Shown: in pieces, positions 1-8,027 of the stretch | How the letters are laid out: the number at the start of each line of letters is the position of its first letter | Numbering within the stretch: the stretch's first letter is position 1 | Source of the DNA: a virus | Lineage: Duplodnaviria; Heunggongvirae; Uroviricota; Caudoviricetes | Reading direction: 5' to 3' (one strand) | Virus record (IMG/VR): IMGVR_UViG_2537562091_000006 | DNA: 8,027 nucleotides | Program-made: the position numbers and the translations under genes | Notes under the pieces: generated by a model | Told to the model about the DNA's origin: nothing | The model's input: only the letters and a program-made list of their open reading frames with translations | Database searches by the model: none

Positions 1-144
1 TTAATTTCGATTATTTTTCCCGGATGGAAAATTCTTAGAAACCGATCACATACAGCTGCATTTATTAAGGTTATCATCCGTTTCGCTGAAAAACATAACC
101 CATAAAATGCTAGCTGTACCAGGAACCACCTCCTTAGCCTGTGT

Positions 145-171
145 AATCTCCCTTACACGGGCTTATTTTTT
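145..171. other. Phage attachment-site core, P2 type (attP or prophage att junction)
   Basis: Plus strand reads AATCTCCCTTACACGGGCTTATTTTTT; its reverse complement AAAAAATAAGCCCGTGTAAGGGAGATT matches the 27-nt P2 att core as I remember it. Position immediately beyond ogr fits P2 organisation (ogr-att). Recalled from memory, not searched. Confidence 0.55.
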
Positions 172-235
172 ACGCGTAATACAATGAAATAAAAGGATTT
201 ATTTCTGGTCACGTCCACACATTGACCACATCGAC

Positions 236-259
236 AAAAAAGCCCCTCGACTGAGGGGC
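236..259 (-). terminator. Rho-independent terminator downstream of ogr
   Basis: Minus strand reads GCCCCTC-AGTC-GAGGGGC followed by TTTTTT (stem 242-248 / 253-259, T-tract 236-241), starting 14 nt after the ogr stop codon. On the plus strand no U-tract follows the stem, so it acts on the minus strand. Confidence 0.7.
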
Positions 260-272
260 TTCCTGTTTGTAA

Positions 273-491
273 TTACATCCACATAATTTGCTGCCCTGAC
301 GGCAACGGGTGCGGTCTAACGGCGTGGACTTCTCCCGGCTTCACGATGTATCGCTGTACCGACTCATAAGTGATGAACGTGGCGCTGCAATTCACGTTCT
401 GACACTGGTGATAACGCTCTTTTGTCGTGTCAGTGATATAGCGACTTGTACGCGCATGTGCGGCATGCTGGCATAAAGGACAATGAAACAT
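273..491 (-). CDS. ogr: Ogr late transcription activator, zinc-finger protein (72 aa)
   Basis: Translation MFHCPLCQHAAHARTSRYITDTTKERYHQCQNVNCSATF... has the Cys4 motif C-x2-C-x22-C-x4-C and the 72-aa length of P2 Ogr. Start chosen at the internal Met (codon 45 of the 116-aa track ORF) because GGAAGAGG lies about 8 nt upstream and the longer ORF would overlap D by 50 nt. Confidence 0.85.
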   Translation of the reverse strand: MFHCPLCQHAAHARTSRYITDTTKERYHQCQNVNCSATFITYESVQRYIVKPGEVHAVRPHPLPSGQQIMWM

Positions 492-525
492 CGCGAGCAC
501 CTCTTCCGGTTTTGTTGATGGTGCC

Positions 526-554
526 ATTTTAGTTAATTTATCCTTATAAAACAA
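526..554 (-). promoter_or_regulatory. Putative sigma70 promoter for ogr
   Basis: Minus strand TTGTTT (549-554) - 17 nt - TAAAAT (526-531) in the AT-rich 82-bp D-ogr gap, about 35 nt upstream of the ogr ATG. Prediction by eye only. Confidence 0.3.
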
Positions 555-573
555 ACAGATAAAATAAAACAGA

Positions 574-1737
574 TCACTCATTATCTTCTGTTTCGTACTC
601 CACATCAGAAAGCCTGACCTCAAGCTCTAAGGACGTCGTGAAGCCGCTATTATTCAGAAAATGTGTCACCTTAGTGATTGTCCAGTTCTGCTCGTCTATG
701 ACGCGCTTAAAGCCTGACACTTTGACCGGCGTTTCCGTGTAAATATCTGCACGACCGGTAGCCAGGATGATGGAGAACTCCGCAACGCCCCGTTGCAGTT
801 TATCCCACTTCGCCTGAGCGGCGCGCATGGCCTGCGCTTTTGTGGCATATACCGTAGTCAGGGCAAAAACGTTGTCAGCTTCACCGGCCATGTATTCACC
901 TTCGCGCGCTTCAGGTACTTTTGGCGCTTTCTTCTGCGTGACTGGTTTTGCTTTCGGGTGCTCCAGTGCACGCAGGTGTTTTTCTTTCTTTTTGCGTTTC
1001 AGTTTTACCTTCTGCTTTTGTGGTTTCGGGTCTTTGGTGTGTAACCACTTTGCCGTTACGCCGGTATAGGCTCCACGGTCAGCAATCGCAAAATGATGAC
1101 GGTCGCCGTCGCTGCGGGTGATGGTAATCTGCGGGATTTTTTTACCGCTGGCCGTCACCCCCTGCCCCGCTTTGAGAAACAGCAGTTTTCCCATTTTTAC
1201 CGACACCTCGCCGCCGTTGCGTTCAGCAAGACGGGTCAGGAATTTCAAATCGGACTCCTGCGACTGGTCGATGTGCGGGATTTTAATTCCGGCCAGTGAC
1301 GGAGCGACACTGGCTTCCAGCTTATTACGGGAGGCTATCGCCTCAACAATCGCACCGAGCGTGGTGTCATGCCATGAGCCTTCACGGCGGGAATTGAGCG
1401 TCCCGCGAAAATCTGCACTCCGGGCGCGGATGGTGACCACATCCGGTGCGCCCCGGTGTTCAACCTCATCAACGGTAAATTTCCCTTTGCATACCAGGGC
1501 AAAACCTTTCCAGCCGATATACACCGTCAGGACAGCGCCACGAACCGGCAGCCCGACCTGCCCGTCGGCATCGTTCAGTTCAATATCAAGCTGGTCAGCC
1601 TCAAAGCCCCGGTTATCCGTCAGGGTCATGCTCATCAGACGGTCGCTGATATTGCCGGTAATATCCCTGCTGTCGAGCATCAGCATGTAATCCGGCGTCA
1701 GCGTACTGCCTGCATCAAATGTCAGCGCATCCAGCAT
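574..1737 (-). CDS. D: Tail protein D (phage late control D family, 387 aa)
   Basis: 387-aa ORF in the position and with the length of P2 gpD, between U and ogr. Start ATG overlaps the U stop (TAATG). Contains a Lys-rich low-complexity stretch at residues ~235-278. Confidence 0.85.
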   Translation of the reverse strand: MLDALTFDAGSTLTPDYMLMLDSRDITGNISDRLMSMTLTDNRGFEADQLDIELNDADGQVGLPVRGAVLTVYIGWKGFALVCKGKFTVDEVEHRGAPDVVTIRARSADFRGTLNSRREGSWHDTTLGAIVEAIASRNKLEASVAPSLAGIKIPHIDQSQESDLKFLTRLAERNGGEVSVKMGKLLFLKAGQGVTASGKKIPQITITRSDGDRHHFAIADRGAYTGVTAKWLHTKDPKPQKQKVKLKRKKKEKHLRALEHPKAKPVTQKKAPKVPEAREGEYMAGEADNVFALTTVYATKAQAMRAAQAKWDKLQRGVAEFSIILATGRADIYTETPVKVSGFKRVIDEQNWTITKVTHFLNNSGFTTSLELEVRLSDVEYETEDNE

Positions 1738-2216
1738 TATCCCGCCTCCGTCATACCCGTGAATCTGGTCGCCATACTGCCAGCCTTACCGATGAGCGAC
1801 TCCGCCTGTTTACCGATATCGCCATAAAGCGCGGCCAGTGATTCATCCACGCGGGTGAGCGACAGCGTAAAATCAATTTTCCGGGGTGTGCCGTCTGCAA
1901 AGAAAATACTCCCTGTTTCACTCACCCTGCTGATGACATACATGCCGTAAATCATGCCGGAGCCATCCAGCAACGGCCACGCCCGGCCTTCCTCTGCCAT
2001 CAGTCTGAGCGTGGTCATCGTCAGCTTGCCGCCGGTCAGTTCGGGATAAAGCACACCGGCAAGCGTGATGTTTTCCTCGCCAACACCGAGAAACTGAAAG
2101 GCATCCCGTTTACCGATACGGGAATTTGACGGCCAGCGATAATCTGATTCACGCTGCATGGTCTGGTGTGGCAGCGTCTGGCGCATAAAAACAAACATAC
2201 CTAACGCGAGCATCAT
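1737..2216 (-). CDS. U: Tail protein U (159 aa)
   Basis: 159-aa ORF matching P2 gpU in length and position. AAGGAGGTG Shine-Dalgarno sits just upstream of the start at 2216. Stop overlaps the D start. Confidence 0.85.
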   Translation of the reverse strand: MMLALGMFVFMRQTLPHQTMQRESDYRWPSNSRIGKRDAFQFLGVGEENITLAGVLYPELTGGKLTMTTLRLMAEEGRAWPLLDGSGMIYGMYVISRVSETGSIFFADGTPRKIDFTLSLTRVDESLAALYGDIGKQAESLIGKAGSMATRFTGMTEAG

Positions 2217-2230
2217 TTTTCGTCACCTCC

Positions 2231-4678
2231 TTAACCGTCATGCATCATGCTGGCACGGGCGCGCGCACGTTTATCCCGCTCGTATTTTTCGAGCGCATCC
2301 TGTAACTGGCGGTCAAGCTGTGTCCCCGGCGCAGTACCACCCGTCAGGCTGATGTGATATTCGTTTTTACTCTGGTCCACATAAGAGCGGCCAGCCGGTG
2401 CCGTGACCGGCTGATAAGCCTGATAGCCTGCATAAGAGCTGGTCGCCGGAATATAACCACCGGTGCCATACGTGGCGGCATGAGTTCTGGCGGCGGTCTG
2501 GTCAAGTGTGTCTGACTCTTTGTTGATGACCCCGAGCTTTTCCAGTACCCAGTCAATACCGCTGCGCAGTTTGTTGAACGCATTAAGCGGCAGCATCAGC
2601 GCGTCAGCCAGTGCCTGCCCGAACATGACGCCCGTGTCACGGCAACGGTTCAGGGTGTCCTGTGTGGCTTTGACCGGGGCAATCAGGTTTTTAAACCACT
2701 GCCACGCGGCCTGTAACTTTTCGCCCAGCCAGTCAAACACCGGTTTCAGTGGCGTGAACAGCTCCCCCACCGGCGCAAATGCCGCTTTCAGCCCTTCCAC
2801 CACACCGCCAAAGAATGCGCTGACAGGCTCCCAGTATTTACGGATAAGCAACGCCCCGGCGACAATGGCGGCCACCACGGCCACAACCGGCCAGCTAATC
2901 GCCCCGATGGCCGTCATAACAGCACTGCCAACCGTCATGAAGATTGCCCCCATTGCGCCTGCTGCCGCGATAATGGCATTAATGCCGGTGATAACCGGCC
3001 ATGCTACAAGACCAATGGCACCGATGATGCCAATAAGCGCCAGCGCGCCACCGACAATGAGGCCGATGGTTGACGCCAGTGATTTGTTTTTCTGGATCCA
3101 GCCGTCGAGTTTTAACACATACTTTGTGGCCGTCTGAGTGAGTTTACGCAGTGCGCCTTCCTGCTGGTCAAACAGGTCTGTCCCCACCGCCTCATAAGCG
3201 GACTGAAACTCCTTAAAGTCACCGCCGAGGTTGTCCTGCATGATATTTACCAGCTCGGCGGTCTTCCCGTCTGAGGCTTTAAACGCAGCGGTCAGTTTGT
3301 CCAGCTTTCCGGTTGAGGCGGCAGTCATCAGCACGGCGGCGGCTGAGCTGGCCTCCTCCCCGAAAATGGTTTTCATGTATTCAGCCTGCTGGGCAGTACC
3401 GAGCCGATTTTTCTCAAAACTGGCCTGCATTTCTTTCAGAATGGTAAATATTGGTCGGGTGTTTCCCTTGCTGTCTGAGGTTTTCACACCAAGCTCTTTC
3501 AGTGCATCCCATGCTTTTCCCGTCGGTGCCTGCAGGCGGCTTAACACGGCACGGCTTCCCGTCCCCGCCATTGAACCGGTAATTTTTGCATCATGCAGCG
3601 CCCCGACCATTGCGGCGGTTTCTTCAATGCTGACACCGGCATTTTTTGCCACAGGTGCGGCATAGGTCAGCGCATCGCTCATGCCGTCAAAATCGGCGGC
3701 GGTTTTGTTCATCGTCATGGAGAGAACATCCCCGATATGAGCGACCTTATCGTTTGAAAGCTGAAAGGCGGATTTCATCCCCATCAACAGGGCGGCGTTT
3801 TCTTCCATCGTGCGACGGTTCGCCAGCGCCATATTCAGCGTGACCGGCGTTGCCGCCTGAATGGCATCAACATCCCCACCGGCTTTCGCAATGATAATCT
3901 GCGCACCGGCTGCATCATCCGCCGAGGCGGCGGTGTTGTCGCCGAGCTGGCGCGCCTGTTTGCGTAATGCGGCCATTTCGGCGGAGTCTTTTGCCGCACC
4001 GAGCACAGCCTGCAATTCTGAGTTTTTCTGCGCAAACTCATAACCGGGCATCAGCAGCTTAACTCCGGCCATCGTTCCCGCAGCAGCTATCCCCACACCG
4101 GCAGCGCCCACTGAGGCCATATTTCCGGCCAGTTCCTTTCCGGCCTGATAACGCTGTTTTACTGCGTTAAGTTTTGCCTGTTGTGCACTGACACGCGCCA
4201 GTGCGTCACGCTGACGGTTAAGCTGTGCGGTGGTTTCACTGATACGGTTTTTCAGTCCCTGCTCATCATGTGCAAGATTGCGGGTATTAATTCCCACAGC
4301 GGCCAGTTCCCGCTGCTGGCGTTTAACGGAGTCCGTCAGGCGGTTATATTTCGCCTGTAAGTCCTCCGCCGCACGCTTTGCGGATTCCAGCACTTTCGCC
4401 TGAGCACGGGTCGGACGTTCGGTGTTTTTAAACTGTGTGGCAAGGGCTTCGGCCTCCTGCCGTGCCTTTTCAAGTGCATGACCAGTCACGGCGAGCTGTG
4501 CACTGGTCTTGCGAAATCCCTCAATACGGGATGCCTGACCGTTCAGCTCGCGCAGTGATTTTTGTGTTTCCCGGATATCCCCCGACAGCGATTTGCTCGC
4601 TGTGCGGATGGATTTAAACGGGCGGGATGCCTGGTCAACAGCCCTGAGCAATACCTGTAATTTTACATTGTTACTCAT
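2231..4678 (-). CDS. T: Tail tape measure protein T (815 aa)
   Basis: 815-aa ORF, the P2 gpT length. N-terminal ~190 residues are Q/R/A/E/L-rich (coiled-coil-like), followed by a long Gly/Ala/Ile-rich hydrophobic block (residues ~534-616). ATG at 4676-4678 overlaps the E+E' stop. Lies directly after the frameshifted chaperone pair, the typical tape-measure position. Confidence 0.9.
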   Translation of the reverse strand: MSNNVKLQVLLRAVDQASRPFKSIRTASKSLSGDIRETQKSLRELNGQASRIEGFRKTSAQLAVTGHALEKARQEAEALATQFKNTERPTRAQAKVLESAKRAAEDLQAKYNRLTDSVKRQQRELAAVGINTRNLAHDEQGLKNRISETTAQLNRQRDALARVSAQQAKLNAVKQRYQAGKELAGNMASVGAAGVGIAAAGTMAGVKLLMPGYEFAQKNSELQAVLGAAKDSAEMAALRKQARQLGDNTAASADDAAGAQIIIAKAGGDVDAIQAATPVTLNMALANRRTMEENAALLMGMKSAFQLSNDKVAHIGDVLSMTMNKTAADFDGMSDALTYAAPVAKNAGVSIEETAAMVGALHDAKITGSMAGTGSRAVLSRLQAPTGKAWDALKELGVKTSDSKGNTRPIFTILKEMQASFEKNRLGTAQQAEYMKTIFGEEASSAAAVLMTAASTGKLDKLTAAFKASDGKTAELVNIMQDNLGGDFKEFQSAYEAVGTDLFDQQEGALRKLTQTATKYVLKLDGWIQKNKSLASTIGLIVGGALALIGIIGAIGLVAWPVITGINAIIAAAGAMGAIFMTVGSAVMTAIGAISWPVVAVVAAIVAGALLIRKYWEPVSAFFGGVVEGLKAAFAPVGELFTPLKPVFDWLGEKLQAAWQWFKNLIAPVKATQDTLNRCRDTGVMFGQALADALMLPLNAFNKLRSGIDWVLEKLGVINKESDTLDQTAARTHAATYGTGGYIPATSSYAGYQAYQPVTAPAGRSYVDQSKNEYHISLTGGTAPGTQLDRQLQDALEKYERDKRARARASMMHDG

Positions 4679-5098
4679 TCGTGTTTCCGCTTCGCCGGAG
4701 CGCCTTTTCGCGCCATGTGATGAGTTCGGTCAGGCTCATGGGATACAGTTCTGATGGCGGCCAGTGAAATATCACTGCCACATCCGCCATCAGGTCATCG
4801 ACCGAGAGATTTTTCGGAAACGTCACTGCACCGAGTTCGGCGACAAAAAACCGACCACCTTACCGGCCAGCGCCACAAGGTCAGGCAGTTCCAGTGCGGC
4901 GACTTCCTGCTCGGTCAGCATCGGTGCAGTCATGCGCGGCAGCACCTTAATCAGTGCATCGACTTCGGAGTTCGCGACCGCAGCCAGACTGACACCGCGC
5001 AGCGTCCCGGCGTTAGGTTTCATCAGCGTGACCTGTTCGATAACCTGCTCACCACGTTTGACCGGATTGTCCAGGGTAATGACGTTTTCTTTGTTCAT
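4671..5098 (-). CDS. Tail assembly chaperone E+E' (142 aa, made by -1 programmed frameshift at 4844-4850)
   Basis: After a -1 shift on T TTT TTG the minus strand reads ...VAELGAVTFPKNLSVDDLMADVAVIFHWPPSELYPMSLTELITWREKALRRSGNTNE* with stop TAA at 4671-4673, overlapping the T start. 85 + 57 = 142 aa, the P2 E+E' length. The -1 frame is open for exactly this stretch. Confidence 0.8.
4823..5098 (-). CDS. E: Tail assembly chaperone E (91 aa, zero-frame product)
   Basis: 91-aa ORF ending ...AGKVVGFLSPNSVQ*, located between FII and T as in P2. Contains the slippery heptamer near its 3' end. Confidence 0.85.
   Translation of the reverse strand: MNKENVITLDNPVKRGEQVIEQVTLMKPNAGTLRGVSLAAVANSEVDALIKVLPRMTAPMLTEQEVAALELPDLVALAGKVVGFLSPNSVQ
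4844..4850 (-). other. -1 programmed ribosomal frameshift slippery heptamer (T TTT TTG)
   Basis: Minus strand GGT TTT TTG in the E zero frame (plus strand CAAAAAA at 4844-4850), 8 codons before the E stop. It is exactly where the E' reading frame opens. Confidence 0.8.
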
Positions 5099-5126
5099 GG
5101 TTTTCTCACTTCTGAATCGGGGTTAA

Positions 5127-5147
5127 CCGGTCAGCCAGGCTGACCGG
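5127..5147 (-). promoter_or_regulatory. GC-rich perfect hairpin in the FII-E intergenic region (possible attenuator or mRNA processing/stability element)
   Basis: CCGGTCAGCC-A-GGCTGACCGG is a perfect 10-bp inverted repeat in the 56-bp gap between the FII stop (5155) and the E start (5098). No U-tract follows on the transcribed strand, so it is not a canonical intrinsic terminator. Confidence 0.4.
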
Positions 5148-5154
5148 ATGAAAA

Positions 5155-5673
5155 TCACAGGCCGATATTGCGGCGGTGTTGCTCCAGCCGGTCGACGCCG
5201 TTCACCTTCTCAATCATGTTGATGGTGTCAATTTCGACCAGCTCCTTACCGTCCATCGTCAGCCGGAAATAGGTGCAGACCACGGAGATTTTCGACTCGG
5301 TGTCTTCTCCCTGTTTACCCTCGCCGGTGTCGATTTCTTTCTGACGTCCACGCATGACCACCTCGACGGCCACCGTTTCGCCGGTATCGTCACGCTGGTA
5401 AGAGCCTGCAAAACGAATCGGTACGGCATCCACACCGGTTGCGGCGTAAAGTTCCCAGATAACCGAATCCGGGAAGCCCCCGAGCGACCACTCCATTGAC
5501 AGCGCATCGTCATCAAGGCCGAGGTCTACCGGTGCGCTGCCGTTCATCCCCGCACCGCGATAGTTTTCGAGCTTACGGGTCAGTTTTGGCAGCGTGACGG
5601 ACTTTGCAACGCCCTGATAGCTGTAGCCGTTCAGAAAGACGTTCATTAACTTGAGTTTGCGCGGCATTGCCAT
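5155..5673 (-). CDS. FII: Tail tube protein FII (172 aa)
   Basis: 172-aa ORF directly downstream of the sheath gene, with the P2 gpFII length. AAGGAG Shine-Dalgarno precedes the ATG at 5673. Confidence 0.85.
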   Translation of the reverse strand: MAMPRKLKLMNVFLNGYSYQGVAKSVTLPKLTRKLENYRGAGMNGSAPVDLGLDDDALSMEWSLGGFPDSVIWELYAATGVDAVPIRFAGSYQRDDTGETVAVEVVMRGRQKEIDTGEGKQGEDTESKISVVCTYFRLTMDGKELVEIDTINMIEKVNGVDRLEQHRRNIGL

Positions 5674-5685
5674 CGGTCAGGCTCC

Positions 5686-6876
5686 TTAATTGCTGTTAAC
5701 CGAGGTGACCAGATTTGCCAGGTATTTATCGGTAATACGCTGGCGCAGGGTCAGGTTTTCAAGAGGAGGCACCGGTGTATAGTCGTAGTCGATATACAGT
5801 TTTCCGGCCTTGAGGGTTTCCGCATCGTTGGATTCTTCGCTGAACCAGCAGGTCGCATCCACGATATAGCCGTTTGTTTTCAGCTCACGGAATTTGGCAT
5901 TGATGCCGTCAACAATGTCGCGAATCAGCGTTGCGGTGATGGGCTTGTCCACCGCCCACATGTGCGCCTCAGCCATCGTGTCGGCCAGCACCTGCGCGGT
6001 GCGGGTGTAGTTTTCAAAGAGGAACAGCGGGTCATCAGAGCAGGTACGGTTACCCCAGAAGCGGAAACCGTCGCGGCGAATCAGCGTTGTGACGCCTGAC
6101 TCGTTAAGCAGGTCAGCATCGGTGCCGGACTCCTGCAAATCCCAGAATACAGATGCGCTGATACCGGTAGCACCGTTTACCCCGACGTTGGACAGCGTTT
6201 TATGCCAGCCCTGCTCCTGGTCGATTTTAGCGCGCAGACCCAGCGCACGGGCAGTGGCATACGCGGTGGCGGTGGTACTGGTGACCGTATCCCATGCGAG
6301 GAAATCCGGCCAGATGACCATCAGCTCACGCTGGCTGAAATTCTGGCGGTAGGCTTTCACCTCGGAAATGGTCTTACAGCCCCATGCGCTGATATATCCG
6401 AAAGCGCGCAGCTTCTGACAGACGGATGCCAGTGCAACAGCCACCTCTTTGGTATCCAGTCCCGGCACACCGAGAATACGCGGTTTAACACCGGTTACCG
6501 ACTCCGCCGCCAGCAGGGCTTTCAGTCCGGTGTACTGACCGTTTTCGTCGGTGGTGCCGATGATATTGGAAACGGTCTGCGCGAGTTTCGTTTCCTCGTC
6601 ATCACCGGTGCCGTCTTCCACGCGCACGACAACGGTGACCGGTTTTGACTGGTCAGCGATGGCCTGCAACGATGCCGCCAGCGTGCCTTTTTTACCGGCC
6701 TTTGCAATTGCGCTCTGCACATTGGTAATCAGCACAGGTTTATTGAGGGGGAAGGTTTCCGCATCCGCATCGCTGGCCGTGCAGACCATGCCGACAATGG
6801 CAGTGGATACGGTGGAAATGACGCGGGTGCCGTCGTTAATCTCCAGCACCTGCACGCCGTGATGATAGTCACTCAT
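5686..6876 (-). CDS. FI: Contractile tail sheath protein FI (396 aa)
   Basis: 396-aa ORF (P2 gpFI length) at the head of the FI-FII-E-T-U-D operon. GGAG lies about 10 nt upstream of the ATG. Confidence 0.85.
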   Translation of the reverse strand: MSDYHHGVQVLEINDGTRVISTVSTAIVGMVCTASDADAETFPLNKPVLITNVQSAIAKAGKKGTLAASLQAIADQSKPVTVVVRVEDGTGDDEETKLAQTVSNIIGTTDENGQYTGLKALLAAESVTGVKPRILGVPGLDTKEVAVALASVCQKLRAFGYISAWGCKTISEVKAYRQNFSQRELMVIWPDFLAWDTVTSTTATAYATARALGLRAKIDQEQGWHKTLSNVGVNGATGISASVFWDLQESGTDADLLNESGVTTLIRRDGFRFWGNRTCSDDPLFLFENYTRTAQVLADTMAEAHMWAVDKPITATLIRDIVDGINAKFRELKTNGYIVDATCWFSEESNDAETLKAGKLYIDYDYTPVPPLENLTLRQRITDKYLANLVTSVNSN

Positions 6877-6935
6877 CCGTTTAACTCCGTGGTTAATGGG
6901 TGAGTGATATTTTCAGTTGTGCCGGAGATGTCAGG

Positions 6936-7529
6936 CTATTTGTCCCGGTTGGCTAAGGGATGACACAATTTATTTTTTGTCACGGAGGCGGGGAATTTTT
7001 TATAGAGCGTGGACAGGCCAATATCAAAAATCAGTGCCACGCGTTGACGTGATTCCCCTGCAGCCAGCAAACGCCCGGCCTGCTCCCACTCACTCGCGGT
7101 GAGTTTCGGACGTCTGCCACCAATACGACCTTTGGCTCTGGCCGCTTCCAGTCCGGCGCGTGTCCGCTCGACAATGAGTTCTCGTTCCATTTCGGCCAGG
7201 GCACCCATCACATGAAAGAAAAAACGCCCCATCGGCGTGCTGGTATCAATAGCATCCGTCAGGCTGCGAAAATTAACGCCGCGTTCGCGCAGCTCCTCAA
7301 CCAGAATGACCAGATGCCGCATACTACGCCCCAGCCGGTCCAGCTTCCAGACTACCAGTGTATCCCCCTCCGATAATGTCCTGAGCAGTTTTTTCAGTCC
7401 CGGCCTGTCGGACTTCGTGCCGCTGATTTTGTCCTCAAAAATCAGCTCACATCCTGCGCACTCCAGCGCGTTACGCTGCAATTCCGTATTCTGGTCATTT
7501 GTTGACACGCGTACATAGCCAATAAGCAT
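6936..7529 (-). CDS. Serine DNA invertase, Hin/Gin/Cin/Pin family (site-specific recombinase, resolvase/invertase fold)
   Basis: N-terminus MLIGYVRVSTNDQNTELQRNAL carries the catalytic-Ser motif, followed by DTLVVWKLDRLGRS, MGRFFFHVMGALAEMERELIVERT and a C-terminal HTH (GLSTLYKKF); about 197 aa. Strong resemblance to Hin/Gin. Start taken at the second ATG (7529), which has GGGGG about 6 nt upstream; the track ORF starts 2 codons earlier at 7535. Confidence 0.85.
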   Translation of the reverse strand: MLIGYVRVSTNDQNTELQRNALECAGCELIFEDKISGTKSDRPGLKKLLRTLSEGDTLVVWKLDRLGRSMRHLVILVEELRERGVNFRSLTDAIDTSTPMGRFFFHVMGALAEMERELIVERTRAGLEAARAKGRIGGRRPKLTASEWEQAGRLLAAGESRQRVALIFDIGLSTLYKKFPASVTKNKLCHPLANRDK

Positions 7530-7556
7530 GAGCATCCCCCTGAATAAAAACCGGAG

Positions 7557-8027
7557 ATGATGCCAGTTGCCCGTTATCTCTGCATTTTCATAAACGTTGG
7601 TTTGGGAGAAGGTTCGGCATTACCCGTTGGCGTGCCTGTTCCGTGGCCTTCCGCCACTCCGCCAACAGGCTGGCTGAAATGCAACGGGGCGGCTTTTTCT
7701 GCTGAAGAATACCCGGAACTGGCAAAGGTTTACCCGACAAATAAATTGCCTGATTTACGCGGTGAGTTTATTAGGGGCTGGGATGACGGGCGTGGTATTG
7801 ATGCTGTACGTGCCTTGCTAAGTCTTCAGAATGGAGGAGTGGAATCACACACCCACCAAGGGCAGCTCTTCAGAGTTAGTGATTATCGTACAAAAGAATA
7901 CCAGCATCAGAAGTTATGGGGAAGAGGATATATTGCAAGCCTGACGCCGGGTGCTGATAGCCCACTTGATTTTGATGATTATTCTGTATCTTCTAATCCA
8001 AATGATATTTTGTCGGAATCAGAGTAA
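7557..8027 (+). CDS. Tail-fibre C-terminal variable segment (Sv'-like alternative exon of an invertible segment), probably silent in this orientation
   Basis: Translation contains LPVGVPVPWPSATPPTGWLKCNGAAFSAEEYPELAKVYP...PDLRGEFIRGWDDGRGIDAVRALLSLQNGGVESHTHQ, the conserved junction motif of Mu S / P1 S / lambda Stf-type tail-fibre C-terminal domains. The crossover site sits within its first codons, it has no convincing RBS, and it is on the strand opposite the late genes. The annotated ATG at 7557 is probably not a true start. Confidence 0.65.
   Translation: MMPVARYLCIFINVGLGEGSALPVGVPVPWPSATPPTGWLKCNGAAFSAEEYPELAKVYPTNKLPDLRGEFIRGWDDGRGIDAVRALLSLQNGGVESHTHQGQLFRVSDYRTKEYQHQKLWGRGYIASLTPGADSPLDFDDYSVSSNPNDILSESE
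7585..7610. other. 26-bp invertase crossover site (hix/gix/cix-like)
   Basis: TTTTCATAAACG TT GGTTTGGGAGAA: two imperfect inverted 12-bp half-sites (TTnTCnnAAAC) around a central TT/AA dinucleotide. Close to the gix/hix/cix sequences as I recall them. Lies 56 bp upstream of the invertase start and inside the 5' end of the tail-fibre segment ORF. Confidence 0.7.

Follow-up and report, generated by a model that had tools for sequence, protein, structure and literature searches.

The first 272 bases of the DNA analysed here are, with a probability of about 97%, the attR junction (P arm–core–host, on the ogr side) of a P2-like prophage inserted at the 3′ end of the small RNA gene cyaR. The whole stretch, 8,027 nucleotides long, is referred to as the window. 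As placed by comparison with annotated genomes, the insertion site is between yegQ (also named trhP) and yegR. We equate this yegQ–cyaR–yegR site with locI of E. coli C, the site classically favoured by P2, and we call the junction attR, by convention the name of the one that carries the P arm (POB′). The annotation of the left end of the window is thereby settled: bases 1–144 are host DNA, the prophage boundary is the core at 145–171, and the core lies inside the host gene cyaR, which annotators should neither overlook nor give to the phage.

Host origin of bases 1–144

Bases 1–144 were compared by megablast with 5,426 complete E. coli genomes. The segment was found in 5,424 of these, at a median of one place per genome; coverage was at least 80% in 5,422 of the 5,426, and identity was at least 99% in 5,402 records. 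In every annotated E. coli record inspected, yegQ ends one base before window base 1, and the segment is located between yegQ and yegR in the annotated records inspected. Bases 1–84 (plus strand), which run from the yegQ/trhP stop codon to the cyaR start, are E. coli intergenic DNA with the cyaR promoter region. Judged by these matches, the previously unplaced segment 1–144 is host yegQ–cyaR DNA that includes the cyaR promoter and the initial 60 bases of the gene.

The preliminary description had weighed two origins for this segment, the 3′ end of a P2-type int gene in a phage genome and host DNA at a prophage–host junction, and had preferred the junction. That preference was borne out: comparison with P2 int and with E. 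coli chromosomes gave no int alignment and a match to the E. coli chromosome downstream of yegQ.

If the window came from a free phage genome, bases 145–171 would be attP and bases 1–144 would comprise the P′ arm and the 3′ end of int. The core does adjoin ogr, as this arrangement would have it, and a GenBank record entitled ‘Phage TP’ (AY639599) contains bases 1–272. However, a sensitive blastn search of 50,697 phage records, with E values up to 10, gave no match of 1–144 to a P2-family int gene or to any other P2-family sequence. The matches obtained were chance ones to unrelated phages and a single full-length one, to AY639599. Ungapped identity between 1–144 and the 144 bases to the left of the P2 core was just 25/144, and the local alignment score of 1–144 against the P2 C–int–P′ region, which includes the P′ arm, fell inside the range obtained with shuffled sequences. 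An int 3′ end within 1–144 was rejected because there was no blastn similarity and the score was no better than that of shuffles. The source of the window is, moreover, a 2.49-Mb bacterial scaffold, described below. A free phage genome is therefore refuted, and we give it practically no chance.

The ‘Phage TP’ record deserves separate mention. Half of AY639599 (L002) is E. coli chromosome, namely the 3′ part of yegQ and cyaR, and its ‘putative protease’ CDS is identical at 365 of 366 positions to residues 88–453 of E. coli YegQ (TrhP). We rejected the record as proof of a phage origin for 1–144, as it is itself a prophage–host junction clone carrying host yegQ. Filed as a phage, it gives rise to false ‘phage’ matches for host DNA.

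The only open frame that had been remarked upon in this segment is frame 1 of bases 1–102. Translation agreed with the earlier account of it: the frame is open for 34 codons, contains no tyrosine, and is followed by TAA. We rejected it as a gene, since it is unannotated intergenic DNA in all the records inspected and overlaps the cyaR promoter and the 5′ end of cyaR.

A complete cyaR gene at the junction

The gene for the small regulatory RNA cyaR (ryeE), 87 nt in length, is present in its entirety at bases 85–171 on the plus strand. In a scan of the whole window against Rfam the sole match was CyaR_RyeE (RF00112) at 83–168 (+), which covered the full model (1–85) with a score of 100.7 bits, compared to a gathering score of 47 (E = 7.7e-20). 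Bases 85–171 are base-for-base those of the ncRNA cyaR (b4438) of E. coli K-12 MG1655, at 2167114–2167200. In E. coli the gene lies downstream of yegQ on the same strand; in Salmonella, cyaR is listed between yegQ and STM2137 (PMC2515195).

The minimum free energy fold of cyaR has two hairpins and a U-tail (z = −3.0). The small hairpin is at 121–134. The intrinsic terminator, at 136–171 on the plus strand, consists of a stem (136–146 paired with 153–163), a loop (147–152) and a U-tail (164–171); the terminator scan reported 11 pairs followed by TATTTTTT, and the same structure was seen in the Rfam consensus structure and in the fold. According to a passage in PMC9765468, Hfq binds the 3′ terminator module of Hfq-dependent sRNAs. 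Within this terminator, the att core takes in the two 3′-most bases of the 5′ stem arm and all that follows them (loop, complete 3′ stem arm and U-tail), while the host-only part of the terminator is the 5′ stem arm at 136–144, together with everything upstream. The overlap between the cyaR terminator and the att core had been overlooked in the preliminary description, and bases 1–144 are not anonymous host DNA.

We assume that the cyaR promoter is a class II CRP promoter. A candidate CRP site, TTAGA-N6-TCACA, is present at 35–50, centred ∼42 bp upstream of the annotated cyaR start; it has 2 mismatches, and 3.4 such matches are expected by chance per window. A candidate −10 element, TATCAT at 72–77, is statistically not distinctive, and both elements are inferred from position only. 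The promoter scan of the window found no full sigma-70 consensus promoter for cyaR, which would be expected of a CRP-dependent promoter without a −35 element, yet lends no support to it. The CRP dependence of cyaR is named in the title of Papenfort et al. 2008, as it appears among the works cited in PMC2515195.

The att core is shared by the host gene and the phage

Bases 145–171 of the window, AATCTCCCTTACACGGGCTTATTTTTT, form a 27-nt P2-type att core, to which no strand is assigned and which is here the core of attR. All 27 positions agree with the feature that the phage P2 genome record (NC_001895, 24356–24382) labels ‘attP’ or ‘Int attP core’. It occurs as a single copy in the window, where 0 chance matches are expected even if up to 3 mismatches are allowed. 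The preliminary description had recognised a 27-nt core here at the position of P2 attP, just past ogr and its terminator. The layout is as it stated, with ogr at 273–491 and the terminator at 239–262, both on the minus strand, and the match to the annotated P2 core is exact.

The limits of the core are given by two sets of matches. When the window was compared with the 50,697 phage records, base 145 was the exact start of all P2-family matches, and base 171 was the exact end of the matches to unoccupied host sites (H102 and H103). Host and phage homology therefore overlap over exactly these 27 bases, and on this evidence the core is common to the host attB, at the 3′ end of cyaR, and the phage attP. 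The core had earlier been described as marking the boundary of the element. It does so, and is more exactly a sequence that the host gene and the phage have in common. The position of the crossover inside the core is invisible from the sequence because both partners are identical there.

We scanned one genome per species for the exact 27-mer and found it in 21 places, in genomes labelled as Escherichia, Shigella, Kluyvera and Enterobacter hormaechei. The 27-mer is preceded by cyaR in 20 of the 21 places, the exception being the int-side junction of an E. ruysiae prophage. Therefore, the core is primarily the conserved terminator of a host sRNA, which has been copied by the phage.

The phage side of the junction

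To the right of the core, bases 172–272 are identical to the P2 P arm at 95 of 101 positions, and the differences from P2 are mostly found at 172–190, in the IHF region. Transfer of coordinates from the IHF protein_bind feature of P2 (L003 1526–1559) predicts the IHF-binding region of the P arm at 170–203, with no strand assigned. The Int arm-type binding sites are predicted at 207–234 on the minus strand, from the P2 protein_bind feature Int ‘P arm’ (L003 1563–1590), to which the window is identical in this interval. Read on the minus strand, the direct repeats of the Int arm are TGTGGACG at 212–219 and TGTGGTCA at 223–230; the consensus for P2-type arm sites is tgTGGaCa (PMC3448106).

The rho-independent terminator of ogr and the F operon lies at 239–262 (minus strand), by transfer of the P2 annotation (L003 1595–1618). 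The terminator scan found a hairpin of 9 pairs at 240–261, which also had a terminator-like score on the plus strand. Nearest to the junction among the phage genes is ogr itself, encoding the 72-aa late-gene activator at 273–491 on the minus strand (Pfam Ogr_Delta, E = 1.1e-21); its coordinates agree with those of ogrK of K-12 and of P2 ogr after alignment.

Beyond ogr is a block of P2 tail genes at 574–6876 on the minus strand, identified with Pfam and arranged in the same order as in P2 and in the prophage of E. coli DCE7. The block comprises D (574–1737; GPD), U (1737–2216; P2_GpU), the tape-measure gene T (2231–4678; PhageMin_Tail), E (4823–5098; Phage_TAC_7), the tube gene FII (5155–5673; Phage_tube) and the sheath gene FI (5686–6876; Phage_sheath). 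Just downstream of E, a reading frame of the P2 GpE family occupies 4671–4826 (minus strand), with PF06528 at the corresponding position of the source scaffold. The window then carries a gene for a 199-aa serine invertase at 6936–7535 on the minus strand (Pfam Resolvase and HTH_7) and, adjoining it on the opposite strand, the C-terminal segment of a tail fibre with a Collar domain (Pfam) at 7557–8027. The invertase and the tail-fibre segment constitute an invertible cassette where P2 has Z/fun, and alternative arrangements are seen in related contigs.

Chromosomal context and extent of the prophage

The window is an exact substring of the 2.49-Mb scaffold GL872249.1 (assembly GCA_000191015.1), in which it is the reverse complement of L009 6652–14678; in scaffold coordinates, window base 1 falls at 1,905,624 and the core at 1,905,768–1,905,794. 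On the scaffold, yegQ, yegP, baeR, baeS, mdtD and mdtC are located to the left of window base 1. To the right of base 8027 there are P2 tail-fibre, baseplate and lysis genes, extending to at least 14.6 kb from the junction. With host genes on the left and phage genes on the right in a bacterial scaffold, the window is therefore chromosomal.

A join of this kind could also be an assembly chimera or a chance juxtaposition of host and phage DNA at a short repeat, and an assembler might in principle be misled by a 27-nt repeat of which each lysogen has two copies. However, when bases 60–272 were used as a junction-spanning query, at least 80% of the query was covered in 1,273 of the 5,426 complete E. 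coli genomes (∼23%). The presence of the junction in so many independently finished genomes refutes a chimera, the probability of which is negligible. The junction is likewise found in K-12 MG1655 and in 5 of the 6 contigs listed with an identical tape-measure gene. Given that ∼23% of finished E. coli genomes have the junction, it opens no new question.

The far end of such an element can be seen in E. coli DCE7 (NZ_CP090611), the prophage of which is 97.6% identical across the whole window. The order of the element and its flanks in DCE7 is yegQ/cyaR, ogr ... Q ... A, B, cox, C, int, yegR. Two exact copies of the 27-mer, on the same strand and 33,537 bp apart, bracket the interval int ... ogr. 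The DCE7 Int is identical to P2 Int at 335 of 337 residues. Its int-side junction reads P′ arm–core–native yegR-side flank, and its ogr-side junction is as in the window. In E. ruysiae, both junction types are found on one contig, ∼32.5 kb apart if the contig is a circular chromosome.

We noted that the DCE7 prophage contains, between the replication and portal genes (L004 14956–20436), IS5, two reverse-transcriptase genes and a ‘retron Ec48 family effector’. The genes of this variable region are defence cargo in a P2 hotspot. The portal gene is frameshifted, a sign of decay.

The completeness of the window prophage is a separate matter from the identity of the junction. The element could be a defective remnant at the same junction, with 145–272 a fossil attR that has lost attL and int, as in K-12; this would be compatible with the junction as identified and concerns only how complete the prophage is. 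There is precedent in K-12 MG1655, where exactly this junction is followed by just ogrK and a D fragment (PR-X, ∼0.63 kb), and in the source scaffold no genes are called over ∼1 kb of the tail-fibre region (L009 5635–6652). Several observations run counter to a remnant: P2 late genes run without interruption through the 8 kb of the window and match their Pfam families over the full length; the scaffold goes on through the baseplate and lysis genes noted above; 1,533 of the complete E. coli genomes contain 80% or more of the full 8-kb window; and the near-identical DCE7 element spans int to ogr, though with the IS5 insertion and the frameshifted portal gene. We consider a remnant improbable, and the attR junction of a P2-like prophage at cyaR is the same under either state of the far end.

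Variation at the site in other genomes

Unoccupied E. coli sites have a native flank on the right of the core that is similar to the phage P arm, as compared over window bases 172–238. The native E. coli flank and the P arm share the 15-mer CATTGACCACATCGA without mismatch, and one Int arm repeat lies within it. Identity between the two was 30/34 in E. coli (YY76-1, L006 1613–1690; O157 PV15-279, L001 4172–4250) and 44/51 in Escherichia sp. MOD1-EC7003 (L034), where the similarity reaches into the IHF region. Against shuffled sequences, these similarities had z values of 7–17. In Kluyvera, Enterobacter and E. ruysiae, the sequence on this side of the core showed no P-arm similarity of this kind. 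From these alignments, the native E. coli flank looks like what is left, after decay, of the P arm of an earlier P2-like insertion, and by now it is the usual flank in E. coli. If so, the int-side junction in lysogens would read P′ arm–core–pseudo-P arm.

The tail module of the window is also found at another site. The prophage in GCA_032349575.1 (L012 10001–15542) has an identical 815-aa tape measure and the same tail block and ends beside fieF/pfkA, not yegQ/cyaR. Its homology to the window starts at base 184, and the att core and the inner part of the P arm differ. Therefore, the same tail module is joined to a different integration module in this genome. A cpxP–fieF site is listed for Wphi1 (PMC3032704).

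In E. coli HS-01 (L007 2595–3100), the cyaR match ends inside the core, after window base 153, and there are ∼330 extra bases between cyaR and yegR. As the match stops after 153, the 3′ arm and U-tail of the canonical cyaR terminator are replaced in this strain by unrelated AT-rich sequence. The HS-01 insertion may be the scar of another element at the same target.

Integration and transcription at the junction

What was observed is the sequence identity, which genes are present and where they lie in the host; the recombination chemistry and the expression of cyaR at the junction are matters that we infer. By analogy with the known P2 system, a P2-type tyrosine integrase together with IHF would carry out recombination between the 27-nt attP core and its exact counterpart in the cyaR terminator. 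As phage and host do not differ within the core, this shared sequence regenerates cyaR (85–171) complete and unaltered on integration, at the ogr-side junction, where cyaR lies. The prophage would follow cyaR in the order P arm, ogr terminator, ogr and tail genes. A second core would be expected ∼32–34 kb to the right, beside int and yegR, on the supposition that the far end is intact in this genome.

It is conceivable, albeit very unlikely in our estimation, that cyaR read-through in lysogens would proceed in the direction of ogr, which is convergent with cyaR, and cross the IHF and Int arm sites in the P arm of attR on the way. Were this to occur, the recombination site would be transcribed under cAMP-CRP control, and either excision or the expression of ogr could be affected. 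One part of PMC9765468 gives a value of 41% for read-through of the CyaR terminator in a reporter construct. Read-through transcripts from cyaR would probably be stopped before ogr by the hairpin at 240–261.

Comparison with known systems

A close comparison at this site is the cryptic prophage PR-X (ogrK–yegZ), which lies next to cyaR in K-12 MG1655. Bases 1–300 of the window have a single mismatch to K-12, which has the same host flank, cyaR, core, P arm and ogr. PR-X, however, keeps only ∼0.63 kb (ogr and yegZ, a 3′ fragment of D), whereas the window has a full tail block of more than 7.5 kb. Barreiro and Haggard-Ljungquist reportedly described the K-12 remnant in 1992 as ‘part of D, ogr and attR’ at a locI-like site. 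The left end of PR-X in RefSeq (L005 2184–2812) is equivalent to window base 154, which is 9 bases inside the core and inside cyaR and coincides with neither end of the core.

Compared to P2 itself (NC_001895), the window has an identical 27-nt core, a P arm that matches at 95 of 101 positions, the same Int arm repeats and the same ogr terminator. The gene order ogr–D–U–T–E–FII–FI is also the same. The window differs from P2 in being the integrated form (P arm–core–host) rather than attP, and in carrying a serine invertase and tail-fibre segment in place of Z/fun. With 95–96% identity in this region, the window prophage is a relative of P2 and not P2 itself.

The P2-like junction at cyaR is already documented, very frequent and ordinary. 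Table 2 of the E. coli W genome paper gives ‘cyaR RNA’ as the insertion site of Wphi2, which is P2-type, in strain W, and gives the same site for ogr-D′ in K-12 and for P2*B in strain B (PMC3032704). Wphi2 of E. coli W and P2*B of E. coli B, likened to the window prophage through this site listing, have the same insertion target and phage type in different strains.

The junction is also a textbook case of a temperate phage that targets the 3′ end of a conserved RNA gene and brings with it a replacement copy of this end. In phage 186 (tRNA-Ile), in Fels-2 and SopEPhi (ssrA), and in the P2-like ‘Rybb’ prophages (rybB), the att core similarly duplicates the 3′ end of an RNA gene, and the gene is rebuilt (PMC3448106, PMC3032704). 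In contrast to tRNA-like targets, the target in the window is the terminator of an Hfq-dependent sRNA and, unlike that of phage 186, the integrase type is the P2 arm-site type (PMC3448106).

Follow-up and report, generated by a model that had tools for sequence, protein, structure and literature searches.

A probable Pin-type invertible tail-fibre cassette between the sheath and fibre genes of a P2-like Escherichia coli prophage

The closest relative of the cassette analysed here is the Pin system of e14 in E. coli K-12, which comprises pinE and the P segment with stfP, tfaP, tfaE and stfE. In e14, a defective lambdoid element, the silent tip, the site and the invertase gene lie in a divergent order (stfE, site, pinE), and the invertible segment measures about 1.8 kb (PMC12529663). 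The G segment of phage Mu is 3 kb long. The constant part of the Mu fibre is encoded outside this segment and two tip-plus-chaperone modules inside; its edge reads S′v, gixR, gin, and gin is located at the genome end beside com/mom. In phage P1, with its C segment of 4.2 kb, the cin gene reads towards cixL and overlaps the site with its 3′ end, so that invertase and silent tip are co-directional, not divergent. Invertible fibre cassettes are known from P2-like prophages, too. Goldberg et al. detected inversion by sequencing in two P2-like prophages of EPEC E2348/69, and the variants of a three-site locus (inversions of about 1.8 and 2.2 kb) were confirmed by PCR (PMC4272514). Fin of Salmonella Fels-2 is cited in PMC4272514 and PMC12529663 as a further published invertible fibre cassette. 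According to the iLund4u study, the Z/fun hotspot of P2-like phages often encodes a DNA invertase, with the adjacent genes inverted (bioRxiv 10.1101/2024.10.15.618418). Likewise, the record of phage pro483 places a "DNA invertase" between the sheath and tail-fibre genes, as do several other Peduovirus/P2-like records. The EPEC E2348/69 and Fels-2 cassettes are likened to the present locus by their published description.

The stretch of DNA that we analysed (the window, 8,027 nt) is 100% identical to positions 3711–11737 (reversed) of locus L011 on the E. coli scaffold GL872249.1 (GCA_000191015.1), to which a look-up of its gpD protein had led. Logan contigs matching the window stem from the runs SRR031805 and SRR035424, which probably are the source runs. 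Its minus-strand genes ogr, D, U, T, E/E′, FII and FI represent the late/tail end of a P2-type prophage, which is integrated at the cyaR/ogrK locus; the order FI-FII-E-T-U-D-ogr is common to the window and P2. The right edge of the window very probably constitutes the invertase-proximal end of a Pin-type (e14 P-segment-like) invertible tail-fibre cassette of this P2-like (Peduovirus) E. coli prophage (Table 1). In the source scaffold, a gap of 852 N begins 16 nt past the window end and masks the tfa/tfa′ portion of the segment, save for the 5′ end of one tfa, which is visible beyond the gap and is followed by the minus-strand H gene and then by I, J and W.

Table 1. Coordinates of the cassette features and of the neighbouring sheath gene within the window
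Feature	Position	Strand	Remarks
FI tail sheath gene	5686..6876	-	Pfam Phage_sheath_1, Phage_sheath_1C and Gp18_domIII_N; conserved gene to the left of the cassette
DNA invertase gene, 197 aa, Pin/Gin/Cin type serine recombinase	6936..7529	-	Mechanical ORF starts further upstream, at ATG 7535
Homologue of the P2 pF activator-binding region upstream of FI	6945..6975	-	P2 annotation and alignment
Stretch homologous to the P1 cin recombinational enhancer (putative enhancer)	7440..7511	-	Invertase gene nt 19-90
Invertase-proximal 26-bp crossover site	7585..7610		Central dinucleotide 7597-7598
Presumably silent alternative fibre tip (Hv′, collar domain)	7611..8027	+	Reads inwards from the site

With e14 the cassette shares a DNA identity of 87–88% over the invertase gene, the site and the start of the tip, as well as the divergent order of tip, site and invertase and the approximate size of the segment. 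It differs from e14 in being located between H and FI of a P2-type tail module that appears to be complete, in having a P2 H-like instead of a StfP-like constant fibre part, and in its second tip, which is gp53-like and has a different C-terminal end. In addition, the invertase bears a 13-residue C-terminal tail that runs into the pF promoter region. The order and orientation known from Mu are found here as well, with a spacer of about 56–67 bp, and so is the partition into a constant fibre part outside and two tip-plus-chaperone modules inside the segment. However, the core of gix is GA and not AA, the tips encoded here are not detectably similar to Mu S or S′, and the Mu invertase gene does not lie between fibre and sheath genes. 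The inner half-sites of P1 (TTCTCTTAAACC) and its AA core are nearly the same as in the present cassette, and the P1 enhancer is annotated in the homologous place, the 5′ end of cin. The first-pass annotation had recognized the architecture of the Mu G and P1 C segments; the divergent layout indeed corresponds to that of Mu and e14, but not to that of P1, where cin reads towards cixL. The layout of pro483 is identical (sheath, DNA invertase, tail fibre, tfa, tfa, tail fibre), with 95–97% DNA identity up to the tip. Its collar tip departs after about 80 aa, and only the tip alleles differ. The insertion of such a switch into a P2-type tail module had also been put forward as worth documenting, but here the pro483 annotation, the EPEC analysis and the iLund4u study take precedence. 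The switch is real, very common and already described, hence not new: among 5,426 complete E. coli genomes, about 3,500 have a match to some or all of the query, which in 171 genomes includes at least the beginning of the collar tip.

The recombinase encoded on the minus strand next to FI is, as had been proposed, a serine invertase of the Hin/Gin family. It comprises the Pfam domains Resolvase (residues 5–137, E 2e-52) and HTH_7 (residues 140–183, E 6e-13), and among the solved structures Mu Gin ranks first (3UJ3, E 9e-95; 4M6F, about 1e-94), with residues 1–182 aligned. In the public collection, 516 blocks list exactly this 197-aa protein. Resolvases belong to the Pfam family Resolvase as well, and in NCBIfam the protein has matches only far below the cut-offs, none above them that could name it (the fibre and tfa proteins gave none). 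On these grounds one could take the enzyme for the resolvase of a transposon or plasmid, or for some other, unrelated serine recombinase, that happens to lie beside a fibre fragment. Yet over its full length it is 80–87% identical to the annotated invertases (e14 PinE, 87%; P1 Cin, 81%; Mu Gin, 80%), whereas the gamma-delta/Tn3 resolvases score at about E 1e-33 (as structures, gamma-delta 7e-33 and Tn3 3e-27), far weaker than Gin. The alignment further revealed that the catalytic motifs YVRVST (with Ser9) and WKLDRLGRS are the same as in Gin. This also applies to the EWEQAGRLL segment, aligned with Gin and Cin, whose role in Fis contact is taken from work on Hin; there, Gln151, Arg154 and Leu155 together with basic residues of helix B are invertase-specific contacts to Fis and the enhancer (PMC3798978). 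Helix B is basic in the present protein (LKKLLRT, compared with LKRALKR in Gin and LKKVLRM in Cin).

The true start of the invertase is almost certainly the ATG at 7529 (MLIGYVRVST...). We preferred this codon because Gin, Cin, PinE and the RefSeq-annotated relatives begin there; the first ATG, at 7535, directly adjoins a GGGGGA Shine-Dalgarno run. A scan of positions 6800–7700 revealed no sigma-70 consensus promoter for the invertase, and terminator-like matches in the same region are weak and located inside coding sequence. In the P1 record, a recombinational enhancer is annotated at nt 19–90 of cin. The homologous stretch of the present gene is 79% identical to P1 and 76% to Mu, although these values are inseparable from coding constraint. 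Since the stretch is coding sequence, we consider it a putative Fis-dependent enhancer. Scans for Fis motifs in the 5′ end of the invertase gene yielded several weak candidates, but no unique or decisive pair.

The 26-bp crossover site that had been noted between the invertase and the fibre tip is present 56 bp upstream of the invertase start codon. It reads TTTTCATAAACG TT GGTTTGGGAGAA on the plus strand and TTCTCCCAAACC AA CGTTTATGAAAA on the minus strand, and has the form of P1 cix and Mu gix, i.e. 12-bp inverted half-sites that flank a central dinucleotide (cixL, CAATCCTAAACC TT GGTTTAAGAGAA; cixR, TTCTCTTAAACC AA GGTATTGGATAA; gix, TTCCTGTAAACC GA GGTTTTGGATAA). Within the window the site occurs as a single copy, with 0 matches expected (200 shuffles). 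Its anticipated inverted partner was found in the source scaffold inside the minus-strand H gene, about 1.75 kb to the right (counting the 852-N gap). The partner, TGCTCTTAAACCAAGGTATGCGAGAA, has the same AA/TT core (half-sites TGCTCTTAAACC AA GGTATGCGAGAA). Nine of the ten loci with an identical invertase have this pair as well: the position of the proximal site is unchanged, and H contains another site in inverted orientation. For the tenth locus (L022), the region of the proximal site falls into an N gap. Res-like triple sites are absent, and two inverted 26-bp cix-like sites are found instead, which again argues against a resolvase.

In P2, the genes H and G are followed by a terminator, fun(Z) on the opposite strand, the pF activator site and FI. 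An alignment of the window with P2 showed that homology extends from FI through the pF region to about position 6968 and then ends. The homologue of the pF region, at which the cassette borders on P2-like sequence on the left, overlaps with the final ~13 codons of the invertase gene. Given the gene order of P2 and the stop of homology just past the pF region, the cassette takes the place of P2 fun(Z). It is bounded by the fibre genes (G in P2) on one side and by FI on the other, with flanks conserved with P2. This is the position that had been assigned to it from the sequence.

On the other side of the site, the plus-strand ORF at 7557–8027 contains a Phage Tail Collar domain (Pfam, E 2e-15). 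It had been regarded as a start-less C-terminal domain of a tail fibre. In fact, the whole constant N-terminal part of the fibre is missing, but the ORF has ATGs at 7557 and 7560, 25–28 nt before the site, and the collar tip of the relatives is a RefSeq-annotated CDS. From the first ATG the ORF encodes 156 aa, whereas the gene call of the source uses the second one (155 aa), which is the reason why an exact protein look-up of the 156-aa ORF found nothing. Over its first ~80 aa, the tip is nearly identical to e14 StfE. When compared by BLASTP with the C-terminal parts of P2 H, Mu S and Mu S′, the collar tip showed no significant similarity; it is therefore not of the Mu/P2 H type.

The H gene of the source scaffold encodes 378 aa with Phage_tail_fib and a gp53-like C-terminal domain. 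Its constant part resembles that of P2 H (42% identity, E 8e-48) and is unrelated to e14 StfP. The full cassette could be studied in complete relatives, namely E. coli CUPS04, which is 97.3% identical to the window over positions 184–8024, phage pro483, three further E. coli genomes and several loci with an identical invertase. It has the order invertase (minus strand), collar tip (plus), tfa′ (plus), tfa (minus), H (minus), I, J, W and V. Downstream of each tip lies a separate tail-fibre assembly gene (Caudo_TAP domains), and the two modules converge. The product of tfa′ is 89% identical to e14 TfaE. Hence, the two assembly genes that had been predicted to the right are seen in the complete relatives, convergent between the two tips, and the minus-strand constant region of the fibre is represented by H beyond the partner site of the source scaffold.

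The constant part of H ends with ...LLAYLGL at the site, and the window's tip continues in the same frame through its own site (...(V)GLGEGSALPVG...). We simulated the inversion in three relatives as an exchange between the central dinucleotides. The product was an uninterrupted, in-frame H of 439–442 aa ending NETRPRN(I/V)AFNYIVRAA, whereas the deposited orientation gives an H of 378–399 aa. The simulated junction is not present in CUPS04 as deposited, but it occurs in E. coli JKHS016 with 99.9% identity over all 900 nt, and at 97–98% identity in four more genomes. JKHS016 and CUPS04 have the same protein accessions for the invertase, the sheath, the tape measure and both tfa products. JKHS016 and the simulated inversion product are collinear over 9,900 bp, with no gap; relative to CUPS04, the central 1,832 bp are inverted, with the breakpoints inside the two sites. 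The half-sites are swapped as predicted, and read TTTTCATAAACG TT GGTTTAAGAGCA on the invertase side and TTCTCCCAAACC AA GGTATGCGAGAA on the H side. This comparison is direct evidence that the segment has been inverted site-specifically at these sites in the prophage lineage. The proposed alternation of orientation thus holds at the level of the lineage, where the near-identical CUPS04 and JKHS016 carry opposite orientations, and the strain of the window presumably undergoes the same inversion. That nature has inverted exactly the stretch between the two sites also bears on the resolvase alternative. Considering this CUPS04/JKHS016 inversion, the similarity to Gin, Cin and PinE and the structure of the sites, we rejected a transposon resolvase, for which there is practically no chance left.

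For the invertible cassette we propose the following course of events. The invertase would bind the two inverted 26-bp sites, the one upstream of its own gene and the one inside H about 1.8 kb away, and, together with Fis, would assemble on an enhancer situated within the 5′ portion of its coding sequence. The dependence on Fis and the enhancer is suggested by analogy to Gin, Cin, Hin and Pin. Both sites would then be cut at the central AA/TT dinucleotide, and the segment, predicted to consist of two tip-plus-chaperone modules in opposite orientation, would be rotated. In the present orientation, the constant part of H would be joined to the gp53-like tip and accompanied by the corresponding Tfa, and the collar tip and the TfaE-like chaperone would be silent. 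Inversion would fuse the collar tip in frame to the constant part, yielding a 442-aa fibre. Owing to the two alternative in-frame tips, a lysogen population would release virions with either of two receptor-binding tips, and inversion may thereby alter the host range. Such a switch explains why prophages of this type differ in the fibre genes beside the invertase, why stand-alone "tail fiber protein" calls appear beside the invertase in RefSeq, and why assembly breaks and frameshifts are frequent in the 1.8-kb stretch. When phages are typed or their host range is predicted, the two tips should be treated as alternative ends of a single H protein; beyond correct annotation, the finding is of little importance.

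The similarity to e14 raises another scenario, in which the cassette has been co-opted by the host, and the flipped tip protein shields the cell from other phages instead of setting the host range of the prophage. For the P segment of e14 it has been reported that PinQ-driven inversion yields StfE2, which blocks the adsorption of T2, and that invertases of this family, e.g. Fin and Hin, act in trans on each other's segments (PMC12529663). The tip and chaperone of the present cassette are close to e14 StfE and TfaE. However, unlike e14, the locus has a full, intact P2-type late/tail module, the relatives run on to capsid and terminase genes, and a near-identical cassette is present in the deposited phage genome pro483. 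We therefore regard a defence function as highly unlikely and favour a switch that serves the fibre of the prophage itself.

The main rival of an operative switch concerns the end of the tip ORF in the window. The stop codon at 8025–8027 is not the natural end of the tip when judged from related sequences, as all five closest relatives read through to a 180-aa tip ending NETRPRNIAFNYIVRAA. Single-base indels in homopolymers are found at 7897, 7918, 8004 and 8017, and there is an extra T at the very end. They are private to the window sequence (shared by none of the five closest relatives), and all frameshifts fall in the final 130 nt of the tip, after 7.3 kb of coding sequence without a single indel. 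This accumulation of four private indels and a premature stop could mean that the switch has decayed in this strain. The collar tip would then be a true pseudogene, and the system would either alternate between a working and a truncated fibre or be an unused relic. In line with this, e14 stfE itself is annotated as a pseudogene in K-12, and frameshift calls in the cassette segment are also found in some complete genomes. On the other hand, all of the indels reside in homopolymer runs less than 150 nt from the contig end at the N gap, the usual signature of a low-quality consensus. Furthermore, the invertase, both sites, H and all other tail genes of the source scaffold are intact, and four other genomes with an identical invertase have an intact tip of 179–180 aa. 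In view of the N gap only 16 nt away, we think that the indels are consensus errors at the contig end, and that a decayed tip is unlikely. A combination of both scenarios, in which real frameshifts in the tip bring about a toggle between a working and a crippled fibre together with a StfE2-like block of adsorption, possibly driven in trans by other Pin-family invertases, appears very improbable; if it held, the cassette would be a prophage-borne, phase-variable defence and not only a host-range device. If the indels in the tip were real, one of the two states would be a truncated fibre.

Two loci with an invertase identical to that of the window (L019 and L024) share the same flanks and carry differing tip and chaperone alleles within the segment; examples of alleles in loci of this type are tips of 136 or 177 aa, Tfa proteins of 139 aa and an H protein of 508 aa. 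Since these differing alleles sit beside an identical invertase and between the same flanks, the receptor-binding modules are exchangeable, and the invertase and its crossover sites are the constant frame around them. A third locus (L017:900-3950; GCA_001284525.1) is a three-site variant: it combines the identical 197-aa invertase with crossover sites at 920, 2755 and 3920, and an additional 325-aa Phage_tail_fib fragment is present in its segment. This arrangement resembles the shufflon-type module that has been described in EPEC (PMC4272514).

In the complete genomes of E. coli 90-9280 and 90-9281 (L005:5258-7059 and L006:5261-8033), all pseudogene, frameshift or fragment calls fall inside the cassette's four genes, which comprise both tips, the two tfa genes and H, and none was found in the tail genes flanking it. 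Runs of N also interrupt the cassette stretch in three draft assemblies. Such broken gene calls and gaps are consistent with consensus trouble caused by mixed orientations or by paralogous tfa genes. The right end of the window carries indels of its own (see table), and it is because of these that the collar tip reading frame meets a stop codon at the window end. A gap of 852 N in the source scaffold GL872249.1 starts 16 nt further on. The indel-bearing end is thus probably a low-quality contig end within the invertible segment.

Features in the window: invertase tail, indels and sRNA gene
Feature	Window position	Strand	Remark
CyaR/RyeE sRNA gene	83-168	+	Rfam RF00112, 100.7 bits
Invertase C-terminal tail, ~13 residues (...VTKNKLCHPLANRDK)	6936-6975	-	extends past the ends of PinE and Cin
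Four one-nucleotide indels in homopolymer runs, plus one additional T	7897-8027 (last 130 nt)		private to the window sequence

At the other side of the invertase gene, the codons for the C-terminal tail of the protein coincide with the conserved activator-site region of the P2 promoter pF upstream of FI. The invertase gene and the FI operon run in the same direction with 59 nt between them, and a terminator scan found no terminator-like site between the two. Transcription of the invertase gene could conceivably continue through to the tail operon.

Immediately beyond the prophage, on its ogr side, lies the CyaR/RyeE sRNA gene. Window positions 1-780 show 97.8% identity to the K-12 region trhP-cyaR-ogrK-yegZ (cryptic prophage PR-X), and in the source scaffold the chromosomal DNA flanking the prophage is 99.4% identical to K-12. 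It follows from these matches that the site which holds an ogrK/D remnant alone in K-12 is occupied here by a full P2-like prophage.

Follow-up and report, generated by a model that had tools for sequence, protein, structure and literature searches.

A perfect dyad at the invertase-FI junction of a P2-like prophage appears to be an accidental palindrome beside a P2-type late promoter

In the prophage DNA considered here, only 59 bp separate the stop codon of a DNA invertase gene from the ATG of FI, the first gene of a late operon, which raises the question of where the FI promoter lies and which sequence its activator would bind. The original prediction, which gave this interval correctly, reasoned that the promoter must overlap the 3′ end of the invertase gene, and tentatively placed the activator site at a perfect inverted repeat within that gene. 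The stretch of DNA analysed, 8,027 nucleotides in all (IMGVR_UViG_2537562091_000006) and referred to below as the window, comes from a P2-like (Peduovirus) prophage; it is 95-97% identical to pro483, “P2” KC618326, S164 and canonical P2, and its identity to P2 is 97% between ogr and a point 80 bp upstream of FI. Read along the minus strand, its genes are, in order, invertase, FI, FII, E/E′, T, U, D, ogr, and those with coordinates relevant here are as follows.

6936-7535, minus strand: a 199-aa serine DNA invertase of the Gin/Hin/Cin/Pin type, with its TAG stop codon at 6936-6938
5686-6876, minus strand: FI tail sheath, first gene of the late operon, ATG at 6876-6874
5155-5673, minus strand: FII
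2231-4678, minus strand: T
1737-2216, minus strand: U
574-1737, minus strand: D
273-491, minus strand: ogr, gene for the cognate late activator (72 aa, CX2C-X22-CX4C zinc-finger motif)

The Ogr protein reads MFHCPLCQ...CQNVNC, and its gene is located 3′ of D, as in P2. The junction between invertase and FI is found in 581 of 5426 complete E. coli genomes.

The inverted repeat itself is as originally described. At 6961-6982 the plus strand reads TGACA CAATTTATTTTT TGTCA, a perfect 5-bp dyad (TGACA-N12-TGTCA) with an A/T-rich spacer of 12 bp. Its centre, at 6971.5, is 95.5 bp 5′ of the FI ATG, in agreement with the earlier estimate of about 95 bp. The statement that no exact TGT-N12-ACA occurs near FI also held, as the sole match in the window is on the plus strand at 140-157 (TGTGTAATCTCCCTTACA), with 1.9 such matches expected by chance. 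This match was set aside as irrelevant to FI; it lies 3′ of ogr, near the start of the P2 homology (att region).

A better guide to the FI promoter is found in P2. Trinucleotide half-sites are reportedly critical, according to Christie et al. in 2003, and deletion end-points of -69/-64 for P2 pF, reported by Grambow et al. in 1990, are said to show a need for this interval, which corresponds to window 6970-6965. Established background, quoted in PMC3931495, comprises four Ogr-dependent P2 late promoters and the consensus TGT-N12-ACA. The P2 record AF063097 annotates the F-operon transcription start at 17626-17628 and a 29-bp “activator binding site; activation of pF promoter” at 17555-17583. 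The choice of critical bases rests on this GenBank annotation and on the consensus as quoted in PMC3931495. The P2 annotations were moved to the window by alignment, with a coordinate offset of 1355, and yield the following arrangement around the dyad.

6961-6982, no strand: the dyad, apparently an incidental palindrome, with its proximal arm at 6961-6965 and its spacer plus distal arm at 6966-6982
6945-6973, minus strand: equivalent of the P2 29-bp activator binding site, from alignment and the P2 annotation
6967-6950, minus strand: putative core of the Ogr/late-activator site, TGTGTCATCCCTTAGCCA, from column-for-column alignment with P2 pF
6933-6938, minus strand: putative weak -35, TAGCCT, placed by spacing, inside a conserved ACAAATAGCC block
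6909-6914, minus strand: -10-like hexamer GAAAAT, kept as GA(A/C)AAT across relatives
6900-6902 (about 6901), minus strand: predicted start of FI-FII-E-T-U-D transcription, by homology to P2 17626-17628

The putative core consists, on the minus strand, of TGT (6967-6965), GTCATCCCTTAG and CCA (6952-6950), i.e., TGT-N12-CCA, and that of P2 pF is likewise TGT-N12-CCA (TGT GCTGTCGATTAG CCA). Relative to the start transferred from P2, the half-sites fall at about -66 to -64 and about -51 to -49, and the centre of the core (6958.5) at about -57.5. The core agrees with the consensus TGT-N12-ACA at five of six positions, and both of its half-sites are identical to those of the annotated P2 pF. A 3′ half-site of CCA in place of the textbook ACA counts against the assignment, but the annotated P2 pF has CCA as well, and the textbook form is missing near FI because P2 pF is itself TGT-N12-CCA. 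The transcribed strand has AAATTGTGTCATCCCTTAGCCAACCGGGACAAATAGCC in the window and GGTTGTGCTGTCGATTAGCCAACCGGGACAAATAGCC in P2. When the two are aligned (window AAATTGTGTCATCCCTTAGCCAACCGGGACAAATAG, P2 GGTTGTGCTGTCGATTAGCCAACCGGGACAAATAG), TTGTG and TTAGCCAAC... are common to both, while the spacer and all upstream sequence differ.

Sequences matching a sigma-70 consensus promoter were not found in 6700-7700, which is consistent with activator dependence. The ACAAATAGCC block, which contains the invertase stop codon, is probably a weak -35 region as judged from spacing, and the first three bases of the putative hexamer TAGCCT are the stop TAG itself (6936-6938). Just 3′ of the -10-like hexamer, at 6907, the window has T for the C of P2 (GAAAATATCAC vs GAAAATACCAC), a change in common with S164. 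Separately, a 13-nt, 85% inverted repeat (6869-6881 / 6895-6907) brackets the FI ribosome-binding site and ATG. It was rejected as a leader hairpin, since its left arm lies mostly 5′ of the predicted start and the leader fold (z = -0.2) is no better than that of shuffled sequences.

Taken together with the location of the late morphogenetic operon FI-FII-E/E′-T-U-D directly downstream of 6950-6967, the functional element at this junction is very probably a P2-type pF late promoter and not the dyad. Ogr, encoded at 273-491, would bind TGT-N12-CCA, a hyphenated dyad at 6967-6950 with its centre near -57.5, and would recruit RNA polymerase. The sigma-70 RNA polymerase would then initiate minus-strand transcription at about 6901, using the weak -10 GAAAAT (6914-6909) and a poor -35 that would lie in the conserved ACAAATAGCC block. 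Both Ogr binding and the transcription start in the window’s prophage are transferred from P2 by homology.

The closest known system is P2 pF, which is activated by Ogr, by P4 Delta or by 186 B. It has the same TGT-N12-CCA as the window, the same distance to the ATG and to the start (for the window, the predicted one), the same operon and the same position of ogr after D, and the two sequences are identical or near-identical from the FI ATG to -55. They differ in the 12-bp spacer (GCTGTCGATTAG in P2, GTCATCCCTTAG in the window), and are unrelated upstream of TTGTG. In P2, this upstream DNA comprises a non-coding GC hairpin with a T-run and the divergent fun(Z), whereas in the window the invertase ORF extends over the site with its 3′ end. 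The shared pO/pP site of P2 (AF063097 3057-3087) resembles that of the window in having TTGTGTCA and TGT-N12-CCA (...AGCCAxCCGGGAC), and is centred 55.5 bp from each of the annotated divergent starts. Unlike the window’s site, it serves two divergent promoters and has no coding overlap. A third arrangement is that of Fels-2 and SopEphi (Felsduovirus), which possess the same succession of tail-fibre invertible segment, invertase and FI, and an exact TGT-N12-ACA as far from the FI ATG as the window’s site is. In contrast to the window, their invertase ORF is closed by a stop at -105, about 11 nt short of the site, which leaves ORF and operator separate, and no similar dyad is present. By these comparisons, the window’s pF is a member of the already known P2 pF family, essentially the P2 promoter with a different spacer and a different upstream neighbour.

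The activator site was also compared across wider sets. When the sequences upstream of FI were aligned for 11 phages of the genera Peduovirus, Eganvirus and Felsduovirus, TTGT and the xCA located 12 nt further on did not vary, and their distance from the ATG was constant, in all 11; exact TGT-N12-ACA occupies the same columns in SEN1, PsP3, Fels-2 and SopEphi. An unbiased set was then assembled of 80 loci from different species, picked by FI protein similarity alone, 79 of which had sufficient upstream DNA. In 59 of these 79, TGT-N12-[AC]CA begins at -92 to -87 from the ATG, vs a background of 0.011 per position elsewhere, and TTGT is found at -92 to -87 in 75. Among the 75 loci bearing TTGT, the 3′ half-site is CCA in 49, and the textbook TGT-N12-ACA is found in two. 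An extended consensus across the 79 species reads (G)TTGTnyCA...CCAAC. Separately, a prophage of Escherichia sp. MOD1-EC7003 with a 99% identical FI has the TTGTG half-site replaced (...GATGCGCTTACAGCCAACCGGGACAAATAG) about 60-95 nt 5′ of the ATG. This pF may fail to respond to the activator, or else the prophage may be defective; the FI start there lies only 140 nt from the contig end.

If the P2-type promoter is the functional element, what is the dyad? In terms of frequency, it is no greater than chance. The whole window contains 192 perfect 5-bp inverted repeats with spacers of 4-20 bp, or about 2.4 per 100 bp, eight of which have a spacer of exactly 12. For TGACA-N12-TGTCA with at most one mismatch, 0.22 occurrences are expected per window, and at least one match was obtained in 35 of 200 shuffles.

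The anatomy of the dyad points to a composite origin. The proximal arm TGTCA (6965-6961) begins with the final T of the TGT half-site (T6965, common to arm and half-site) and continues with the four bases that open the activator-site spacer; it belongs to a recurrent extended half-site, TTGTnyCA (TTGTGTCA), also found in P2 pO/pP. The spacer and distal arm (6966-6982) correspond to the invertase tail codons V185-T-K-N-K-L190, the distal arm GTGACA being the Val-Thr codon pair. Only the 7 bp at 6961-6967, the promoter-proximal end of the dyad, are shared with the TGT-N12-CCA core. Homology at the DNA level tells the same story: that to invertase-less P2-like phages stops at window 6956-6968, that to other invertase genes (Mu gin, Fels-2, SfMu) stops at about 6987-6991, and the dyad spans the junction of about 18 bp between the P2-like block and the invertase block.

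Conservation of the dyad is correspondingly poor. A promoter pattern containing TTGT and CCA but not the distal arm was used to collect 28 invertase-linked IMG/VR contigs, such that the following counts, from a pattern-selected set, are informative on the distal arm only.

CGACA...TGTCA, one arm mismatch: 20 of 28 loci
CGATA, CGGCA or ...TGCCA variants, two arm mismatches: 7 of 28 loci
TGACA...TGTCA, no arm mismatch: 1 of 28 loci

In 27 of the 28 relatives, GCGACA, GCGATA or GCGGCA stands at the distal arm. GCGACA is also present in phages pro483 and KC618326, and among the aligned phages only S164 has the perfect form; the palindrome is perfect because of a single GCG (Ala) to GTG (Val) change in the window’s sublineage. 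In invertase-less relatives, 93 loci have three to five arm mismatches at the dyad position. No dyad is present in the aligned phages P2, fiAA91-ss, SEN1, PsP3 and Fels-2, all of which keep TGT-N12-(A/C)CA 13 bp downstream. Relatives in Scandinavium and Kluyvera have GACA...TGTC at a spacing of 10 instead of 12. Given the mismatched arms and the altered spacing, neither the sequence nor the geometry of the dyad is conserved. The dyad would then be a by-product of the invertase/promoter junction and not a functional element.

Three other readings of the dyad were weighed against this one. The first is that it is a site for some other dimeric host or phage protein, or an A/T-rich auxiliary element that modulates pF or the invertase in the window’s sublineage. 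The perfect palindrome, its A/T-rich centre and its location directly upstream of the activator site would suit such a role, as would the recurrence of the perfect form in phage S164 and one IMG/VR contig. However, this conservation is confined to near-identical relatives, palindromes of comparable quality occur at the density given above, and the variable spacing in Scandinavium and Kluyvera leaves no fixed geometry. Nor does the dyad, compared by eye, match the consensuses of CRP, LexA, FNR, Fis or IHF. On balance, a role of this kind is improbable.

The second reading, and the one that the original prediction favoured, is that the dyad is itself the Ogr operator, i.e., the upstream activator site of the FI late promoter. 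It lies upstream of FI, its 12-bp spacing is like that of TGT-N12-ACA, and it overlaps the equivalent of the annotated P2 binding site by 13 bp (6961-6973). Against this, its half-sites are ordered ACA-N12-TGT, the inverse of the TGT...ACA of an Ogr site, and its centre falls at about -70.5 relative to the predicted start near 6901, not at about -55 to -58 (annotated P2 sites are centred at -55.5 to -57.5). The distal arm is altered in all but one of the 28 invertase-linked relatives, and TGACA-N12-TGTCA occurs in none of the 79 species-level FI upstream regions, nor in the five dyad-less phages named above. Aligned with the P2 promoters, as had been envisaged, the region does match pF and pO/pP at TGT-N12-CCA, but P2 itself is without the dyad. 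Comparison has largely refuted the Ogr-operator reading on sequence grounds, and it is now most improbable.

The third, which is just as hard to credit, is that the dyad forms an RNA hairpin, serving as a terminator or stability element where the invertase mRNA ends: a 6-bp stem can be drawn (-4.2 kcal/mol, z = -2.1, with 8 of 200 shuffles folding equally well), but it is very weak, has a 12-nt loop with no U-run following, is disrupted in most relatives and coincides with no match in a terminator scan between the invertase stop and FI, and a terminator or hairpin role was rejected on the weak fold and missing U-tract.

The dyad is therefore best described, from the alignments, as what appears to be an accidental palindrome beside a P2-type late promoter, and it is the overlap of that promoter with the invertase gene that warrants a closer look. 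Like Gin (Mu), Cin (P1), Pin (e14) and Hin, the invertase combines a Resolvase domain (PF00239, residues 5-137, E = 2e-52) with an HTH_7 domain (PF02796, residues 140-183, E = 6e-13), and adjoins an invertible tail-fibre segment. Its identity is 77% with Mu Gin and 85% with the Fels-2 invertase. Conservation extends to about residue 183 (window ~6987), after STLYKKFP(A), and gives way to a non-conserved tail of 16 residues (184-199, SVTKNKLCHPLANRDK, 6939-6986) that runs into promoter DNA. This tail lies outside the HTH_7 match and cannot be aligned to the tails of Gin or Fels-2; unlike the C-terminus of Gin, it is encoded by late-promoter DNA.

The claim that the promoter overlaps the invertase 3′ end is thus upheld in that the site at 6945-6973 lies in the ORF, but the overlap is limited to the non-conserved tail. 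Similarly, an operator does appear to be overlaid on invertase coding sequence, with TGT-N12-CCA (6950-6967) within codons L190-N196, but that operator is not the dyad. The last 10 codons (LCHPLANRDK) are DNA that in P2 is non-coding promoter. Other genera read the same promoter DNA in a different frame, as can be seen from the tails and from the distance of the stop codon to the FI ATG.

Window, S164 and pro483: tail ...LCHPLANRDK (pro483: LCHPLTNRDK), stop at -62
Pseudocitrobacter: tail VVSSVTKRA, stop at -64
Siccibacter: tail VVPSLSQP, stop at -67
Scandinavium: tail VVSVIAEP, stop at -67
Kluyvera: tail VVSDTAEP, stop at -67
Fels-2 and SopEphi: stop precedes the activator site, at -105

Since the tail is not conserved and its frame varies, the coding/promoter overlap is read as an incidental run-on of the ORF and not as a dual-coded element. 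In the lineage of the window’s prophage, the invertible tail-fibre cassette and its invertase gene sit directly upstream of the activator site, and the invertase ORF runs beyond residue 183 through the promoter to the first in-frame stop, TAG at 6938-6936.

At the other end of the invertase gene, a 26-mer on the plus strand at 7587-7612 (TTCATAAACGTTGGTTTGGGAGAAGG) lies within the 5′ part of a plus-strand ORF (7557-8027) with a Phage Tail Collar domain. We take it to resemble a Gin/Cin/Pin-type crossover site, of the kind of gix, cix and pix. It is probably the boundary of the invertible tail-fibre segment by the invertase 5′ end, with its partner site outside the window.

The two architectures also differ in how pF is insulated. 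Invertase-less P2-like phages carry a GC-rich hairpin and T-run (e.g., GGCGGGCGAATTGCCCGCCTTTTCTTT) directly 5′ of the TTGT half-site, at the equivalent of about 6969-7010, which is where the invertase tail sits in invertase-linked phages, and the latter are without a terminator. With the Ogr site inside the invertase ORF and no terminator before FI, the transcription units of invertase and FI could be coupled, either by read-through or by a block from Ogr and polymerase, although we regard such coupling as unlikely. If it did occur by the first route, invertase transcripts would read into the tail operon and provide Ogr-independent basal expression. By the second, Ogr and RNA polymerase at pF would halt invertase transcripts late in infection, and this block would freeze tail-fibre orientation during virion assembly.

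With the FI late promoter now placed for a common type of E. coli prophage, the result matters little beyond correct annotation. It does indicate that the invertible tail-fibre cassette has its module boundary right at the upstream edge of the Ogr site, and that the promoter-encoded, frame-variable tail of the invertase is an example of incidental overlap, not of dual constraint. For the wider family, the pF-type activator site is normally TGT-N12-CCA, not the textbook TGT-N12-ACA.

Follow-up and report, generated by a model that had tools for sequence, protein, structure and literature searches.

Does the 26-bp site beside the invertase gene of this viral DNA act as the crossover point of a tail-fibre inversion switch and, if so, which part of the fibre changes when the DNA inverts? 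The stretch analysed here (the window) is 8,027 nucleotides long. A sequence-only reading had placed the site inside an open reading frame (ORF) at the junction between the constant and variable parts of a fibre gene, and had proposed that inversion would splice a different C-terminus onto the fibre in frame, in the manner of Mu S/S′.

The 26-bp site and the genes around it

The site lies between an invertase gene on the minus strand and a plus-strand ORF (7557–8027) that reads away from the invertase, in the following arrangement:

7585–7610, no strand given: crossover site, invertase-proximal copy, 26 bp in a 12-2-12 design
7597–7598, no strand given: central dinucleotide TT, the presumed point of staggered cleavage and strand exchange
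6936–7529, minus strand: serine DNA invertase with Resolvase and HTH_7 domains, 197 aa from MLIGY (longest ORF from 7535)
7557–7597, plus strand: in-frame leader MMPVARYLCIFINV, outside the invertible segment and overlapping the invertase upstream region
7598–8027, plus strand: silent alternative C-terminal tail-fibre cassette with a Collar domain, homologous to e14 StfE

The 26-mer reads TTTTCATAAACGTTGGTTTGGGAGAA, that is TTTTCATAAACG-TT-GGTTTGGGAGAA, and is present as a single copy in the window even when up to three mismatches are tolerated, with 0.00 copies expected from 200 shuffles. It is also the window's sole match to the Din-family 12-2-12 pattern TTNTCNNAAACCNNGGTTTNNGANAA, with one mismatch (G rather than C at position 12); the same pattern, when scanned in Mu, P1 and the K-12 e14 region, recovered gixL/R, cixL/R and both e14 sites. 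Aligned with the known Din sites, the reverse complement of the window site, TTCTCCCAAACC-AA-CGTTTATGAAAA, is identical at 26 of 26 positions to pixR of prophage e14, which is listed as TTCTCCCAAACC AA CGTTTATGAAAA in a published table of Din sites (PMC3241671). The pinE-proximal e14 site of E. coli K-12 (L005, 4606–4631) is likewise the exact reverse complement of the window site, and the repeat given for the e14 P segment, TTGGTTTGGGAGAAGG (PMC12529663), equals window positions 7597–7612.

Within the ORF the site is read in the codons TT-TTC-ATA-AAC-GTT-GGT-TTG-GGA-GAA, which give (I)FINVGLGE and are followed by GSALPVGVPVPWPS; the sequence-only reading was correct in describing a 26-bp site that codes for IFINVGLGE just ahead of a fibre motif, and this arrangement occurs once in the window. 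Residues 25–72 of the ORF match the Pfam Collar domain (PF07484, E=2e-15), the match starting at the GSALPVGVPVPWPS stretch. The assignment of this point to the constant/variable junction does not hold: since just nine codons precede the site, the ORF is without a constant fibre part, and the window copy is the invertase-proximal site that heads the silent cassette. Nor can IFINV be taken for fibre sequence. The nine pre-site codons and IFINV are a spacer between the cassette and the invertase, and only GLGE onward becomes fibre. In the orientation of the window, the Collar cassette (7598–8027) is the unexpressed copy parked beside the invertase. For annotation, this means that the 156-aa ‘tail fiber protein’ ORF beside the invertase is a promoterless alternative cassette and not a full gene, and that the expressed fibre depends on the orientation of the segment, which matters for host-range prediction and for locus assembly. 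PGAP labels such leader-plus-cassette ORFs as tail fibre proteins. The ATG-CCA leader itself, (M)MP(F/V/L)x(R/C)Y.., stands in frame just outside the segment and is kept in 39 distinct upstream variants; an equivalent ATG also exists in e14 and in Mu, the leader of Mu occupying the same place.

When the right half-site is reverse-complemented, it mismatches the left one at 4 of 12 positions, as had been reported. The inner half, GGTTTGGGAGAA, codes for GLGE and is common to the partner sites, and we attribute the difference of the outer half, TTTTCATAAACG, to its never being exchanged and to its freedom from fibre-coding constraint. In Hin and Gin, the asymmetry of the central dinucleotide and the topology of the invertasome give a site its polarity. 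On this established knowledge we rejected the half-site asymmetry as a determinant of directionality, a role that the sequence-only reading had suggested for it; the polarity comes from the central dinucleotide, TT here and AA in the partner on the same strand.

The centre of the site lies 68 bp upstream of the invertase start (MLIGY, 7529), a start common to PinE, Gin and Cin. The invertase is encoded by an intact ORF; its catalytic Ser stands in GYVRVSTNDQ, and it has Pfam matches to PF00239 (Resolvase, E=2e-52) and PF02796 (HTH_7, E=6e-13). The protein is 87% identical to PinE, 80% to Gin and 81% to Cin, and is colinear with the Gin structure PDB 3uj3 over residues 1–182 (E=9e-95). The EWEQAGRLL helix with its Fis-contact residues and the helix-B stretch DRPGLKKLLRTL both align with Gin; in Hin, the Fis/enhancer contacts are Gln151, Arg154 and Leu155 (PMC3798978). 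Relative to PinE (184 aa), the invertase carries a C-terminal extension of ∼13 aa (ending in VTKNKLCHPLANRDK; window 6936–6980, minus strand), which is also found in the CUPS04 protein. A simple scan found no sigma-70-like promoter around the site on either strand, and none for the invertase. The invertase strand also carries a terminator-like hairpin (AACTGG...CCGGTT, then TTTTAT; 7549–7568, minus strand) in the stretch that separates the crossover site from the start of the invertase gene; it could curb read-through into that gene from the fibre operon.

The 5′ part of the invertase gene is probably a recombinational enhancer with two Fis sites, for which the candidate elements are:

7440–7511, minus strand: probable recombinational enhancer, equivalent to cin nt 19–90
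7493–7507, minus strand: proximal Fis-consensus core TGTCAACAAATGACC, invertase nt 23–37
7445–7459, minus strand: distal Fis-consensus core GCGCAGGATGTGAGC, invertase nt 71–85

The Fis consensus that we used is a degenerate motif of 15 bp, reportedly due to Finkel and Johnson in 1992. Fis sites had been expected early in the invertase gene, and two predicted cores turn up there, at nt 23–37 and 71–85; both match the degenerate pattern KNNYRNNWNNYRNNM and they are spaced by exactly 48 bp. This pair is the sole one with 48-bp spacing in the 8-kb window, while shuffling the first 200 nt yields one in just 30 of 5000 cases. In a gap-free alignment of the 5′ ends of four genes (the window invertase, pinE, gin and cin), the pair is kept in all of them; it falls within the enhancer region annotated in the P1 record, which places the Cin enhancer at cin nt 19–90, aligning with window 7511–7440. 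The centre of the proximal core is ∼97 bp from the centre of the crossover site, and the corresponding distance from hixL to the first Fis site is roughly 100 bp (PMC3798978). Features of the Fis motif described elsewhere (PMC4784862) agree with the 15-bp consensus.

The window further carries, on its minus strand, the P2 tail gene order FI-FII-E/E′-T-U-D-ogr with matching families:

574–6876, minus strand: P2-type tail module overall, from Pfam matches and colinearity
within 273–623, minus strand: Ogr/Delta zinc-finger protein (Pfam)
574–1737, minus strand: D (GpD; Pfam)
1737–2216, minus strand: U (GpU; Pfam)
2231–4678, minus strand: tape measure T (Pfam)
4671–5098, minus strand: E′ and E (Pfam GpE and tail assembly chaperone E)
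5155–5673, minus strand: tube FII (Pfam)
5686–6876, minus strand: sheath FI (Pfam)

The window is colinear with phage pro483 and with the prophage of E. coli CUPS04, and the element that carries the site is, judged by its sequence, a P2-like (Peduovirus) prophage. The overlapping minus-strand ORFs Phage_TAC_7 (4823–5098) and Phage_P2_GpE (4671–4826) have the layout expected of the P2 E/E+E′ frameshift pair. Beyond the ogr-like gene, window positions 1–183 do not resemble the DNA that flanks the CUPS04 prophage on its fieF side; this unlike left flank suggests that the integration site or the prophage end differs in the source genome.

Partner site, reading frame and inversion in related prophages

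The window ends at 8027 with one Din-type site inside it; the constant part of H, and the partner site with it, lie farther to the right. The partner-site and frame tests were run on relatives that are 96–98% identical to the window, the closest full-length ones being the CUPS04 prophage (98.4% identity over 6800–8024) and phage pro483. Both have the order invertase, silent cassette, tfa, opposed tfa′, H and I. The CUPS04 prophage (L001) has sites at 7786–7811 and 9613–9638, the latter reading TGCTCTTAAACCAAGGTATGCGAGAA, and pro483 (L002) has sites at 7438–7463 and 9341–9366, the latter reading TTCTCCCAAACCAAGGTATGCGAGAA; in each case the second site is inside H. Since the site in H has AA at its centre on the plus strand, as opposed to the TT of the proximal site, the two sites are inverted. 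They share the same codon phase, each starting at codon position 2.

When inversion was simulated, H went from 378 to 442 aa in the CUPS04 prophage and from 400 to 439 aa in pro483, in frame in both cases and with fusions that read ...GLLAYLGLGEGSALPVGVPVPWPS... across the junction. The partner site sought by the sequence-only reading is thus found in the relatives, inside H and inverted, with the fusions in frame, and each version of the fibre (378 or 442 aa in CUPS04/JKHS016, 400 or 439 aa in pro483) is followed by a tfa gene. We additionally searched with a 700-nt query in which the constant part of H and the window cassette were joined as predicted. This junction was found as contiguous sequence in E. 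coli genomes, the best being JKHS016 with 100% coverage and 98.4% identity. Simulation and the JKHS016 junctions, both from relatives, agree with the proposal that inversion fuses a different fibre C-terminus in frame, in the way of Mu S/S′.

The JKHS016 and CUPS04 prophages share the same protein accessions for the recombinase and the assembly, sheath and tape-measure proteins, and they are colinear in their flanks at 98.3–99.9% identity, while the middle 1832 bp are reverse-complemented at 99.9% identity. In JKHS016, H has 442 aa and a 116-aa gp53-like ORF adjoins the invertase. The breakpoints between the two prophages overlap TTGGTTT and AAACCAAGGT, within the cores of the two sites, and the hybrid sites of JKHS016 are exactly those predicted by the simulated inversion. 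The window itself, compared with JKHS016, passes from colinear to inverted at 7597–7603 (TTGGTTT). The comparison of CUPS04 and JKHS016 indicates that the ∼1.83-kb segment inverts in nature. Inversion has been measured experimentally in e14 and, by sequencing, in P2-like prophages of EPEC (PMC4272514). A shufflon-like system with multiple inversions was considered and rejected, as CUPS04 and pro483 show just two sites even at four mismatches. A repeat search found no long inverted repeats around the segment beyond the short sites, as expected for the Din family.

A probable Pin-type fibre switch and its alternatives

We read the 26-bp site, with high confidence, as the invertase-proximal pixR equivalent of a Pin-type, Fis/enhancer-dependent tail-fibre inversion switch in a P2-like prophage. 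The steps of such a switch follow the established Hin/Gin paradigm. Dimers of the invertase would bind the site at 7585–7610 and its partner ∼1.83 kb rightward, inside H and past the window end, and two Fis dimers would occupy the enhancer early in the invertase gene; on supercoiled DNA, the two crossover sites and the enhancer would come together in an invertasome. There, each of the four strands would be broken at the central TT/AA, staggered by 2 nt, the overhangs giving the sites their polarity, and one pair of subunits would turn by 180° before the ends are religated. The segment, as seen in the relatives, holds two opposed pairs, each with a fibre C-terminal cassette and its cognate assembly gene, and its inversion joins the ∼271-codon constant part of H in frame to either C-terminus. 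The analysis itself shows what the site is, which genes surround it, that the frame is kept and that both orientations occur in nature. Fis dependence and the cleavage chemistry we infer by analogy with the known systems, and by the same analogy inversion would probably change host range.

The sequence of the cassette raises the question of whether the switch still works in this particular prophage. Against CUPS04 and an IMG/VR contig with the same cassette, homopolymer runs of the window show single-base indels at four positions (7896, 7918, 8003 and 8014), all of them in its last 130 nt; none falls across 562–7895 (7.3 kb). In 129 E. coli genomes that carry the cassette, these indels are absent. 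Together they shift the frame, which leads to a TAA at 8025–8027 and to the loss of the conserved NETRPRNIAFNYIVRAA end. If the indels are real and not sequencing errors, inversion here would give a defective fibre, and one could then suppose that the site and the invertase are inherited relics of a switch that no longer inverts or has no working alternative fibre, the cassette being a decaying pseudogene. Private, frameshifting changes that remove a conserved C-terminal motif are what such a relic would show; yet their bunching at the end of the window and their position in homopolymer runs suggest read or assembly error of the kind typical of contig ends, the invertase gene is uninterrupted and encodes both the catalytic serine and the DNA-binding domain, the site is canonical at 26 of 26 positions, and near-identical prophages occur in both orientations. 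We regard a relic as very unlikely, and the four indels as probably low-quality sequence at the contig end or else the decay of a silent cassette.

The ORF at 7557–8027 could also be expressed in its own right, as a protein of the StfE type made of the leader and the parked cassette, in which case the site would toggle two products, one of them serving the host. This reading adds to the fibre switch and does not replace it. It draws on e14, where the invertase-proximal chimeric ORF StfE2, with a gp53-like domain, is reported to block T2 adsorption (PMC12529663, 2025), on its counterpart in the flipped P2-like prophage, where a 116-aa gp53-like protein shares the leader, and on the persistence of the in-frame ATG-CCA leader across the 39 upstream variants and, without a shift in position, in Mu. 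Against this, the leader overlaps the invertase upstream region, and its conservation may serve the invertase instead; its residues 4–6 vary by missense changes, a simple scan found no promoter-like site on the plus strand, and the flipped-orientation protein is weakly similar to StfE2 outside the leader and the final IGY. We consider expression of the ORF itself unlikely. By the same token it is improbable that the proximal ORF is a real gene and that a complete P2-like prophage toggles both its fibre tip and a lysogen-protecting, receptor-masking protein. Finally, the 26-mer might have no role in recombination at all, being either a chance imperfect palindrome or a mere operator of the divergent invertase gene. 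Its place 68 bp upstream of the invertase start would allow invertase binding to autoregulate the gene, but 0.00 copies are expected by chance, the sequence is identical to an experimentally defined crossover site, and natural inversion breakpoints map within the 26-mer, which contradicts this explanation and leaves it with a negligible probability.

Relation to known inversion systems

We assign the system behind the preferred reading, a Pin-type fibre switch, to the Din family (Hin/Gin/Cin/Pin), where its sequence puts it closest to e14 Pin. The mechanism is already known: this is an ordinary Din-family tail-fibre switch, with nothing new mechanistically. Invertase-bearing P2-like prophages are also already represented, both by annotated phages such as pro483 and by the EPEC work (PMC4272514). 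In pro483 the site, the invertase and the gene order are the same as in the window, and pro483 and the P2-like prophages of EPEC E2348/69 differ only in cassette content and by a few percent divergence.

The Pin/P-segment system of e14 (pixL/pixR, pinE, stfP-tfaP / tfaE-stfE) matches the window in its 26-bp site (26/26) and, at 87%, in its invertase. Its layout is the same, with the constant part, a site, a cassette with tfa, an opposed tfa′ with cassette′, a second site, and an invertase transcribed away from the segment, and the distance between the crossover points is 1827 bp in both e14 and CUPS04. StfE of e14 is nearly identical to the first ∼80 residues of the silent cassette, and at the DNA level CUPS04 and e14 are 87–88% identical over the 5′ part of the invertase gene, the site, the cassette head and the tfaE-like gene. 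The two differ in that e14 is a lambdoid remnant, whereas the element described here, a P2-like myovirus prophage, has a complete tail module and, as its constant part, a P2-type H. In addition, the distal site of the P2-like relatives has GGTATGCGAGAA as its outer half in place of the e14 pixL half, the second cassette differs from that of e14, and the invertase is ∼13 aa longer at its C-terminus than PinE.

The Gin/G-segment system of Mu (gixL/gixR, S-U / U′-S′) has the same mechanism and architecture with an invertase that is 80% identical. Fis-consensus cores lie at the same gene positions in gin, and in Mu, too, the crossover site is in frame inside the fibre gene. The gix sites differ from the window site in their central GA and at several other positions, and the Mu cassettes are different and longer. 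The Cin/C-segment system of P1 (cixL/cixR), with an invertase 81% identical, has the central dinucleotide AA/TT as here, and the outer half of cixR (GGTATTGGATAA) resembles the distal-site outer half of the P2-like relatives (GGTATGCGAGAA). In P1, cin is transcribed toward the segment and cixL overlaps the 3′ end of cin, whereas in the window the invertase gene has its site upstream. Hin of Salmonella, with its H segment (hixL/hixR), belongs to the same enzyme subfamily and uses the same 26-bp site design, with a Fis distance of about 100 bp compared with ∼97 bp here. In contrast to Hin, which flips a promoter that controls flagellin genes, the segment flipped here is coding and its inversion exchanges the C-termini of proteins.

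Outside this prophage the exact 26-mer is present in at least 120 IMG/VR contigs. Across the 120 exact-site occurrences analysed (IMG/VR and other loci, plus the window), the peptide heads behind it are of 43 different kinds, among them the Collar-type GSALPVGVPVPWPS, AAKRNVGTG... and LSLAGTASG.... That the 26-mer is joined to at least 43 cassette heads suggests that it may serve as a common joint for the exchange of fibre tips among E. coli phages, an idea that is already established. Several contigs start or stop no more than ∼50 nt from the site, perhaps because assembly broke at a segment of mixed orientation. One e14-like element (L069, 8243–9034; IMG/VR UViG_2681813166_000002) has a cassette of the window type in the expressed position, within a 263-aa fibre that reads through the pixL-type site CTCTCGAAAACCTTGGTTTGGGAGAA; its presence there indicates that the cassette circulates between lambdoid-remnant and P2-like elements.

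Follow-up and report, generated by a model that had tools for sequence, protein, structure and literature searches.

A probable silent tail-fibre tip cassette beside a Gin-like invertase in a P2-like prophage

A reading frame which opposes all the long ORFs around it, and which resembles the tip of a tail fibre, raises the question of whether it is a gene in its own right or a part of one. The window analyzed here, a stretch of 8,027 nucleotides, is, as judged from its gene content, the tail-gene arm (right arm) of a P2-like prophage. All its long ORFs lie on the minus strand, with the exception of the ORF at 7557-8027, which is on the plus strand and encodes 156 amino acids. Tail-gene order, gene lengths and product names agree with those of the closest complete genomes and of phage pro483; the nearest genome, that of E. 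coli CUPS04, is 98.4% identical over positions 6900-8024. The reading which best accounts for the observations, at a probability of about 0.9, is that the ORF is the silent alternative C-terminal cassette (Hv') of gene H, located at the invertase-proximal end of an invertible segment of the Mu G-segment type. The features on which this reading is based are collected in Table 1.

Table 1. Features identified within the window, with their positions, strands and supporting evidence.
Feature	Position	Strand	Evidence or remarks
ogr	273-491	-	ORF list and gene order of relatives
D	574-1737	-	ORF list and gene order of relatives
U	1737-2216	-	ORF list and gene order of relatives
T, tape measure	2231-4678	-	ORF list and gene order of relatives
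E and E'	4671-5098	-	ORF list and gene order of relatives
FII, tail tube	5155-5673	-	ORF list and gene order of relatives
FI, tail sheath	5686-6876	-	ORF list and gene order of relatives
Serine DNA invertase, Gin/Cin/Pin/Hin family, 197 aa	6936-7529	-	Pfam, structure match, alignment with Gin
Candidate recombinational enhancer (Fis-binding region)	7445-7508	-	5' coding part of the invertase gene; conserved with Mu gin
Invertase 5' flank	7536-7584	-	holds RBS GGGGGA and probable extended -10 TGgCATCAT (from 7565 to 7557)
Non-fibre leader MMPVARYLCIFINV	7557-7598	+	outside the invertible segment; 14 codons; stays beside the invertase in either orientation
26-bp gix/hix-type crossover site TTTTCATAAACG-TT-GGTTTGGGAGAA	7585-7610	.	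core TT at 7597-7598; boundary of the invertible segment
Conserved proximal cassette, tail collar domain up to the SHTH motif	7599-7830	+	Pfam Collar; alignment with 2XGF
AT-rich mosaic distal cassette, presumed receptor-binding determinant	7831-8027	+	GC and homology breakpoints; carries indels and no conserved C-terminus

The fibre-tip signature, which had been proposed for the ORF from its letters, was recovered by profile searches. Residues 25-72 (7629-7772) match the Pfam Phage Tail Collar domain (PF07484, E=2e-15), and the matches of a relative's intact cassette to long tail-fibre profiles are confined to their C-terminal ends, as for example to positions 468-638 of the 673 of phrog_523. 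The protein formed by fusion of the cassette to H aligns to the tip of T4 gp37 (2XGF, E=7e-17), and the alignment includes the HxH motif, in which SHTH of the cassette pairs with AHSH of gp37, and the closing strand NIAFNYIVR. The proximal part of the cassette is common to many cassette types, and homology with pro483 runs to position 7795. The alternative tips found in relatives are not homologous to each other, one being of the Gp53-like_C and the other of the Collar type. In these relatives there is one chaperone per tip, G' (200 aa) and G (145 aa in the translated query), both of the Caudo_TAP type. The fused form of H carries an N-terminal baseplate-attachment domain (PF12571), which is lacking in the stand-alone ORF.

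The product of the adjoining gene is an invertase closely related to Gin. Its reading frame extends to 7535, two codons beyond the boundary given in Table 1, and its product matches the Pfam families Resolvase (E=2e-52) and HTH_7 (E=6e-13). In a search of solved structures the best match was Mu Gin (3UJ3, E=9e-95), to which the protein is 81% identical over 181 aa in a gap-free alignment, with conservation of the catalytic Ser9. Residues K46, K47 and R50, together with Q150, R153 and L154, are also present, in Gin numbering, which equals that of Hin minus one; in Hin, residues Q151, R154 and L155 and the basic residues 47, 48 and 51 are invertase-specific, contact Fis or the enhancer, and set these enzymes apart from resolvases (PMC3798978). 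According to the same article, which cites Kahmann 1985, the enhancer of Mu and of Hin is part of the invertase gene, at a distance of about 100 bp from a crossover site (PMC3798978). Here, the region 7445-7508, at approximately 90-150 bp from the crossover core, is strongly conserved with Mu gin, for example in GT(G/A)TCAACAAATGACCAGAATAC and GCAGGATGTGA, and is proposed by homology as a candidate enhancer. A conserved pair of G-N13-C motifs, candidate Fis cores of tentative exact placement, has its centres 49 bp apart both in Mu and in the window. For Hin, the spacing of the Fis cores is 48 bp.

The border of the invertible segment was identified by using positions 6900-8027 as a query. Many phages are homologous to the window only up to position 7611 (query position 712) and are unrelated beyond it, and the 26-bp crossover site reported in Table 1 ends at 7610. 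The gixR site of Mu, TTATCCAAAACC-TC-GGTTTACAGGAA, occupies the equivalent position relative to the invertase and agrees with the window site at 17 of 26 positions. From the end of homology and the location of the site it follows that codons 1-14 of the ORF are outside the segment, and that fibre coding starts at 7599.

The partner site falls beyond the end of the window; in relatives the distance is about 1.8 kb. In CUPS04, the sequence past this end completes the cassette, for a total of 180 aa, and continues with G' on the plus strand and with G and H (378 aa) on the minus strand. The partner was found inside H, in inverted orientation, as TTCTCGCATACC-TT-GGTTTAAGAGCA (minus strand, L001 11513-11538); it agrees with the window site at 17 of 26 positions, and the TT core, which is the same at both sites, occupies codon positions 2-3 in each. 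At this level of similarity the partner was missed by an inverted-repeat finder run over the CUPS04 segment; it was located by scoring each 26-mer of the CUPS04 region, and was confirmed by the exchange of half-sites described below. For the genome from which the window derives, the presence of the partner site, of the constant part of H and of the chaperone genes is presumed from these 98%-identical relatives.

Recombination between the two sites of CUPS04 was predicted to generate an in-frame protein, in which ...KDVAGLLAYL is joined to GLGEGSALPVGVPVPWPS..., and such a fusion was then seen as the 442-aa H protein of E. coli JKHS016. This strain carries the prophage of CUPS04 with the segment flipped, the protein accessions of invertase, G and G' being identical in the two strains, and residues ~279-442 of its H correspond to the cassette. 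Exact-string searches revealed that the 12-nt half-sites are reciprocally exchanged at the TT core: in CUPS04 the invertase-side site is composed of invL-TT-cassA and the site inside H of HcL-TT-cassB, while JKHS016 has invL-TT-cassB on the invertase side and HcL-TT-cassA inside H. H proteins are therefore observed in two forms, of 378 aa with a Gp53-like tip and of 442 aa with a Collar tip.

A second pair is provided by SW071611 (5,209,397 bp) and SW071619 (5,209,399 bp), near-identical wastewater isolates from one source, which contain another P2-like prophage with the same distal cassette. Their flanking genes are found at equal coordinates and the segment in opposite orientations, so that one isolate has a 516-aa fused H and the other a 180-aa ORF beside the recombinase. 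In addition, nine metagenome contigs contain the cassette joined either to the invertase flank or to one of at least three different fibre constant regions, always at a junction where ...ACCTT meets GGTTTGGGAGAAGG. Two sites and two cassettes were found in the relatives examined. The original prediction, according to which the ORF is expressed only after inversion, is upheld by the reciprocal exchange between CUPS04 and JKHS016, by the 442-aa fused H and by the opposite orientations in SW071611 and SW071619. Phase-variable inversions in P2-like E. coli prophages have been shown experimentally and measured in culture (PMC4272514).

The proposed mechanism follows that of known systems, in which invertase dimers bound to 26-bp sites are activated by Fis and the enhancer, cut the core, rotate by 180 degrees and religate (PMC3575834, PMC3798978). 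The Gin-like invertase would bind the site at 7585-7610 and the inverted partner within H, and would be activated by Fis bound to the enhancer inside its own gene, a dependence expected from the related enzymes. Both sites would be cut at the 2-bp TT core, and rotation and religation of the strands would flip the segment. In the orientation seen in the window, H would end in the other tip, Gp53-like in relatives, with the cassette pointing away from any promoter. Inversion would place the cassette in frame behind the constant part of H (...LAYL followed by GLGEGSALPVG...), and the late operon promoter would then transcribe the cassette and the chaperone gene G', giving fibres with a collar tip of the T4 gp37 type. 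By analogy with Mu, the switch most likely changes receptor specificity.

The 3' end of the ORF requires separate consideration. Compared with CUPS04, the window contains in this region four indels of 1 nt, each within a homopolymer run: after 7896, at 7918, after 8003 and after 8014. At these positions the intact sequence reads GAAATACC, ATGGGAAG, AATGGATA and TCGGGAAT. The frame is broken after 8003, and the terminal TAA is created by the indels; this final TAA (8025-8027) is outside every match, and was read as containing an inserted T. In intact relatives the frame remains open over a further 24 codons, to ...NETRPRNIAFNYIVRAA; the C-terminal strand which closes the domain (...N-I-A-F-N-Y-I-V-R...), present in all of them, is absent from the window. 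The stop at 8027 is thus probably not natural, and reflects either an artefact, due to a frameshift or to the end of the record, or a cassette that is dead. As written, the frameshifted copy could not give a functional tip, even after inversion.

The second of these possibilities, that the cassette is a genuine pseudogene and that the indels of the last 132 bases are real mutations gathered while it was silent, is the alternative which survives best, but remains doubtful. It is favored by the fact that the indels break the frame and remove a C-terminal strand conserved from T4 gp37 to P2-like fibres, and that a silent cassette is free of selection while off; also, of the first two indels, the -1 after 7896 is offset by the +1 at 7918. 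Their distribution argues against it. Four homopolymer 1-nt indels are accompanied by no substitution in 7734-8024, versus one indel (the only one in 300-7895) and about 185 substitutions in the preceding 7.6 kb, and both this ratio and the clustering at the end of the sequence fit degraded base-calling rather than normal divergence.

Furthermore, the indels were found in no other sequence. The distal part is held by 136 E. coli genomes, in its intact form, and the best 40 of the 136 are all 98.2% identical to the window; among the matches listed none reaches 99% identity, and hence no genome there shares the indels. Exact searches for the indel-bearing strings gave no match in species-representative genomes and in metagenome contigs, the intact string being present in nine of the latter, and an exact look-up of the 156-aa protein in a protein index was equally negative. 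Because homopolymer indels rise in density at the very end of the record without any substitutions, they are, on balance, better regarded as sequencing errors, arising where a sequence degrades as a read or record ends. If they were real, this copy of the cassette would be dead, and inversion would lead to a truncated, non-functional fibre, leaving the phage with one usable tip, or making the flipping an on/off switch of infectivity.

The reading as a silent cassette of H also accounts for the composition of the ORF, whose 3' half had been described as AT-richer than the tail genes. GC content is ordinary (0.539) in 7612-7830, and falls to 0.421 in 7831-8027 and to 0.324 in 7960-8027. The mean of the tail genes (574-6876) is 0.558, and their 197-nt windows all reach at least 0.472, so that the distal part lies under every tail-gene window of its length. 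Third codon positions differ from those of the tail genes as well: their GC content (GC3) amounts to 0.44 for the collar part and, in the intact relative, to 0.27 for the distal part, versus 0.60-0.69 in D, U, T, E, FII and FI. In CUPS04 the whole invertible segment has a GC content of 0.42-0.49, versus 0.56-0.58 in the neighbouring genes I and J.

Homology to other prophages stops at 7611, at 7795, or at 7822/7833, and it is at the last of these points that GC begins to fall. The distal part is contained in 138 of the 2957 E. coli records which match the 6900-8027 query, comprising invertase, site and cassette. Together with the at least three constant regions to which the cassette is found joined, these breakpoints agree with the proposal of a horizontally exchanged module, and support the view of the AT-rich distal half as the exchangeable, presumably receptor-binding module of the cassette. 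That the AT-richness results from amino-acid composition or chance, and not from foreign origin, is very improbable. The stretch is indeed short (197 nt), and the Asn, Ser, Tyr and Asp that abound in fibre tips have AT-rich codons; yet GC3, which is insensitive to protein composition, shows the same shift, no tail-gene window of equal length is so AT-rich, the drop begins at a breakpoint (7822-7833) common to many genomes, and the AT-richness extends to the entire CUPS04 segment.

Less probable still is that the ORF is a stand-alone small tail-fibre gene, translated from the ATG at 7557 or 7560 and divergent from the invertase. The ORF had been described as having no credible start and no promoter. 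The first statement has to be corrected in part. The ORF does open with ATGATG (7557-7562), adjoined by GGAG (7553-7556), but both ATGs lie outside the invertible segment and the leader which begins with them has no fibre counterpart. The same 14 codons precede the other cassette in JKHS016 (MMPVARYLCIFINV-GLRASG...), and are without counterpart in the expressed fibre of that strain, which reads ...LAYL-GLGEGSALPVG.... GGAG is separated from the two ATGs by 0 or 3 nt, far below the optimal spacing between Shine-Dalgarno sequence and start, which is roughly 5-9 nt.

The second statement holds. A scan for sigma-70-like promoters on both strands of 7300-8027 found none, and the Ogr-type motif TGT-N12-ACA is absent near the ORF, its sole match in the window (140-157) being no more than expected by chance. 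Neither a promoter of its own nor an RBS at a workable distance, as expected of an independent gene, was found for the ORF.

A different origin can be proposed for the apparent start. The window, pro483, SW071619 and phage Mu all contain ATSATGCCA, as an invariant sequence equidistant from the crossover core. Its complement on the invertase strand, TGgCATSAT, resembles an extended -10 element; it precedes the RBS of the invertase by about 20 nt and is probably the -10 of the invertase promoter, although the consensus promoter scan called no site there. Read on the plus strand, the DNA of the invertase 5' flank yields both the GGAG and the ATGATG of the ORF; accordingly, the 'start' of the ORF with its GGAG is probably the invertase promoter and leader read from the wrong strand.

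Annotation pipelines do favor a separate gene, as does the conservation of the ATG position from Mu to this element: NCBI calls the equivalent ORF of relatives as a 180-aa 'tail fiber protein', and GeneMark made a similar call in Mu, of an ORF starting outside the G segment. The conserved position is, however, better explained by the -10 element on the other strand. Moreover, no expressed fibre contains a homologue of the first 14 codons, which span the crossover site, the product would miss the whole attachment domain PF12571, and every profile match is to the C-terminus of a long protein. For Mu itself, Grundy and Howe, in a study of 1984 cited in PMC4272514, reportedly found that the G(+) orientation leaves S' and U' unexpressed, which also speaks against a separate gene here. 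Least probable of all is a low-level translation of the 'off' cassette from the ATSATGCCA leader, 13 codons before the core, as a baseplate-less tip, which might serve in the lysogen as a receptor-blocking or exclusion factor; it is considered since the position of the motif, constant from Mu to the P2-like element, may reflect more than an invertase promoter read backwards.

Taken as the off-state half of H, the 156-aa (or 180-aa) 'tail fiber protein' of the annotations is not a gene. Predictions of host range from this prophage should weigh both tips, Gp53-like and Collar/gp37-like, with the last ~130 bases regarded as doubtful. Much of this is already known: invertase-driven switching of tips is a textbook case of host-range bet-hedging (Mu, P1, e14), with documented cases in P2-like prophages too, and more than 100 complete E. 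coli genomes already carry this cassette in annotated form. Invertible tail-fibre systems have been known for four decades, since phage Mu. The new point is the recognition of the unnatural end of the ORF at 8027.

The closest model is the G segment of Mu (Gin, gixL/gixR, S-U / S'-U'). In both systems the invertase, 81% identical, is transcribed away from the segment, and is followed in the same order by the crossover site, S' or Hv' reading away from it, U' or G', U or G, and Sv or Hv. In both, a 26-bp site within the fibre frame allows a constant N-terminus to take alternative C-termini, with one chaperone gene per tip; the 5' coding (candidate enhancer) region of the invertase is conserved, and an ATG-bearing leader lies outside the segment at equal distance from the core. 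The two differ in the phage, P2-like (Peduovirus) here, in the length of the segment (~1.8 kb here, 3 kb in Mu), in the core (TT here, TC in Mu) and in the tips, which here are of the Collar/gp37 and Gp53-like types. The prophage is also similar to pro483: invertase, crossover site and collar part are nearly the same in the two, at 96% identity up to 7795; the distal receptor-binding part is diverged beyond ~7800, and the copy in the window is frameshifted and truncated.

As in other P2-like prophages with invertible fibre segments, the segment is located between the tail sheath gene FI and the fibre genes H and G. The Fin system of Fels-2, a P2-like prophage of Salmonella, is an invertible tail-fibre system of this kind. 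E. coli EPEC E2348/69 contains two P2-like prophages with invertible tail-fibre segments (PMC4272514). The C segment of P1 (Cin), the P segment of e14 (Pin) and the Min system of p15B are based on the same family of Fis-dependent serine invertases and likewise switch fibre C-termini; in e14, inversion similarly fuses stfE to ycfK (PMC4272514). In p15B and in one of the EPEC prophages there are more than two crossover sites and several cassettes, versus two of each in the relatives of the window.

The cassette shares with the tip of T4 gp37 (2XGF) a collar domain, the first HxH motif and the strand which closes the domain; its needle/head part, in the middle, bears no relation to that of gp37 and is much shorter. 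The chaperones encoded in the relatives are of the Caudo_TAP type, that of Mu U and lambda Tfa; those of T4 gp37 are gp38 and gp57.

The start of the ORF that carries the tail-fibre tip cassette (7557-8027, + strand), which is silent in the present orientation, contains a short element (ATGATGCCA), which shows no variation and is found at a constant spacing from the crossover core in Mu, in the compared elements pro483 and SW071619, and in the window. Read on the strand of the Gin-type invertase gene, where it appears as TGGCATCAT, the same stretch forms an extended -10-like element, TGnCATSAT, which is probably the invertase promoter. Between the invertase start and the crossover site there is a weak hairpin that resembles a terminator and has a T run behind it (AACTGGCATCATCTCCGGTT TTTATTCAGG); it overlaps this putative -10 element, and the count of terminator-like hairpins does not exceed that of shuffled sequence.

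At the opposite end of the ORF, the last 132 bases of the window contain clustered single-base indels (one at 7918, the others following 7896, 8003 and 8014) and no substitutions, and only one indel is present in the preceding 7.6 kb. The stop codon created by the indels, a terminal TAA that falls outside every match, is the exact end of the window. This stretch has the look of low-quality sequence from the end of a record or read.

At least two metagenome contigs bearing the cassette (L008 and L012) start at or close to the boundary of the invertible segment. Contig starts at such a boundary are the behaviour of an assembler when the sample contains both orientations. In the locus of a 98%-identical relative (L001), the convergent tail-fibre chaperone genes G' and G share 29 nt at their 3' ends, and this overlap is in the middle of the invertible segment.

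Features discussed in the text; positions are those of the window unless a contig or locus is named
Feature	Coordinates	Strand	Remark
Conserved element	7557-7565	+ (in ORF)	invariant across compared elements
Terminator-like hairpin	7549-7568	-	
L008 start	1-40 (contig)		first base 24 nt ahead of crossover half-site
L012 start	1-30 (contig)		first base within collar part
G'/G 3' overlap	10774-10802 (L001)		
Left end	1-272		AT-rich, GC 0.40
Indel-bearing 3' end	7896-8027		
E' ORF	4671-4826		
GGTTTTTTG	~4842-4850	-	immediately ahead of E stop
KDPKPQKQKVKLKRKKKEKHLRALEHPKAKPVTQKKAPKVPE	~820-1000	-	inside gene D

In CUPS04, the E. coli genome that is the nearest whole-locus relative, the prophage adjoins fieF/pfkA, and no alignment of this genome to the left end of the window was obtained. 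Positions 1-700 are found at 99.7% identity in other E. coli genomes, and some part of them is matched in 5424 of 5426 genomes. We read the left end as host flank at a common P2 remnant (ogrK) site; the attachment site of the prophage is therefore probably different from that used in CUPS04.

Among the tail genes, E is overlapped by the E' ORF in a different frame, and GGTTTTTTG resembles the slippery sequence of the programmed frameshift yielding E+E' in P2-like phages. A low-complexity, lysine-rich stretch of the gpD homologue (KDPKPQKQKVKLKRKKKEKHLRALEHPKAKPVTQKKAPKVPE) gives the 751-1200 windows a strong AT skew, with values of about -0.4 to -0.5.
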